Assembly: GCA_018814305.1 (NCBI GenBank)
Contig: JAHJAA010000060.1
Location: 25,233-89,232, forward strand
DNA: 64,000 bases
Direction of reading: 5' to 3'
Source: Pseudomonadota bacterium
Lineage (GTDB): Bacteria > Desulfobacterota > Desulfobulbia > Desulfobulbales > JAGXFP01
A program made the translations under genes and the position numbers. Positions 1-64,000 of this stretch are shown here, in pieces. The notes below the pieces were generated by a model. It was not told the DNA's origin and searched no databases. It worked only from the letters and a program-made list of their open reading frames with translations. Each line of letters starts with the position of its first letter. Within the stretch, counting starts at the first letter, position 1.

Positions 1-2308
1 CACCTCATCATGGACAGAGGGTTCTGTGGTTCTCGACCGTTACCGGATTCTGGAAATCATCTCCGGGGCCATGGGTAACGTGTTTATCAGCGAACATCTC
101 GGTTGGCAGGTCAAGCTGGCCATCAAAGCCCCCCGCCCTGAAGTTCTTACCGATTTGGAGGGATTTAACCGGATTAAAAAAGAGGCTGAGGGGTGGATCA
201 ATATGGGTATGCACCCCAATATTGCCACCTGTTACTATGTCCTCACCCTGGACGAAGTCCCCTTTCTCTTTATCGAATATGTCAACGGCGGGAGCCTCCA
301 TGACTGGATTACCTTAGGGCGCTGCCGGGATCTGCGGAATACGCTTTCACTCGCAATTCAATTTTGTCACGGCATGGAATTCACCCACTCCAAGGGCATT
401 ATTCATAGGGACATCAAACCGAGAAACATCTTATTAACCCGTGATTCTCTGTTGAAAATTACCGATTTTGGCATCATGTTGAATACTGCGGATCCGGCCC
501 CGCAGAACCAGCTTCCAGCCACTGCCCAATCTCAGCACCCCGATATCACCAACGGATTCAGAGGCACCCCCGGTTTCGCCTCTCCGGAACAGTTTCGCGA
601 CACCCATAGGGTTGATCGTCGAACAGATATATTTTCCTTCGGAGTCTGCCTGTGGCTCATGCTTTGCGGACGTAAGCCATTTGAGCGCAATGACCTTGAG
701 CTCCCCCCTCCCACTCCGCGGCCCCAGGCAAACGGAATAAAATTTCCACCGGTATTAAGCGAATTGCTCAAACGCTCCGTAGCCTACGACCCAGATGAAA
801 GGATTGGAGATTTCACCGAACTACGATCCCTCCTGAATGAGGCTCATCTCAGCCTTTACGGAGTCCCCAGTCCTTATTACAACCTGACCGGCATTGATCT
901 GCGATCGGAAAGCCTTAACAACCATGCGATCTCATTAAGTGAATTGGATCGAGGCGACCAGGCGATAGAGGCTCTGTACCATGCCCTGGATATCAATGAC
1001 AGTCTAACCGAGGCTATTTACAACCTTGCCATTATCCGATGGAAACGAAACGAAGCAAATCCCGCCCATCTGATCAGGCAACTCACTGCCGCATCGAAAA
1101 GACTGAAAGAAAAGGAATTTCTGCTGGCTCTTGCTGAAAAAATCAAAAACCGGAGCACAACCGATTCCCCCTCCTCATTCGAGTACCCCGAGCTTAAGCT
1201 CTGCCCTCCTCCGAGTTCTCTTCAGATTTACCGAGAAGACCAGTTGCGTAACGCCATCCATCAGGACATCCAAGGCCATCTCAAGGCAGGACGGAACCAG
1301 GAATGCCAGGAGAGCCTCCTCGCCTCCTGGCGAACTCGCCGTTTTGTTAAAGAACGGCTCTACACCACTACCTATCAAGCACTCATCAAGACCGGAAAAA
1401 AGCACAGGGCCATTGCCATAATCAGACTGAATACCCTGCAAGCCTCATCACGGGCCATCTCCTCCCTTGCCTGTATTGATGGTAAATGGATCATCGCCGC
1501 CGATGGAACTAAGCGAATAATTCTCTGGGACCCCATCCACAAAAAAAAATCTACAATCACGAACGACAACGGAGAGAAAGTCACCTCACTCCTGGTCAAT
1601 CCCACCCGTCCCGTTCTCTACATATACGATGAACGGGGGCGAATTTTATCCTGGTCACCTCTCCACCCTGCCCCCCAGGTAATCTGTCAGCTTGACTCAG
1701 CCATCGTTGCCACCTGTATCAATGACTCAGGTTCAGTCATGGCAACGATCGACCGCAACAACATCCTGGGATTTATCGATCTGGCCAACAACTCCCTGAT
1801 CAGCAAAAAAATAATTGATCCCCCCATCACATCCTTGGCCTTTACCGGGCATCACAGGGATCTTGTCATGGGAACCAATAATGGCCTTATCCACTATTAT
1901 GAAGAAGGTGCCCAGCTCATTAAGATGAGCATCGAAGCCCATGGGAACGGCGTGACCAGTCTGCTGCCATCACCCTCCCAAGGAAGGTTTCACTCGGTGG
2001 GACAAGACGGTTGGGTCAAGCACTATGAATCATCATCAGGGCTCCTGCTCAAATCATTTCGAACCGAGGCAAACTCACCTCTGGCCGCTTTGTCCCTACC
2101 GGAAAAAACGCTTATTCTGACCGACGGTGGAGACGACCTGATCCATCTCTGCAACTGGCAATCCGCTGACAATCTCGACTCTTTGGACTGTCGGGGTAAC
2201 GGAGTTAGCTGTCTGGCCAAGGGCCCTCGTCCTCACATTATTCTAGCCGGGTGTCGAAATGGATCCATCGTCCTGGTGATGGTCCTTTACGAATTAACAT
2301 TTGACTGA
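1..2308 (+). CDS. Hanks-type Ser/Thr protein kinase with TPR-like and WD40 repeats (probably 5'-truncated)
   Basis: Kinase motifs SGAMGNV, LAIK, HRDIKPRN, DFG and GTPGFASPE, then a TPR-like helix (LNNHAISLSEL...EAIYNLAII) and C-terminal WD-like repeats (AHGNGVTSL, GQDGWVK). The frame is open from position 2 (TSSWTEGSVVLDRY), so the true start probably lies upstream of the window. Confidence 0.9.
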   Translation, partial: TSSWTEGSVVLDRYRILEIISGAMGNVFISEHLGWQVKLAIKAPRPEVLTDLEGFNRIKKEAEGWINMGMHPNIATCYYVLTLDEVPFLFIEYVNGGSLHDWITLGRCRDLRNTLSLAIQFCHGMEFTHSKGIIHRDIKPRNILLTRDSLLKITDFGIMLNTADPAPQNQLPATAQSQHPDITNGFRGTPGFASPEQFRDTHRVDRRTDIFSFGVCLWLMLCGRKPFERNDLELPPPTPRPQANGIKFPPVLSELLKRSVAYDPDERIGDFTELRSLLNEAHLSLYGVPSPYYNLTGIDLRSESLNNHAISLSELDRGDQAIEALYHALDINDSLTEAIYNLAIIRWKRNEANPAHLIRQLTAASKRLKEKEFLLALAEKIKNRSTTDSPSSFEYPELKLCPPPSSLQIYREDQLRNAIHQDIQGHLKAGRNQECQESLLASWRTRRFVKERLYTTTYQALIKTGKKHRAIAIIRLNTLQASSRAISSLACIDGKWIIAADGTKRIILWDPIHKKKSTITNDNGEKVTSLLVNPTRPVLYIYDERGRILSWSPLHPAPQVICQLDSAIVATCINDSGSVMATIDRNNILGFIDLANNSLISKKIIDPPITSLAFTGHHRDLVMGTNNGLIHYYEEGAQLIKMSIEAHGNGVTSLLPSPSQGRFHSVGQDGWVKHYESSSGLLLKSFRTEANSPLAALSLPEKTLILTDGGDDLIHLCNWQSADNLDSLDCRGNGVSCLAKGPRPHIILAGCRNGSIVLVMVLYELTFD

Positions 2309-2558
2309 ACATGGTGGACATGTTTTCTTATGCAGTAGAGCCTTCTGATTAAAAGATAAACATAGAGGCCTTAACGTAAACGACTAGGAAATAGCACCTC
2401 ACTTTCCCCGATTGGTTACACCTGCCTCCTGAGTCCATCACCCTTATCTTGTTAGGTGAAGCATATTATTTTGAATCCGATCAAAATTCGAACGCAATCC
2501 GGCCCCTTTTTTTTGACGATTTCTATATCGTGCTGGCGCTTCACTGGGAGATCAGTTG

Positions 2559-3332
2559 ATGATCAACTTCTTTAAGCGACTCTTTCGTACAAAATCCCTA
2601 CCTATGTCCTCTGCCGGACTGACCCACCCAGGGTTGGTCAGAAAAAAAAACGAAGACCATTTTGTCCAATTCAAAGATCGCAAACTCTTCCTGGTCGCAG
2701 ACGGAATGGGTGGCCATCAAGGCGGGGAAGTGGCCAGTCATACAGCAATCCAGATCATAGCCGACGATCTTACCGATACAGTTTTGACTTCCGCTGGATC
2801 CGATCAAGCTGAAATCCGCCATGCCTTGCTGAGAAGTTTTGAACGGGCCAACAATGCTGTGATGGTAAGAGCCAACTCAGATGAAACGTTAACCGGCATG
2901 GGCTGCACTCTGATCGCTGCTGTATTGAATGGCCAGACCCTTCATACCTGCCATGTCGGAGATACCCGATGTTACGTGGTTGACGATCTTGCTCTCCACC
3001 AGATCACCCAGGACCACTCGGCCCTGGTTGAACGACTTAATGATTCCAGCCCAAACTTGGAAAATGATCCTCTCCCAGCGAGACATGCGGTCACCAGAGT
3101 GATCGGCTTCCCTTTTCCGGAACCTCCGGAATATAACGCGGTTCACATCAAGTCTGGAGATCGCATACTGCTCTGCTCCGACGGACTGTGGTCCATGGTT
3201 GATGAAGAGAGCATCCGCACTGTTCTGCAAGAGGCACGCTCTGCTGAAAAAACGGTGGAAACCTTGATTGATCTGGCCAACGAGGCTGGCGGCCTAGACA
3301 ATATCACTGCCGTATTGATTATGATCGACTGA
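2559..3332 (+). CDS. PP2C/Stp1-family Ser/Thr protein phosphatase
   Basis: Motifs GLVRKKNED, VADGMGGH, GMGCTL, HVGDTR, LCSDGL and GGLDNIT; ATG at 2559 after GGGAG. Confidence 0.93.
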   Translation: MINFFKRLFRTKSLPMSSAGLTHPGLVRKKNEDHFVQFKDRKLFLVADGMGGHQGGEVASHTAIQIIADDLTDTVLTSAGSDQAEIRHALLRSFERANNAVMVRANSDETLTGMGCTLIAAVLNGQTLHTCHVGDTRCYVVDDLALHQITQDHSALVERLNDSSPNLENDPLPARHAVTRVIGFPFPEPPEYNAVHIKSGDRILLCSDGLWSMVDEESIRTVLQEARSAEKTVETLIDLANEAGGLDNITAVLIMID

Positions 3333-3788
3333 CCAATAAAATCCCCCCAGGCAAGAGAACCCCCAAAATCAAGTTTATTCCAGGGTTTCCAACAAATGAT
3401 TTAAGATAACGGGATTACATTTGAGAGCATGCCCCCCCTTTGCCTCCCAATCTACACCCTTGATTCCCGTGCAGTTCACCTTCTCCATAGTCCACAGAAT
3501 CATTCGCAGAAAGCCCCCCAATTTTAATACGTCTCTTGAGCACAGTAATCACTTGAAAACCATTCAAGGCCATTTTCATATTTCGGTTCAAACCATACAC
3601 ATTCATCGGTGTGGTCGATACGCTGTTGATATCGTATATACGACAATTAACTCCTGGCCTTTACAAATATTTACCCATCTCATTTTACGTTTGATCAGAT
3701 GCGCGTTGGTTCATTGACAAACCGGCTTCAAGATGTTTTAATCATCTTTATTTTTTTCAGTTACTCGACATCAATAGTGAGAAAGGCG

Positions 3789-4700
3789 ATGGACCGTAAA
3801 CTACACATCATAGTTACCGGTGAGCAGGGCTTGGCCAGAACTTTTGTTTTGTCCAAACCTATTGTCTTGAGAGTGCTGATATTTCTCGTTCTGATCTTAT
3901 CGATCACCACGACCGCTACCTTCCAATTCTCGTTCACCAATGTCGACCTTCAGCAAAAAGTATCGACCCTGCAAAGCAACCTCAACGAACTCTCCGCTGA
4001 AAACAAGACCCTGAATTCTCAAGTTCTCAACCTTGAAGAGAAGAACAAAACCCAACTCACCGGGGTTTATGGCGAACTCAGCCAAAGAAGCCAGACCATT
4101 GACACAATCCTGGGGACCCTTGACATCGTTTCACCAGAAAAGAAAAGCCGATCTGGAGGAAAAGGCGGTCCTGCCCCACCCATGAATACTGATAACAGCG
4201 GAGGCCCTTTCATCGGAATTTCTGGAGATTCGTGTGAAGATCTAATCATGAAGGTCGACCGGGACATGGATCTTCTTCGTTTTCTTCCCCTGGGATATCC
4301 GGTCAAGGCCAATCGAATCTCTTCCTCGTATGGCCGCCGCACCGATCCCATGAACGGCATACTCGCCTTTCATGACGGTGTTGACCTGAGTGGAGAACCC
4401 GGACTTCAAGTAAAGGCCACCGCCGACGGTAGAGTCCTTGAAAGGGGGAACAACCCTACCTATGGCTGGTACGTCAAGGTTGATCACGGCAACCGTTTCA
4501 CCACGCTCTATGCCCACAACCAAAAGTTGCTGGTAAAAAAAGGCGACACAGTGACCCGAGGGCAGATCATTGCCACAATGGGCAACAGCGGTCGCTCCAC
4601 GGGCCCCCATCTCCATTATGAAATCCGCTATAAAAAAAAACCGGTCAATCCTCTTAAATTCCTGAATATCTACAAACTCATTTCCACTGGGGACGCCTGA
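3789..4700 (+). CDS. M23-family (LytM) peptidoglycan endopeptidase with N-terminal TM helix and coiled coil
   Basis: HDGVD (HxxxD), YAH and GRSTGPHLHYE motifs; start placed at ATG 3789 after AAGG. Confidence 0.92.
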   Translation: MDRKLHIIVTGEQGLARTFVLSKPIVLRVLIFLVLILSITTTATFQFSFTNVDLQQKVSTLQSNLNELSAENKTLNSQVLNLEEKNKTQLTGVYGELSQRSQTIDTILGTLDIVSPEKKSRSGGKGGPAPPMNTDNSGGPFIGISGDSCEDLIMKVDRDMDLLRFLPLGYPVKANRISSSYGRRTDPMNGILAFHDGVDLSGEPGLQVKATADGRVLERGNNPTYGWYVKVDHGNRFTTLYAHNQKLLVKKGDTVTRGQIIATMGNSGRSTGPHLHYEIRYKKKPVNPLKFLNIYKLISTGDA

Positions 4701-4702
4701 CC

Positions 4703-5146
4703 ATGGGATTATTTAAAGGTTCCGCCGACTCTGCCCAAACCGAAAACAACGGGGGAATCAGTAGTATTATCGGAAAAGGAATGACAGTGGTCGGTGACCT
4801 CACCTTCTCAGGTAAAGTGCGCATTGATGGCAATATTGAGGGAAACATCACCGGTGATTATCTTATCCTCAGTCAGGACGGCAACATTACCGGCGACATC
4901 GAGGCAGCAACGGTAGTCTGTCACGGTCAGATCGACGGAAATCTGAGAATTGCCAAGCTCTACCTGAAAAAAAGCGGTGTGATTAACGGACGCCTTGACA
5001 CCTCTGATCTTTCCGTGGAATCCGGTGGCGTCTTGAATGGTGAAATCCGTTCACATGCGGCCACTCAAGAGGTCGGCCTCAACCAGATTACAGCCTCTCC
5101 AGAAAAAGAGATACATCCTCCCTCTCTGCCTCACGCTATCTCGTAA
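4703..5146 (+). CDS. Bactofilin (CcmA-like polymer-forming cytoskeletal protein)
   Basis: SIIGKGMTVVGDL...RIDGNIEGNI beta-helix repeats; begins 2 nt after the M23 gene stop. Confidence 0.92.
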   Translation: MGLFKGSADSAQTENNGGISSIIGKGMTVVGDLTFSGKVRIDGNIEGNITGDYLILSQDGNITGDIEAATVVCHGQIDGNLRIAKLYLKKSGVINGRLDTSDLSVESGGVLNGEIRSHAATQEVGLNQITASPEKEIHPPSLPHAIS

Positions 5147-5423
5147 TCTTACAAAAAATCGTTACTATCCAGCATGATCGCACTGAAGGGACAAAAGCCA
5201 CCGAACTGTAACTGTTCAGATGTGCCCTAGATTCCCGCCATTTGGACGATCAGTCTATACCCCGGGTATGCTGGGCGAGCAGATGGTAAGGAGATTGGAC
5301 GAGAATTCCGGTGCCCCCCATGGAACGACATATCGGTCCGGACATTTTTCTGAGAAATCCCGAGACTTATTCCGGTTTTCTCACCTCTATTAATGATCAT
5401 TTACGGGCTGTTCTTCCCCTGGC

Positions 5424-6776
5424 GTGACTTCTCAACCGACCCCCCATATCCCTTTGGCCGAACAGCTTCGCCCGCTGGTTTTAGAGGATTTTATCGGCCA
5501 GGAACACCTTCTGGCTGAAGGCAAACTCCTGCACCGCCTGATCGACCAGCAACAAATTCCCTCACTTATTTTATGGGGCCCCCCGGGGGTCGGCAAGACA
5601 ACCCTGGCCCACATCATTGCCAACACCACCGGGGCAAATTTTGTATTTTTTTCCGCAGTCCTTTCCGGGGTCAAAGAAATTCGATCGATTGTCGAACAGG
5701 CAAAAATCATTCTGAACCTGGAGAGACGTCCTACTATCCTTTTTGTTGATGAAATTCACCGCTTTAACAAAAGCCAGCAGGATGCCTTCCTGCCACATGT
5801 GGAAAGCGGATTACTCACTCTAATCGGAGCGACAACCGAAAATCCTTCCTTTCAGGTCATCGCCCCCCTGCTCTCCAGATGTAGAGTTCTGGTCCTCGAA
5901 CAACTTTCCACCAAGGATCTTCTGGGGATCACCAACCGGGCCATCAATCTCCTCAAGAAAAATGATGCCCGTTGGCAATCATTAACAATTGATGATGATG
6001 CCGCCGATCACCTGGTCAGGATTGCAGACGGAGACGCCAGGCGCCTCTTAAATAGCCTTGAAGTGGCCTGCTCTCTTCTTGAAAATGGTGCCGACACCAA
6101 ACAGGCCCTGACCCTTGACCTGGTCGAAGAGGCCATCCAGCGCCGTAGCCTTCGATATGACAAGGACGGAGAAGAACATTACAATTTAATCTCAGCTCTC
6201 CATAAAAGTATGCGCGATAGCGACCCCGACGGCTCCCTCTACTGGCTTGTTCGAATGCTGCACGCAGGGGAAGAACCCCTCTATATTGCCAGAAGGCTCA
6301 TCCGTTTCGCCTCTGAGGATATTGGGGTAGCCGACCCGACCGCACTCGCCCTAGCACTCAATGCCCGAGAAAGCTATCGAATCCTCGGCTCTCCGGAAGG
6401 CGAACTCTCTTTGGCCCAGGCCGTGATCTACCTGGCCACAGCTCCCAAGAGTAATGCATCATACATGGCCTACCGTGGGGTCTCTCAAGAAATCATGAAA
6501 AGCGGGAGCCTTCCGGTTCCCATGCATATTCGTAACGCTCCCACCGGTTTAATGAAAAAACTTGGGTATGGCGAAGGTTACCAGTATGCCCATGATCATG
6601 CCGATTCCATCGTGTTTCAAGAGCATCTACCCGATGAGCTTCGTGGAAAACAATTCTATCATCCTAGCAACCGTGGCCACGAAGCGGTAGTTGGTGATCG
6701 CCTGAGCAAGTGGCGAAAAATACTTGAACAACGCCAGCACCAAAAAACGGAACCAACCCATCAGCTCAAAAAGTGA
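5424..6776 (+). CDS. rarA: Replication-associated recombination protein A (RarA/MgsA)
   Basis: PLAEQLRP, Walker [38 protein letters not shown] and SEDIG. Confidence 0.96.
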
Positions 6777-6818
6777 CTTTGATTACAAACTGAAAGACCC
6801 CTTAAAAGGAATCACCTT

Positions 6819-8354
6819 ATGAAACAATCAGCCTTTATTTATGTTCTGTTCATCTTCAGCCTTATCGTTCCCCGGACCTCCGGAGCGGCCCCTCAATCCA
6901 ACTTCACCATTCTTTTTTCCAACAACGTCAATGGTGAAACCGAACCATGCGGTTGAAAGGCTCACCAATTGGGCGGTCTGTCCAAAAAAGCGTCACTCTT
7001 CAGTCAACAGCAGGGAACATCTGAAGACACCCTGATTCTTGATGGGGGAGGACTCCTCTTTGACTCCCCCCGAATAACTGTCCACAAAATCAAACAGGCA
7101 GAAATCAACGCCCAGGGCATTATTAAAGCCTATAATCTCATTGGCTACGATGCAGTCGGTATCACCGGTCAGGACCTGGCCGCTGGGTACGATTTTCTCA
7201 ACAAAATCAAGAAAGAATCCAACTTTGCCTGGCTCAGTGCCAATCTCTATCTAAAGGACTCTGTTCTTCCTCTTTTCCAACCATTTCTTTCAAAAATGAT
7301 CGGGAACCAAGCCATAACCATTATCGGATTGACCGGCCCAGGGCTTGACGGTGACCGACAGTTGGAAGAAAAAATCGTCATTCGCCCCTGGCAGGAGATC
7401 CTCCCTGATCTACTCAACACCTCAAAAATAAAAAACACCTTTATTATTTTGCTCACCGACCTGGATCGGAAAAGCTGCCAGGAAATAACCGAACTTTACC
7501 CAAGCATCAACCTCATCATCCAGGCTGCAAATCAGGACGAAAATATCTCTCCGGTTCCGCTCAATGAAACAACTCTCTTGACCTCAACCGGACGAAAAGG
7601 AAAATTCACCGGCCTATTGAGCATTTCCTGGATAAACGGGGGGCGCTGGGATGGGCGTCTGACGGCAGAACTTTCCCGGAAGAAAATCGCCAGGGACAGG
7701 GTTGATCTGTTAATCGACCAATACACCGGAAATCCGGAAAAAACCGAATTGATCAAAAAACTTCAGGAGAAGCGCACCATTTTGAGCGCCGAACTGGCCC
7801 AACTGGAATTAAAAACAAGCCAGCTGGAACAAGCCTCATACTCAATAAAATTTTCTGCAATCGAATCTACGTTGCCCGATGCGCCGGATGTGTCCCAGAT
7901 AGTCGAAGAGACCAAGAGACAGGTCAACCGTACCGGTCAAGATGAAGGGATAAACCGTCAATCGCCGGATCGTTCAAAAATTATTTCAAGCAGCTTCATC
8001 GGCTGGAAGGTTTGTGGGTCCTGTCATTCGGCTCAAGTGGCCAGCTGGCAAACGACCCCCCATTTTGCTTCTTTTGCTGGATTAACCGACACGGAGCAGC
8101 AGTTTAACCGCAATTGCATTCCCTGCCATGTTACCGGAGTTTTTTCTGGTTCCGAAGAGTATGCCCTGGAACTTCCAGAAGAGTTGCAGCTGGTCGGATG
8201 CGAGGCTTGTCACGGCCCGGGGCGAAAACATCAGATGGATCCAAAGGGTAATCCTACCATCCCCCCCGACCAAGTGCTTTGCCTGAGGTGCCACAACCCT
8301 GAAAATGATGATTCATTTGATTTCGTTAGGGATAAGGCTAAAGTCCATCCCTGA
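6819..8354 (+). CDS. Probable exported selenoprotein: degenerate UshA/5'-nucleotidase-like domain with a CGU motif, coiled coil and tetraheme c554-like domain (511 aa)
   Basis: ATG 6819 follows AAGGA and encodes a signal peptide in frame with the 6969 ORF. A single in-frame TGA at 6954-6956 gives EPCG-U-KAHQLGG, with a SECIS-like hairpin at 6969-6985. Four CxxCH motifs: CGSCH, CIPCH, CEACH, CLRCH. Confidence 0.85.
6954..6985 (+). promoter_or_regulatory. In-frame UGA plus bacterial SECIS-like element
   Basis: TGA, 12-nt spacer, then TTGGGC-GGTCT-GTCCAA (6-bp stem with one G-U pair). The GGTCTG core resembles the apical loop of the E. coli fdhF SECIS. Confidence 0.8.
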
Positions 8355-8379
8355 ACTCTGAGTCCACCTCTGTTTTGAT

Positions 8380-8414
8380 AAAAAAAAGCCCTGCCGAAAC
8401 GGCAGGGCTTTTTT
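8380..8414. terminator. Bidirectional intrinsic terminator
   Basis: A8-GCCCTGCCG-AAA-CGGCAGGGC-T6 between convergent genes. Confidence 0.9.
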
Positions 8415-8438
8415 GATACTCTTACAAAATAAAAAGAA

Positions 8439-9368
8439 TCAGCAACCAAATGCCTTCTGCAGAGGCGGCACGGTCTGCTTCTTACGGCTCATCATCCCCT
8501 CAACCCACATGGAGCTGCCTGAAATTTTGGCACCGAAAGCCTTTTCAATCAAAGCGTTATCATCAGAAGCCACCAGCAGGTCGGTACCTTCCTTGACGAC
8601 ATCAGTGAGCATAAACAGCACGGAGTGACGACCGTCAGCCTTTTGATCCTGAACAGCCTTATAGAGATCGTCACGAATCGAAGCGACCTGATCCAGGGTG
8701 GCAAGCTCGATCTGACCAATTCCCACCTTTTTACCGTTCATGTCAAAATCTTTGTAGTCACGGAACAAGAGATCCTTGATCGGCACACCGGCAATCGAGG
8801 ATTTGGCCTTGAGCATCTCCATGAACAATGCATCCTGATCGGTAACCCCGGCCAGGGGCAACAAAGCGGCGACCGCGACCTTATCAGCATTGGTGCAGGT
8901 CGGTGACTTGAAATTAACAGTATCGCTCAGGATAGCACAGAGCATAGCGCCGGCGATATTCTTCGGCAGATCCACTTTACTGTTCTGGTACATCTCCATA
9001 AGCACTGTACAGGTGCAACCAACCGGTTTCGCATAAAAGAAAATAGGACCGTTGGTGGTAACATCACCGATCTTATGATGATCGACGATACCAACCACGT
9101 TGGCACTACCGAGATTAGCCGGACCCTGGGCGAGATCACTGAAATCGACCAGAGCGACATCCTTGCCCGCAGCGTCGGTGAGTTCAGCCGGAGCGGTGAG
9201 ACCAAACTTCTCCAACACAACCTTACTCTCCGGATTCAACTTGTCGGCAGAAATCTGCATACAGGCGACGGCATCGGTGCCGGTTGCCTTCAGGTAATTG
9301 GCATAGGCAATCGCTGAGGCGACGGAATCGGTGTCGGGGTTGGAATGACCTACAACGTGGATACTCAT
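8439..9368 (-). CDS. ppaC: Manganese-dependent (family II) inorganic pyrophosphatase
   Basis: GHSNPDTDS, DHH, AILSDT, DYKDF and SRKKQ motifs; start MSIH at 9368 after GGAGG. Confidence 0.95.
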   Translation of the reverse strand: MSIHVVGHSNPDTDSVASAIAYANYLKATGTDAVACMQISADKLNPESKVVLEKFGLTAPAELTDAAGKDVALVDFSDLAQGPANLGSANVVGIVDHHKIGDVTTNGPIFFYAKPVGCTCTVLMEMYQNSKVDLPKNIAGAMLCAILSDTVNFKSPTCTNADKVAVAALLPLAGVTDQDALFMEMLKAKSSIAGVPIKDLLFRDYKDFDMNGKKVGIGQIELATLDQVASIRDDLYKAVQDQKADGRHSVLFMLTDVVKEGTDLLVASDDNALIEKAFGAKISGSSMWVEGMMSRKKQTVPPLQKAFGC

Positions 9369-9434
9369 TTCAAATTCCTCCATAAAAAATTATTAAAACA
9401 TCATAATAAACATGAGAACTCTCAGTCATATCAT

Positions 9435-9523
9435 TAGGGCCTGCTATGGATGACAACGGGGTCGGAATATGAACACCTAATTCCTAGTTATCTGACCACC
9501 GCTTGAGACCTCCTCAAACCCTT
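9435..9523 (-). ncRNA. Structured 5' leader of ppaC; candidate Na+-I (DUF1646) riboswitch aptamer
   Basis: Minus-strand sequence AGGGUU-[UGAG GAGGU CUCA]-AGCGGU...CAG...CCGUUGUC...AGCAGGCCCU; the ends pair (AGGGUU/GGCCCU). It starts just after the predicted TSS. The family match is from my recollection of the consensus, not from a covariance search. Confidence 0.55.
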
Positions 9524-9534
9524 AAAAGTTGGAG

Positions 9535-9563
9535 ATTTTAGTGCCAATACCACCCAGAGTCAA
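9535..9563 (-). promoter_or_regulatory. sigma70 promoter of ppaC
   Basis: TTGACT-17 nt-TAAAAT on the minus strand. Confidence 0.75.
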
Positions 9564-9761
9564 GCTGTAAAAAAAAAAATTCCAATTGTTCATCATTTCC
9601 TACTATTATATTGATATAGACAAGATAGAAATCCCTAAAACTCTTCTTGAAAAATAGTTACAATAATCACTCTCGTTGACCGTTTTCAATAAAGTGAACC
9701 CAACTACAAAGGAGAAAGGTACCGGTTCGTCTCGTCAAAACCCGGTTCTTCGCAATTCGAC

Positions 9762-10262
9762 ATGACCAAGGACAACACATCCATTACGAATAACATCCCA
9801 CCTGAACCTTCCCCAGCAGAACCCTCGGGAGAATCCAATAAAAAATCATCATTGATTAAAGAAATTTCTTTTGAGCGAACGAAGGTTCTCATCGCGGAAG
9901 ACAACCCAGTGATTCGAAAAGGCTTAATCAACTTCCTGACGAAATGGGGATATGAACCCATTGAAGCCGAAACAGGAGATATCGCCTTCCAGATCGTCGA
10001 ATCTTCACCCGATCTCAGATTGGCTGTATTTGATTGGAACCTACCGGGAATAAGTGGGATGCAACTCTGTCAACGGATCAGGTCCAGGACCTGCGAACAT
10101 TATATGTATATTATCATGTTCAGTTCTCGAAAATCCGAGGAAGAGCAAATTATGGCATTAGATGGTGGGGCGGATGATTACCTGGTCAAGCCAAGCAAAC
10201 CATCAATTCTCCGGGCTCGTCTGGGTGTCGGCAAACGTATTGTCGAATTTTCAGGAAGCTAA
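9762..10262 (+). CDS. Single-domain response regulator (REC) with Pro/Ser-rich N-terminal extension
   Basis: VLIAEDN, DWNLPGISG (phospho-Asp) and GADDYLVKP; no output domain. Confidence 0.88.
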   Translation: MTKDNTSITNNIPPEPSPAEPSGESNKKSSLIKEISFERTKVLIAEDNPVIRKGLINFLTKWGYEPIEAETGDIAFQIVESSPDLRLAVFDWNLPGISGMQLCQRIRSRTCEHYMYIIMFSSRKSEEEQIMALDGGADDYLVKPSKPSILRARLGVGKRIVEFSGS

Positions 10263-10266
10263 AATC

Positions 10267-10303
10267 AAAAACCCCTGAAGAAATAATTTCATCAGGGGTT
10301 TTT
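10267..10303. terminator. Intrinsic terminator (bidirectional-type)
   Basis: A5-CCCCTGA...TCAGGGG-T5 immediately after the REC gene. Confidence 0.8.
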
Positions 10304-10536
10304 CAGGTAAACGGAGCTTGGTCAAAAACAAAACCATCTGACTTCGTAAATTATCCCAAAGTTTATGAGCTACCAGGCCCACCCCCAAGGATAATTTACC
10401 AAGTGCAGACAATGATGAAAGAGAAAAACCCAGGCACCAATATCGACAGCTAAGCAGCTAAACGGAGACCCCTTAGCCATCTCATCCGGTACGATGGACT
10501 TTTTATGAGTCCATCAATATCAAGGTAGCAGAAAAC

Positions 10537-10974
10537 TCAAGCTGCCAGGCGCTGGGCCTCTTTTTTCTTCCTGATGGTGCAAGCCCGTTCAAAGGCCTTC
10601 CGTTTTCCGTATTTCGTTATTGAAACAGAGGTCTTTCCCTGCTTACCTTCTTTATTAACCCAACTGACCTCGTAACGATTCAACTTGTCATTCAAACGGA
10701 CTCCAACCACACCGGTCGAGGTGTTACTGACAGTAACAATATGTTTATCGGTCCGTTGTTTCCCTAGTTTCTTCTCGGTGGTGTCCCTCCAGGTCAAAGC
10801 AGCCAACAAACTGGAATACCGTCCACCATTCTTCTTATCTGAAAAGAATTTGGAGTGAGTTTTACCGAGAAATCTCACCCGGACATACCAACCGTGGGTT
10901 CGCTTTGAAGGTTGATCGATTCTTGCTACATCTTTGTGTTTTTCCAATAAGATTTTCTCTGACTTTTCTGACAT
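10537..10974 (-). CDS. Small basic protein with tandem AP2-like DNA-binding domains
   Basis: First repeat GWYVRV...SKFFSDKKNGG...AALTWRD; second repeat STGVVGV...YEVSW...SVSITKYGKRKAFERACTIRK. No HNH domain. Start MSEK at 10974. Confidence 0.7.
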   Translation of the reverse strand: MSEKSEKILLEKHKDVARIDQPSKRTHGWYVRVRFLGKTHSKFFSDKKNGGRYSSLLAALTWRDTTEKKLGKQRTDKHIVTVSNTSTGVVGVRLNDKLNRYEVSWVNKEGKQGKTSVSITKYGKRKAFERACTIRKKKEAQRLAA

Positions 10975-11733
10975 TTTCCTGGCTCCCAATTGAGGTGATA
11001 AGAAAACAACTCGCCTCTAATTAAAACTGTAGGAGTTCAAACGCAAAACCACCTCGGCTAGACGTTTTATAAAAAAACTCCCTGACCAAACCTCTCCACA
11101 AAACAATCATATATGGATCCAGAATAAAGGAGCAATTATTTTTTCAAATAATTACCCATTCCGAATCCGAAACTACAATCTACAATTTCGATAATCCCCG
11201 TCGCAGAACGCGAATAGACAATGACGCTATTACAAACTGATCCTATTATATCATAATTTATTTTTAAAAAATAGCCCAAACAGACAACTGCATTACTTTA
11301 ATTTCACCAAAATGGCAAAAAAACGACACAACCTAAGGCTAAGGCCGACCAAGAAGCTCCACTAAAGACTTTGAAACCTCTACCAAACACCTTACGAACA
11401 TCATCTGCTCGCCCAATGTAATTTCAAACAAGCACAACCAGAAACAAATCAAGAAATAAATCTAAAAATGGACTATATGTTCGGTTCGGTTAATTGCCGA
11501 TGCACGCGACAGGTACAAAACATACCAAACCAATTAAGGTAAGCTCCTCTTTAATTCTATTTTTTTCTTGAATTGGCGCCATAACCTTTCAATTTCATGC
11601 ACCAATAACTATTGACGGCTACTTGCGCTTCAACAGGGTTCGTTTCTCAGCCATGACCTCCGCCACATTTAACAACCCGATTGTACACAAAAACATATAT
11701 TAAAATCCTAAACGGATGCGCCAAGGAACAACA

Positions 11734-12549
11734 GTGAAAAACACCGCCGACCATCTCGACAGCCTTTATCAGCTTATTAAAAAGCTCAGATCTCCCGAGG
11801 GATGCCCCTGGGACAGAAAACAGACCATTGAAAGTTTCCAGCCATACCTCATTGAAGAGCTCCATGAACTGCTCGAAGCCATTGGAACTGACGACCCTGA
11901 ACATATAAAAGAAGAACTGGGTGATTTGCTTTTCCAGATACTCTTTATCAATAACCTTTATGAAGAAAAAGGGGCTTTTGATCTCAACCAGGTCATGATC
12001 TCCATCACGCAAAAAATGATCCGCCGCCATCCTCATGTGTTTGAAGGAAGTAAAATCAGAGACGAGAAGGATCTGCGCAAGAACTGGAACAGAATTAAAA
12101 ACGAAGAAAAGAGGGCCACTGAATCCCCGGCAACGAAACTTTTCTCGTACCCTAAATCCCTGCCCGCGCTTCTCCGGGCACAACGGGTTTCATCAAGGGC
12201 GGTGAGCAGTGGTTTTGAATGGCCTGATCTCGAATCAGTTTTTGACAAATTGGCCGAAGAGCTTTCTGAACTCCACCACGCCTTTGATCATGGGACATCA
12301 GCTGAGATCGAAGATGAAATCGGTGACGTCCTCTTTACCATGGTTAATATTGCCAGAAAATCAGGCTTTGATGCCGAGCAGACCCTCCAGAAATCAACCG
12401 ATAAATTCATCAACCGCTTTGAATGCCTGGCCGGGATAGCTTCCACAGAAGGTAAGGTCATCGAAGAACTCAATATTGATGAAATGCAGCGTTTATGGCA
12501 ACAGGCCAAAGCTCTTACCACAAAAAAAGGATTTGACACAAAAAACTGA
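11734..12549 (+). CDS. mazG: Nucleoside triphosphate pyrophosphohydrolase MazG
   Basis: LRSPEGCPWDRKQT, EELGDLL, IRRHPHVF, GFEW and DEIGDVLF; start is GTG 11734 or ATG 11716. Confidence 0.95.
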   Translation: MKNTADHLDSLYQLIKKLRSPEGCPWDRKQTIESFQPYLIEELHELLEAIGTDDPEHIKEELGDLLFQILFINNLYEEKGAFDLNQVMISITQKMIRRHPHVFEGSKIRDEKDLRKNWNRIKNEEKRATESPATKLFSYPKSLPALLRAQRVSSRAVSSGFEWPDLESVFDKLAEELSELHHAFDHGTSAEIEDEIGDVLFTMVNIARKSGFDAEQTLQKSTDKFINRFECLAGIASTEGKVIEELNIDEMQRLWQQAKALTTKKGFDTKN

Positions 12550-12561
12550 CTATGTTATCAA
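12533..12561 (+). promoter_or_regulatory. Putative sigma70 promoter of the rpsF operon
   Basis: TTGACA-17 nt-TATCAA with an extended TG, overlapping the end of mazG. Confidence 0.5.
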
Positions 12562-12597
12562 AGTCGCTTACTTTTTTGCAGCCTGAAGAGGCTGTAG

Positions 12598-12669
12598 AAC
12601 TCCTTGCTCTCGGTCCGGCCCAGGTCGGCGACCAAGGGCCAAATTTCGTTATGTCCACGAGGAGATGTT
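12598..12669 (+). ncRNA. S6:S18 ribosomal protein autoregulatory leader
   Basis: CTCCTTG can pair with the SD region CGAGGAG. Internal hairpin GCTCTCGGTC...GACCAAGGGC whose 3' end runs into a GCCA (RCCR) motif, directly upstream of rpsF. Confidence 0.65.
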
Positions 12670-13083
12670 ATGCTGAGAAGGTACGAAACAATTATCATCG
12701 TTAAACCCGTTATGGGTGAAGACGAGATCCAGGGTATTGTTGAAAAGACCACTGGAATCATTGAGGGCTTTGATGGCTCGATGGTGAGAACCGATCGCTG
12801 GGGCCTCAAAAAGCTGGCCTATTTGATCCAGAAGGAACAGCAGGGGTTTTATATCTATTTCGAATACGCCGGAACCCCCGAAGCAGTCAACGAGATCGAA
12901 AGAATCTATCGTATTGACGACCGGATCATGAAATACCTGACTGTCAAGTTGCAGGATGTCTTTGCCGCCAAACCGGAAGACGAAGAAATACCCGAAGAGG
13001 CGACCGAAAAGACACCTGAAGAGACCACCGATACAGATGGCGCCGACTTTGATGAAGCGGAAGCCGATTCGCTCGAAGAATAA
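12670..13083 (+). CDS. rpsF: 30S ribosomal protein S6
   Basis: MLRRYETIII, WGLKKLAYLI and an acidic C-terminal tail; ATG 12670 after GGAG. Confidence 0.96.
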   Translation: MLRRYETIIIVKPVMGEDEIQGIVEKTTGIIEGFDGSMVRTDRWGLKKLAYLIQKEQQGFYIYFEYAGTPEAVNEIERIYRIDDRIMKYLTVKLQDVFAAKPEDEEIPEEATEKTPEETTDTDGADFDEAEADSLEE

Positions 13084-13151
13084 TATCCTCTTGATCTGGG
13101 AAGGACCCGAACGGGTACCAACCCAATTCTTTCGAATAAGGAGATTTCAAC

Positions 13152-13409
13152 ATGGCTGCACCAACTAAAAATTATGGCAAAAAAAGAACCTTCAGCCGAA
13201 AAAAATCGTGCCGTTTCTGTGCCGACTCCACCTTGGCTATTGATTACAAAGAAATCCGTGTACTGAATAATTTCATAACCGAACGGGGTAAAATCATTCC
13301 TCGCCGGATTTATGGTAATTGTGCCAAACATCAGCGGCAGGTCACAGAGGCCATCAAGAGGGCTCGTCATATTGCCCTATTGCCATATACAGGAACAAAC
13401 GTCGGCTGA
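13152..13409 (+). CDS. rpsR: 30S ribosomal protein S18 (Zn-binding C+ type)
   Basis: [27 protein letters not shown] and AIKRAR. Confidence 0.97.
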
Positions 13410-13446
13410 TATATTTTTTTCAATCAACCGGCAACTCGGGGGGAAC

Positions 13447-14421
13447 ATGGCTGACTCAGGGGGCAGCATCTTCTCTGGCCGAATGATCGACCCGCATGGG
13501 TTTTTCATCTCCCTGGCAGTACTTGGCCTTCCGGTTGTAACTCCAGAGTTTATCTGGCTGCAATTATTGACCCCTCTTCTTATTTTTTTCTATTTCCATG
13601 GAAAAAGAGAAGAAAAAGGAACAAATACCCTCTCGGCGGCATTAGGGATCTGCGGGATCGGCGCTTTACTCCAGGGGGAACTGCCGACCTTCTTTTTTTC
13701 GGTAACCATGATCCCGGTCGGAATTGCTTTGGCACATTCCGCATCCAAAAATTATTCGCCGGGAAAATCAGGCAGCTATGCATTAGCTGCCTTACTCGGT
13801 TCCGTCTGCTTCTGGTTGATCATTGCTGAGCTTGTATTTCACGTCAGCCTTTACCAACAGCTGCAGACCAGTATAATAGTCGGGTTGAAATCCGCTGGGG
13901 ATGTCTTACTTCAATCAAACGATCTCCCGGCTGAGCAAAAAGCGGAAGTTGCCGCATCATTTGAGATGCTGCAAGAGCTTATCCCCATGATATTACCGGG
14001 GTTACTATTCACGACCATGTTGAATACAGTATTTTTAAACATGGTCGCCGGACAAGCCTTGTTCCGCCGGAAAAAATTGGCCTTACCTTGGTCGCCGGTC
14101 AAGACGTGGCGGCTTCCCGACCAACTGGTCGGACTTGTAATTTTCGCAGGAATCTGTCTGCTCATCCCCCTTCCCGCCACGAAGGCTTGGGGACAGAACC
14201 TGATGCTCATCGTCGCTTCGCTCTATTTTTTTCAAGGGCTGGCAGTTGTGACCGGATTTTTTTTCCGGTGGAAAATACCGATGCCAATCAGGATCCTGAC
14301 CATAGCTTTGTTGCTTTTGCAAGCCTATGGAGTCATGATCATTGCTATTGTCGGGCTGGCCGATGTCTGGGCCGATTTCGGAAGTATAAAATCGGCTCCG
14401 ACTAAGAATAATGATGGGTAA
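13447..14421 (+). CDS. YybS/DUF2232-family membrane protein
   Basis: Multi-TM protein with WRLPD, YFFQGLAV and GLADVWADF; conserved position between rpsR and rplI. Confidence 0.85.
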   Translation: MADSGGSIFSGRMIDPHGFFISLAVLGLPVVTPEFIWLQLLTPLLIFFYFHGKREEKGTNTLSAALGICGIGALLQGELPTFFFSVTMIPVGIALAHSASKNYSPGKSGSYALAALLGSVCFWLIIAELVFHVSLYQQLQTSIIVGLKSAGDVLLQSNDLPAEQKAEVAASFEMLQELIPMILPGLLFTTMLNTVFLNMVAGQALFRRKKLALPWSPVKTWRLPDQLVGLVIFAGICLLIPLPATKAWGQNLMLIVASLYFFQGLAVVTGFFFRWKIPMPIRILTIALLLLQAYGVMIIAIVGLADVWADFGSIKSAPTKNNDG

Positions 14422-14533
14422 GCGGACCACCTTTCCGCTCCCGCAGATAAAAACTTTAAAACATTCCCATCTTCAGCTTGGACATTGATTATGTCCAGGT
14501 TGGATGAAAGAATTTTTAGCAAGGAGAAGAGCA

Positions 14534-14995
14534 ATGGAACTCATTCTGAAAGAAACAATCGATACCCTTGGTGAAATCGGTGACGTGGTCAATGTCAAAC
14601 CAGGCTACGGCAGAAATTTCTTGGTTCCCCATGGTAAAGCAGTGATGGCAACCAAATCAAATCTGACCATGCTGGAAAAAGAAAAAGCAGCCATCGACGC
14701 CAGAAAGGCGGCTTCACGAGCTGAGGCTGAGTCCATCGCCAAAAAACTGTCCGGCATTACAATCATGATTGAACAGCGAGCCGGAACAGAGGATAAACTT
14801 TTTGGTTCGGTGACTGCGGCAGATATTACCGAAAAGCTGGCTGCCTTGGGTGTTACCATTGATCGCAAAAAAATCCAACTGGACGAGCCCATCAAAACCC
14901 TGGGTGAGCACATGGTCACGATTAAGATCGGGTACCAAGTCAGCGCTGTTATCAAGGTCCAGGTAGCCCCCCTGTCTGAAGAGACAGAAGCCTGA
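14534..14995 (+). CDS. rplI: 50S ribosomal protein L9
   Basis: MELILKE...LGEIGDVVNVKPGYGRNFL, KLFGSVT and PIKTLG. Confidence 0.97.
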   Translation: MELILKETIDTLGEIGDVVNVKPGYGRNFLVPHGKAVMATKSNLTMLEKEKAAIDARKAASRAEAESIAKKLSGITIMIEQRAGTEDKLFGSVTAADITEKLAALGVTIDRKKIQLDEPIKTLGEHMVTIKIGYQVSAVIKVQVAPLSEETEA

Positions 14996-15091
14996 ACCTT
15001 TTGAACATCATCCTGGTTTTTATCCAGGGTGAGACTTTATTCATCAACCTGCACAGAAGCTTCGGTTGATTACGCTCAAAAAAAAGCATCT

Positions 15092-15129
15092 GCCCGGACA
15101 ATCATTGCCTTGATTGTCCGGGCTTTTTT
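15092..15129 (+). terminator. Intrinsic terminator after rplI
   Basis: GCCCGGACAATCA-TTGCCT-TGATTGTCCGGGC-T6. Confidence 0.8.
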
Positions 15130-15239
15130 ATTGCTCACTCCGGACTATAAAATTTCTGCTGGACGCCCCACCCGTAATGCGGTATCGTCTTTTTTTTCCA
15201 CCCGTTATTTCCTTTTCTCATCACATCCCTTGACTGTAC

Positions 15240-16613
15240 ATGGAATCGGCCAGCAAACCATCAAAATCGCTCCACCGCCTCCCTCCCCAGAATGTTGAGG
15301 CCGAGCAATGCGTTCTCGGCTCCATCCTTCTCCACCAGGGTGCAATCCTCAAGGCCATTGAGCAACTTGAGCCCGATGACTTTTACCGTCCGGAACACGC
15401 CAAAATATTTGATGCAATGGTCGCCCTGTTTGAAAAAGCAGAGCCCCAGGACCTGATCACCGTCACTGAAATTCTGCAAAAGAAAGGCACTCTTGAACAG
15501 GCTGGAGGTCCCGCCTATCTCGCGACTTTGACCGATATTGTCCCGGTCTCCACCAATATTGCCTACTATGCCAAAATTGTCCGCGAGAAATCGATTCTGC
15601 GCCAACTGATCAAGACCACCACGGAAATCGCCTCTCGATGTTATGAAGAACAGGAAGAGATCGACACCCTGCTTGATGAAACGGAGCAGACGATTTTCCA
15701 GATATCCAACTCAAAAAGCAATCAATCGTTTGTCGCCATCAAAAGTGTGATAAAAACCGCCTTTTCCGAGCTGGAAAAGCTGGCCGATCGCAAAGAATTG
15801 ATCACCGGGGTTCCGTCCGGATTTGATGCGTTCGACAAGATGACCGCCGGTCTCCAACCCTCGGACATGATCATCCTCGCCGGTCGCCCCAGTATGGGGA
15901 AAACCGCCCTGGCCATGAACATGGCCCAGAATGCCGCCATCCTGCACAAAGTTCCGGTGGGCGTTTTCAGTCTCGAGATGTCCAAAGAACAGCTTGGAAT
16001 GAGGATGCTCTGCTCCATCAGCAGGGTCGATTCACATAATATGCGAACCGGCAACATCAAAGACACTGACTGGCAGAAACTGGCTCGCGCCACCGGGATC
16101 CTTTCGGAAACCAAGATCTTTATCGATGACACCCCGGCCCTCAGTGTTCTGGACATGCGGGCTAAGGCACGCCGACTCAAGGCTGAACACAATCTCGGCC
16201 TGGTGGTGGTCGACTATCTTCAGCTCATGCGTGGCCATAGCAAGAACAGCGAGCGACGTGAACAGGAGATCAGTGAAATTTCCCGCTCATTAAAGGCCAT
16301 GGCCAAGGAACTCCATATTCCGGTCATTGCCCTGTCCCAGCTCAATCGAAGTCTTGAAAATCGTCCAAACAAAAGGCCCCAACTCTCAGACCTTCGCGAG
16401 TCTGGAGCCATTGAACAGGACGCCGACGTAATCTGTTTTATATACCGTGACGAGGTATACAACAAAGCTGAAGACAATCCTAATCGTGGAATGGCCGAAC
16501 TGATCATCGGCAAGCAACGGAACGGCCCCACCGGTACGGTCAAGCTGGCCTTCCTGAGCCACATCACCACCTTTGAAAATCTGGCCCATCACGATTATCC
16601 TGATAACGATTGA
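15240..16613 (+). CDS. dnaB: Replicative DNA helicase
   Basis: [46 protein letters not shown] and KQRNGPTG; no intein. Confidence 0.97.
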
Positions 16614-16629
16614 AAATGGAATAAGACCC

Positions 16630-19125
16630 ATGGCAACTGAAACAAATATTCACTATGACTTTGCCGCCATCGAAAAAAAATGGCGGACCAAATGGCTCAC
16701 TGAAAAGACCTTCAAGGTAACCGAGGACGCTTCTTTACCAAAATATTACCTGCTGGAAATGTTTCCATACCCCTCCGGAAAAATCCACATGGGCCACGTC
16801 AGGAACTACACCATTGGCGATGTGGTGGCTCGCTATAAAAGAATGATGGGTTTCCACGTCATGCATCCAATGGGTTGGGACGCTTTCGGGCTGCCGGCTG
16901 AAAACGCTGCAATCAAAAACAATACCCAACCAGCCAAGTGGACCTTCGAGAACATCGATTACATGCGCACCCAGCTTCAAAGGATGGGTTTCAGTTATGA
17001 CTGGGATCGGGAACTGGCCACCTGTCGACCTGAATACTATCGTTGGGAGCAGCTATTTTTTATTAAAATGTATGAAAAAGGCCTGGTCTATCGTAAAGAA
17101 ACGAAGGTCAACTGGTGTGAAACCTGCCAAACCGTTCTGGCCAATGAACAGGTAATAGAGGGCACCTGCTGGCGCTGTGACCAGGAAGTGCGGGATCGGA
17201 AGATGCACGGCTGGTTCTTCAAGATCACCGATTACACCGAAGAACTCCTGGCTGAATGCGACACCCTGACCGGGTGGCCGGAAAAAGTTCTGACTATGCA
17301 GAAGAATTGGATCGGTCGTTCCGAGGGATTGGAGGTTGAATTTCCCGTGGAGAATTCAACCGATACCCTGAAAATATTCACCACCCGCCCGGATACCATC
17401 TTCGGGGTTACCTTCATGTCACTCGCCCCGGAACATCCCCTGGTGGAAAAGCTCACCCAGGGGACCGATCATGAACACAAGGTTAAAGCGTTTGTCTCTC
17501 GGATTATCACCGAAAAACAGAAACAGGCCACGGACCAGGAACCGGAAAAAGAAGGAATTTTCACCGGCTGTTATTGCACCAATCCGTTTAATGGTGAACG
17601 TATGCCCATTTACGTTGCCAATTTTGTCTTAATGGAATACGGCACCGGTGCGGTGATGGCGGTTCCGGCCCATGACCAGCGCGATTTCGAATTCGCCCGG
17701 AAGTATACTATACCCGTCAAGGTGGTCATCACTCCATCCGAGACAACCCTGGTGCCGGAGGATATGACCGAGGCTTACTGCGAACCGGGAATACTCACCG
17801 AATCCGGTCAATTCACCAATTTGGCCAGCGAGGTCGCCAAAAAATCCATTATCGACCATGCCGAGGCCTTGGGTTACGGGAATCGACAGGTCAATTTTCG
17901 TCTGCATGACTGGGGAATATCCCGGCAACGGTACTGGGGATCACCCATTCCCATGGTCCACTGCAAAACCTGCGGAATCCAGCCCGTCCCCATCGAGGAA
18001 CTCCCGGTGACCCTGCCGGACCAGGTAACCATCGATCAGACCGGCAAATCACCGCTCCACACCATGGAAAGCTTTTATCGAACCACCTGCCCCTCCTGTG
18101 GAGGTGATGCCCGTCGCGAAACCGACACCATGGATACCTTCGTGGAATCATCCTGGTATTTTGCCCGTTACTGCTGTCCTGATTTCACCGACGGCCCTCT
18201 GAAAAAAGAAGCTGTAGATTACTGGCTGCCAGTGGATCAGTACATCGGGGGGGTGGAACACGCCATTCTCCACCTGCTCTATTCGCGTTTTTTCACTAAG
18301 GTCCTTCGCGACCTCGGCTACCTGACCATTTCCGAGCCCTTCACCAATCTCCTGACCCAGGGGATGGTCATTAAAGATGGGAAAAAAATGTCGAAATCAA
18401 AGGGGAATGTGGTCGACCCCAACGATTTGATTAATAAATACGGGGCCGACACTGTCCGTTTGTTCAGCCTCTTTGCCGCCCCACCAGACAAAGATCTGGA
18501 ATGGAACCATCAGGGTGTAGAAGGGGCTTTTCGTTTTCTTACCCGTTTTTTTCGTTTCGTAATCACCAACCTTGAAACCATCCGCTTGGCACCGGGCGTT
18601 CAGGACACTGATCTTGATGACCAGGGCCGGGCACTCCACCGGAAGGTTCACCAAACAATTCGCAAGGTCAGTACGGACATCGAGACCCGTTTTCATTTCA
18701 ACACTGCCATCAGCGCCGTGATGGAACTCAGCAATATGTTGCACTCAATGGCTGGCGAAGAGTCCGGGGAAAAAGTAAGTCCCATGGTCATCCGCGAAGC
18801 GGTTGAGGCGATGATTCGCCTGCTCTCCCCCATGACCCCCCATATCTGCGAGGAACTCTGGCAGATGATCGGACATTCGACGGACCTTTTCAGGACCAAA
18901 TGGCCGAATTTTGATCTTGAAGCGGCAGCTGAGGAAGAAATCACCGTGGTGGTGCAGGTGAACGGCAAGGTCCGTAGCCGCCTGCAGGTGGCCCCGGACA
19001 CCAATGAAGATGAGTTAAAACCACTGGCCCTGGATGATGAGCGCATCGAAAAATTTCTTGAGGGAAAAACCGTTCGCAAGATCATTGTAGTCCCGAATAA
19101 ATTGATCAATATTGTTGCCTCGTGA
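16630..19125 (+). CDS. leuS: Leucine--tRNA ligase
   Basis: MFPYPSG, HMGH, FTTRPDT editing domain, KMSKS and VVQVNGKVR; start ATG 16630. Confidence 0.97.
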
Positions 19126-19697
19126 TTATCATCAGCTGCGCAAAAAACTCACGTTTTCTGCTTTTCGGCTTTTTTTTACTGTTGGCACTGACCAGGTGCG
19201 GGTATCATAACCCTTATTCATTGACCTTTGGTCCTGATGACCACCCGTTAGGAATTTACCTACCGCTCTGGGAAAATCGCAGTAATGAGTTGGGCCTTGA
19301 TGGTCTTTTTCACCAAAAGACCTCGAATTGGCTGCAGGAGTCCCCTTACCTTAAGGAAACAGTTACAGCCGAAGAGGCCGATCTGATCCTTACCGGATCG
19401 ATCCTCGGGGTCGATTTTCCGGCAGCATCCTATTCAAAGTCGGACACAGCGGTGACCTTGAAGGCCCGAGTCCGGGTGACCTACCGACTGACCGAACGGA
19501 AAACAGGACGAGTCCTCTGGACAGTGGCCAAGTCTGAAAGGACCACAGATTATCGGGTGGCCGCTGATGCCGTCCGCACCCAGGGCGCCAAACAGGAGGC
19601 CCTGAAGACCATTGCCGATGAAATTAGTGAACAGATCTACTTGAAAATATATTATACCCTGACCCGAAAGACTCAAAATTTGTCCCCAGCGCCCTAA
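19122..19697 (+). CDS. lptE: LPS assembly lipoprotein LptE-family protein
   Basis: Lipobox LTRC followed by GY; canonical position overlapping the leuS stop. Confidence 0.75.
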
Positions 19698-19826
19698 TGT
19701 TCAAACACCGTGAGGACTACATAGTCATTCGGCAGGTATTTTAACCTCAGACACTCGTGTATTTCACCAATTGCTCAAGAAATTTGAAGACCGTTCTACT
19801 GATTAAGAAAAAAGTGGAGACCATCA

Positions 19827-21824
19827 ATGGAGTCACGTAAAACATTGGCCAACGCCATCAGGGCGTTAAGCATGGATGCGGTTCAGAAAGCAAAATCAGG
19901 CCACCCCGGCGCCCCTCTCGGTATGGCTGACATTGCCGAGGTCCTCTGGAATGATTTTTTAAAGCATAATCCGACCAATCCGCATTGGCCCGACCGCGAC
20001 CGTTTCGTTTTGTCAAATGGTCATGGCTCCATGCTGATTTATTCGCTCCTCCACCTGTCAGGATATGCCCTCACCATCGAGGATCTCCAGAATTTCCGTC
20101 AACTCCATTCCAAAACACCGGGTCATCCCGAGTATGGTTACGCTCCAGGGGTGGAAACAACAACGGGTCCGCTCGGCCAAGGAATCGCCAATGCCGTCGG
20201 TATGGCCATCGCGGAACGAACCATGGCGGCCCAGTTCAACCGGGCCGGTCATACGATCGTTGACCATTATACCTATACCTTCATGGGCGACGGCTGCATG
20301 ATGGAGGGAATCTCCCACGAGGCCTGCTCTCTGGCCGGGGCCCTTGGTCTGGGGAAACTGATCGCCGTCTATGATGACAACGGCATCTCCATCGACGGCG
20401 AGGTTACGGGTTGGTTTAAGGATAACACCCCGCAACGTTTTCGGGCTTACGGCTGGCATGTCATTGAAAATGTTGACGGCCACAACGCAGAGGCGATTAA
20501 AAAGGCCTTTATCGAGGCCCGGAGCACCACCGACCGTCCAAGCCTCATCTGCTGTAAGACCCTCATCGGGTACGGGTGTCCCAACAAGGGTGGGAAAGAG
20601 GAATGTCACGGAGCACCTTTGGGTGATGAAGAGATCGCCTTGACCCGTGAAGCTCTGAACTGGCCCCATGCCCCCTTTGTCATCCCCGAAGAGGTCTACC
20701 GGGGCTGGAATGCCGTGGATGAAGGCAAGCGGGTGGAAGCGGATTGGAAAAAAAGTTTCATGCTCTACCAGGAAGCCTACCCAGTGGAAGCTGCCGAATT
20801 TAATCGCCGGATTAAGGGTGAGCTTCCCGGTAACTGGTCTGCCTCATCAACCTCGTTTATCAACGAAGTTAATTCAAAGGCTACAAAGGTTGCCACTCGC
20901 AAAGCCTCGCAGATCTGCCTCAATGGTTACGGCCCCCATCTCCCTGAATTGATCGGTGGTTCCGCCGATCTGGCCGGCTCCAATCTCACCATCTGGTCTG
21001 GCAGCAAGGGCATTCAAGAAAACAATGCCGGGAACTATATCTATTTCGGAGTCCGGGAGTTCGCTATGGCCGCCATTGCCAACGGACTCGCCCTGCATGG
21101 TGGCTTCATTCCCTATACCGCAACCTTCCTGATCTTTTCGGAATATGCTCGAAATGCCCTCAGAATGGCGGCCCTGATGAAACAGCGCTCGATCTATGTC
21201 TTCACCCATGACTCCATCGGGCTAGGAGAAGACGGACCGACCCATCAGCCAGTTGAACAGGCCGCCACCCTGCGATTGATCCCCAACATGAGTCTCTGGC
21301 GCCCCTGTGACGGAGTCGAAACAGCAGTGGCCTGGAAAAGCGCCCTGGAACGGAAAACCGGGCCGACCTCGCTGCTCCTCTCCCGACAGGGCCTGCCCCA
21401 TCAACCTCGAACTTCGGAACAATTGAAAAACATCGCCAAGGGTGGCTACATCCTTCTCGATTGCGGTGGTGAAACACCCGACGCCATTATCATCGCCACC
21501 GGTTCCGAGGTCGAACTGGCCATCAATGCCGCCAATGACCTGGCTGGGCAAGGCAAGAAAATCCGGGTGGTTTCCATGCCCTCAACGGATATATTTGAAG
21601 AACAGGATGCTGCCTATCAGCAGTCCGTCCTGCCCGATACGGTAACGGCCCGGGTGGTGATCGAAGCTGGAGTCACCGGAGGCTGGTACAAGTACGTCGG
21701 CAGGAACGGGAAGATCATCGGCCTGGATCACTTCGGTGAATCCGCTCCGGCCGAAGAACTCTTCAAGGAATTTGGCTTTACCGTCGACAATGTGGTCATG
21801 ACCGTGGAAAGCCTCCTCGGATAA
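19827..21824 (+). CDS. tkt: Transketolase
   Basis: [38 protein letters not shown] and [16 protein letters not shown]. Confidence 0.98.
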
Positions 21825-21845
21825 TCGAATCTTTCATTCTTTAAT

Positions 21846-21884
21846 AGAGAAGCCAGGGGAATTCCCCCTGGCTTCTCTTCTTTT
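21846..21884 (+). terminator. Intrinsic terminator after tkt
   Basis: AGAGAAGCCAGGGG-AATTC-CCCCTGGCTTCTCT-TCTTTT. Confidence 0.8.
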
Positions 21885-21891
21885 AACTCCC

Positions 21892-22827
21892 ATGATCAAG
21901 ATCGGCACCCTCCAGCTCACCAACCCGATGATCCTGGCCCCGTTGGCCGGATACACCGATCTCCCCTTTCGCCTGCTTTGCCGGGAATTCGGGGCGTCTC
22001 TCTGTTATTCCGAGATGATCAGCTGCCATGGTCTCGTTTACCACCAGAAAAACACCATCGATATGATTCGCTCCATCCCTGAAGAGCGTCCGGTGGCCAT
22101 GCAACTATTTGGCGGCGAGGCAGACGTCATGGGTGCTGCGGCCGCTATTCTCTCTGATTATCCAATTGATATTATTGATATAAACATGGGATGCCCGGTA
22201 AAAAAGGTGGTCAAAAAAGGGGGCGGGGCTGCCCTGATGAAAAATCCGCAACTTGCCGAACGGATTATCCGAAAAGTCTGTGCCAACACCAATCTCCCGG
22301 TGACAGTCAAAACCAGAACCGGCTGGACCCACCAGGAGATCAATGTGACGGAATTTGTCCAGATGGCAGAACAGGCTGGGGCTGCGGCAGTGACGGTCCA
22401 CGGCCGAACCTGGTCCGATGGTTTTGGCGGATCGGCGGATCAGGAGCTGATCACCGCAGCCAAACGCGCCGTAACTATCCCGATCATCGGTAATGGTGAT
22501 ATCCTGTCCTATGACGATGGGATCAGAATGATGGGAAATACCGGCTGCGATGCGGTCATGATCGGCCGAGGAGCCTTGGGTAATCCCTGGGTCTTTGACA
22601 AACAAGGACGCCCGACCGACCTTTCGGACATAGCCTCCGGACTTACCCGCCACCTGGAATTAATCGCCCGTTATTGTGACCCTGAACCCATGCTGGCCCG
22701 GATCAAAAACCATGGAGGCCGGTATTTTAAAGGTCTACCCGGAAGTTCGACGATCCGGCAATCGATTTATGCCGCTCGCTCTTTCCAGGAACTACAGAAG
22801 ATCTCTTCGTCATTGACCAAACGATGA
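21892..22827 (+). CDS. dusB: tRNA-dihydrouridine synthase B
   Basis: LAPLAGYTD, DINMGCPV, VHGRT, GNGDI and MIGRGALGNPW. Confidence 0.93.
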   Translation: MIKIGTLQLTNPMILAPLAGYTDLPFRLLCREFGASLCYSEMISCHGLVYHQKNTIDMIRSIPEERPVAMQLFGGEADVMGAAAAILSDYPIDIIDINMGCPVKKVVKKGGGAALMKNPQLAERIIRKVCANTNLPVTVKTRTGWTHQEINVTEFVQMAEQAGAAAVTVHGRTWSDGFGGSADQELITAAKRAVTIPIIGNGDILSYDDGIRMMGNTGCDAVMIGRGALGNPWVFDKQGRPTDLSDIASGLTRHLELIARYCDPEPMLARIKNHGGRYFKGLPGSSTIRQSIYAARSFQELQKISSSLTKR

Positions 22828-22949
22828 AACGGGGTGAGCTACCAATCCTCCGACCGCACCGTTCTTCAATCAACCCTTGGCATTTCGCCCTATTTTCCTA
22901 TATAATGAATATGATCAAACCTTAAGACTCTTCACCCGAAGGTACTGCC

Positions 22950-25900
22950 ATGACCCTGGAGACCGTTCGCCAACTGCCGTTCCGCCGAGCTGCGTTCCCT
23001 CTTTTGGTCTTCGCTCTCTGCTGGCTCACTCAAGGCCTCGTGGCCTCCCCAGCCGGAGCCGCTACCTACGCATACGATGACACTATCGTCGATACCCCCT
23101 TCGATCCAACCACAACCAACGTGATCTGGGACCAGACCTGTACCGACTTCAACCGGGATGACGACAAGACCCTGGTCACTATCGGCTTCACCTTCAACTT
23201 CGCCGGAATCGATTACACCCAGGTCCGGATCATGTCCAACGGAGCGCTCCATTTCGGGGCCGACCAGAACTTCCAGACCGACTATACCAATGAAGCTTTG
23301 CCAATCACCACCACGGTCAACGGGCCCTGTGCCGAATCACCCGCCGACCGGGTGATCGCCCCATACTGGGATGACCTGCAACCTGGTTCCGGCGGCACAG
23401 TCCGTTACGACACCCTTGGTTCCGCTCCAAACCGTCGCTTCGCCGTCAGCTGGACGGGCGTTCCACTTTACCCCAACACCGGCAGTTATACCTTCCAGGT
23501 GGTCCTTTACGAGGGTAGTAATAATATCCTGTTCCGCTACGGCGGCGGCAACACCAATGGTTCCGGCACCACCATCGGGGTCGAAGTCAATGACACCGAT
23601 TTCACCCAATATTCCTATAACACCTCCTCGGTCACCAACGGCGACACTATCCTCTTCTATCCCACCAAGCATTTCGCCATCAGCCACGACGGGGCCGGCG
23701 ACATCTGCCAGACTGAAAACGTTACCATTACCTACCATAACCCGGACCACTCCAGATACATGACCTATACCGGTACCATTACCCTGTCGACCTCCACCGG
23801 CAACGGCACCTGGTCCCTGGGCAGTGGGGCCCTGGGACTTTTAACCAACCTCGGTGGCGGTTCTGCCACCTACACCTTTGCCGCCGGAGAGAATGGTCTG
23901 GTCAACCTTGGCTTCAGCGATCCAACTCCCGAAACCGTCAATATCAATCTCACCGATGGCACCTCCACGGAAGATCCGGGTGAAGACGCAAATCTAGTGT
24001 TCACCGGTGCCGCCAACACCATTAGGGACGATTTCAATGTGACCTCGTTTGCCAATAACGACGGCACGCTCACCTGGGCCACCGACTGGATTGAGGTGGA
24101 CGGTAACGGCATGGGACCTGGAACCGGTAACGTGCTGATCACCGGGGGCGATCTCTCCCTTGACGACCAGCCCAACACCAACGGCGAACCCAGTCTTGAG
24201 CGGGAGGCCGATCTGTCGACGGCATCCTCCGCAATATTGTCTTTTGATTACCAAACCACCAGCGGGGTAGACAACAGTGACTCTATTATTCTCGAGGTCT
24301 CGGCCAATGGCGGTGTGAGCTGGACTACTCTGGAAGACTTCACCGGCATTAACGGCGCCACCAGCGGCTCAAGAAGCTACGACCTTACCACTTTCCTCTC
24401 GGCAAATACCCGGATCCGGTTCAGAGTCGCCAATGCATACGGCGGTGGCAACGAAAATTTCCTGGTCAATTTCGTCCAGATCGCCACACCCCAGCCCTGT
24501 GCCCACTTTGCGATCAACCATGACGGGGCCGGGGATTCCTGCGCCCCTGAAAACGTCACCTTCGAGGTCCATAACGGCTCCCATGTGTTGAATTCTTCGT
24601 ACAGTGGTTCAGCCTCGATCACGACCACCACGGCCCACGGAGACTGGTCAGTGGTGGTCGGCAATATTTCGAACCTGACCAATTTCGGCAACGGCATGGC
24701 TATCTATACCTTTGACGGCACCGAAGGCGGCACCATCACCCTGGGTCTTGCCAACACTTTCACTGAAACCTTGAACATCGATATCTCCGATGGCTCCCTT
24801 GCCGAATCGTCGACGGAAGATGCCGATCTGATCTTCGCGGGTGTCAACAATCCGGATACCTACCGAGATGAATTTAATGCCCAGTTATACAGCAACAATG
24901 ACGGCTCATTGAACTGGTCCACCGACTGGCTGGAGATCAATGACGATGGCGACCCCACCGGCAGTGACGAGCGAATCTTGACCGATCTGGGCGCCGACTT
25001 CAGTCTGCGAGTTCGTGATAACAATAACGGCGGCGAGGGGGTTGAACGTGAGGCTGATCTTTCCACCTTTACCGCCGCCACCCTGACCTTTGACTATCGA
25101 CGCAACTCATTGGATGATGCCAATGACTATGTTGCCGTCTGGGCCTCCGGCGATGGCGGGACCAGTTGGACCGAGCTGCCCGGCAGTCGTCTGGCCGGGC
25201 CGACCAACGACGCCGCTTACCAGTCGGCCAGTTTTGATCTCACCCCCTATATCGCCGTTAATACCCGAATCCGCTTCCTCTCTTCAGCCGACTTGGGTAA
25301 TAACGACCAGGTCTATTTCGATAATATTGAAATATCCGACCCCACCCTGCTGGTCTGTGCCGGCGCCGACCATTACGCGATCAGCCACGACGGGACAGCA
25401 ATCAACTGCCAGGCAGAACCTATTACCATCCGGGCCCATGACGCCACCCATATCGCAATCCCAGGCTTTACCGGTACCATCGACCTTACTACCGATAGCG
25501 GCAATGGAGACTGGACGGTGATTACCGGGGTGATGGCCAATCTCACCAACAACGGCAACGGCAGCGCCAGCTATATCTTTGACGGCTCCGAAAATGGCCT
25601 GATCGTCCTTGGCCTCAAGGATACCTTTGTCGAATCGGTTAATATCGATATCACCGATGGTACGGCCACGGAGCAAAGCGGCACGGCCCTAGTCACCGAG
25701 GATCAGGATCTAGTCTTTGCCGCCGCCGGTTTCAACTTCCTGGTCGATGGCCTGCCCAATCCCATTACCACCCAGATCGGCGGCAAACCATCCAATACCG
25801 CTCCCGGCAGCCACACCCTGGAACTTCAGGCCATCCGGACCAGCGACCAGACCGGGGCCTGTGAGGCGGCTCTGGTGGGCAACAACACCATTGAACTGGC

Positions 25901-27515
25901 CTTTGAATGTATCGATCCAACCACCTGCACGACCAGCCAGGTCCTGATCAACGCCACCGCCATCGCCGGCAACCCGGACAGTGCGGTCGCAGCCTACACC
26001 GGGGTCAGCCTGGACTTCGGCGACGACACCGATACCACCGCCACCTTCACCATGAGCTACCCCGACTCAGGCCGCCTGCGGCTCCACGCCCGCTACGACA
26101 TCCCCCTTGGTGACGGCTCCCCCTCAACCAATTTGATGGTCGGCAACTCCAACGATTTCGTGGTTCGCCCCTTCGGTATTGATCTCGTCGCCACAGGTAA
26201 TCCAGGAGCAACGTTACCCACCGGGCTTTGGTATACTACGGCAGGATCCCCTTTTACAGTGACAGCCAGGGCGGTGCTCTGGCAGGCAGATGACGACACC
26301 AACACCAACGGCCTACCCGACAACCACGCCGACCTCGATCCAACCAACAATGCCAATCTCGCTGACAATTCAGTCGCTCTAAATTTCGGCCGGGAGATAG
26401 CCCCTGAAGATGTGTCACTCAGTTCGTTACTCTATCTTCCGGTTGGCGGCAGTGACCCGGGACTCCTGGGCAGTATTACCTTGTCCGGCTTCATCAATGG
26501 GACCAGCAGCAACGCGGTGAGGTTTGACGAGGTCGGTATCATTGAGATCACCGCTGCCCTCTCGGACGGATCCTTCCTGGGCGACGCCAATGTTCGCGGC
26601 AAGTCGGGCCCGGTGGGCCGCTTTTCACCGGCAACATTCAATGTGACCGTTGTACCAGACCCGCCAACCTTGTTCGACAGCTGTCCCGGGGGCAGCTTCA
26701 CCTACCTGGGTGAATCCTTTCCCTATACCATTGATCCGATCCTGACCATCACTGCCCAAAACACCGCTGGCGCCACCACCTTGAACTACGATTGCGGTGG
26801 TTTCTGGATGCTCCCCACCCCTTATGTTTTAAATTACTCCTATGCCGATTCTTCTGGAGGTGGGACCATCCTGGCCCCGCTGGTTGCCACCAAGAATCCC
26901 TCCGCTGGCGATTCCACCAACTGCGACGGTCTGCTTTCGTTGACCATTAACGATACCTTCACCTATACCAGGCCGTCCATCATCAGCCCACTGCCGCCTT
27001 TTGCCTCCGCCATTGACTTCACCGCCGATCTCCTCCAGTTCACCGACAGCGATGGAATCTGCTATGATGCCGGCACCGGCTGCCAAGCCTTGACCCGATC
27101 CAATATTAGTGGTGCGACCCTTCGGCATGGCCGTTTAAAAGTGTTCAACAATTACGGCCCGGAAACTGCTGACATTATCAACTCCCCCTTTGCCACCCAA
27201 TACTATGACGGAACGTCCTGGATGAGCAGCAGTACCGATGTCTGCACCACCAGTATGAGCTTCTGCCCGGCGGCCAGAATCGGGGCCGGGACTGTTCTTC
27301 CCGATCCCCTGGTCAACGGGGCCGGAACCTTCACCGTGACCACGACCGGGGTATACGGGGAACAATTGGACGTCTGCCCTCTGGCTCCAGCCTGGCTCAC
27401 CGAACTTGTCGACTGTGTCACCCCGCCGGCCCCGGACGACACCTGCGGCCTCTTCTCCTTTGGCATATACCGAGGCAACGACCGGATCATCAACTGGAAG
27501 GAGATCATCCGCTAA
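22950..27515 (+). CDS. MshQ/DUF6701-like giant pilus-associated adhesin (1521 aa)
   Basis: Signal peptide, internal repeats, SNDFVVRPF, FDEVGII and the C-terminal FGIYRGNDRIINWKE signature; directly upstream of the minor pilins. Confidence 0.82.
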   Translation: MTLETVRQLPFRRAAFPLLVFALCWLTQGLVASPAGAATYAYDDTIVDTPFDPTTTNVIWDQTCTDFNRDDDKTLVTIGFTFNFAGIDYTQVRIMSNGALHFGADQNFQTDYTNEALPITTTVNGPCAESPADRVIAPYWDDLQPGSGGTVRYDTLGSAPNRRFAVSWTGVPLYPNTGSYTFQVVLYEGSNNILFRYGGGNTNGSGTTIGVEVNDTDFTQYSYNTSSVTNGDTILFYPTKHFAISHDGAGDICQTENVTITYHNPDHSRYMTYTGTITLSTSTGNGTWSLGSGALGLLTNLGGGSATYTFAAGENGLVNLGFSDPTPETVNINLTDGTSTEDPGEDANLVFTGAANTIRDDFNVTSFANNDGTLTWATDWIEVDGNGMGPGTGNVLITGGDLSLDDQPNTNGEPSLEREADLSTASSAILSFDYQTTSGVDNSDSIILEVSANGGVSWTTLEDFTGINGATSGSRSYDLTTFLSANTRIRFRVANAYGGGNENFLVNFVQIATPQPCAHFAINHDGAGDSCAPENVTFEVHNGSHVLNSSYSGSASITTTTAHGDWSVVVGNISNLTNFGNGMAIYTFDGTEGGTITLGLANTFTETLNIDISDGSLAESSTEDADLIFAGVNNPDTYRDEFNAQLYSNNDGSLNWSTDWLEINDDGDPTGSDERILTDLGADFSLRVRDNNNGGEGVEREADLSTFTAATLTFDYRRNSLDDANDYVAVWASGDGGTSWTELPGSRLAGPTNDAAYQSASFDLTPYIAVNTRIRFLSSADLGNNDQVYFDNIEISDPTLLVCAGADHYAISHDGTAINCQAEPITIRAHDATHIAIPGFTGTIDLTTDSGNGDWTVITGVMANLTNNGNGSASYIFDGSENGLIVLGLKDTFVESVNIDITDGTATEQSGTALVTEDQDLVFAAAGFNFLVDGLPNPITTQIGGKPSNTAPGSHTLELQAIRTSDQTGACEAALVGNNTIELAFECIDPTTCTTSQVLINATAIAGNPDSAVAAYTGVSLDFGDDTDTTATFTMSYPDSGRLRLHARYDIPLGDGSPSTNLMVGNSNDFVVRPFGIDLVATGNPGATLPTGLWYTTAGSPFTVTARAVLWQADDDTNTNGLPDNHADLDPTNNANLADNSVALNFGREIAPEDVSLSSLLYLPVGGSDPGLLGSITLSGFINGTSSNAVRFDEVGIIEITAALSDGSFLGDANVRGKSGPVGRFSPATFNVTVVPDPPTLFDSCPGGSFTYLGESFPYTIDPILTITAQNTAGATTLNYDCGGFWMLPTPYVLNYSYADSSGGGTILAPLVATKNPSAGDSTNCDGLLSLTINDTFTYTRPSIISPLPPFASAIDFTADLLQFTDSDGICYDAGTGCQALTRSNISGATLRHGRLKVFNNYGPETADIINSPFATQYYDGTSWMSSSTDVCTTSMSFCPAARIGAGTVLPDPLVNGAGTFTVTTTGVYGEQLDVCPLAPAWLTELVDCVTPPAPDDTCGLFSFGIYRGNDRIINWKEIIR

Positions 27516-27517
27516 CC

Positions 27518-27970
27518 ATGGATCGCCATCATCCAACCCCATCCGGCTTCACCCTGATCGAACTGGTCATCGTCATCGTCCTTTTGGGATCATTGGCCGT
27601 GACCGTGGCGGTGAAATGGCCCTCGGGCATGGAAGAACAGGCTGCAACCAGCGATGTGATCAGGGCTATCCGCTTTGCCCAGCACCAGGGCATGACCCGT
27701 CAATATACCGCCTCAGGATCGGCCTGGGGATTCGCAGCAGACGGGGTCCTCCATCGCTACACGGTGAAACGGGCCGATGATTCGGAGTTTGCCGACCCCG
27801 ACTATGTCAACCACAGCCTTCCCGGTAAAACCAGTCTTTCAGCAGGTACGATCTGGTTCAACGGGCTGGGAGAACCCATCGACACCTCCGGAACACCGCT
27901 GGGGATGACCACCTTCACGGTCGGCGGAACCACCATAACCATCCATCCGGAGACCGGTTATGTGGAATAG
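27518..27970 (+). CDS. Minor prepilin (MshC-like)
   Basis: G|FTLIEL cleavage motif, AIRFAQ, IWFNGLGEP and IHPETGYV. Confidence 0.85.
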   Translation: MDRHHPTPSGFTLIELVIVIVLLGSLAVTVAVKWPSGMEEQAATSDVIRAIRFAQHQGMTRQYTASGSAWGFAADGVLHRYTVKRADDSEFADPDYVNHSLPGKTSLSAGTIWFNGLGEPIDTSGTPLGMTTFTVGGTTITIHPETGYVE

Positions 27971-28538
27971 CTTACGAGAATCATCCGCCCAGAGGGGATT
28001 TACCCTGCTGGAACTTATCATCACCATGATCATTTTGGGTTTTGCCTCACTGATCATGATCCCCTTTATCACCGCCATCGGTCATAGTCCAGATCCGGTC
28101 ATCCGACAACGGGCTGTGGCCCTGGGCCAGGCCATGATGGATGAGATTACCAGCAAAAAATGGGATGAGAACACCCCCCTGGGGGGCGGTCCCATCGGCC
28201 CCACCACCGAAAGCGCTAGAGGGACGGTAATTGCTCCAAGCCTCATTGGCCCGGACGGAGCCGAAACCAGGGCCACCTTCGATGACGTGGATGACTATGA
28301 TGGGCTTACCGCCACCGATATCTTTCAAAATCAGGATGGGGTCACCTTCACCTTAAACGGTTACAACCGGACGGTAATTGTCAGCTATATCGCCAGTAAC
28401 GCCAATCCCATCTCAGCTTTGTCACCAGTGGGGACGACCACTGCAGCAACTGCAACCGACACCAAACGCATTGTAGTCCGGGTAACCACCTTGACCCAAG
28501 AGACCCTGGAATTTATCGCCCTATCGTGCAATTACTGA
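27960..28538 (+). CDS. Minor prepilin (MshD-like)
   Basis: G|FTLLEL; AVALGQAMMDEI...WDE; RATFDDVDDYDG; ends in CNY. Confidence 0.85.
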   Translation: MWNSLRESSAQRGFTLLELIITMIILGFASLIMIPFITAIGHSPDPVIRQRAVALGQAMMDEITSKKWDENTPLGGGPIGPTTESARGTVIAPSLIGPDGAETRATFDDVDDYDGLTATDIFQNQDGVTFTLNGYNRTVIVSYIASNANPISALSPVGTTTAATATDTKRIVVRVTTLTQETLEFIALSCNY

Positions 28539-28539
28539 T

Positions 28540-29346
28540 ATGAAACAAACCACTCCATTAAATAGTGGCTTCACCCTCATCGAACTGATCGTGGTCATGG
28601 TCATACTGGGTCTGGTGGGGGTGATGGGCGCCGACTTCATCGCCACAGGCTTCAAGGGCTTTGCCGCCACCGACGATCGGATCGAACTCTATGAAGAAGG
28701 CAAAACCACCCTGGTTCGGCTGGAAAGAGAGATCCATGGCGCTGTGCCCAACGCGGTCACCCTGGTCAGCCCCACTGAACTGCGGATCGGTATGATCGAC
28801 GAGGTTGCCATGGTCCCGGTCTTCGGCAGTTATCTTGAATCCCCCCCCACCACAACCCTGACCGATGCCTTTGTTCCTCCCCCGGTATCGTCCGCAACCG
28901 CCTTTCTCCCGGTTAATACGATCATCTCAGTCTATAACCGGAACTGGACCGACTTCACCACCATGACCATGGCCCAGAGGCGGCTCTATACCGTTACCGG
29001 CCTTGCCGCAGGAACCATGACCATTTCCAAGAACATGCCGCCCCCCCGTTCCTCACCTCGAAAACGCTATTACGCCGTGGACCGCGCCATTCGCTATACC
29101 CTTTCTGGTACCGATCTCTTGCGTTCCCAGTTCAAAATCGCCAATGAAGCAGACGACATCAATACCCAACTGACCGCGGCAACCCAATATCCCCTGACCC
29201 GGAATATCGTCCCCGGGACGTTTCAATTCAACTACGCCCCGGCCGCTTTGAGCCGCAATGGGATGGTTACGGTGAATTTCACCCTGACCCGTTCGACTGA
29301 GCAGATCGATTTTCATAAGGAGATCCATATCAAAAATGTCCCCTAA
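28540..29346 (+). CDS. Minor prepilin (MshO-like)
   Basis: G|FTLIEL; RLEREIHGAVPNAV; ends in EIHIKNVP. Confidence 0.85.
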   Translation: MKQTTPLNSGFTLIELIVVMVILGLVGVMGADFIATGFKGFAATDDRIELYEEGKTTLVRLEREIHGAVPNAVTLVSPTELRIGMIDEVAMVPVFGSYLESPPTTTLTDAFVPPPVSSATAFLPVNTIISVYNRNWTDFTTMTMAQRRLYTVTGLAAGTMTISKNMPPPRSSPRKRYYAVDRAIRYTLSGTDLLRSQFKIANEADDINTQLTAATQYPLTRNIVPGTFQFNYAPAALSRNGMVTVNFTLTRSTEQIDFHKEIHIKNVP

Positions 29347-29740
29347 ACCACTTAAAATCAGTCAAACCGATAATCAGCAGGGTTTCGGCCTGATTGCGGC
29401 TTTATTCATGATCGTTATCCTGGCCATGTTCGGCAGTCTGGCTGCTCGGTATCTCGCCACCACTACGATTACCTCCACCGATGATTATCTCTGGGCCAAA
29501 TCGCTCTATGCCGCCGAGTCCGCCGCCAACCGAAGGATCCTCTACCATGACGGCGGAGGAACCGGTGGTTTTGTAACCCCGGTGGTTAACAACATGACCA
29601 CCGTCATCTCCATCGACAACTTTCAACCGCCGGGCAGCCCTTCTTCATTGGAAGTGAGCGGTTTTTTCGATACCAACGGCAACGCCACTCCCGACTCCGG
29701 TGAGGTTGTCCGAACCATTACAATCAAATACATGTTGTAA
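29336..29740 (+). CDS. Minor prepilin lacking Glu5 (MshP/PilX-like)
   Basis: QQG|FGLIAALFMIVIL; SLYAAESA. Confidence 0.8.
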   Translation: MSPKPLKISQTDNQQGFGLIAALFMIVILAMFGSLAARYLATTTITSTDDYLWAKSLYAAESAANRRILYHDGGGTGGFVTPVVNNMTTVISIDNFQPPGSPSSLEVSGFFDTNGNATPDSGEVVRTITIKYML

Positions 29741-29940
29741 AAATGACCGAACCAGCCAAAGAATCAATACTACTATTTGTATTATCCATCCGAATCCTGC
29801 TAAAGTATTTTAATAACAGTAATTTAACAGGGTGGATCGAACCTTTATCCACCAGGAGCGGATCTTCCTCTCAATCGACAAAACACACATGATTTCGACA
29901 TATTAAACCGACTATCACTCCGCAACCAAAGGGGCACCAC

Positions 29941-30540
29941 ATGTCCGGAAAAACGACCGAACACGGCTTTACCCTGTTAGAGCTGCTCATTGTCATAATT
30001 ATCCTGGGAATATTTGCAGCCACTGCCGTCCCCTATTACCTGAATATGGTCCAGGAGGCTAAGATCGCCGCCGCCAAGGGCCGAATGGCCGCCATCCGGG
30101 GAGGAATTGAACTGGCCCATGCCAAGATCATGGTCTCCGGGGTGAATACCGGACCCGACGGCAACAATCCCGACTGGCCCACTTTGGAAGAGGTTCAACA
30201 CAATGAACTCCGCCTTGCAACCAGGCCGGAACCGATACAACATCTCCAGTTGGTCAGAAGCGAAATCTTTAGCAACGAGCAAAATCAAGCGCTGCCCCAA
30301 TGTAACCTGCCGGACTTGACTCCTGGAATGATGCAGAATCCCAGGGGGGTCAGTTACCGGACCCTGGAGGATATCAGGTCTAATCCCAGAAGAGCCAATG
30401 AGGCCTCCTGTTGGGCATATTATCCCGGCAATGAACGAGATCAATATGGAAGAGTTGTAGATGCAATATTCTACATCAACGATGACCGCCTCCTTACCGA
30501 CAATATTGATGCGGCTGGTGGCAGACCATCGTCCTGGTAA
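29941..30540 (+). CDS. Type IV prepilin (MshA/MshB-like)
   Basis: G|FTLLELLIVIIILGIFAATAVPYY; one Cys pair. Confidence 0.85.
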   Translation: MSGKTTEHGFTLLELLIVIIILGIFAATAVPYYLNMVQEAKIAAAKGRMAAIRGGIELAHAKIMVSGVNTGPDGNNPDWPTLEEVQHNELRLATRPEPIQHLQLVRSEIFSNEQNQALPQCNLPDLTPGMMQNPRGVSYRTLEDIRSNPRRANEASCWAYYPGNERDQYGRVVDAIFYINDDRLLTDNIDAAGGRPSSW

Positions 30541-30588
30541 AACAAACTCAAATGTCTCAGGCCTCCCTCCGGAGACCAAAGGGGAACC

Positions 30589-31212
30589 GTGAGTAATCTT
30601 TTTGATACTCTGGAACAGATTCGACGCAACGAAACCGTGGGAACCCCGGGAAATGGGATCCCGGGCAATAGCCACGACAGGCCTGCGCCCGGTCATCGCC
30701 GAATCCTGATCCTGACGGTCCTTGCGGTGGTGATGGTTCTGTTCTATTTCTGGTTTCACAAGACCAATCCCCGACGGATCAATCCGCAAATAATTTCCTC
30801 ACCGACCCTGAGCAATCCAAGTGCCACCTCCGACCTGGAAGGTAAAATTACCCCCCCCCCTGCCGGGCCATCAATTCTTCAACCACCACCATCTCCCCCC
30901 CCCCCAACCATGGACGGGTTTGACGGCAAGACTCCGGTCGCGGCAAATAATCAAGCGGTGGAGATGATTGAAGAGGGGAATCCCTGGGCTGGCATTTATC
31001 TCCTGGCGAAGATCATTGACCGATATCCCGAGCAGGTCGAACCCATGATTAATCTGGGACTTGCCTTGGCCGAGCAGGGGCTGACCATCCCTGCCGGACG
31101 GTATCTGCAAATGGCTAAAAACCTTGCCCCCCATCATCCCGCCTTTATAAAAAACCAGGTAAGACTACAGGAGATGATAAACCCAGAGGATATGACCAGA
31201 GGTAAAAATTGA
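30589..31212 (+). CDS. MshN-like membrane-anchored TPR protein
   Basis: MSNLFDTLEQI N-terminus, TM helix, Pro-rich linker and TPR-like C-terminus (MINLGLALAEQG). Confidence 0.6.
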   Translation: MSNLFDTLEQIRRNETVGTPGNGIPGNSHDRPAPGHRRILILTVLAVVMVLFYFWFHKTNPRRINPQIISSPTLSNPSATSDLEGKITPPPAGPSILQPPPSPPPPTMDGFDGKTPVAANNQAVEMIEEGNPWAGIYLLAKIIDRYPEQVEPMINLGLALAEQGLTIPAGRYLQMAKNLAPHHPAFIKNQVRLQEMINPEDMTRGKN

Positions 31213-31258
31213 AAAATAAACTCCTCAAGATATCCCGTTCCCCAGGAGTAACAAGTTA

Positions 31259-32407
31259 ATGGGATCGTTCCCTTTCTTCTCAAATAAAAGAAGGCATTTT
31301 TCCCTGGTTACCGGCGGGGATGAAACCTTTCTCCTGGAAGTGATTCGGCACCCCGATCAATCACGACCGGGGGTTGAGGTATTGGCCGCCTCCCAAGGAT
31401 CTCCGGATAATGAGATAACCCTGCACCGTCTCCTCACCTCGGTCTCCGGGACAAAGAGAACCGTGTCCGTGGCACTCCCTTTAACCATGTTTGAAATGCT
31501 CACTGTTACCATTCCGAACATGCCGGAAGAGGCGGTGGGGCGAGCCCTGCCTTATCACCTGGCCAAGACCATCCAGAAACCGCTCCAGGATTTTATTTAC
31601 GATTGGCAGGTAACCGGTAGCCACAAGGACTCCATGGAAATTACTGCCTACCTCTACTCCAGAGCCGCCTTCACCACGCTCCACGACGAACTTGCCAAAA
31701 AAAACATTGAGATCATTTCACTGGAACCGGACATCTATTCAGCGGTTGCCTTTCTGGACGTTATCGGCCGTTTGCAGACGGATAAAACCTGTCTCTGCTC
31801 TTTGATCTGGCCGAATTCATGTTCCCACGCCATTTATGAAAAGGGCCGCCTCAAGCTGGTCAGGAATGTATTACTCCGTCAACCGGACACCCCTTTTTCC
31901 GACCAGATAGAGACAGATGAAAATGAAACGGCCACACCTGAGACGAACACGACTTTCCAGGTGGCAGAACCGCCAATCGACCAAAATGTCTCCCATCCAC
32001 CATCACTGAACAATCTTGCTCCCGATCCCGGACATTCGATTCTTGACGACTTTGCCCTTTCGATCAGTGAATCTCCTGCTGAACCGGTTTTGGAAGCAGA
32101 GAGTCCAAAAATAGAACCTGGGGAATCTCATCCTCAAAAAAAAGCGGGCTCGGGTCATACCGGCTGGCAGGACTACATCACCGGCCTGGGGTTGGAGATC
32201 ATCCGAACCAGGGATTATTACGCCTCAATCATGAAAGGATCCTCCATCGGCAACCTTTACGTCGGAGGCTGCAGCCCATTACTCCCGGAACTCACCACGG
32301 TGACCGCTTCGGCCATGTCCCTCTCACCCGAGGACCTTCTGGCAGAACCGTCATCCGGCTGCCCGGCGATCCTTGAGGCCATCGCCATCGGTACAGGGAT
32401 CAGATAA
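31259..32407 (+). CDS. PilM/MshI-like pilus assembly protein
   Basis: Divergent actin-like fold hints (EIIRTRDYY, LYVGG, AIAIG); position upstream of PilN/PilO. Confidence 0.6.
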   Translation: MGSFPFFSNKRRHFSLVTGGDETFLLEVIRHPDQSRPGVEVLAASQGSPDNEITLHRLLTSVSGTKRTVSVALPLTMFEMLTVTIPNMPEEAVGRALPYHLAKTIQKPLQDFIYDWQVTGSHKDSMEITAYLYSRAAFTTLHDELAKKNIEIISLEPDIYSAVAFLDVIGRLQTDKTCLCSLIWPNSCSHAIYEKGRLKLVRNVLLRQPDTPFSDQIETDENETATPETNTTFQVAEPPIDQNVSHPPSLNNLAPDPGHSILDDFALSISESPAEPVLEAESPKIEPGESHPQKKAGSGHTGWQDYITGLGLEIIRTRDYYASIMKGSSIGNLYVGGCSPLLPELTTVTASAMSLSPEDLLAEPSSGCPAILEAIAIGTGIR

Positions 32408-32408
32408 G

Positions 32409-33005
32409 ATGGCCCAATTCCAACGAATTAATCTGGTTCCCCGGAAACCTTTTTCCAATAAAGTTAGGAAGGTTACCCCCTTGATCCTGCTGATCCTCCT
32501 GGTTGCTCTCGCGGTGGGACTTTCCACTGAGCGGAAGCTGATCCAAGAAAGGATTACCTCCATCGACCTGGAGGTCGCCACAATCGACGCGAATCGTATC
32601 CAGAATTCGACCATCCTGGCCATGAAGCAAGCACTGGCCACCGAACTAGAGGACTTGGCCCGGCGGCGGCAGGACCTGGTCGAGTTGGTCGACAAAATTG
32701 AAGAGATCGGCCGCGGGAAACATCATTATTCGTTAATTATGAATGCAATTTCCGACAATCTACCCCCGACCGTTCGATGCAACAGGATCACCATTAACGG
32801 CTGGTCAGGGGTAATTGAAGGAACCGCAGTCGACTATCGGTCATTGCCCCTTATGGTCAATCAATTAAAAATGGAAAGTGGGTTCCGAGATGTTCAGCTC
32901 CAAAATGTGGAGAAAAACCAGGATACGGTGGGAGGTCAAGTCGGGTTTACCATTACTTTCGAGTTGGCCCAGGACTTTATCTCCGATCACCCACAGATCC
33001 AATGA
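32409..33005 (+). CDS. PilN-domain protein
   Basis: RINLVP motif, TM helix, coiled coil and LPPTV...IEGTA...F.DVQL. Confidence 0.8.
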   Translation: MAQFQRINLVPRKPFSNKVRKVTPLILLILLVALAVGLSTERKLIQERITSIDLEVATIDANRIQNSTILAMKQALATELEDLARRRQDLVELVDKIEEIGRGKHHYSLIMNAISDNLPPTVRCNRITINGWSGVIEGTAVDYRSLPLMVNQLKMESGFRDVQLQNVEKNQDTVGGQVGFTITFELAQDFISDHPQIQ

Positions 33006-33038
33006 AGAGCCAGAAGGAATGCGGCTGCTAAAACACCC

Positions 33039-33704
33039 ATGAACTTTGAAATCATCACCACCCTGACCAAACAGCTCCGGACCTTACGGTTCGCCCTGCG
33101 TAACGACCGGCAGGCCATGCTCCAGTTCCGTTTATTACTGATGGGACTGTTGACCTGTGTGGCCTTCTACTATGCCGGCTATACAATCCTGATTGAACCC
33201 GGTCAACATAAGCTATCCCAACGAAAAACCCAACTTCATGAATTGCAAAACCTCGGCATCCGTCCCACCTCCCCGGAAGAGGCCCTACACGTGAGCCAAA
33301 TGAAGAGCCGAAAGGAGAGGCTGGTTGAAGAAATCGCCGTTCTAACCTTCCGGAGGAAAATGCTGTTGGAACAGGGTCGATCCCAGGGGAACCCGGAAAG
33401 ATTCCAGAAGATCATCTTTACCATGAACGAAAACGCCCCGGTCGATATGGAAAATATTCTTTCCCGAATGAGTATCGCTGAAAAAAGATCGACAGACCTC
33501 TACCAGGAGTATCCAGCAAGCCTTGAGGGACAAGGGAAATATCATGATTTCATCAGTTACCTTCGTTATATTGAAAAAACCCCTGAAATCAGTGCGATTG
33601 ACAATCTTACCCTGGACAGAATAGAACCTGGACAGAATATTCATCCCGGAAGTGTTTCATTTTCGCTCAAAGTCAGTAGAATCTTGCTTCAGGAGACACC
33701 ATGA
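33039..33704 (+). CDS. PilO/MshJ-like protein
   Basis: TM helix, coiled coil and GKYHDFISYLRYIE motif. Confidence 0.75.
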   Translation: MNFEIITTLTKQLRTLRFALRNDRQAMLQFRLLLMGLLTCVAFYYAGYTILIEPGQHKLSQRKTQLHELQNLGIRPTSPEEALHVSQMKSRKERLVEEIAVLTFRRKMLLEQGRSQGNPERFQKIIFTMNENAPVDMENILSRMSIAEKRSTDLYQEYPASLEGQGKYHDFISYLRYIEKTPEISAIDNLTLDRIEPGQNIHPGSVSFSLKVSRILLQETP

Positions 33705-34189
33705 CCGGATCTCTTCAGGGACGACCAACCGTTTTGATTCTTCTTGTTTTACTCACCACCGGGATCATTACCTTGATGGGAAACCATCGGGAATCTTCGG
33801 CAGCCGATGCGCAACAGATGAAGATCCTTCGGAGCGCTCGACCGGACACCGAGCCAATCCGCCCGACCCAAACCGAGGAAACCGAAATCATGTCCCCCAG
33901 GGATCCCTTCAACTGGCCTCCCGATGAGATCGCCAGAAGGGAGCAGGGTTCCGCTGAATCGATCGAATCATTCTGGCAGACCTTTACCTTGAACGGCATC
34001 CTCTGGACCGAGCGACTGCCCGTTGCCGTAATCAATAACCGGGAGCTTCACCTGGGTGATTCCCTCAACGGCGCCGTCATTCAGGAAATCACCCCCGATA
34101 CGGTGATCTTGGCAACCCCAGGTTCGGTTAAGATCTTCCGGTTCCCGACACCAGCCCTTCAGTTAAACAATAGCCTTGAGGCAAAATGA
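33701..34189 (+). CDS. MshK/PilP-like protein
   Basis: RDPF motif, LNGILW...AVINN...LGDSL.GA.I.EI. Confidence 0.7.
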   Translation: MTGSLQGRPTVLILLVLLTTGIITLMGNHRESSAADAQQMKILRSARPDTEPIRPTQTEETEIMSPRDPFNWPPDEIARREQGSAESIESFWQTFTLNGILWTERLPVAVINNRELHLGDSLNGAVIQEITPDTVILATPGSVKIFRFPTPALQLNNSLEAK

Positions 34190-35541
34190 TGCTGATCCCC
34201 ACGAAGTCATTGCAATGGCCTCCCCTCAGGCCTTTAAAATTGATGGCCTTCATGCTGTTTTTTATGGGTTTGCTCTTTCCCCTCAGAGCCTCGGTGGTGG
34301 GGGCGGAGCTCCTTGATCATTTGAAAACAGAGCAGGCTTCGATCAAGGGTAAGGATCTGGATGTGGCAACGCTCCTGGCCGCCATTGGTCGACAGTCCGG
34401 GGTGAATATCTACATTGACGATACGATCAAAGATACCATCTCCATAAATATGGACGGCCTTTCCCTCTACGAACTCTTCCAGGTAATTCTGGATGTAAAA
34501 AAACTCCACGCCATGGAAAAAAACGGGTTCCTTTTTATCCAGCGAGAAGAAACCTATCGCAAGGAAAACAATGATCAGGTCAGCAGAAGAATCTGCAGCC
34601 GCTACGGCAACGTCGGCCTCTATCTGGATAAACTGAGACCCCTGCTCGGTCCCGGGGGAAGCATGACCGTTACCAACCGGGGTAATTGCCTCCTGGTCAC
34701 CGACCTCACCACCAAGATCAACACCATCGAAGAGGTCCTCTCAGAACTCGACCAACCTGCCCCCCAAGTCCACATTGAGGCCCGAATCGTCACCATCTCC
34801 CAGGAGGCGAAACGACGCCTCGGGATCAAATGGGGGTATGATAATCTTGATGCCCGTAATCCGATGAGCTCCAACGGTGATCTTTCAGCGTTGAACAGCA
34901 GTGCCAATCTTGCCATCGGCTTCATTCGCAATAACATGAACCTGTCGGTGGACCTCCAGGCCCTGCAACAGGATGACATGCTCAAAATTCTGTCCTCACC
35001 GCAGATTCTGGTGCTGGACGGTCAGCAGGCCGAGATCAAACAGGGTAAAGAAGTTCCCTATGTCACCCAGACCGCCGACACTATCAGCACTTCGTTCCGT
35101 GAAGCCAATCTAAGCCTCAAGGTTACCCCCCAGGTCATGCAGGATAACTATATCACCTTGAATGTGGTGGTAACCAATGACAGTGTCGACCAGAACTCAG
35201 TGAACGGTGGAGAGCCATTGATCAACAAGCAGTCCATAACCACCAGCCTCTTTCTGGAGGATAAAGTCACCGTGGTCATCGGTGGTATCCTTCTGGAAAC
35301 CGCCGACAACTCCGACGGCAGGGTGCCGATCATGTCCAATCTGCCTCTTCTGGGAGGGCTTTTCAAAAACACCGATCGCTCCAAGGGTCGCCAGGAGTTA
35401 CTGGTTTTCATTACTCCGAAGATCGTCCGCATGGATCCGGCCGGGATAGCAACTGAAAAAAACACTGCTGAGGCTGATCCATCAATTACCATTGCAGCGG
35501 ATCCTGTTCCCTTAAATCAAACAACAATCCGGGAACCATGA
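34186..35541 (+). CDS. Secretin (PilQ/MshL family)
   Basis: LDQPAPQVHIEARIV, LSSPQIL.LDGQ.A.IKQG, TVVIGG, VPIMSNLPLLGGLF and ELLVFITP. Confidence 0.92.
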   Translation: MMLIPTKSLQWPPLRPLKLMAFMLFFMGLLFPLRASVVGAELLDHLKTEQASIKGKDLDVATLLAAIGRQSGVNIYIDDTIKDTISINMDGLSLYELFQVILDVKKLHAMEKNGFLFIQREETYRKENNDQVSRRICSRYGNVGLYLDKLRPLLGPGGSMTVTNRGNCLLVTDLTTKINTIEEVLSELDQPAPQVHIEARIVTISQEAKRRLGIKWGYDNLDARNPMSSNGDLSALNSSANLAIGFIRNNMNLSVDLQALQQDDMLKILSSPQILVLDGQQAEIKQGKEVPYVTQTADTISTSFREANLSLKVTPQVMQDNYITLNVVVTNDSVDQNSVNGGEPLINKQSITTSLFLEDKVTVVIGGILLETADNSDGRVPIMSNLPLLGGLFKNTDRSKGRQELLVFITPKIVRMDPAGIATEKNTAEADPSITIAADPVPLNQTTIREP

Positions 35542-36476
35542 ACCATCTCGCCTTTTTCGCATTCTCGGATAATCCGTTTCGGATGACTCCGGACCGAGAT
35601 TTCTTCTACGCCTCGCGGAATCACAGTTCGCTGGCCGAAGCGATCAAGTTCGGCCTGGATCAAGGAGAAGGTTTTATCATTGCTTTAGGCGAGGTCGGGA
35701 CCGGTAAAACCCTGTTGCTCCGAATGATCATGACCGAGCTGGACGACCGTTATGCCACCTGCCTGCTGGTTTCACCCCAACTGACTCCAAGGCAATTACT
35801 GCTGGCGATCCTGGCCGACATAGCTTCAGAGGCTAAATCCCTGAACCGCATGAGTCTTGACGGGCTGCTCAGGGTCTTAAACGATGAACTTTTCAAACTG
35901 GCCAAGAAAAACAAACGACTGTTAATCATTATCGATGAGGCCCAGAATCTCCCTGATCAGAGCCTTGAACAGTTGCGACTGCTCTCCAATTTTGAATCGG
36001 ACAAACAGAAATGGCTGCAGATCCTCCTGGTGGGCCAGCCGGAGTTGAAAGACAAATTGCTCGGCAACCACCTCCGCCAGCTTTTACAACGGGTCTCCAT
36101 CATGGAAACGCTGCATCCCCTCTCGGAAAAGGAGGTCACGGCCTATGTCCATTTCCGGCTGAACCGAGCCGGGCGGGGTGATCTGCGTCTTGACCGCAAG
36201 AGTTGCCGGTTTCTCTGGCGCACAACCGGCGGCGTTCCCCGTCTGATCAATAAAATAATGGGCCGGGTCCTGCTCATTGCTTATGCCCGGCAACAGGGAA
36301 TTGACCATGGAGTTATTCGAGAAGCGGCTGCATCACTTCACCTTATCGGCCCCCCCTTGACTGCTCTCCGTCATGGAATATCCCGTTTGTTTTGGCCCCT
36401 TACCGCCGTTCTGATCCTCGCCATTGTTATTTTCTTTATTTCCAGTGTTCCCGAAACGGTGGCCCGTTTATGGTAA
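35538..36476 (+). CDS. ExeA/MshM-family AAA ATPase
   Basis: NPFRMTPD, GEVGTGKT, IIDEAQNL, LVGQPEL and TGGVPRLIN; C-terminal TM helix. Confidence 0.9.
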   Translation: MNHLAFFAFSDNPFRMTPDRDFFYASRNHSSLAEAIKFGLDQGEGFIIALGEVGTGKTLLLRMIMTELDDRYATCLLVSPQLTPRQLLLAILADIASEAKSLNRMSLDGLLRVLNDELFKLAKKNKRLLIIIDEAQNLPDQSLEQLRLLSNFESDKQKWLQILLVGQPELKDKLLGNHLRQLLQRVSIMETLHPLSEKEVTAYVHFRLNRAGRGDLRLDRKSCRFLWRTTGGVPRLINKIMGRVLLIAYARQQGIDHGVIREAAASLHLIGPPLTALRHGISRLFWPLTAVLILAIVIFFISSVPETVARLW

Positions 36477-38107
36477 ATCCAAAAACAAAAAAAATGTTCG
36501 GCGATATCCTGGTCGAAGGTGGCCTGATTACCCCCACCCAACTGCACCAGGCCCTGGCCTACGCCCGTGAGCGTGAAATCAAGCTGGGCATGGCCCTGCA
36601 GGAGCTGGGATTCGTCAATGAACTTGCGGTGGCGAAGACCCTGGCCACCCAGTTGGCCATGCCCTTTCTCGATCTTGAAAAAATCGTTATTGATGCCGAA
36701 ATAGTTATTCTCGTTCCGGAACTCACCGCCCGCAAGTACAAGGTCCTGGCCATCGGCCGTAAACCTGGGGAAATGCTGGTGGCCTTTGCCGATCCACTAA
36801 ATATCTTTGCCGTGGATGAAATAACCAGAATTCTCCAGAGCAAAGTGGTCATCTGTGTTGCCGTTGAATCCAGGATATCTGCGGCCATTGACAGAATCTA
36901 TACCTCCTCGGAACGTCAGGCCCCACTTGAAGGAAGCGCCGAAGAATCACTGGCCGTCTCAGCGGTAAACGACCTGCTCCTCCAGGCAGTTCGGCAAGAG
37001 GCCAGCGACATCCACCTGGAACCCACGGAACTAGGGCTACGGGCTCGTTTCCGGGTTGACGGGATCATGAGACTGATCAAGGAGTTCCCCCAAGATCTCC
37101 AACCAAGCATCGTCTCACGGATCAAGGTCATGTCCCAACTCGATATCGGCGAAAAACGTAAACCCCAGGATGGCCGTTTCGAGGCGCCGGTTTCAGGCAA
37201 GAGCTTTGATGTCAGAGTCTCAACCCTGCCCACCAATTACGGTGAAAAGATCGTCATGCGGCTCCTCGACAAGTCCAAAGTCAAGATCGAACTGACCGAA
37301 CTCGGCCTGACCCCGGAACAACAAACCATTTTTGAAAAGCACCTTGCCTATCCCCACGAAATCATCCTGGTCACCGGCCCGACCGGCAGCGGCAAAACCA
37401 CCACCCTCTATGCTGCCCTGAACCGAATCAACTCCATCCAGAAAAACATTATCACAGTGGAAGACCCTATTGAGTACGAGCTGGCCGGGGTCAACCAGGT
37501 CCAGGTAAATCCCAAGGCCCAGCTCTCTTTTGCCTCGGCCCTGCGCTCCATCCTCCGCCAGGATCCAGATATCATCATGATCGGTGAAATCCGCGATGTG
37601 GAAACCGCCGAAATTGCAATCCAGGCGGCCCTGACCGGCCATCTGGTTTTATCGACCCTGCATACCAACGATGCCTGTGGGGCCATCAGCCGTCTGATCG
37701 ATATGTCGATCCCGCCCTTTCTCATCGCCTCGGCCTTGGGAACGGTCATCGCCCAACGGCTGGTAAGGGTGCTTTGTACGGATTGCCGGGAGTCGTTTAA
37801 TCCACCGGCCAAAGTCCAGGAAGACCTGGGCTTGGAATATTCGGAACAACTGATCCTGCATCGGAGCAAGGGCTGTCCTAAATGTGACAACAGCGGTTAT
37901 AAAGGAAGGATCGCCATTTACGAAATCCTGCCAATCACCAATGCGATCCAGGCATTGATCATGGTCAAGGCCTCATCCCATGAGCTCTTCCGTCAAGCGA
38001 TTAAAGAAGGATTCACCTCACTGCATACTTCCGGGATCGAGAAACTATTGGCAGGGGTGACCTCCATCGATGAGGTGATGCGGGTTACCATGGACGCCAG
38101 GGAGTAA
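36470..38107 (+). CDS. Pilus assembly ATPase (MshE/PilB/GspE family) with MshEN-like N-terminus
   Basis: ASDIHLEP, GPTGSGKTT, LRQDPDIIMIGEIRD, TLHTND and Zn-binding CxxC...CxxC; start ATG 36470. Confidence 0.93.
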   Translation: MVNPKTKKMFGDILVEGGLITPTQLHQALAYAREREIKLGMALQELGFVNELAVAKTLATQLAMPFLDLEKIVIDAEIVILVPELTARKYKVLAIGRKPGEMLVAFADPLNIFAVDEITRILQSKVVICVAVESRISAAIDRIYTSSERQAPLEGSAEESLAVSAVNDLLLQAVRQEASDIHLEPTELGLRARFRVDGIMRLIKEFPQDLQPSIVSRIKVMSQLDIGEKRKPQDGRFEAPVSGKSFDVRVSTLPTNYGEKIVMRLLDKSKVKIELTELGLTPEQQTIFEKHLAYPHEIILVTGPTGSGKTTTLYAALNRINSIQKNIITVEDPIEYELAGVNQVQVNPKAQLSFASALRSILRQDPDIIMIGEIRDVETAEIAIQAALTGHLVLSTLHTNDACGAISRLIDMSIPPFLIASALGTVIAQRLVRVLCTDCRESFNPPAKVQEDLGLEYSEQLILHRSKGCPKCDNSGYKGRIAIYEILPITNAIQALIMVKASSHELFRQAIKEGFTSLHTSGIEKLLAGVTSIDEVMRVTMDARE

Positions 38108-38186
38108 AGGAATGTGTGGGGTGAGGAGTGAGGAGGAATAAGTTTCTTACAGATATTTTAACTGATTTTGGATGCGGGAGAAATGC

Positions 38187-39425
38187 ATGGCGGAATTCCG
38201 TTATGAGGCCATAGATCACAAAGGGAAAATCACCACCGGCCGATTCTGCGCTGAGTTGATTTCCGAAGTGGAGAGTTGGCTGACAGCCAAAGGCCTTTCC
38301 CCGTTGAATATCGAGGCGTCCACCGGTACCGACGACGTTGACACCGATAGAAACCAAAGCGGACCAACCATCATGGAGCGGGTCCGCGGGGTAACCCTTG
38401 ATGATCGGATCCTTCTTTGCCGCCAGGTGGCGACCATGCTTAAGGCCGGGGTCACCATCCTCCGGACCCTGCGCATTATGGCGGAACAGGTCAGCAATAC
38501 CGTTCTTCGTCAGATCCTCACCGAAACATCGGCTGCCATCGAGTCCGGCTCCGGCTTGAGTGACGCTCTGGCAAGCTATCCCGCGGTATTTAATCAACTC
38601 TTTATCAATGTCATCCAGGTCGGCGAGGAGTCAGGTTCGTTGGACCGATCTTTTGACTACCTGGCGACCCTCTTTGAAAACGAAAAGGACATCAAAGAAC
38701 GAATCAAGGCCGCGACCCGCTATCCCAAGATCGTGATCAGTGCAATATTTATTGCTATCTTCATCCTGATGTCCTTTGTGGTCCCCAAATTCGCCACGCT
38801 CTTTGCCAATGCCCGGGTGGAACTTCCCTTGCCCACCCGAGTTTTGATCAGTGTCAGCGGTTTCTTTTCCGCCTATTATCCGGCAATCCTCATCTTCCTG
38901 GCCGGCACCTACGGTCTCTATCGATTCGCCTTGAATTATGAAAGCTTTGTTCTGGTGAGGGACCGGCTTCTCCTGATTACCCCCGTTTTTGGAGACCTAT
39001 CGGTAAAAATATACATGTCCCGTTTCTGTCGGGTCTTCTCGGTACTGACCCTAAGCGGCATCAACATCATCCGGACCTTGCAGCTCTCCGCCACAGCCAT
39101 TGAAAACCTGATCATCCTTAACGCCCTCCATCAGGTCAGGGCCGATGTGGAAGAAGGCCTTGATATCCAGGCTGCCATGAATAAATTCGATTTATTTCCC
39201 CCCATGGTAGTCCAGATGGTTGCCGTGGGCGAGGAATCAGGTCAACTTGATTCGATGATGGCCAAGGTCGCCGATTATTTCGATGCTGAAACCAACTATA
39301 CCATCAAGAATATCTCCACCCTGATTGAACCTTTTCTGTTGCTCTTCCTCGGAATTATGGTGGCCTTCATCGCCCTCTCCATCTTCCTGCCGATGTGGAA
39401 CATCATGAACGTCATGCGTGGTTAA
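38187..39425 (+). CDS. Pilus platform protein (MshG/PilC/GspF family)
   Basis: RQVATMLKAG, GEESGSL, YPKIV, FVVPKF, LPLPT, GEESGQL and IEP...FLPMW. Confidence 0.93.
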   Translation: MAEFRYEAIDHKGKITTGRFCAELISEVESWLTAKGLSPLNIEASTGTDDVDTDRNQSGPTIMERVRGVTLDDRILLCRQVATMLKAGVTILRTLRIMAEQVSNTVLRQILTETSAAIESGSGLSDALASYPAVFNQLFINVIQVGEESGSLDRSFDYLATLFENEKDIKERIKAATRYPKIVISAIFIAIFILMSFVVPKFATLFANARVELPLPTRVLISVSGFFSAYYPAILIFLAGTYGLYRFALNYESFVLVRDRLLLITPVFGDLSVKIYMSRFCRVFSVLTLSGINIIRTLQLSATAIENLIILNALHQVRADVEEGLDIQAAMNKFDLFPPMVVQMVAVGEESGQLDSMMAKVADYFDAETNYTIKNISTLIEPFLLLFLGIMVAFIALSIFLPMWNIMNVMRG

Positions 39426-39529
39426 GGGGGGAGAGGGGCGCAGCTTTGCACGATCAGTCCGGCTCGCATAGAATTGCTATAGCTCGCAGGCCTGCTTGCA
39501 CAAATCTGCGCCCCTCTCCCCCCTTAACC
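39420..39529. repeat. 110-bp element with perfect 24-bp terminal inverted repeats (MITE/REP-like)
   Basis: GGTTAAGGGGGGAGAGGGGCGCAG (39420-39443) and its exact reverse complement (39506-39529). Confidence 0.8.
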
Positions 39530-39688
39530 TGAGCGATGGTGACCTTACGGCCGCGAAAGGAACTTAAAAAATAAGAATTTCATGTGATTCGGGTCGCCTG
39601 TGCTTTATTAACAGAACGGGGTGTGATACCTTGTTTCTTTGCTCTTTTACCTTCCGACTTCTGACTCATAATTCCTGACTCCTCACTT

Positions 39689-41572
39689 ATGATCCTGGCC
39701 GAACGAACCCTGCTTCGCAACCACCTTCCCCATCTGCTGGTTCTGCTCCTGCTTATTGGGATCATTTATATTCCCTCATTTGATGTGCCTTTTCTCTTTG
39801 ACGATTTCCCCAATATCGTTCTGAATCCTGCGGTGCACGCCGAAACTCTAAGCCAGTTAAGCAAATCATTTCATTCCGAGATTTCAGCCAGCCGCCCCCT
39901 GGCCATGCTCACCTTTGCGGTCAATCATCTTCTGGGCGGGTTAAACGAATTCGGATACCACCTCATCAACCTGCTGATTCATCTGATCAACGCCTGCCTG
40001 CTTTATTTTCTGCTACTCCAGATGCCGGGGCAGCAAGACTCTTTCGCCCCGAAAGCCGCTTTTCTGGCGGCATCACTTTGGGCGGTCAATCCGGTTCAGA
40101 CCCAGGCAGTCACCTATATCGTCCAACGGATGACCTCACTATCAACCATGTTCTATCTCTGTGGTCTGCTCAGCTATTGCTCCTATCGTCGTGGGGACCT
40201 CTCCGTTAAACCTGCCGCACTCTTGATCCTCGGCTCATTTCTTATCGGCCTTGGGTGTAAAGAAATCATCCTGACTCTGCCCCTTGCCCTCTTGCTCTTT
40301 GATTTTATTTTTTATCCGATTGAGCTCCGCCGAAACCGGTGGCTTATCCTCACCACCATCCTTCTTTCCGGTGCTCTTGCCCTAATCTACCTGCACGGTC
40401 ATCCAACGAATTGGTTTTCTCCCCTGCCCAATCGGAATTTCAGCGCCTGGGAACGGGTCATGACCCAATGGCGGGTCCTCTGGCATTACCTTGGCCTCTT
40501 TCTTCTGCCCATTCCAAGGCAACTCCACCTGACCTACAACATCTCCGTGTCCAAAGGACTCCTGAACCCAACTTCCACCCTGGTGGGGGGGCTGGCCATC
40601 TTGACCTCGGTCATTGGCGCATTTCACCTCAGGAAACGGTATCCCCTCATTTCCTGGAGCCTCCTGTTCTTTTTTCTGGCAATCGGTCCGGAATCCAGTT
40701 TTATCGGCCTGGAGATGGCCTTTATCCACCGGCTCTACCTCCCCACCCTCTTTCTGTGGTGGGCGGTCATTACGACCCTGCCGGTTAAAAGCAGGGCCGT
40801 GGTCTCACCTGTGCTGCTGATGCTCATAACCCTCCTTGCCTTCTGGACCATCGAGCGGAACAACGAATGGCAAAACCGGCAACGATTCTGGGAATCCAAT
40901 ATCAGCCGGGGCGCCGAGACCGCCCGGGCCAAAAACAATCTGGCAACCGCCTATATGGACGGCGGTCGTTTTGAAGAAGCCCTGGCTTTGCTTGATCAGG
41001 GGCTCGCCATGGACACTCCGCGGGAAGAAGATCGCCAACTCCTCCTCTATAATCGCGGATACAGCTTGTTCTATCTGAACCGTCACCCGGAGGCCCTGAC
41101 CACTTTCCAGAGAATCGCCCGAGAATACGGAGGGTTCCGTCATACTTACTTGTTCATTGGTTCGATCTTTCTCAAGGCTGGAGACTTGAAGCGGGTAAAC
41201 GTGTTAATCTCGGAAATCCGTCGGTACCCGGAAATCAGTTATCAGGGCGACATCCTCGAAGCTGAACTTCTCCAGGAAAAGGGACAATATGACGAAGCCT
41301 GGGTTCTGATCCATAATACCCTTGATCATTCAGGGACCCGAGCCATTTATATCCAACAGCGCCTCCAACTGGAGCTTGCCCAAATAGCAATGAAGCAGGG
41401 AAACTTCACCGAGGCCTATAAGATCTTCATCGCCATCACCGAACGTTATCCTGACAACTATTCCGCCTGGAAGATGATCTATCTGATGCTGGAATCGGCC
41501 GGAGATCACGATCATTCCGCCAAGGTTAAAAAATTTCTTGAGGCTAACGGCATAATGGTCGAAAAGCCGTGA
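39689..41572 (+). CDS. TMTC-like GT-C-fold membrane glycosyltransferase with C-terminal TPRs
   Basis: FLFDD (DD motif), RPL.MLTFA.N, YHL.NLLIH, NPVQTQAV.YIVQR, KE and RLYLP; ~11 hydrophobic segments followed by TPR repeats. Confidence 0.8.
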   Translation: MILAERTLLRNHLPHLLVLLLLIGIIYIPSFDVPFLFDDFPNIVLNPAVHAETLSQLSKSFHSEISASRPLAMLTFAVNHLLGGLNEFGYHLINLLIHLINACLLYFLLLQMPGQQDSFAPKAAFLAASLWAVNPVQTQAVTYIVQRMTSLSTMFYLCGLLSYCSYRRGDLSVKPAALLILGSFLIGLGCKEIILTLPLALLLFDFIFYPIELRRNRWLILTTILLSGALALIYLHGHPTNWFSPLPNRNFSAWERVMTQWRVLWHYLGLFLLPIPRQLHLTYNISVSKGLLNPTSTLVGGLAILTSVIGAFHLRKRYPLISWSLLFFFLAIGPESSFIGLEMAFIHRLYLPTLFLWWAVITTLPVKSRAVVSPVLLMLITLLAFWTIERNNEWQNRQRFWESNISRGAETARAKNNLATAYMDGGRFEEALALLDQGLAMDTPREEDRQLLLYNRGYSLFYLNRHPEALTTFQRIAREYGGFRHTYLFIGSIFLKAGDLKRVNVLISEIRRYPEISYQGDILEAELLQEKGQYDEAWVLIHNTLDHSGTRAIYIQQRLQLELAQIAMKQGNFTEAYKIFIAITERYPDNYSAWKMIYLMLESAGDHDHSAKVKKFLEANGIMVEKP

Positions 41573-41708
41573 GTAGCCAAGGATGTTGAAAACGACGATA
41601 ATATTTCCCAATAAACTTCCAACAAAAAGTTTTCATCACCGCTCAGTCTATGTTATTATTTTATGGTAATGCATTTTTGATATCTTTATTAATCTAGAGG
41701 AGGAATAT

Positions 41709-42101
41709 ATGCTTCAAACTGAAAGGGGTTTTACCTTGATTGAGTTAGTCATGGTCATTGTTATCCTGGGATTATTAGCGGCAGTGGCCGTACCAAAATA
41801 TCAGGATCTCAAGACCGAGGCAGCCCAGGCCTCCGCAGAAGGAGTTTATGGTGGGGCCAATGCTGCCACTGCCATCAATTTTGCCGCCCGGCTGTTCAGC
41901 CCGACCAAGAGTGCCGCCATCACCAATGCCACCACCCTGATTGCGGCCATGGAAGGATTACCTGAAGGCTGGACAATCACGGCCGGCAGCTTAACCAGCA
42001 TTGACTTTCCGACCTATGTCATCCGAGTGGCGGTTGATGAGACCCCAGGCGGGGCAACCGCACCGACCAACAAGGCTCAATTGGCCAAGAGTGGTTTTTA
42101 A
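41709..42101 (+). CDS. Probable major pilin (MshA-like)
   Basis: G|FTLIELVMVIVILGLLAAVAVPKY; strong RBS GAGGAGG, own AT-rich upstream region and terminator. Confidence 0.88.
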   Translation: MLQTERGFTLIELVMVIVILGLLAAVAVPKYQDLKTEAAQASAEGVYGGANAATAINFAARLFSPTKSAAITNATTLIAAMEGLPEGWTITAGSLTSIDFPTYVIRVAVDETPGGATAPTNKAQLAKSGF

Positions 42102-42126
42102 TTTTTCAGCTCATCAACTTCCAAAT

Positions 42127-42164
42127 AAAAAAAGCCCTGCCAGGTTTACCGGCGGGGCTTTTTT
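42127..42164 (+). terminator. Intrinsic terminator after the pilin gene
   Basis: A7-GCCCTGCC...GGCGGGGC-T6. Confidence 0.8.
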
Positions 42165-42178
42165 ATCCTGAATAAATT

Positions 42179-42370
42179 ATGGAAACAATCATACTCTGGC
42201 TGATCATCGGGTTGGCGGCTGTTTATGCCGGAAGGGCCCTGATCAGAATCATCCAGGGGAAGAGTAAAGGATGCGGTTGTAATAGCTCTCCCTGTTCCCC
42301 CTCTTCTCCTCAACAGATTCTCCCTGACTTCAGATCTGAAGATTCTGAAGAGGAGCCTCCCCTCTCCTGA
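42179..42370 (+). CDS. FeoB-associated Cys-rich-like small membrane protein
   Basis: One TM helix followed by KGCGC...C. Confidence 0.6.
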   Translation: METIILWLIIGLAAVYAGRALIRIIQGKSKGCGCNSSPCSPSSPQQILPDFRSEDSEEEPPLS

Positions 42371-42390
42371 CGTCAATCTCCCCCCGTCAC

Positions 42391-43596
42391 CTATTCCAGC
42401 CGCTTCAGCGCCTCAGCAAACCGTTTCATGCCTTCCTCAATAACCTCCATTGAGGTGGCAAAGGAAAACCGGATAAACCGGTCGGCACCGAAAGCGGCTC
42501 CCGGCACAGTGGCCAATAAGGCTTCGTCCAACAGATAATCCGCCAGTTCCACCGAGCCGGTGATGGTCTTACCCTTAAACGACCGACCGAAATAGGCCGA
42601 CACGTTTGGGAAAACATAAAAGGCCCCCCGGGGCCGGACACAGGGCACATCACCGATCTCCGCCAAGGCAGCCATGATGAAGTCAAGTCTCGGCAGAAAG
42701 GCCTTCTTCATGGTGATCGGAAAATCCTGGGGACCGGTCACCGCGGCCAAAGCGGCTTTCTGAGCAACAGATGAAGGGTTCGAGGTTGATTGGCTCTGGA
42801 TCTTATTCATGGCGGCAATCACGTGCTTGGGACCGGCGGTATAACCGATCCGCCATCCGGTCATGGCAAATGACTTTGAGACCCCGTTTAAGATCAGGGT
42901 CTGATCCTTAAGTTCAGGCGCCACGTTAAGGATGTGAGGAAGCGAGGCATCACCGTAAGTAATGGTGTCATAGATATCATCGGTAATGATAACCCAGCCT
43001 TTTTCCTTGGCCATTTGGGCAATAGCTGTGAGGGCCTCCAGCGAATACACCGAACCGGTGGGATTGGAGGGGCTGTTCAAGATAATCCCCTTGGTTCGTT
43101 CGGTGGCATAGCGGGCCAGAACATCCGCTTCCAGATCAAAGTCCTTTTCCTCAGTAAGGGGCAAAATCACTGGAGTTGCCGCGGCCAGCTGAATGATATC
43201 CGGGTAGGACACCCAATATGGGGCCGGGATCAAGACCTCATCACCGGGTCCGAATAGAGCCTGGGCCATATTATAGAGGCCATGCTTGCCGCCGCAGGAG
43301 ACCTGAATCTGCTCCGGACTATAGTCCCAGCCATGATCAATCTGTAGTCTTCTGGCAACACCCTCACGAAGTTCCGGAATACCGGGAACAGCCGTATACC
43401 GGGTAAAGCCCTCGTCAATGGCCTGCTTCCCGGCATTTCTGACATGCTCCGGGGTATCAAAATCAGGTTCCCCGACACTGAAATTCAGGATATCGGCGCC
43501 TGCCGCCTTCAAGGCCTTGGCCTTGGCATTCACCGCCAGCGTGGGTGATGGTTTAATCCGTAAAACCCTATCCGCCAATACAATCTTCGAATCCAT
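42391..43596 (-). CDS. PLP-dependent class I aminotransferase (aspartate aminotransferase-like)
   Basis: GEPDFDTP, NSPSNPTG, DDIY, SKSFAMTGWRIG and GAFY; start MDSK at 43596 after GGGAG. Confidence 0.93.
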   Translation of the reverse strand: MDSKIVLADRVLRIKPSPTLAVNAKAKALKAAGADILNFSVGEPDFDTPEHVRNAGKQAIDEGFTRYTAVPGIPELREGVARRLQIDHGWDYSPEQIQVSCGGKHGLYNMAQALFGPGDEVLIPAPYWVSYPDIIQLAAATPVILPLTEEKDFDLEADVLARYATERTKGIILNSPSNPTGSVYSLEALTAIAQMAKEKGWVIITDDIYDTITYGDASLPHILNVAPELKDQTLILNGVSKSFAMTGWRIGYTAGPKHVIAAMNKIQSQSTSNPSSVAQKAALAAVTGPQDFPITMKKAFLPRLDFIMAALAEIGDVPCVRPRGAFYVFPNVSAYFGRSFKGKTITGSVELADYLLDEALLATVPGAAFGADRFIRFSFATSMEVIEEGMKRFAEALKRLE

Positions 43597-43735
43597 GATG
43601 CTCCCGTGACTCATGTCCATGGTAATTAGTACCTTCCCTTGACGTGAAGATACAGCCTGAGGTGAACAAAACGACCATTGAACCACTCACCTCTCGAATC
43701 AAAAAATTTTCAAACTATACCCATTCGCATACCGA

Positions 43736-44560
43736 TTATAGCAAAGGGAGATCCTCCTTTGCATAATAAACTTCCTGCAAAAAAAGACCTTGGGCCGGTG
43801 CGGTCGGACTGGAAAGAGTGCGATCTCTCTTATCCCGAATACCTCTAAATTGATCCGGAGTCAATCTCCCCCTCCCCACCTCAACTGCGGCACCGACAAT
43901 ATTACGAACCATATGCCTGAGGAATCCATCACCACTGACGACCAGGGTCAACTTACTCCGGTCGCCTGAATTTTCATTAACGGTTGCCCTAAAGATAGTC
44001 CGAACCGCCCCCTTGCCCTCGGTAAAATTTCTATCGCGGGAACCGGCTCCTTCAAAACTGGAAAAATCGTGCTTCCCTACAATGAAGGTCAGGGCCTCTC
44101 GCATGGCGGAAAGGTCAAGATCGGTTTCCAGCTGCCACTGATAAAGCCGATCGGTTGGTACGCAGACACCGCCCCTGCAAAGTTGATAAAAATAGGTTTT
44201 ACCCACTGCATTTTTCCTGGCGTGGAAAGAGGGTTCTTTCTCCTCAACCACAAGAATCCTGATCGCCCTGGGCAACAGGCTGTTTAAACCGCGCCTGAAC
44301 CCCTCACTTGGAATGCGCTCATTATCCGTGAGAAAATTCGCCGTCATCCCCAGAGCGTGGACTCCGGCATCGGTCCGACCAGCACCGTGGAGGGAGACCA
44401 GCTGACCGGTCATGATTGCAAGTTGATCTTCCAATATCCCCTGAATCGTCTGAATCCCTTTCTGGCGCTGCCATCCAGCAAGTCCGGTCCCGTCAAAGGC
44501 CACCACAAGCATAAGATTCCGCATAACAAAAACCATAGGCCTCTTGCCGGACCTCGCCAA
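43736..44560 (-). CDS. truA: tRNA pseudouridine(38-40) synthase
   Basis: GWQRQ, AGRTDAGVHA, GKHDF, FLRHMVRNIVG and TAPAQGL. Confidence 0.95.
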   Translation of the reverse strand: MARSGKRPMVFVMRNLMLVVAFDGTGLAGWQRQKGIQTIQGILEDQLAIMTGQLVSLHGAGRTDAGVHALGMTANFLTDNERIPSEGFRRGLNSLLPRAIRILVVEEKEPSFHARKNAVGKTYFYQLCRGGVCVPTDRLYQWQLETDLDLSAMREALTFIVGKHDFSSFEGAGSRDRNFTEGKGAVRTIFRATVNENSGDRSKLTLVVSGDGFLRHMVRNIVGAAVEVGRGRLTPDQFRGIRDKRDRTLSSPTAPAQGLFLQEVYYAKEDLPLL

Positions 44561-44563
44561 TTA

Positions 44564-45601
44564 TTAAGGAAAAAGCGGAACTCCAAGCAACCCTGTTTCC
44601 TCAGGAAAACCGCAGATCAAATTCATGTTCTGAACGGCCTGGCCAGCTGCTCCCTTGACCAGATTATCAATGGCAGAAAGAATTACAATGCGACCGGTCC
44701 GAGGATCAACCTTGAACCCGATATCGCAAAAATTACTGCCTCGGACAAATTGGGTTGCCGGGAAATCCCCAGCAGGACACATCCTGACAAAACGTTCATT
44801 CTGATAAAAGACTGAATAGAGATCAGAGATCTGGTCCCCACTGACCCCTTCAATTAACTTCGCATAAATCGTGCTCAATATCCCCCTTGCCATGGGAACA
44901 AGATGAGGGGTAAACGACATAACCACCGGGCAATCGGCCAATCGACCGACTTCCTGCTCTATTTCAGGGGTATGTCGGTGTTCGGCAACCTTATAAGCCT
45001 TGAATCCGTCGCTCACTTCACAGTACAGAGAACCGACCGCAGCACTCCGACCGGCTCCGGACACCCCGGACTTCGAATCCGCAATGAGTGAATGGGGGTC
45101 AATAACCCCTGCTTTCAGGAGTGGGGCCAGGCCAAGAATAATGCTGGTTGGGTAGCAGCCCGGATTGGCAACCAATTCAGTCTTAACGATTTCTTGCCGG
45201 TGAATTTCGGGAAGACCGTATACTGCTTTTGAAAGATATTCTGGGGCTGTATGTTTCTGATACCATTTTTCATAAACCACCGGATCGCTGATCCTGAAGT
45301 CGGCCGAAAGATCAATCACTTTTTTCCCAGCTTCCATGAGCGTGGGGACAATCGACATAGCCGTCTGATGGGGAACAGCGGTAAAGAAGAGATCCGCCTT
45401 GGCAACTAATTCTTCCACAACCACATCGGTTACGACAAGATCCGCAAACCCCCGAAGATTCGGGTAAATATCAGAGAGTTTTTTCCCGGCATACTGGCGG
45501 GATGTTGCCACGGCTAAGGTGACCTCGGGATGGACACAGAGTAATCGGGCTAATTCTTCACCGGTGTAACCGGAAGCACCGATGATACCAACTTTCAACA
45601 T
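44564..45601 (-). CDS. argC: N-acetyl-gamma-glutamyl-phosphate reductase
   Basis: [37 protein letters not shown] and [11 protein letters not shown]. Confidence 0.97.
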
Positions 45602-45746
45602 GTCTTTTCCTTTATAAGCTTGATTGACAATTTATGGAGGACGGGACCGGCAATAGAAACTCAATACCCGGTATGATACTTTTTTCCAACGGATTTACAA
45701 AAATTCTCAGTTTTCGTAAAAGCCCGATCCCCTGAGATCAAAAATC

Positions 45747-45788
45747 AAAAAAATGGGGAAGAACGATATAAATCGTTCTTCCCCATTT
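45747..45788 (-). terminator. Intrinsic terminator after rpsI
   Basis: 14-bp stem TGGGGAAGAACGAT/ATCGTTCTTCCCCA with a T7 tail on the minus strand. Confidence 0.85.
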
Positions 45789-45813
45789 GAAAGGATCGAT
45801 ATGCAATAACAAA

Positions 45814-46206
45814 TTATCGTTTGGAGAACTGGAACCGAGCACGAGCTCCCTTCTGACCATACTTCTTCCGCTCCTTCGTCCGAGGATCACGGGTCAAAAG
45901 TCCAGCTCTCTTCAAAGTCAGTCGAAACTCACCATCAACGTCAAGCAGAGCCCGGGAAATTCCATGACGCATAGCTTCAGCTTGAGCTGATTTGCCTCCA
46001 CCCTTCACAGTGGCCATAACATCAAACCGGCTCAGGGTATCAGTCAAGATCAATGGCTTTTCAATTTTCTTTCGAGAATCGCCGGCTCCAAAATAATCTT
46101 CAACGGCATAGGTTTTATTCACCAGGACATTACCCTGACCCGGCTTCAACCAAACACGGGCGATGGCGGTCTTTCTTTTTCCGGTGGCGTAATAACTTTC
46201 AGACAT
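45814..46206 (-). CDS. rpsI: 30S ribosomal protein S9
   Basis: [18 protein letters not shown] and ERKKYG...[10 protein letters not shown]. Confidence 0.98.
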
Positions 46207-46235
46207 GCTCCTCTCCAGATATGGGAATCAATAGA

Positions 46236-46667
46236 TTATGACAATTCCATTGTGGTTGGTTGTTGGGCCTCATGGGGATGTTCATCGCCAACATAGACCT
46301 TCAATTTCTTCAACTGAGCCCGGCCCAGGGTGTTTTTAGGAAGCATCCCTTTCACGGCTTTACGAATAAGTTCTTCGGGTTTTTTCTCAAGCATTTCACG
46401 AGCGGTCATTTCTTTAATGCCGCCCATGAAGCCAGTATGATGATAGTACTTCTTTTCATCCATTTTCTTACCGGTAAGATGAATTTTCTCCGCGTTAACT
46501 ACGATCACGAAATCACCGACATCCATAAACGTTGAATAGTTCGGCTTATTCTTCCCGCGCAGACGAGTTGCAATCTCGGTAGCCAAGCGCCCGAGAACTT
46601 TGCTGGTGGCATCAACTATATACCAATTTTTCTCGACTTCTTTAACCGGGGTCAGATACGTCTTCAT
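46236..46667 (-). CDS. rplM: 50S ribosomal protein L13
   Basis: WYIVDA...[22 protein letters not shown] and HPHEAQQP; start MKTY at 46667. Confidence 0.98.
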
Positions 46668-46690
46668 AATATACAACCTCAAAATAAATG

Positions 46691-46720
46691 AAAAAAAGGT
46701 TCGAACGTGGTCCGAACCTT
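46691..46720 (-). terminator. Hairpin plus U-tract between tRNA-Gly and rplM
   Basis: Minus strand AAGGTTCGG-ACCACG-TTCGAACC-T7. Confidence 0.55.
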
Positions 46721-46728
46721 ATATAAGC

Positions 46729-46803
<75 letters not shown>

Positions 46804-46834
46804 TTTTTCGAGCTGTTGTCGTTACAACGTGGCG

Positions 46835-46864
46835 ACTATAACCAAACCGACCTACCGATGTCAA
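46835..46864 (-). promoter_or_regulatory. sigma70 promoter for tRNA-Gly
   Basis: TTGACA-18 nt-TATAGT on the minus strand. Confidence 0.65.
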
Positions 46865-47109
46865 CAGAAAAATCCGTTTTCACCCTCTTTAAAACCATCG
46901 TTGAAGATCGGGTTGACACAACCTCTACGAAATGAATGGGAAATTGTTTTATTTAAAGATGTTACATGGTAAAGTTGCGTTCAATTCACTCAAACAGCTT
47001 GGTATTAAACATCCTGATACCGTTTGCTTAACTGTTAAGTTACCATAACCATATCATTATATACAACCCCTTCTCCAAAGATCATCATACCGAAAATGAG
47101 GACAATAGC

Positions 47110-47709
47110 ATGAAATCAGGTGGACCCAGAACGGGCACGGTTTCCCGGAAGACCAACGAAACGGATATAACCCTCACCCTGGACTTGGATGGACAAGGCA
47201 AAGCAACGATTAACACCGGAGTCCCGTTTCTCGACCACATGCTGACCCTCTTCACCGTCCATGGTTTTTTCAACCTGACCATCGAAGCCCAAGGCGATAC
47301 CGATATTGATGACCATCATACGGTGGAAGACTTGGGAATCTGCCTGGGGCAAGCTTTTAAAATGGCCATGGGGGACTTCAGCGGAATCAAACGCTACGGC
47401 TTGGCCGCAGTGCCCATGGATGAGGCCCTGGCCCGGGTTACCCTGGATTTTTCCAACCGTCCATTCCTTCATTACGGGGTCCAACTCTCAGACCAAAAGG
47501 TCGGTCGATTCGATACCGCTCTGGCCCAGGAATTTCTGCGGGCTTTCACCCTCCATGGAGGCCTGACCCTCCATGTCGAAGTGGTCCACGGTGAAAACAC
47601 CCACCATATACTGGAGGCCGTCTTTAAAGCTCTGGCCCGGGGTATCGACCAAGCCACTTCACGCGAAGAAAGAAACGCCGGACCTCTTTCCTCAAAAGGC
47701 CTGCTCTGA
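47110..47709 (+). CDS. hisB: Imidazoleglycerol-phosphate dehydratase
   Basis: RKTNETDI, FLDHML, DDHHTVED, PMDEAL and NTHHILEA. Confidence 0.97.
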   Translation: MKSGGPRTGTVSRKTNETDITLTLDLDGQGKATINTGVPFLDHMLTLFTVHGFFNLTIEAQGDTDIDDHHTVEDLGICLGQAFKMAMGDFSGIKRYGLAAVPMDEALARVTLDFSNRPFLHYGVQLSDQKVGRFDTALAQEFLRAFTLHGGLTLHVEVVHGENTHHILEAVFKALARGIDQATSREERNAGPLSSKGLL

Positions 47710-47726
47710 AGCCGTTGGGCACCTCA

Positions 47727-48503
47727 ATGGCTATCACCCTTCCGGACACCGTCCAACTCCCCACCCTAAGTCAGACCCTGACCTCAGAAGTCAACCGACG
47801 GATTGGACGTGCCATGCATGACTATTCCATGCTCGATGACGGTGACAAGGTCATGGTGGCCGTATCCGGCGGCATTGACAGTCTGGTCTTGGCCTGGCTT
47901 CTTCTGCACTGGCAAAAGAAGGCCCCCATCACCTACCAGGTTCTGGCGGTTCATCTCGACATGGGATTTGGTGCCATCGAAGCAACACAGGTCAATGATC
48001 AACTCTGCCGACTTGGCATTAATTTTCATACGGAAACGACCGAATTCGGCAAGAAGGCCCTGGAGACTGAAAACGGCCGTTCCGGATGCTACTACTGCGC
48101 CCGCCAGCGAAGGAACCGACTCTTCGAACTGGCCAAAGAAAAAGACTGTAACAAACTCGCCTTGGGCCATCACCGGGAAGATATTATTGAAACCTTCTTT
48201 ATCAATCTCCTGTATGGCGGCAACCTGAGCACCATGGTACCACGCCAGGACCTCTTTCACGGGAAACTCTCCCTGATCCGCCCCATGGCCTATCTGGACA
48301 AGACCGATATCATCGATATCGGCTCCAAATTGGGTGTTCGACCGGTTAAAAACCCATGTCCCCTTTCCGAAACCTCAAAACGTCAGGAGGTCAGGGATCT
48401 CATGGCAACAATTTACACCAAGGACCCAATGATCAAATCCACTATTTTTTCCGCTTTAGGCAATGTCCGGAAGGACTATCTCCTGAAACCTACCTCCTTT
48501 TGA
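47727..48503 (+). CDS. ttcA: tRNA 2-thiocytidine biosynthesis TtcA-family protein
   Basis: PP-loop VAVSGGIDS, CYYC, GHHREDIIET, IRPM and NPCP. Confidence 0.82.
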   Translation: MAITLPDTVQLPTLSQTLTSEVNRRIGRAMHDYSMLDDGDKVMVAVSGGIDSLVLAWLLLHWQKKAPITYQVLAVHLDMGFGAIEATQVNDQLCRLGINFHTETTEFGKKALETENGRSGCYYCARQRRNRLFELAKEKDCNKLALGHHREDIIETFFINLLYGGNLSTMVPRQDLFHGKLSLIRPMAYLDKTDIIDIGSKLGVRPVKNPCPLSETSKRQEVRDLMATIYTKDPMIKSTIFSALGNVRKDYLLKPTSF

Positions 48504-48823
48504 TTTTCCCCTACGGATATTGATTTCGGTATCATAATACCAACAGTTGCTTCATGCCATTTAAGTAAGATTGTTTCCATCCACAAATTCAATAGTGTGC
48601 ATTCCCACTTACAACTCACCCGTACACAAAAACCCTGTTTATATCCTTACCAATCAACAGCAGAATTTCTTTTGCCATATTCCATTCGATTTCCGTATTC
48701 GATACCAGTATAATTCGTAATTGTGTTTACTATTTTCTTGATTTTGTCTACCACAATGTAGTAGGTGATTGAAGTTCAAAAGCATTAAACCAACCACATA
48801 TTCATTGAACACAGGAGGCGATC

Positions 48824-50719
48824 ATGGGGAAGTACAGCGATCTCTTTACCCAAAGCATCAACGATCCAGAATCTTTCTGGGGTGAAGCAGCCGAACAGAT
48901 TGACTGGTACAGAAAATGGGACCGGGTGATCGACAACACTAATCCTCCCTTTTTCCGATGGTTTACTGGCGGAGAGATGAATACTTGTCATAATGCAGTC
49001 GATCGCCATGTGGAAAACGGACGCGGCGATCAGGTGGCGATTATTTATGACAGCCCGGTCACCGATACCATAAAAAAATATACCTACCGTGAACTCCTCG
49101 ACCTTACTGCCAATTTTGCGGGAGTTCTCAAAGGACTAGGGGTTAGCAAGGGTGATACCGTCATTATTTATATGCCGATGATTCCCCAGGCTGCGGTGGC
49201 CATGCTGGCTTGCGCCCGGCTGGGTGCTATTCACTCCGTTGTTTTCGGCGGTTTTGCCGCCCATGAACTGGCCATCCGCATCGACCACTCCAAGCCCAAG
49301 GTCATCGTTTGTGCTTCAGGCGCCATTGAAGGGAAAAAAATACTCGAATACAAACCATTGATCGACAAGGCCATCGAGTTGTCCGATCATAAACCTGAAA
49401 AATGCGTGGTCTTTCAGCGCTCCCAGGTTTCCGCCACCCTGAAACCAGGCCGAGATTACGATTGGCAGGAACTCGTAAAAACAGCCGAGCCCGCCCCCTG
49501 CGTACCGGTGGCCGCCACTGATCCCCTCTATATTCTTTATACCTCCGGAACCACCGGAATGCCCAAAGGCGTGGTTCGCGACAATGGCGGCCATGCCGTG
49601 GCCCTAAATTGGAGCATGGATAATATTTACAACACCAGGGCCGGCGATGTCTTCTGGGCTGCCTCCGACGTGGGCTGGGTAGTGGGTCATTCCTACATCA
49701 TCTATGGACCGCTGATCAAGGGCTGCACCACCATCATCTATGAAGGCAAGCCCATCGGTACTCCCGACCCAGGCGCCTTCTGGCGGGTCATCTCGGAACA
49801 TAATGTCAAGGTCCTGTTCACCGCCCCCACCGCCTTTCGGGCCATCAAAAAGGAAGACCCCACCGGGTCATACACCAAAAAATACGATCTTTCCTGCTTC
49901 AAATATCTCTTTCTGGCCGGGGAACGGCTCGATCCGGATACCTATCACTGGGCCACCGAAATCCTCAAGGTGCCGGTCATTGACCACTGGTGGCAGACGG
50001 AAACCGGCTGGCCCATTGCCGCCAATTGCATGGGTATCGAGCCCTTACCCATCAAACCCGGATCCCCCACCGTTCCCGTCCCCGGTTACGATGTTCGGAT
50101 CCTTGACGATGCCGGTCATGAACTGCCGGCGGGCCGGGAAGGCAACGTGGTGATAAAACTCCCCCTGCCGCCCGGCACCCTGCCAACCCTCTGGCTGGAT
50201 GACGAAAAGTATAAAAAATCCTATCTCTCTCATTTCAAGGGGTATTATACCACCAGCGACGGGGGATACAAAGACGAAGACGGCTATGTCTATGTCATGG
50301 GAAGAATGGATGATGTGATCAACGTAGCCGGTCATCGGCTCTCCACCGGTGCCATGGAAGAGGTCATCGCCACCCATCCTGGAGTTGCCGAATGCGCAGT
50401 CTTTGGAGTCCATGACTCCATCAAGGGCCAGATACCAATCGGTCTGGTGGTTCTGAAGGCAGGTGTTGACATCGAACCGAGCACGATGACCGCGGACCTC
50501 GTCGGCATGATCCGAAACGAAATCGGGCCCATCGCCTGTTATAAGGAGACCTCCATTGTCAAACGACTTCCTAAAACCAGAAGCGGCAAAATCCTGCGAG
50601 GCACCATGCGGGCCATTGCCGATGGACGGGAATACCGAATGCCCTCCACCATCGATGACCCGACAATCCTGACTGAAATCACCGAAACCTTGGGTGGGAT
50701 GGGATATCCTGGCAAGTGA
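48824..50719 (+). CDS. prpE: Propionyl-CoA synthetase (AMP-forming)
   Basis: YTSGTTGMPKGVVRDNGGHAVAL, DHWWQTETGW, NVAGHRLSTG and LPKTRSGKILR. Confidence 0.88.
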   Translation: MGKYSDLFTQSINDPESFWGEAAEQIDWYRKWDRVIDNTNPPFFRWFTGGEMNTCHNAVDRHVENGRGDQVAIIYDSPVTDTIKKYTYRELLDLTANFAGVLKGLGVSKGDTVIIYMPMIPQAAVAMLACARLGAIHSVVFGGFAAHELAIRIDHSKPKVIVCASGAIEGKKILEYKPLIDKAIELSDHKPEKCVVFQRSQVSATLKPGRDYDWQELVKTAEPAPCVPVAATDPLYILYTSGTTGMPKGVVRDNGGHAVALNWSMDNIYNTRAGDVFWAASDVGWVVGHSYIIYGPLIKGCTTIIYEGKPIGTPDPGAFWRVISEHNVKVLFTAPTAFRAIKKEDPTGSYTKKYDLSCFKYLFLAGERLDPDTYHWATEILKVPVIDHWWQTETGWPIAANCMGIEPLPIKPGSPTVPVPGYDVRILDDAGHELPAGREGNVVIKLPLPPGTLPTLWLDDEKYKKSYLSHFKGYYTTSDGGYKDEDGYVYVMGRMDDVINVAGHRLSTGAMEEVIATHPGVAECAVFGVHDSIKGQIPIGLVVLKAGVDIEPSTMTADLVGMIRNEIGPIACYKETSIVKRLPKTRSGKILRGTMRAIADGREYRMPSTIDDPTILTEITETLGGMGYPGK

Positions 50720-50777
50720 CGGCCTCTGTGACATGACCCGGGTCACGTCAAGAATGAATTTCACCTGGTGATGCTCG

Positions 50778-51950
50778 ATGAAGATCCATGAATATCAGGC
50801 CAAGGAACTGTTTCGGCAATACGGGATTCCCTGCCCAAACGGCGGTATCGCAACGACCCTTGATGAAGCGCGCCGCGTGGTCGACGCCATGCCAGGCTAT
50901 CCCGTCATGGTCAAAGCTCAGATTCATGCCGGAGGCCGCGGCAAAGGGGGCGGGGTCAAGCTGGCAACATCACCGGCTGACCTTGAAGAAAGGGTAGCAG
51001 AAATTCTTGGGATGACCTTGATCACTGCCCAGACCGGTCCGGCCGGTAAGGTGGTCCATACGGTCTTGCTGGAACAAGGGCTTGACCTTGCCCAAGAGCT
51101 TTATCTCTCCCTGGCCGTAGATCGTCGGACCGCTCAAATTCTGATCATTGCCTCCGCAACCGGAGGTATGGAAATCGAAACCACCGCAACAGCCGATCCG
51201 GGCACCCTTGTTCGGATCGAGGTCAATCCCCTCTCAGGTCTGGCTGATCATCACCTGCGACGGACGGCATTCGGTCTGGGCCTGACTGGTGAGGAGGCCA
51301 AGCACTTCACGATCCTCCTTCGCCACCTCTATCACTTTTTTGTTGATTGCGATTGCCTCCTGGTGGAGATCAATCCCCTGGTGATTACCACCGACGGTCA
51401 GGTCCTCGCCCTAGATGCCAAGGTGGAAATTGACTCCAGCGCCCTGTTCCGTCATCCCGACTTGGCATCCCTTTATGATCCCACCGAAGAAGATCCCTTC
51501 GAGGCAGAGGCTCGCGTCCATAACGTCAATTACATCAAACTAAACGGCACCATAGGCAACATGGTCAACGGCGCTGGGCTGGCCATGGCCACCATGGACC
51601 TGATTAAAAATGCCGGAGCGGAACCAGCCAATTTCCTCGATGTGGGTGGTGGTGCCACCGCCGACATGGTGGAGCATGGCTTTCGCCTGATCCTGGCCGA
51701 TCCTGAGGTCAGAGGAATTCTGATCAATATTTTCGGGGGTATCCTCCGTTGTGATGTCCTGGCGGCAGGCATCGTCGAAGCGGCCACCAAAACCGGGATT
51801 ACCCTGCCGGTGGTTATCCGGATGGAAGGCACCAATGTTGAAGAAGGCCGGAAAATTTTGGCCGCTTCCGGACTCAACCTGATCACGGCAGCGGATTTAT
51901 CCGATGCAGCCCAAAAGATTGCCTTGGTTGCCTCAGGAGATTCGTTATGA
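50778..51950 (+). CDS. sucC: Succinyl-CoA ligase [ADP-forming] beta subunit
   Basis: [40 protein letters not shown] and [10 protein letters not shown]. Confidence 0.95.
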
Positions 51951-52831
51951 GCATCTTTATCGACCACAACACCCGTCTTCTGATTCAGGGAATCACCGGC
52001 CGCGAGGGGAGTTTCCACGCCCGCCAATGCGCCGCCTACGGGACCAAGGTGGTAGCGGGAGTCACCCCGGGCAAGGGTGGCACCATGTTTGATGCAATCC
52101 CGGTTTTCAATACTGTAGCTGAGGCCGTAAATACAACCCGGGCCAACTGCTGCCTAATCTTTGTTCCGCCCCGCTTCGCGGGTGATGCAATCATGGAGGC
52201 GGCCGAATCGGGCATTCCGCTAATCATCGCCATCACCGAAGGCATTCCGCTCCATGACATGCTCAAGATCAAAAACAGCCTGACCTTTACCGCAAGTCGC
52301 CTGATCGGACCAAATTGTCCCGGGGTCATCTCGCCTGGAGCCGCCAAAGCCGGAATCATGCCAGGAGCAATACACCTACCAGGTGGGCCGATCGGAGTGG
52401 TCTCCCGCTCCGGAACCCTGACCTATGAAGTGGTTCATCAACTGACCAAGGCCGGAATCGGCCAGACCACCTGCCTGGGTATTGGTGGCGATCCAGTGGT
52501 GGGAACCGACTTCATCGACTGCCTCACTGCTTTTGAGAAAGATCCAGCCACCCGTGGCATAGTCATGGTAGGCGAGATCGGCGGCAGTGCCGAGGAAGAG
52601 GCCTGCGAATTCATTACGTCCAAGGTAACCAAACCGGTGGTTGGCTTCATCGCCGGGCTCACCGCCCCGAAAGGAAGGCGAATGGGTCATGCCGGAGCCA
52701 TCGTCAATGGCTCCAGCGGTACCGCCACAGCCAAAATCGCGGCCATGGAACGAAGCGGAGTCCAGGTCTGCCGTGATCTGGGCCGGTTTGGAGATTTCTG
52801 TACTCAGATCTTCACCTCAGAGGGGGCATAG
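51947..52831 (+). CDS. sucD: Succinyl-CoA ligase alpha subunit
   Basis: [20 protein letters not shown] and RMGHAGA (phospho-His). Confidence 0.96.
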
Positions 52832-52832
52832 C

Positions 52833-53237
52833 ATGACCACCACTCCAACCTGCCGGGTTCTCATTGCCAAACCAGGTCTTGACGGACATGACCGGGGTGC
52901 AAAATTTATCGCTCGAGCCCTTCGTGATGCCGGGTTCGAAGTTATTTACACCGGCATCCGCCGAACCCCTGATGAAATCGCCGCCGCCGCCGTCCAGGAA
53001 GATGTGGCCGCGGTGGGTCTCTCTTCCCTTTCGGGTGCCCATCTACGTCTCTTTCCCGCAGTGGTTGAAGCTTTAAAAATAAGAGGAGCCGCCGATATTC
53101 CAGTCCTTGGGGGCGGGGTAATTCCCGAAGAAGATGTCCAGCTTCTGAAAGAAGCCGGAATTGTCGCAATTTTTACCCCGGGAACCCCCGTCGATCAAAT
53201 CATTGCCGCCTTTCGCACTCACTGTGAACACCATTAA
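52833..53237 (+). CDS. Methylmalonyl-CoA mutase, cobalamin-binding subunit
   Basis: KPGLDGHDRG (DxHxxG), SSLSGAH and GGVIP; start ATG 52833. Confidence 0.93.
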   Translation: MTTTPTCRVLIAKPGLDGHDRGAKFIARALRDAGFEVIYTGIRRTPDEIAAAAVQEDVAAVGLSSLSGAHLRLFPAVVEALKIRGAADIPVLGGGVIPEEDVQLLKEAGIVAIFTPGTPVDQIIAAFRTHCEHH

Positions 53238-53241
53238 CTCC

Positions 53242-54183
53242 ATGATCATGGTTGAGCACACCCAAACCCCTAATGATATAAGGGGCAATTCACCCCGAGC
53301 CATCGGACGCGCCATTTCAATGGTTGAAAAGGGCGGCCCCGATGCCGAGGCCATTCTTACCGGCCTTGACCCGGATCGAATTGCTCAAGCATTGATCATC
53401 GGGATCACCGGCCCCCCCGGTGCCGGCAAATCGACCTTGGTCAATCAACTCATTGCTGCCTTCAGGAAGCAACACCAAAAGGTGGGGGTCATTGCGGTCG
53501 ACCCGTCATCACCAATCACCGGTGGCGCTCTCCTAGGTGACCGGATCAGAATGATGCAACATGCCACAGACGACAATGTTATCGTCCGATCCATGGCGAC
53601 CCGCGGCCGACTTGGTGGCCTCTGCGCAGCCGCCGGTGGGGTTGTTCGGGTGATGGCTGGAGCCGGCTGCAATCCGGTGATTATCGAGACCGTGGGGGTC
53701 GGCCAATCGGAAATGGACATTATCAGGCTGGCTGATCTCACCGCACTGGTCCTGGCCCCGGGACAGGGAGATGATATCCAGGCCATGAAGGCAGGGCTCC
53801 TGGAGGTTGCTGATCTGCTGGTGATCAACAAATCCGACCGCCCAGGGGCAGACGCCCTGGCCCTGTCCCTGGAAACGGAAATTCGTCGACGCCCGGAAAG
53901 CCCGGTTGAGATTCTGCACACTGAAGCCGTAACCGGCAAGGGAATAATGGAGCTGGTTAGCGCCATCAGCCGTATTGACCTACGAAACAGAAAAAACGGG
54001 GAACTGACTCGCCGCCGACGTGACAACCTGGTCCGGGAGGTGATGGACTGGTCTCTGGAAATGTTACGCCCGCAACTGGCCGCCGACATTTCGAAAATGC
54101 CCCCGGAGATACTGGCTAACCCGGCGACCGCCGCCCGCAATCTTTTGCTCAGGTGGCACCCCAACCGTGAGGATCTTCCATGA
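53242..54183 (+). CDS. meaB: Methylmalonyl-CoA mutase-associated GTPase MeaB
   Basis: [37 protein letters not shown] and NKSD; start uncertain (53224-53248). Confidence 0.93.
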
Positions 54184-55820
54184 GCAAGAACAACGATTTC
54201 ACCCAATGGCAGGACAACCAGCTTGCCCGCAGCATCAAACGCTTTCCAGAGCGAAAGGGAAAATTCACCAACCATGGCGGTGACGAAGTTCCCCGTCTGG
54301 CTGTCCCCCCAGACCTGGATCGAGAATATCTCGACAATCTTGGCTTCCCCGGTTGCTATCCGTTCACTCGGGGTGTTCAACCCACCATGTACCGAGGACG
54401 CCTCTGGACCATGCGGCAATATGCCGGATTTTCCACCGCGGCTGAAACCAATCAACGGTTCCGCTATCTCCTTGACCAGGGGACCACCGGTCTGTCGGTA
54501 GCCTTTGATCTGCCCACCCAGATCGGCTATGACTCAGACGATGCCATGGCCATCGGTGAGGTGGGCAAGGTCGGCGTTGCCATTGACACCCTGGCCGACA
54601 TGGAAACCCTTTTTGAGGGAATTCCCCTGGACCAAGTCTCCACCTCCATGACCATCAATTCCCCGGCGGCAGTACTTCTGGCCATGTATATAGTCGTGGC
54701 GGAAAAGCAGGGAGTTCCCCCTGAAAAGCTGCGGGGAACCATTCAAAACGATATCCTCAAAGAATATGTAGCCCGGGGTACCTATATTTTTCCGCCCACA
54801 CCCTCCCTTAAGATCATCACCGATATCTTCCAGTGGTGCGGAACCAATACTCCAGCCTTCAATACCATTTCCATCTCCGGGTACCATATCCGGGAGGCCG
54901 GTTCCACCGCCGCTCAAGAAATAGCCTTGACCCTGGCCAATGGAATCACCTATATCCAAAGCGCCCTGGCTGCCGGGCTCGAGTTGGACGCCTTTGCCGG
55001 ACGCCTCACGTTCTTCTTTAATGCCTCAACCGACCTTCTGGAAGAGGTGGCCAAATTCCGGGCCGCCCGCAGGCTCTGGGCCAGGATTATGAAGGATCGC
55101 TTCCATACCGAAAAAGAATCCAGCATGATGTTGAAATTTCACACCCAGACCGCCGGCAACACCCTTACCGCTCAACAAATTGATAACAATATCGTCCGGG
55201 TAACCATCCAGGCCCTGGCTGCAGTTCTCGGTGGGACCCAGTCACTCCACACCAACTCCCGGGACGAAGCGCTGTCTTTGCCCACCGAAGATTCGGTCAG
55301 GACCGCCCTGCGAACCCAGCAGATCATCGCCCATGAGTCAGGAGTTACCGATACGGTGGACCCCTTAGCCGGTTCCTACTTCATCGAACAATTAACCGAT
55401 CGGATCGAAAATCAGGCTGCTGACCTGATGGGAAAAATTGAAGATGCCGGAGGGGTGGTGGCCTGTATTGAAAGTGGATTTATCCAACGGGAAATCGAAG
55501 CTGCCGCCTATGAATACCAGCAGGAAATCGAGCGAGGTGAACGGGTAATCGTTGGGGTTAACCGCTTTCAGGTGGAAGAAAATAACCGTCCCACCCTGCT
55601 CAGAGTCGATCCGGCAGTGGAAAAACAACAAATTAACCGACTCACCGGAATCAAAAACAACCGTGATTCACAGTCCGTTAACGCTCGTCTGACGAGACTT
55701 GAAAATGATGCTCGACAGGGTGTCAATCTGATGCCTGCCATCATCGACTCAGTCAAGGAATATATCTCCCTTGGAGAAATATGCTCGGTGCTGCGACAGG
55801 TTTATGGTGAATACCGGTAA
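54180..55820 (+). CDS. Methylmalonyl-CoA mutase, substrate-binding large subunit
   Basis: [45 protein letters not shown] and QSLHTN. Confidence 0.95.
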
Positions 55821-55853
55821 TGTCTGTCCAGATATGTTAAATGAGGGATACCC

Positions 55854-56270
55854 ATGCTCAAAAAAATTGATCATCTCGGCTTCGCTGTTCATTCCATTGA
55901 TAAGGCTCGTTTTTTTTACGAAACTGTTCTCGGTCTGACCTGTGATGGTGAAGAAACCGTCGACTCGCAACGAGTGCGGATTGCCTTTTACCGGATCGGC
56001 GAGATACACCTCGAACTGCTCGAACCCACTGACCGGGAGAGTCCGGTTGCCAAATTCCTGGAAAAAAACGGCGAAGGTATTCACCATATAGCTTACGCAA
56101 CGGACGATATCCCAGCCCAACTCAACCGGGCAGCTGAAGCTGGCGCTCGACTCATCAATGAAAACCCGGTACAGGGGGCGGGCGGCAAACTTGTTGCCTT
56201 TCTCCATCCTAAATCAAGCAATGGTGTTCTGACGGAGTTTTGTCAGAAGATTGAAAAGGACAATCCATGA
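55854..56270 (+). CDS. mce: Methylmalonyl-CoA epimerase
   Basis: [20 protein letters not shown] and FLHPKS.NGVL.E. Confidence 0.93.
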
Positions 56271-57811
56271 AAAACAAACTCGATGAGTTATTAAAGCTTA
56301 GAGCCAAGGCTCGGATGGGCGGTGGCCAGAAACGCATCGACAAGCAGCACGCCCAGGGCAGGATGACCGCCAGGGAGAGATTGGCCCTTCTTCTCGACCA
56401 GGGAAGTTTTGAAGAGTTCGATATGTTCAAAACCCACCGCTGCACCCAGTTCGGCCTGGCAGATCAAGAGTTCCTTGGTGACGGAGTGGTCACCGGCTAC
56501 GGGACGATCAACGGCCGGATTGTTTATGTTTTCTCCCATGACTTCACCGTGCTGGGGGGGTCGCTCTCGGAGACCTTTGCTGAAAAGATCTGTAAAATCA
56601 TGGATCTCGCCGCCAAAAACGGGGCCCCGATCATCGGACTAAACGATTCTGGTGGTGCCCGTATCCAGGAAGGGATCGAGAGTCTTGCCGGTTATACCGA
56701 AATCTTCTTCCGAAATGTAATGAATTCCGGGGTAATCCCTCAGATCTCTGCCATTTTCGGGCCCTGTGCCGGAGGAGCCGTCTACTCACCGGCTCTGACC
56801 GACTTTTCCATCATGGTCAAGGGGAATAGTTACATGTTCCTGACCGGTCCCAAGGTGGTGAAATCAGTTACCCATGAAGACGTCACCGAGGAAGAACTTG
56901 GCGGGGCCATGGTCCACGCCACCAAGAGCGGCGTCATCCATTATGCGGCTGAATCAGGGCCCGATGCCATCGACTATATCAAAAAACTGCTGGCCTATAT
57001 TCCCCAGAACAACCTTGAAAGTCCTCCGGTTATCACCAACGACGACCCCCCCGACCGACGCGACGAAGAGCTCAACAGTATAATTCCCGACAACCCTAAC
57101 CTCTCGTATGATATCAAGGAAGTTATCAACCGGACGGTCGACCATGGCGAATTTCTTGAGGTTCAAACGGAATTCGCCCCCAATCTGGTTATCGGTTTTG
57201 GGCGTTTTGATGGACACCCGGTGGGGATCGTCGCCAATCAACCGGAATATCTGGCGGGAGTACTCGATAACGATTCCTCAATTAAAGGCGCTCGATTTGT
57301 CAGGTTCTGTGACTGCTTCAACATCCCCATCGTCACCTTTGTCGATGTCCCTGGATTTCTGCCGGGAACGGTCCAGGAGTATAACGGCATTATCAGAAAC
57401 GGAGCCAAGATGCTCTATGCCTATGCCGAGGCCACTGTACCCAAAGTAACGGTTGTAACCAGAAAGGCCTATGGCGGAGCCTATTGCGTCATGTCATCAA
57501 AACATCTGCGCGGCGATATCAACTACGCCTGGCCCACCGCTGAAATCGCGGTCATGGGGGCCAAGGGGGCCGTGGAAGTCCTCTACGGTCGAGAGTCACG
57601 CAAGCAGACGGATCCAGAGGCCTTTCTCGCCGAAAAGGAAAAAGAATACGCCGATGCAGTGGCTAATCCATTTCCAGCTGCCAAGAGAGGCTATATCGAC
57701 GACATCATCGAACCGGCCCGGACCAGATTCCGGATCACCAAAGCCCTGCAATTGCTGAAAAACAAGCGGGATACCAACCCCATGAAGAAACATGGGAATA
57801 TTCCGCTTTGA
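56267..57811 (+). CDS. Acyl-CoA carboxyltransferase (MmdA/PccB-like) subunit
   Basis: [33 protein letters not shown] and KKHGNIPL. Confidence 0.94.
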
Positions 57812-57836
57812 GGGGTGAGGGGTGAGGGGTGAGGGG
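57809..57836 (+). repeat. Heptamer tandem repeat (TGAGGGG)x4
   Basis: Read directly from the sequence; the first unit supplies the stop codon of the carboxyltransferase gene. Confidence 0.9.
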
Positions 57837-57885
57837 ATTATGGCCCTTCTGTTTTGTACTGGCTACGGGAATAATGGGTGGAAAT

Positions 57886-58272
57886 ATGAACTTTCTCAGC
57901 AAAATATCCTTTGACAATCTTTTCAGTGCTGACCTCAATGCCATTTCTCTGAGTATTATTGGGATGTCAATAGTCTTCGCCGGATTGTCGATTATCAGTA
58001 TCTATGTCGCCCTGCTTCCTAAAATCCTCGCTATTCCTGGAAAAATTCGCAAAAGGCGGTTCGCTGCAAAAACAACATTACCAGCAGGTGATAATCCGAC
58101 CGAGGCGGAGGTGATGCTGGCCATTGGCTTGGCACTACACCTTGACAGTTTCAGCAGTGGTGAAAATCTCAGAATCACCTGGAACCGGGCAGACGAAGGA
58201 GTATCTTCCTGGCAGGCAGCAGGTCGCATCCGTGGTACTGCCGTCAGAAGTCACCTGCCCAGACGTCGTTAA
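57886..58272 (+). CDS. OadG/MmdD-family decarboxylase subunit
   Basis: GMSIVF.GL TM helix, EVMLAI.LAL and SSWQAAGR. Confidence 0.8.
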   Translation: MNFLSKISFDNLFSADLNAISLSIIGMSIVFAGLSIISIYVALLPKILAIPGKIRKRRFAAKTTLPAGDNPTEAEVMLAIGLALHLDSFSSGENLRITWNRADEGVSSWQAAGRIRGTAVRSHLPRRR

Positions 58273-58312
58273 ACTGTTGTCTCTTGATGTTAAACCAGCC
58301 AATGGTGGGAAA

Positions 58313-58744
58313 ATGCGCAAATATAACCTGAGCATCAACAATAATCCGTATGAGGTCTTGGTTAAAAGGGTATCGGATATCGAGGCTACGGTTGAAGTCA
58401 ATGGGATTGAACACACCGTGGCCATTCACAAGATCGAAACAGTGATTCCGGCCAGCTTGGACAAACGGGAAGCCAGTACTGTTCGCCCGACACCGGCCAC
58501 CTCCCCGGTCAGCCGGCCGCAACCCACCGGCAGCGGTGGGATTATTGCCCCCATGCCCGGTCAGATCAAAGCGATTCTGGTCCGCGAAGGCGACAAGGTC
58601 ACCGCCGGACAAAAGCTCATCGTCATGGAAGCCATGAAACTGGAAAACAAACTCCCCGCCGATCGCGACGGCATCATCAAACACATCCTGGTCCGGGACG
58701 GCGATATCGTCAACCAGGGACAGGAACTGGTTATTATTGAATAA
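58313..58744 (+). CDS. Biotin carboxyl carrier subunit (MmdC-like)
   Basis: APMPG and EAMKLEN biotinylation motif; Pro/Thr linker; start ATG 58313. Confidence 0.92.
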   Translation: MRKYNLSINNNPYEVLVKRVSDIEATVEVNGIEHTVAIHKIETVIPASLDKREASTVRPTPATSPVSRPQPTGSGGIIAPMPGQIKAILVREGDKVTAGQKLIVMEAMKLENKLPADRDGIIKHILVRDGDIVNQGQELVIIE

Positions 58745-58824
58745 AATCACTCTTCAGTATAACGAAAGATAATTCATCCCATGATTCAGAAAGAGCCTGA
58801 CTTCCCCTCCCAAAGGAGATCCCC

Positions 58825-59952
58825 TTGACCTTCCACGAACTCTTTATCCATTCGGGTTTAGCCTCACTGGAAACGGGCAACCTGCTGATGATCCTGATCG
58901 GTGGGCTGTTCATCTACCTGGCCGTGGCCAAGGATTACGAACCTTTGCTGCTTATCCCCATCGGGATGGGGATTATCGTCGGCAATGTTCCGCCGGTCAA
59001 GGGTATGCTCTTGGGGGTATACGACCAGGGTAGTGTCTTGTCGTACCTCTATTTCGGGGTAACCAAGGGCATCTATCCGCCGCTGATCTTTCTCGGAATT
59101 GGGGCCATGACCGACTTTTCCACCATGCTCAGCAATCCGAAACTTATCCTCCTCGGGGCAGCCGCCCAGATTGGAATCTTTTTGACCTTTATCGGTTCGC
59201 TCATCCTGGGATTCACTCCCTCCCAGGCGGCCTCAATCGGGATCATCGGCGGCGCCGACGGACCCACGGCCATCTTTCTCTCATCCATGCTGGCCCCTGA
59301 TCTCCTGGGACCCATTGCCATTGCCGCATACTCTTACATGGCCTTGGTCCCGGTGATCCAGCCACCCATCATGTATCTTCTCACCACCAAAGAAGAACGG
59401 CTCATCCGGATGAAACCGCCACGGGTGGTCTCCCGACGGGAAAAAATCATCTTCCCGGTGGTAGCCTTTCTGATCTGTGCCATGATCGCCCCAGGGTCCA
59501 TCACTCTACTCGGCATGCTCTTCTTCGGCAATTTGCTGAAAGAAAGTACGGTCACTGACCGATTAGCCAATTCGGCCCGTAATGCCATGATCGACATGGT
59601 AACCATCCTCCTGGGATTCACCGTGGGGGCCAGCACCCAGGCCCAGACCTTTCTGACCCCGAAATCGGTCTTCATCTTCGGCCTCGGAGCGCTCTCTTTT
59701 GTCATTGCCACCATGGGCGGAGTACTCTTTGCCAAATTCATGAATCTCTTCCTCACGGAAAAGATCAACCCTCTGATTGGCGCAGCTGGGGTCTCGGCAG
59801 TTCCTGATTCAGCTCGGGTTGTCCAGATGGTTGGCCAGAAGGAAGATCCGGGGAACTTTCTCCTGATGCATGCCATGGCCCCCAATGTGGCTGGGGTGAT
59901 CGGATCCGCCATCGCCGCGGGTGTACTCTGGTCAGTGCTGGGAAAATTTTAG
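58825..59952 (+). CDS. Sodium ion-translocating decarboxylase beta subunit (MmdB/OadB)
   Basis: YEPLLLIPIG, GAMTDF, IGIIGGADGPT, AAYSYMALVP and NFLLMHAMAPNVAGVIGSA. Confidence 0.95.
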   Translation: MTFHELFIHSGLASLETGNLLMILIGGLFIYLAVAKDYEPLLLIPIGMGIIVGNVPPVKGMLLGVYDQGSVLSYLYFGVTKGIYPPLIFLGIGAMTDFSTMLSNPKLILLGAAAQIGIFLTFIGSLILGFTPSQAASIGIIGGADGPTAIFLSSMLAPDLLGPIAIAAYSYMALVPVIQPPIMYLLTTKEERLIRMKPPRVVSRREKIIFPVVAFLICAMIAPGSITLLGMLFFGNLLKESTVTDRLANSARNAMIDMVTILLGFTVGASTQAQTFLTPKSVFIFGLGALSFVIATMGGVLFAKFMNLFLTEKINPLIGAAGVSAVPDSARVVQMVGQKEDPGNFLLMHAMAPNVAGVIGSAIAAGVLWSVLGKF

Positions 59953-59997
59953 ATGCTTTTGGAGGTGTTAAGGGAACTTCAGCAGAAAAGAGGCAAA

Positions 59998-60381
59998 CTA
60001 CCCCATCATTCGCCGGGCAGTTTCGACCTTACGTAAGAGTTCAACATGAAACTCCTGAGTCGGCGCAAGATTCGGCAGATCACGTAAAATCTCTTGAATC
60101 TTCCCATTCGCCATATTTACTTCCTGTCGGCTAGGCCTGGCCAGAAATTCGTTAATCACCAAGGCCTCGGCACTGATCAATTCCTCCTGCCGTCCATTCA
60201 AAACCGCAGCCCACACCAGATGGACCGAGTCTGGATTAATCTTGGGATCAGACGACCAACAGGCGGGAGGTTGCTGCAGAACCCCCTGCTTCTTGACCAG
60301 AGCAACCCGAAGAAGTTGCGCCAGAGGCTCTACAGGAGGCATGACTCCAGCCTGTAACGAGGTGATCATTTTGGAAAACAT
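59998..60381 (-). CDS. Hypothetical protein
   Basis: 127-aa ORF filling the gap, co-oriented with pfk/glgP; no recognised motif. Confidence 0.55.
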   Translation of the reverse strand: MFSKMITSLQAGVMPPVEPLAQLLRVALVKKQGVLQQPPACWSSDPKINPDSVHLVWAAVLNGRQEELISAEALVINEFLARPSRQEVNMANGKIQEILRDLPNLAPTQEFHVELLRKVETARRMMG

Positions 60382-60392
60382 GAGGGCGGTTA

Positions 60393-60553
60393 GATTGGTT
60401 GAATTAGTTTGATTGGTTTGATTGGTTATATGGATTGTCGCACTCTATTTACATCAATCTTTGGCAGCTCCCCTCTCACTCAAAAAACGTCTATGTTAAG
60501 AAACAAACCCGCCCAGAAAACAAATAAAACCAATTCAACTAATCAAACCAATC
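60393..60553. repeat. Inverted pair of degenerate 9-mer tandem repeats (GATTGGTTT)n / (AAACCAATC)n
   Basis: About 4 units at 60393-60427 and about 3 reverse-complement units at 60527-60553. Confidence 0.7.
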
Positions 60554-60567
60554 CAACAGTTCTACGC

Positions 60568-61857
60568 CTAGTCAGTGACCTCTAAAACCGATCGCCACAT
60601 GGAACTGTTGACATCAACGGTCTGTTTGCGACTCAAGGCAAGACTGATGGGGACCAGGCAGAAATGCTGATTCCAGTACCCGACCAGGCAGTTCGTCCGA
60701 CCGGCCATCCCAGTGTGGACCGCATAGTTGCCAAGCTGCAGGCAAAAAGAAGAATCAATACCGTTGGCTGGAGTGGATCGGATCAGATAACTCGGATCGA
60801 TATACTTGATGGCATGGGGCATCTTCCTCTCATCAAGATAGGAAGCGATATTGGCCTTCAAAAAAGGACCGATATCCTTGAGCCGGGGATTACCGGATTC
60901 ATCAAAACTCAAATATCCGTCAGAATTAAGCAGTTCCTGCCCCACCCCCTCTGCAACCACAATAACCAGATGACCCTTGTCACGGAGCCTGTGCTCCACC
61001 CTTTGAAACAATCGATCAAGATTAAAGGGTTCTTCAGGAATCAGGCAGATATTGACATTACCAGAGGCAAGGGTGGCATGGGCTGCAATGAATCCGGCGT
61101 CCCGACCCATCAATTTAACCAGCCCGATCCCGTTTTTCAGGCAGGTTGCCTCCACATGGGCCGCATTAATCGCCCGCCGGGCCTCTTCCACCGCCGTATC
61201 GAACCCAAAAGACCGCTGGATAAACGAGATATCGTTATCAATGGTTTTCGGAATTCCGATCACCGCGATATCGGCTGATCTTCTGGCAACCTCTTCAGCT
61301 ATTTTCGTACTGCCCCGCTGGGTTCCATCTCCACCGATCACAAAGAGAATGGAGACTCTCCATTCCTGCAGACAATCCACCATCTTAGGGACCGACTGGG
61401 CACCCCTCGAGGATCCAAGGATCGTACCACCCTGTTCATGGATGTTATGGACCATGGCGTGGTCAAGCTCCACCACATCATCCTCACCGGAAGTAAGTCC
61501 GGCAAAACCATTTCGAAAGCCATACACCTTCTTCACCTTATAGGCATCCAAACCACTATAGGTGATTGAGCGAATGACATCGTTCAAGCCTGGGCAAAGT
61601 CCACCGCAGGTTACGATACCGATGACCACCTCGGATGGATCGAAATGAAGGAGCTTGGCAGGACCGGGTCGTTCGAAACTGCGCACGTGGGAATCAACAA
61701 GTCCCTCCGGACCAATGACATTGTTGTAGAGAACCCGTTCACCCATCCGGAAAAATCCGGCTGACAATTTCAGGGGGGTCGGATATCGGTTTTCCCCAAG
61801 GCTCATAGTGTTAAAATGGTCCTGGGTCAGTTCGTCATCTCTATGCATAATCGCCAT
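60568..61857 (-). CDS. pfkA: ATP-dependent 6-phosphofructokinase (group X type)
   Basis: TCGGLCPGLN, GGTILGSSRG, GGDG, PKTIDND, MGRDAG and IDPSYLIRS; start 61857 or 61848. Confidence 0.9.
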   Translation of the reverse strand: MAIMHRDDELTQDHFNTMSLGENRYPTPLKLSAGFFRMGERVLYNNVIGPEGLVDSHVRSFERPGPAKLLHFDPSEVVIGIVTCGGLCPGLNDVIRSITYSGLDAYKVKKVYGFRNGFAGLTSGEDDVVELDHAMVHNIHEQGGTILGSSRGAQSVPKMVDCLQEWRVSILFVIGGDGTQRGSTKIAEEVARRSADIAVIGIPKTIDNDISFIQRSFGFDTAVEEARRAINAAHVEATCLKNGIGLVKLMGRDAGFIAAHATLASGNVNICLIPEEPFNLDRLFQRVEHRLRDKGHLVIVVAEGVGQELLNSDGYLSFDESGNPRLKDIGPFLKANIASYLDERKMPHAIKYIDPSYLIRSTPANGIDSSFCLQLGNYAVHTGMAGRTNCLVGYWNQHFCLVPISLALSRKQTVDVNSSMWRSVLEVTD

Positions 61858-61886
61858 CAGGTGTTTCAACCTTATATTGTGCTGGA

Positions 61887-64000
61887 TCAGTGTGCATCCG
61901 CCACATTGATTCCCCAAATCTGTTTGGCATATTCACGGATCGTTCGATCGCTGGAAAATTTACCCATCCTGGCGACATTAAGAATTGAAGCCCGGTTCCA
62001 ACCGACCTGATCGCGATAGGCAAGACTGACCCGCTCCTGACATTCCATATAGGATTTCAAATCCTTCACCAGAAGATAGTTGTCATAGGGATTCATCAAG
62101 GTATCGAGAATAGGCCGAAAGAGTTCCAGGTCGCCGTGGCTGAATCGCCCCTCGCGGATACCGTCCAAGGCGCGACGGATCTCCGGATTAGACATGTAAA
62201 TATCCAGGGGGGAGCGTCCAGGATTCTGCTTCTCCCGCTCCACTTCCTCTGAGGTCATCCCGAAGATAAAGATATTTTCTTCCCCAACCTCTTCCCGGAT
62301 TTCCACATTGGCCCCGTCCAGGGTACCGATGGTCAAGGCACCATTCAAGGCAAATTTCATATTACCGGTGCCCGAGGCCTCGGTTCCGGCGGTTGAAATC
62401 TGCTCCGAGAGTTCCGCCGCCGGAAAGATCTTTTCGGCCAGTGACACCCCATAGTTGGGAATAAACACAACCTTAAGGCGTCCAGACACTGCATGATCAT
62501 TATTAATCACCGAGGCCACCGAATTAATAAACTTGATTATCAACTTGGCTAAAGTATAGGAGGGTGCCGCCTTACCGGCAAAGATCACGACTCGGGGGGT
62601 AAAGTCGCCATGGGGTCGATCCAGTATCCGATAATAAAGAATGATCACATGGAGGATGTTCAACAACTGGCGCTTGTACTCATGAATCCGCTTCACCTGG
62701 ACGTCGAACAGCGCATCCGGGGAAACGGTCAGCTCGCAGTTTTCGCTAATAAACTTAGCCAGTTTCTTTTTGTTACCGTGTTTCACGGCAGCCCACTCAC
62801 GGATAAAATCCTTATCTTCGGCATAAGGCTCCAACCTTTTCAAATCATCAAGGTCGGTAATCCACTTGTCACCGATCCTGCTCTGAATCAACCCCGCCAG
62901 AGTCGGATTACATTTCAAGAGCCAGCGACGCTGGGTGATGCCGTTGGTCTTGCAATTAAACCGACCTGGAAAAAACTCATGAAACTCCTTGAAAATCCTG
63001 GTCATCATCAGATGGGTATGGAGTTCAGCTACCCCATTGACCGAGTGACTGCCAACGATGGCCAGATGAGCCATCCGCACGCGTTTGACATCACCCTCTT
63101 GAATGATTGACATTCGTCGTAACATCTCCTCATCACCGGGGAAGCGGGCCGCCACGTCTTGAAGGAACCTAAAGTTGATCTCATAGATTATTTCAAGGTG
63201 CCGTGGTAAAATTTTGCCTAGCATGGTCACCGACCAAGTCTCCAGGGCCTCGGGCATCAAGGTGTGATTGGTATAGGCAAAGGTCTTAATGCATATATCC
63301 CAAGCCTCGTCCCATTCAACCTTTTCAATATCAACCAGCAATCGCATCAATTCAGGGATAGCAATGGCGGGATGGGTATCATTCAACTGGACCGCAGTCC
63401 GCTCACTGAAATCATTAAAAGTGGTTTGCTTTTTTTTGTAGCGCCGCATGATGTCCTGGAAAGTGGCGGCCACAAAAAAATACTGTTGTTTCAGACGAAG
63501 CAGGCGGCCTTCCTGGAGGGTATCGGAGGGATAAAGAACCTTGGAGATAGTCTCTGTACGAACCTTGTCTTCCACCGCAGCTACGTAATTACCCCGGCTG
63601 AAATAACTCAGATCGAATTCACGAGAGGCCTTGGCCGTCCATAGTCGCATATTGATGACCTGATCATTCTGATAGCCAGGGACCAACATATCACATCCCA
63701 TGGCCATGATAATTTCAGTATCGACCCACTCCTTACAGATGCGACCATTTTCATCGGTGTAGGTATTGACCCGACCAAAGAAATTAACCTGATGAAGAAA
63801 TTGGCTGCGTTCAAACTCCCAGGGCGATCCGTACCGCATCCAGTTATCAGGGGTTTCCACCTGATAGCCATTGACCAGGCGCTGATAAAAAAGACCATAT
63901 TCATAACGGATGCCATACCCGTAAGCAGGGATTCCCAGGGTAGCCATGGAATCAAGAAAGCAGGCAGCCAGACGACCAAGGCCACCATTACCAAGAGCGG
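61887..64000 (-). CDS. glgP: Glycogen/alpha-glucan phosphorylase (5'-truncated at window end)
   Basis: ALGNGGLGRLAACFLDS at the window edge, QLNDTHP, KRIHEYKRQ and EASGTGNMK (PLP Lys). Confidence 0.97.
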   Translation of the reverse strand, partial: ALGNGGLGRLAACFLDSMATLGIPAYGYGIRYEYGLFYQRLVNGYQVETPDNWMRYGSPWEFERSQFLHQVNFFGRVNTYTDENGRICKEWVDTEIIMAMGCDMLVPGYQNDQVINMRLWTAKASREFDLSYFSRGNYVAAVEDKVRTETISKVLYPSDTLQEGRLLRLKQQYFFVAATFQDIMRRYKKKQTTFNDFSERTAVQLNDTHPAIAIPELMRLLVDIEKVEWDEAWDICIKTFAYTNHTLMPEALETWSVTMLGKILPRHLEIIYEINFRFLQDVAARFPGDEEMLRRMSIIQEGDVKRVRMAHLAIVGSHSVNGVAELHTHLMMTRIFKEFHEFFPGRFNCKTNGITQRRWLLKCNPTLAGLIQSRIGDKWITDLDDLKRLEPYAEDKDFIREWAAVKHGNKKKLAKFISENCELTVSPDALFDVQVKRIHEYKRQLLNILHVIILYYRILDRPHGDFTPRVVIFAGKAAPSYTLAKLIIKFINSVASVINNDHAVSGRLKVVFIPNYGVSLAEKIFPAAELSEQISTAGTEASGTGNMKFALNGALTIGTLDGANVEIREEVGEENIFIFGMTSEEVEREKQNPGRSPLDIYMSNPEIRRALDGIREGRFSHGDLELFRPILDTLMNPYDNYLLVKDLKSYMECQERVSLAYRDQVGWNRASILNVARMGKFSSDRTIREYAKQIWGINVADAH

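What the first reader, a model, noticed from the sequence alone, without database searches (positions are those of the whole stretch)
6819..8354. Hidden selenoprotein: exported CGU-motif domain fused to a tetraheme cytochrome c
Seen: the ORF track starts at a TTG (6969), but the frame extends back to ATG 6819, which has an RBS and encodes a signal peptide. It is interrupted only by TGA at codon 46 (EPCG-U-K), and a hairpin with an fdhF-like GGUCU loop follows, with the loop about 19 nt after the UGA. The N-domain has the UshA/5'-nucleotidase layout but its metal ligands are eroded: FSNNVNG for HTNDxHG, DGGG for DAGD, GITGQD for GNHE. A coiled coil and four CxxCH motifs follow. Known: UGA plus a downstream SECIS encodes Sec, and UshA-like CxU/CxC families have been noted in deltaproteobacteria without an assigned function. 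Inference: this is a periplasmic redox enzyme in which a catalytically dead phosphoesterase fold holds a Cys-x-Sec site wired to hemes. It could couple thiol/selenol chemistry (for example sulfur or polysulfide species) to heme electron transfer. This is my best candidate in the window for an uncharacterised system.
Basis: partly seen in the sequence, partly recalled or inferred. Interest (0 to 1): 0.85.

Follow-up and report, generated by a model that had tools for sequence, protein, structure and literature searches.

The report
Known UshA-like selenoprotein with four hemes
This is a real selenocysteine-containing, exported protein that joins a metal-less nucleotidase-like fold to a four-heme cytochrome, but it belongs to an already catalogued family whose function nobody has yet tested.

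Summary
ATG 6819 opens a 511-codon frame whose only internal stop is TGA 6954-6956 (EPCG-U-K). A 6-bp hairpin (6969-6985) follows. Its GGUCU loop lies at nt 22-26 from the UGA, the same register as in E. coli fdhF.

It is a true Sec codon:
- 19 of 21 aligned homologs have Cys at that column, one has Ser and one starts after it.
- 41 of 43 full-length orthologs in the same order carry the TGA.
- The hairpin fixes synonymous sites only in Sec forms: second Gly codon GGT in 34 of 36, against 3 of 23 Cys forms.
- selA, selB, selD and tRNA-Sec are all in the genome.

It is not new. The whole protein, heme tail included, matches NCBIfam NF041198 'UshA-like (seleno)protein', PCGU type, at 566 bits (cut-off 275). 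The family has been listed in selenoproteome surveys since 2008.

The fold is 5'-nucleotidase-like with the His/Asn metal ligands replaced. The tail is a c554-like tetraheme module.

The function is untested. A Cys-x-Sec redox site passing electrons to hemes is the best inference, but no operon partner or Sec-to-heme distance supports a substrate.

The parts
6806..6810 (+). Shine-Dalgarno-like AAGGA, 8 nt before ATG 6819
   Evidence: Read.
6819..8354 (+). Full coding sequence: 511 codons plus stop, UGA at codon 46 read as Sec. UshA-like (seleno)protein, NF041198.
   Evidence: 566.3 bits, cut-off 275, protein residues 9-502 on model positions 4-518 of 519. One search finds the same place in the genome with 1 TGA inside.
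6819..6887 (+). Predicted Sec-type signal peptide, residues 1-23; probable cleavage after S-G-A
   Evidence: Read by eye. Hydrophobic N-termini are present in all 30 related loci. No signal-peptide predictor was available.
6954..6956 (+). In-frame TGA = selenocysteine codon 46 (E-P-C-G-U-K)
   Evidence: Cys at this column in 19 of 21 homologs, 1 Ser, 1 starts after it. TGA in 28 of 30 related loci. Contigs of two runs of one sample show no other letter here.
6969..6985 (+). Bacterial SECIS-type hairpin: stem 6969-6974 / 6980-6985, loop GGUCU 6975-6979
   Evidence: -6.4 kcal/mol. (90.5% paired in 36 Sec forms; pair 16-32 is UA in 15 and CG in 11). (GGC GGT CTG fixed in Sec forms only). (same register as fdhF).
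6894..7634 (+). 5'-nucleotidase/metallophosphoesterase-like N-domain (residues about 26-272) with the dimetal ligands replaced; the conserved E-P-C-G-U loop follows strand 1
   Evidence: AF2 model. Foldseek 2ush_A E 8.3e-18. PDB profile alignments.
7653..7823 (+).
   Evidence: DSSP on the model; 10-residue blocks covering 281-340 average pLDDT 83-98.
7884..7955 (+). Long linker helix (residues 356-379) leading into the heme domain
7971..8351 (+). Tetraheme c-type cytochrome domain, c554/NrfB/OcwA-like (residues about 385-511)
   Evidence: Pfam PF13435, 43.7 bits against 20.8. PDB profile hits 6i5b, 1bvb and 2ozy.
8013..8027 (+). Heme-binding motif 1, C399-G-S-C-H403
   Evidence: invariant in 59 of 59 sequences.
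8115..8129 (+). Heme-binding motif 2, C433-I-P-C-H437
   Evidence: invariant in 59 of 59.
8199..8213 (+). Heme-binding motif 3, C461-E-A-C-H465
   Evidence: invariant in 59 of 59.
8280..8294 (+). Heme-binding motif 4, C488-L-R-C-H492
   Evidence: invariant in 59 of 59.
8382..8414 (.). Strong hairpin flanked by an A-run and a T-run: a bidirectional intrinsic terminator shared with the convergent ppaC gene
   Evidence: -25.1 kcal/mol, z -8.1, 0 of 200 shuffles as good. The consensus scan did not list it.

Best explanation
The gene at 6819-8354 encodes a 511-residue exported selenoprotein. It is an orthologous member of the catalogued family NF041198, 'UshA-like (seleno)protein' of the PCGU type.

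How UGA 6954 is read: as selenocysteine, through SelB and tRNA-Sec, guided by the mini-hairpin at 6969-6985. Its GGUCU loop sits in the same register as in fdhF.

What the protein is made of:
- A 5'-nucleotidase-like alpha/beta sandwich that has lost the His and Asn ligands of the dimetal centre.
- A conserved E-P-C-G-U loop right after strand 1, where metallophosphoesterase motif I normally sits.
- A helical hairpin and a linker helix.
- A compact four-heme c554-like domain.

Most likely mechanism (inferred, not shown):
- Cys44 and Sec46 form a redox-active selenenylsulfide/selenol pair in the re-tooled pocket.
- The four c-hemes carry electrons between that site and the periplasmic cytochrome pool.
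- The protein would therefore be a periplasmic (seleno)thiol:cytochrome oxidoreductase.
- The substrate is unknown. Candidates are an inorganic sulfur species, a peroxide, or a thiol/disulfide.

My odds: about 0.95 that it is a real Sec protein of this family, and about 0.45 for the redox-relay mechanism.
For: Identity:
- NF041198 at 566.3 bits against a cut-off of 275, end to end.
- Pfam cytochrome c554 at 43.7 bits against 20.8.

Sec decoding:
- Cys at the column in 19 of 21 homologs. In the 59-row alignment the column holds 49 C (Sec read as C), 1 S and 9 gaps.
- 41 of 43 full-length matches in 61 genomes of the order have exactly one TGA.
- PCG-TGA in 28 of 30 loci.
- Signal peptides and the YSN[DN]VxGE[TI]EPCGU block are conserved upstream of the TGA.
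- Second-Gly codon GGT in 34 of 36 Sec forms against 3 of 23 Cys forms.
- Hairpin 90.5% paired, with a UA/CG swap at the closing pair.
- Same loop register as E. coli fdhF.
- selA; selB twice, one copy next to tRNA-Sec; selD twice, one copy itself with a TGA.

Fold:
- AF2 mean pLDDT 87.8, pTM 0.86.
- Foldseek to E. coli 5'-nucleotidase 2ush, E 8.3e-18; also CD73 and SoxB.

Ligand loss, from the profile-to-structure alignments:
- Motif I His aligns to a variable residue.
- DAGD aligns to LDxGx.
- GNHE aligns to xxxD.
- The later His motifs align to Ser or Gln-Ala.

Redox reading:
- The E-P-C-G-[C/U] motif is kept across phyla.
- From general knowledge (recalled), Sec in bacterial proteins is nearly always a redox-active residue, and CxC/CxU are known redox motifs.
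- The N-domain is almost always fused to the heme domain: by my reading of the Pfam column, 36 of 40 hits carry PF13435, and no hit lists a domain other than multiheme-cytochrome families.
- All four CxxCH motifs plus His415 and His471 are invariant in 59 of 59.
- Cytochrome c assembly genes are present in the genome.
Against: - No experiment exists. I found no paper that discusses the function.
- I could not obtain model coordinates, so the Sec-to-heme distance is unknown.
- The loop that carries C44 and U46 is the least confident part of the N-domain (block 41-50 averages pLDDT 60).
- There is no functional operon partner. The gene sits between rarA and a convergent ppaC, and this housekeeping synteny is kept in 17 of 21 and 15 of 21 loci.
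- Neighbours of 80 distant loci share nothing universal.
- One homolog has Ser at the Sec column (P0015).
- Conserved acidic residues (Glu42, Asp75, Asp119) beside two soft ligands fit a metal site just as well.
- The 2008 survey text names UshA-like among the three major families (with SelD and FdhA) that lack a conserved Cys-based redox motif, although its table lists CxU.
Confidence: 0.55

Rival explanations
1. Cys44 and Sec46, together with the conserved carboxylates (Glu42, Asp75, Asp119), form a new metal or metalloid site that replaces the lost dimetal centre. It could hold Fe, Ni, Cu or Zn, or bind As or Se. Sec would act as a ligand, as in [NiFeSe] hydrogenase or formate dehydrogenase, and the hemes would feed that centre.
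For: - The conserved motifs lie at the ends of strands 1, 2 and 3, where metallophosphoesterases place their metal ligands. This comes from the secondary structure read against the alignments.
- Asp75 and Asp119 are at least 90% conserved.
- Glu-x-Glu-Pro-Cys-Gly-Sec offers both hard and soft ligands.
- From recall: the two best-known bacterial Sec enzymes use Sec as a metal ligand.
Against: - The Asp of motif I is Asn in the window protein and its nearest relatives (NNVNG).
- The bridging Asp position is variable (N, G, D, A or S).
- No His remains at any ligand position.
- No metal-insertion or chaperone gene lies nearby.
Confidence: 0.2
2. The Cys/Sec loop, or the C-terminal His/Cys position, supplies the sixth ligand of one heme. 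That would give a His/Cys(Sec)-ligated catalytic heme like those of TsdA, SoxA or DsrJ (recalled), which make or break sulfur-sulfur bonds.
For: - Only two candidate distal His residues (415 and 471) are invariant for four hemes.
- A third position, 18-22 residues after the last CxxCH, is His in 37 and Cys in 22 of 59 sequences.
- So one heme lacks an obvious conserved sixth ligand inside the heme domain.
Against: - The window protein has His, not Cys, at the C-terminal position.
- Cytochrome c554 itself has a five-coordinate heme (recalled), so a missing ligand needs no donor from the N-domain.
- There is no structural evidence that the loop reaches a heme.
Confidence: 0.1
3. It is still a phosphoesterase or nucleotidase (or a SoxB-type thiosulfohydrolase), and the heme domain is an accessory.
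For: - 5'-nucleotidase fold.
- Weak NCBIfam matches to CpdB, UshA and SoxB.
Against: - The His/Asn metal ligands and the catalytic His align to other residues family-wide.
- Pfam reports neither Metallophos nor a 5'-nucleotidase C-terminal domain.
- SoxB scores 30.6 bits against a cut-off of 550, and UshA 30.5 against 600.
Confidence: 0.03
4. The TGA is a genuine stop or an error. The real product would be the 461-aa protein from TTG 6969, and the upstream frame would be non-coding.
For: - AAGG lies 8 nt before TTG 6969.
- Gene callers output exactly this 461-aa product (P0002).
- Folding energy of the region is unremarkable.
Against: - The 461-aa product would lack a signal peptide, yet it carries four c-type heme motifs that need export.
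- The upstream 45 codons are conserved as protein across phyla.
- The TGA recurs at the same column in 41 of 43 orthologs.
- Contigs of two runs agree on the TGA, though both come from one sample.
Confidence: 0.02

Closest known systems
NCBIfam NF041198 'UshA_like_PCGU', UshA-like (seleno)protein (the CxU UshA-like family of selenoproteome surveys)
   Same: - Full-length match at 566 bits against a cut-off of 275, covering the N-domain, helices and tetraheme tail.
- P-C-G-U motif present.
- Both Sec and Cys forms exist.
- The same family is named for homologs P0003, P0064 and P0103 by NCBI.
   Different: - Nothing essential differs.
- In the window's clade the motif-I Asp is Asn (NNVNG).
- The bridging-Asp position is Gly (DGGG).
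- The candidate C-terminal heme ligand is His rather than Cys.
E. coli UshA / 5'-nucleotidase and human CD73 (PDB 1ush, 2ush, 4h2i and others)
   Same: - Same N-terminal alpha/beta metallophosphoesterase fold (Foldseek E about 1e-17 to 1e-15, TM 0.40-0.48 on the whole 511-residue query).
- Shared GGL(S/A)R and LSAN motifs.
- A linker helix leads to a second domain.
   Different: - The metal ligands and catalytic His are replaced.
- The C-terminal nucleotide-binding domain is replaced by a tetraheme cytochrome.
- A helical hairpin is inserted.
- A Cys-Gly-Sec loop has been added.
SoxB thiosulfohydrolase (PDB 2wdc; TIGR04486)
   Same: - Same fold family and periplasmic location.
- It acts beside heme proteins (SoxXA) on a Cys-bound sulfur substrate (recalled). 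That makes it a tempting functional analogy.
   Different: - Scores 30.6 bits against a cut-off of 550.
- SoxB keeps a dimanganese site (recalled), which this family lacks.
- No sox genes lie nearby.
Cytochrome c554 (1bvb/1ft5), NrfB (2ozy) and the OcwA nonaheme cytochrome (6i5b)
   Same: - Four CxxCH motifs with c554-type spacing.
- Profile E-values: 5.1e-29 to 6i5b, 9.1e-20 to c554, 9.9e-06 to NrfB.
- These are electron-transfer modules.
   Different: - Here the module is a C-terminal domain of a larger enzyme-like protein.
- I know 6i5b as OcwA only from a search listing and its abstract.
NF049981 'UshA-like (seleno)protein family 2' (CxxU), and a different, N-domain-only PCGU paralog in this genome (G000:C35, L024 1459-2514)
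   Same: - A UshA-like N-domain with Sec in the loop after strand 1.
- The in-genome paralog also has D-P-C-G-U.
   Different: - No heme domain.
- The paralog keeps more of the classical ligands (DGGD, SHLG and AAHG motifs).
- It scores below both family cut-offs: 162.6 against 275, and 59.1 against 140.

Membership tests
NF041198 UshA-like (seleno)protein, PCGU type | Score above the curated equivalog cut-off over the full model length | tested here: met
   566.3 bits against 275; protein residues 9-502 on model positions 4-518 of 519. The genome search gives 558.2 bits with 1 TGA inside.
NF041198 UshA-like (seleno)protein, PCGU type | P-C-G-U/C motif after strand 1 | tested here: met
   E-P-C-G-U at codons 42-46. 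The same motif is in 30 of 30 related loci.
NF041198 UshA-like (seleno)protein, PCGU type | C-terminal multiheme domain as part of the architecture | tested here: met
   The model covers it. All 59 aligned members have exactly four CxxCH motifs.
Bacterial selenoprotein (SelB/SECIS-dependent UGA decoding) | In-frame UGA aligned with Cys in homologs | tested here: met
   19 Cys, 1 Ser and 1 absent among 21 homologs.
Bacterial selenoprotein (SelB/SECIS-dependent UGA decoding) | Stem-loop just downstream of UGA, with a G/U-containing apical loop at the fdhF-like distance | tested here: met
   - Hairpin 6969-6985 with loop GGUCU at nt 22-26, as in fdhF.
- Conserved in 36 Sec forms, with synonymous sites fixed.
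- Folding-energy z-scores and Rfam were uninformative.
Bacterial selenoprotein (SelB/SECIS-dependent UGA decoding) | selA, selB, selD and tRNA-Sec present in the genome | tested here: met
   all are above their cut-offs, and ARAGORN calls tRNA-SeC with anticodon tca.
Bacterial selenoprotein (SelB/SECIS-dependent UGA decoding) | Selenium actually incorporated at the position | not testable with these tools
   Needs 75Se labelling or mass spectrometry.
5'-nucleotidase / UshA (calcineurin-like metallophosphoesterase plus 5'-nucleotidase C-domain) | N-terminal metallophosphoesterase fold | tested here: met
   Foldseek 2ush_A E 8.3e-18. PDB profile hits 3ivd, 2z1a and 1ush at E about 1e-20.
5'-nucleotidase / UshA (calcineurin-like metallophosphoesterase plus 5'-nucleotidase C-domain) | Dimetal ligands and catalytic His (motifs D-x-H, G-D, G-N-H-E, and the later His motifs). 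Their role as ligands is recalled from the UshA structure papers. | tested here: not met
   - Alignments: NDxH aligns to N[DN]Vx, DAGD to LDxGx, GNHE to xxxD, IHEG to LSxL, and GGHSH to IQAxx.
- The window protein reads NNVN, DGGG, TGQD, LTDL and IQAAN.
5'-nucleotidase / UshA (calcineurin-like metallophosphoesterase plus 5'-nucleotidase C-domain) | C-terminal substrate-binding domain | tested here: not met
   No such Pfam match. Residues 385-511 are a cytochrome.
SoxB thiosulfohydrolase (TIGR04486) | Score above the equivalog cut-off | tested here: not met
   30.6 bits against 550.
Multiheme c-type cytochrome, c554-like (PF13435) | CxxCH motifs and a Pfam score above gathering | tested here: met
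   Four motifs. PF13435 at 43.7 bits against 20.8.
Multiheme c-type cytochrome, c554-like (PF13435) | Export signal and a cytochrome c maturation system in the genome | tested here: met
   - Signal peptide read by eye.
- Three PF01578 matches above the cut-off in G000.
Multiheme c-type cytochrome, c554-like (PF13435) | Covalently bound heme | not testable with these tools
   Needs heme staining or spectroscopy.

The most novel reading that the evidence does not exclude
The family is a so far unrecognised class of periplasmic enzyme. An ancestral 5'-nucleotidase/SoxB-type scaffold lost its dimetal centre and gained a Cys-Gly-Sec(Cys) redox or metal site in the same pocket. The nucleotide-binding C-domain was swapped for a four-heme wire.

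In Desulfobulbales it is a near-universal core gene, almost always in the Sec form. There it would couple selenol chemistry on a small periplasmic substrate to the cytochrome pool. Candidate substrates are a sulfur intermediate of disproportionation or sulfide oxidation, or a peroxide.

Lineages with Cys instead of His at the C-terminal ligand position would carry a His/Cys-ligated heme.
Probability: 0.3. Interest if true: 0.65.

Novelty: new member of a known kind. Interest (0 to 1): 0.3.

Why it matters
For annotation:
- This is a textbook case of a selenoprotein that stop-to-stop gene calling truncates. The collection's own entry for this gene is the 461-aa TTG product (P0002).
- Even the record named 'UshA-like (seleno)protein' from Desulfurivibrio alkaliphilus starts after the Sec (P0103).

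For biology:
- The family is catalogued but has no assigned function.
- It is present above cut-off in 50 of 61 genomes sampled from the window's order, nearly always as the Sec form, at a conserved chromosomal position.
- Homologs named by their sources are Desulfobulbaceae, Desulfopila and Desulfurivibrio. From recall, that group holds sulfur disproportionators and cable bacteria.
- A conserved, exported, heme-wired selenoenzyme of unknown substrate in that group is a fair target for biochemistry.
- It is not a discovery of this scan.

Tried and rejected
SECIS by general tools:
- The 67-nt MFE is no better than shuffles.
- Rfam at E up to 10 gave nothing.
- RNAalifold on 36 Sec forms returned only 2 pairs.
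- I therefore relied on a named structure counted on the alignment, on codon statistics and on direct comparison with fdhF.

Gene context:
- The window's neighbours are housekeeping genes.
- Clustering neighbours of 80 distant loci found no universal partner. It gave only lineage-specific ones: 8 Planctomycetota/Verrucomicrobiota loci with an upstream DUF4159 gene and two large proteins without a Pfam match, plus ABC ATPases and Ser/Thr kinases elsewhere.
- Among 20 relatives plus the window, only the rarA and ppaC synteny is kept.

Paralog lead:
- A DsbA-like CPYC gene follows the in-genome paralog.
- The paralog was found in only 3 of 151 genomes of the order at E <= 1e-30.
- No DsbA-like gene lies beside the two others, or beside the main gene in 20 relatives.
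- I dropped it as support.

Domain partners: an N-domain-only search gave 40 hits, nearly all with PF13435 and none with another partner domain.

Expression: no RNA holder was listed.

Reads: only Logan contigs of two runs of one sample, one of them probably the source. There were no differences, but this is not independent evidence.

Literature on function:
- Three papers hold 'UshA-like' together with 'selenoprotein', and they list the family in tables or name it in a single sentence, without a function.
- 'nucleotidase + multiheme + selenocysteine' gave 0 papers.
- 'nucleotidase / c554 / selenoprotein' gave nothing relevant among the 12 listed of 106.
- I saw passages of the three papers, not their whole texts. 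Their supplements are closed and may hold per-family notes.

Sec-to-heme distance: not obtainable, because the structure tool returns no coordinates.

Full report
**1. What is in the sequence**

- Window 6819-8354 (+) is one reading frame of 511 codons. It has a single internal TGA at 6954-6956 (codon 46, E-P-C-G-U-K) and a terminal TGA at 8352-8354.
- A mechanical ORF list splits it into a 45-aa piece and a 461-aa piece that starts at TTG 6969. The 461-aa piece is what the protein collection holds for this gene (P0002).
- ATG 6819 is preceded by AAGGA with an 8-nt spacer.
- Residues 1-23 read as a Sec-type signal peptide. This is by eye.
- TTG 6969 also has AAGG 8 nt upstream, so ribosome-binding sites alone do not choose the start.

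**2. The UGA is a selenocysteine codon**

- In an alignment with 21 homologs of about 500-540 aa, the column holds Cys in 19 and Ser in one (P0015). One sequence (P0103) starts after it. The block upstream (signal peptide, then F-Y-S-N-D-V-x-G-E-T-E-P-C-G) is conserved.
- NF041198 was searched in 61 genomes of the window's relatives. 53 had a match at E <= 1e-40 and 50 were above the curated cut-off.
- By my reading of that table, 43 rows span the whole model. Of these, 41 have exactly one TGA inside and 2 have none.
- In the 30 loci fetched, 28 read P-C-G-TGA and 2 read P-C-G-TGC. All have a hydrophobic N-terminus 32-53 codons upstream.
- The genome has selA (624 bits), two selB-like genes above cut-off (one beside tRNA-Sec), two selD genes (one itself with an in-frame TGA), and a tRNA-SeC with anticodon tca.
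- Contigs of two runs of one sample show no other letter at the TGA. These are not independent of the assembly.

**3. The SECIS**

- A 6-bp hairpin (6969-6974 paired with 6980-6985) carries the loop GGUCU at 6975-6979, which is nt 22-26 counted from the U of UGA.
- I fetched E. coli K-12 fdhF by accession. Its GGTCT occupies the same nt 22-26.
- Energy is a weak witness. The 67-nt fold has z +1.1. The 23-nt hairpin gives -6.4 kcal/mol, z -2.6. Rfam gave nothing and RNAalifold did not find the hairpin.
- The first 31 nt of fdhF from its UGA also score z +0.47, so this test cannot reject a SECIS.
- The comparative evidence is strong. Among motif-matched loci there are 36 Sec forms (35 distinct) and 31 Cys forms.
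- The Sec forms have GGC at the first Gly in 35 of 36, GGT at the second in 34 of 36, and CTG at the Leu in 34 of 36.
- Of the 31 Cys forms, 23 have Gly-Gly at the same place. They use GGT at the second Gly in 3 of 23, and varied codons elsewhere.
- With the hairpin named on the alignment, 90.5% of cells pair, against 27.6-61.4% when the 3' partner is slid. The closing pair is UA in 15, CG in 11, UG in 1 and unpaired in 8.
- These sequences are related, so the shuffle counts (0 and 1 of 500) overstate the case.

**4. What the protein is**

- NCBIfam gives NF041198 'UshA_like_PCGU, UshA-like (seleno)protein' (equivalog) at 566.3 bits against a cut-off of 275. It covers residues 9-502 on model positions 4-518 of 519, so the model includes the heme tail.
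- Pfam sees only the tail: Cytochrome_C554 at 43.7 bits against 20.8, plus cytochrome c7 and paired-CXXCH.
- AlphaFold2 on a 59-row alignment gives mean pLDDT 87.8 and pTM 0.86. The model has these parts:
  - a beta-alpha sandwich (about residues 26-272);
  - a helical hairpin (279-335);
  - a strand that returns to the sheet (339-347);
  - a long helix (356-379);
  - a small helical heme domain.
- The loop at 41-50, which carries C44 and U46, is the weakest part of the N-domain (mean pLDDT 60).
- Foldseek puts E. coli 5'-nucleotidase first (2ush_A, E 8.3e-18), followed by CD73 and SoxB.
- A profile search of PDB sequences gives the same N-domain relatives. For the tail it gives 6i5b, cytochrome c554 and NrfB. 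The 6i5b chain is the OcwA nonaheme cytochrome according to a search listing.

**5. A dead phosphoesterase site, re-used**

- The profile-to-structure alignments place the family's residues against the classical motifs as follows:
  - N-D-x-H aligns with N-[D/N]-V-x;
  - D-A-G-D aligns with L-D-x-G-x;
  - G-N-H-E aligns with x-x-x-D;
  - the two later His motifs align with Ser or Gln-Ala.
- That these motifs are the metal ligands of UshA is recalled from the structure literature. I did not read it here.
- What stays conserved in the N-domain is Pro43-Cys44-Gly45-Cys/Sec46, Gly52-Gly53, Asp75, Gly77, Asp119 and Ala141-Asn142.
- These residues lie after strands 1, 2 and 3, where the fold normally builds its active site. 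This is an inference read together.
- The heme domain follows a linker helix, as the nucleotide-binding C-domain does in 5'-nucleotidases. That arrangement is also recalled. It may therefore face the same cleft, but this too is an inference. I could not obtain coordinates or any Sec-to-heme distance.

**6. The heme domain**

- All 59 aligned sequences have exactly four CxxCH motifs, and His415 and His471 are invariant.
- A third position, 18-22 residues after the last CxxCH, is His in 37 and Cys in 22 of 59. The window protein has His510.
- No fourth conserved ligand shows within the domain.
- Cytochrome c assembly genes are in the genome.

**7. Distribution and context**

- Among the 80 kept are Desulfobulbaceae, Myxococcota, Planctomycetota, Verrucomicrobiota, Acidobacteriota, Latescibacterota, Nitrospinia, Scalindua and marine Gammaproteobacteria, at 20-40% identity.
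- The E-P-C-G-[C/U] motif persists in them.
- In the window the gene lies 42 nt after rarA/mgsA (5424-6776). It converges on a Mn-dependent pyrophosphatase gene (8439-9383) across a strong bidirectional terminator.
- This order is kept in 17 of 21 loci (rarA) and 15 of 21 loci (ppaC) of the order. That speaks for a vertically inherited core gene, not for a functional operon.
- No partner gene is shared by the distant loci.
- The N-domain hardly occurs with any other partner domain.

**8. Mechanism**

*Shown by computation:*
- a Sec-decoding context;
- an export signal;
- a nucleotidase fold without its ligands;
- four heme motifs.

*Inferred:*
- Cys44 and Sec46 act as a redox pair (selenenylsulfide/selenol) in the old active-site pocket, and the hemes link it to the periplasmic cytochrome pool.
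- I put this at about 0.45.
- It rests on the general rule that bacterial Sec is a redox residue and CxU a redox motif (both recalled), and on the tight fusion with an electron-transfer module.

*Rivals:*
- A new metal or metalloid site built from Cys, Sec, Glu and Asp (0.2).
- A Cys/Sec- or C-terminal-Cys-ligated catalytic heme of the TsdA/SoxA kind (0.1).
- Residual phosphoesterase activity (0.03).
- A true stop with a TTG start (0.02).

*Substrate:* nothing here points to one. Relatives in many phyla that are, from recall, aerobic argue against a strictly sulfur-linked role.

**9. Compared with what is known**

- The UshA-like CxU family is in the table of the 2008 GOS selenoproteome paper, with 76 Sec and 92 Cys sequences. 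That paper names UshA-like among its major families while discussing the 51 previously characterized families (PMC2398784, passages seen).
- It is also in reviews of 2022 (PMC9312934) and 2026 (PMC13188914, which cites NF041198 and a second family, NF049981).
- NCBI already names homologs 'UshA-like (seleno)protein'.
- I found no paper in the searched library that discusses the heme domain or a function. The supplements were closed.
- So the gene is a new member of a known, functionally unassigned family.

**10. Verdict**

- Novelty: new member of a known kind.
- Interest: 0.3.

Noticed in passing
G000:C35:22012-23064 (-), = L024 1459-2514 (-): A second, shorter UshA-like selenoprotein gene in the same genome. 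It is 351 aa with D-P-C-G-U and no heme domain, and it keeps more classical ligand motifs (DGGD, SHLG, AAHG). It scores below both family cut-offs (162.6 against 275 for NF041198; 59.1 against 140 for NF049981). A DsbA-like CPYC thioredoxin-fold gene follows it on the same strand (L024 154-1209). It was found in only 3 of 151 genomes of the order, and the DsbA link is not repeated in the other two.
   Followed up: partly
Alignment A3, column of window residue His510 (window 8346-8348): The position 18-22 residues after the fourth CxxCH is His in 37 and Cys in 22 of 59 family members. Cys occurs in several close relatives of the window genome. It is a candidate axial heme ligand that switches between His and Cys.
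   Followed up: partly
G000:C18:28023-28952 (-), L011; G000:C19 and G000:C10: One of two selD genes itself has an in-frame TGA (a Sec-containing SelD). There are two selB-like genes above the cut-off, and the C19 copy lies next to tRNA-Sec.
   Followed up: no
window 5424-9383, and loci L138-L157: The gene order rarA/mgsA, then the UshA-like selenoprotein, then a convergent Mn-dependent pyrophosphatase is kept across several families of the order: 17 of 21 loci for rarA and 15 of 21 for ppaC.
   Followed up: yes
G058:C8:32382-33497, G050:C96:10639-11757, G013:C14:20361-21473: Some relatives have Sec forms that match only model positions about 2-389, in open frames of 411-421 aa. These look like versions without the heme domain.
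   Followed up: no
L086, L101, L106, L109, L111, L113 and two more loci: In 8 Planctomycetota/Verrucomicrobiota loci the distant Cys-form homolog lies directly downstream of a DUF4159 gene. Upstream of that are two large genes (about 760 and 950 aa) that also cluster, the first of them in 7 of the loci. In the loci I scanned these large proteins have no Pfam match (both in L086, the 962-aa one in L109). The group looks like a conserved operon.
   Followed up: partly
P0103 and alignment A1: The NCBI record named 'UshA-like (seleno)protein' from Desulfurivibrio alkaliphilus, as held in the collection, starts at a Met a few residues after the Sec column. It therefore lacks the signal peptide and the PCGU motif.
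   Followed up: no
window 10537-10989 (-): A 150-aa ORF with a Pfam AP2 DNA-binding domain (41.7 bits against 33.3). It is conserved next to the synteny block in 9 of 21 loci.
   Followed up: no
window 26-2308 (+) and 2556-3332 (+): A Ser/Thr kinase fused to WD40 beta-propeller repeats, followed by a PP2C phosphatase. Both are conserved upstream in 6-7 of 21 loci.
   Followed up: no
window 8382-8414: A very stable hairpin (-25.1 kcal/mol) flanked by an A-run and a T-run serves as a bidirectional terminator. The consensus terminator scan did not list it.
   Followed up: yes
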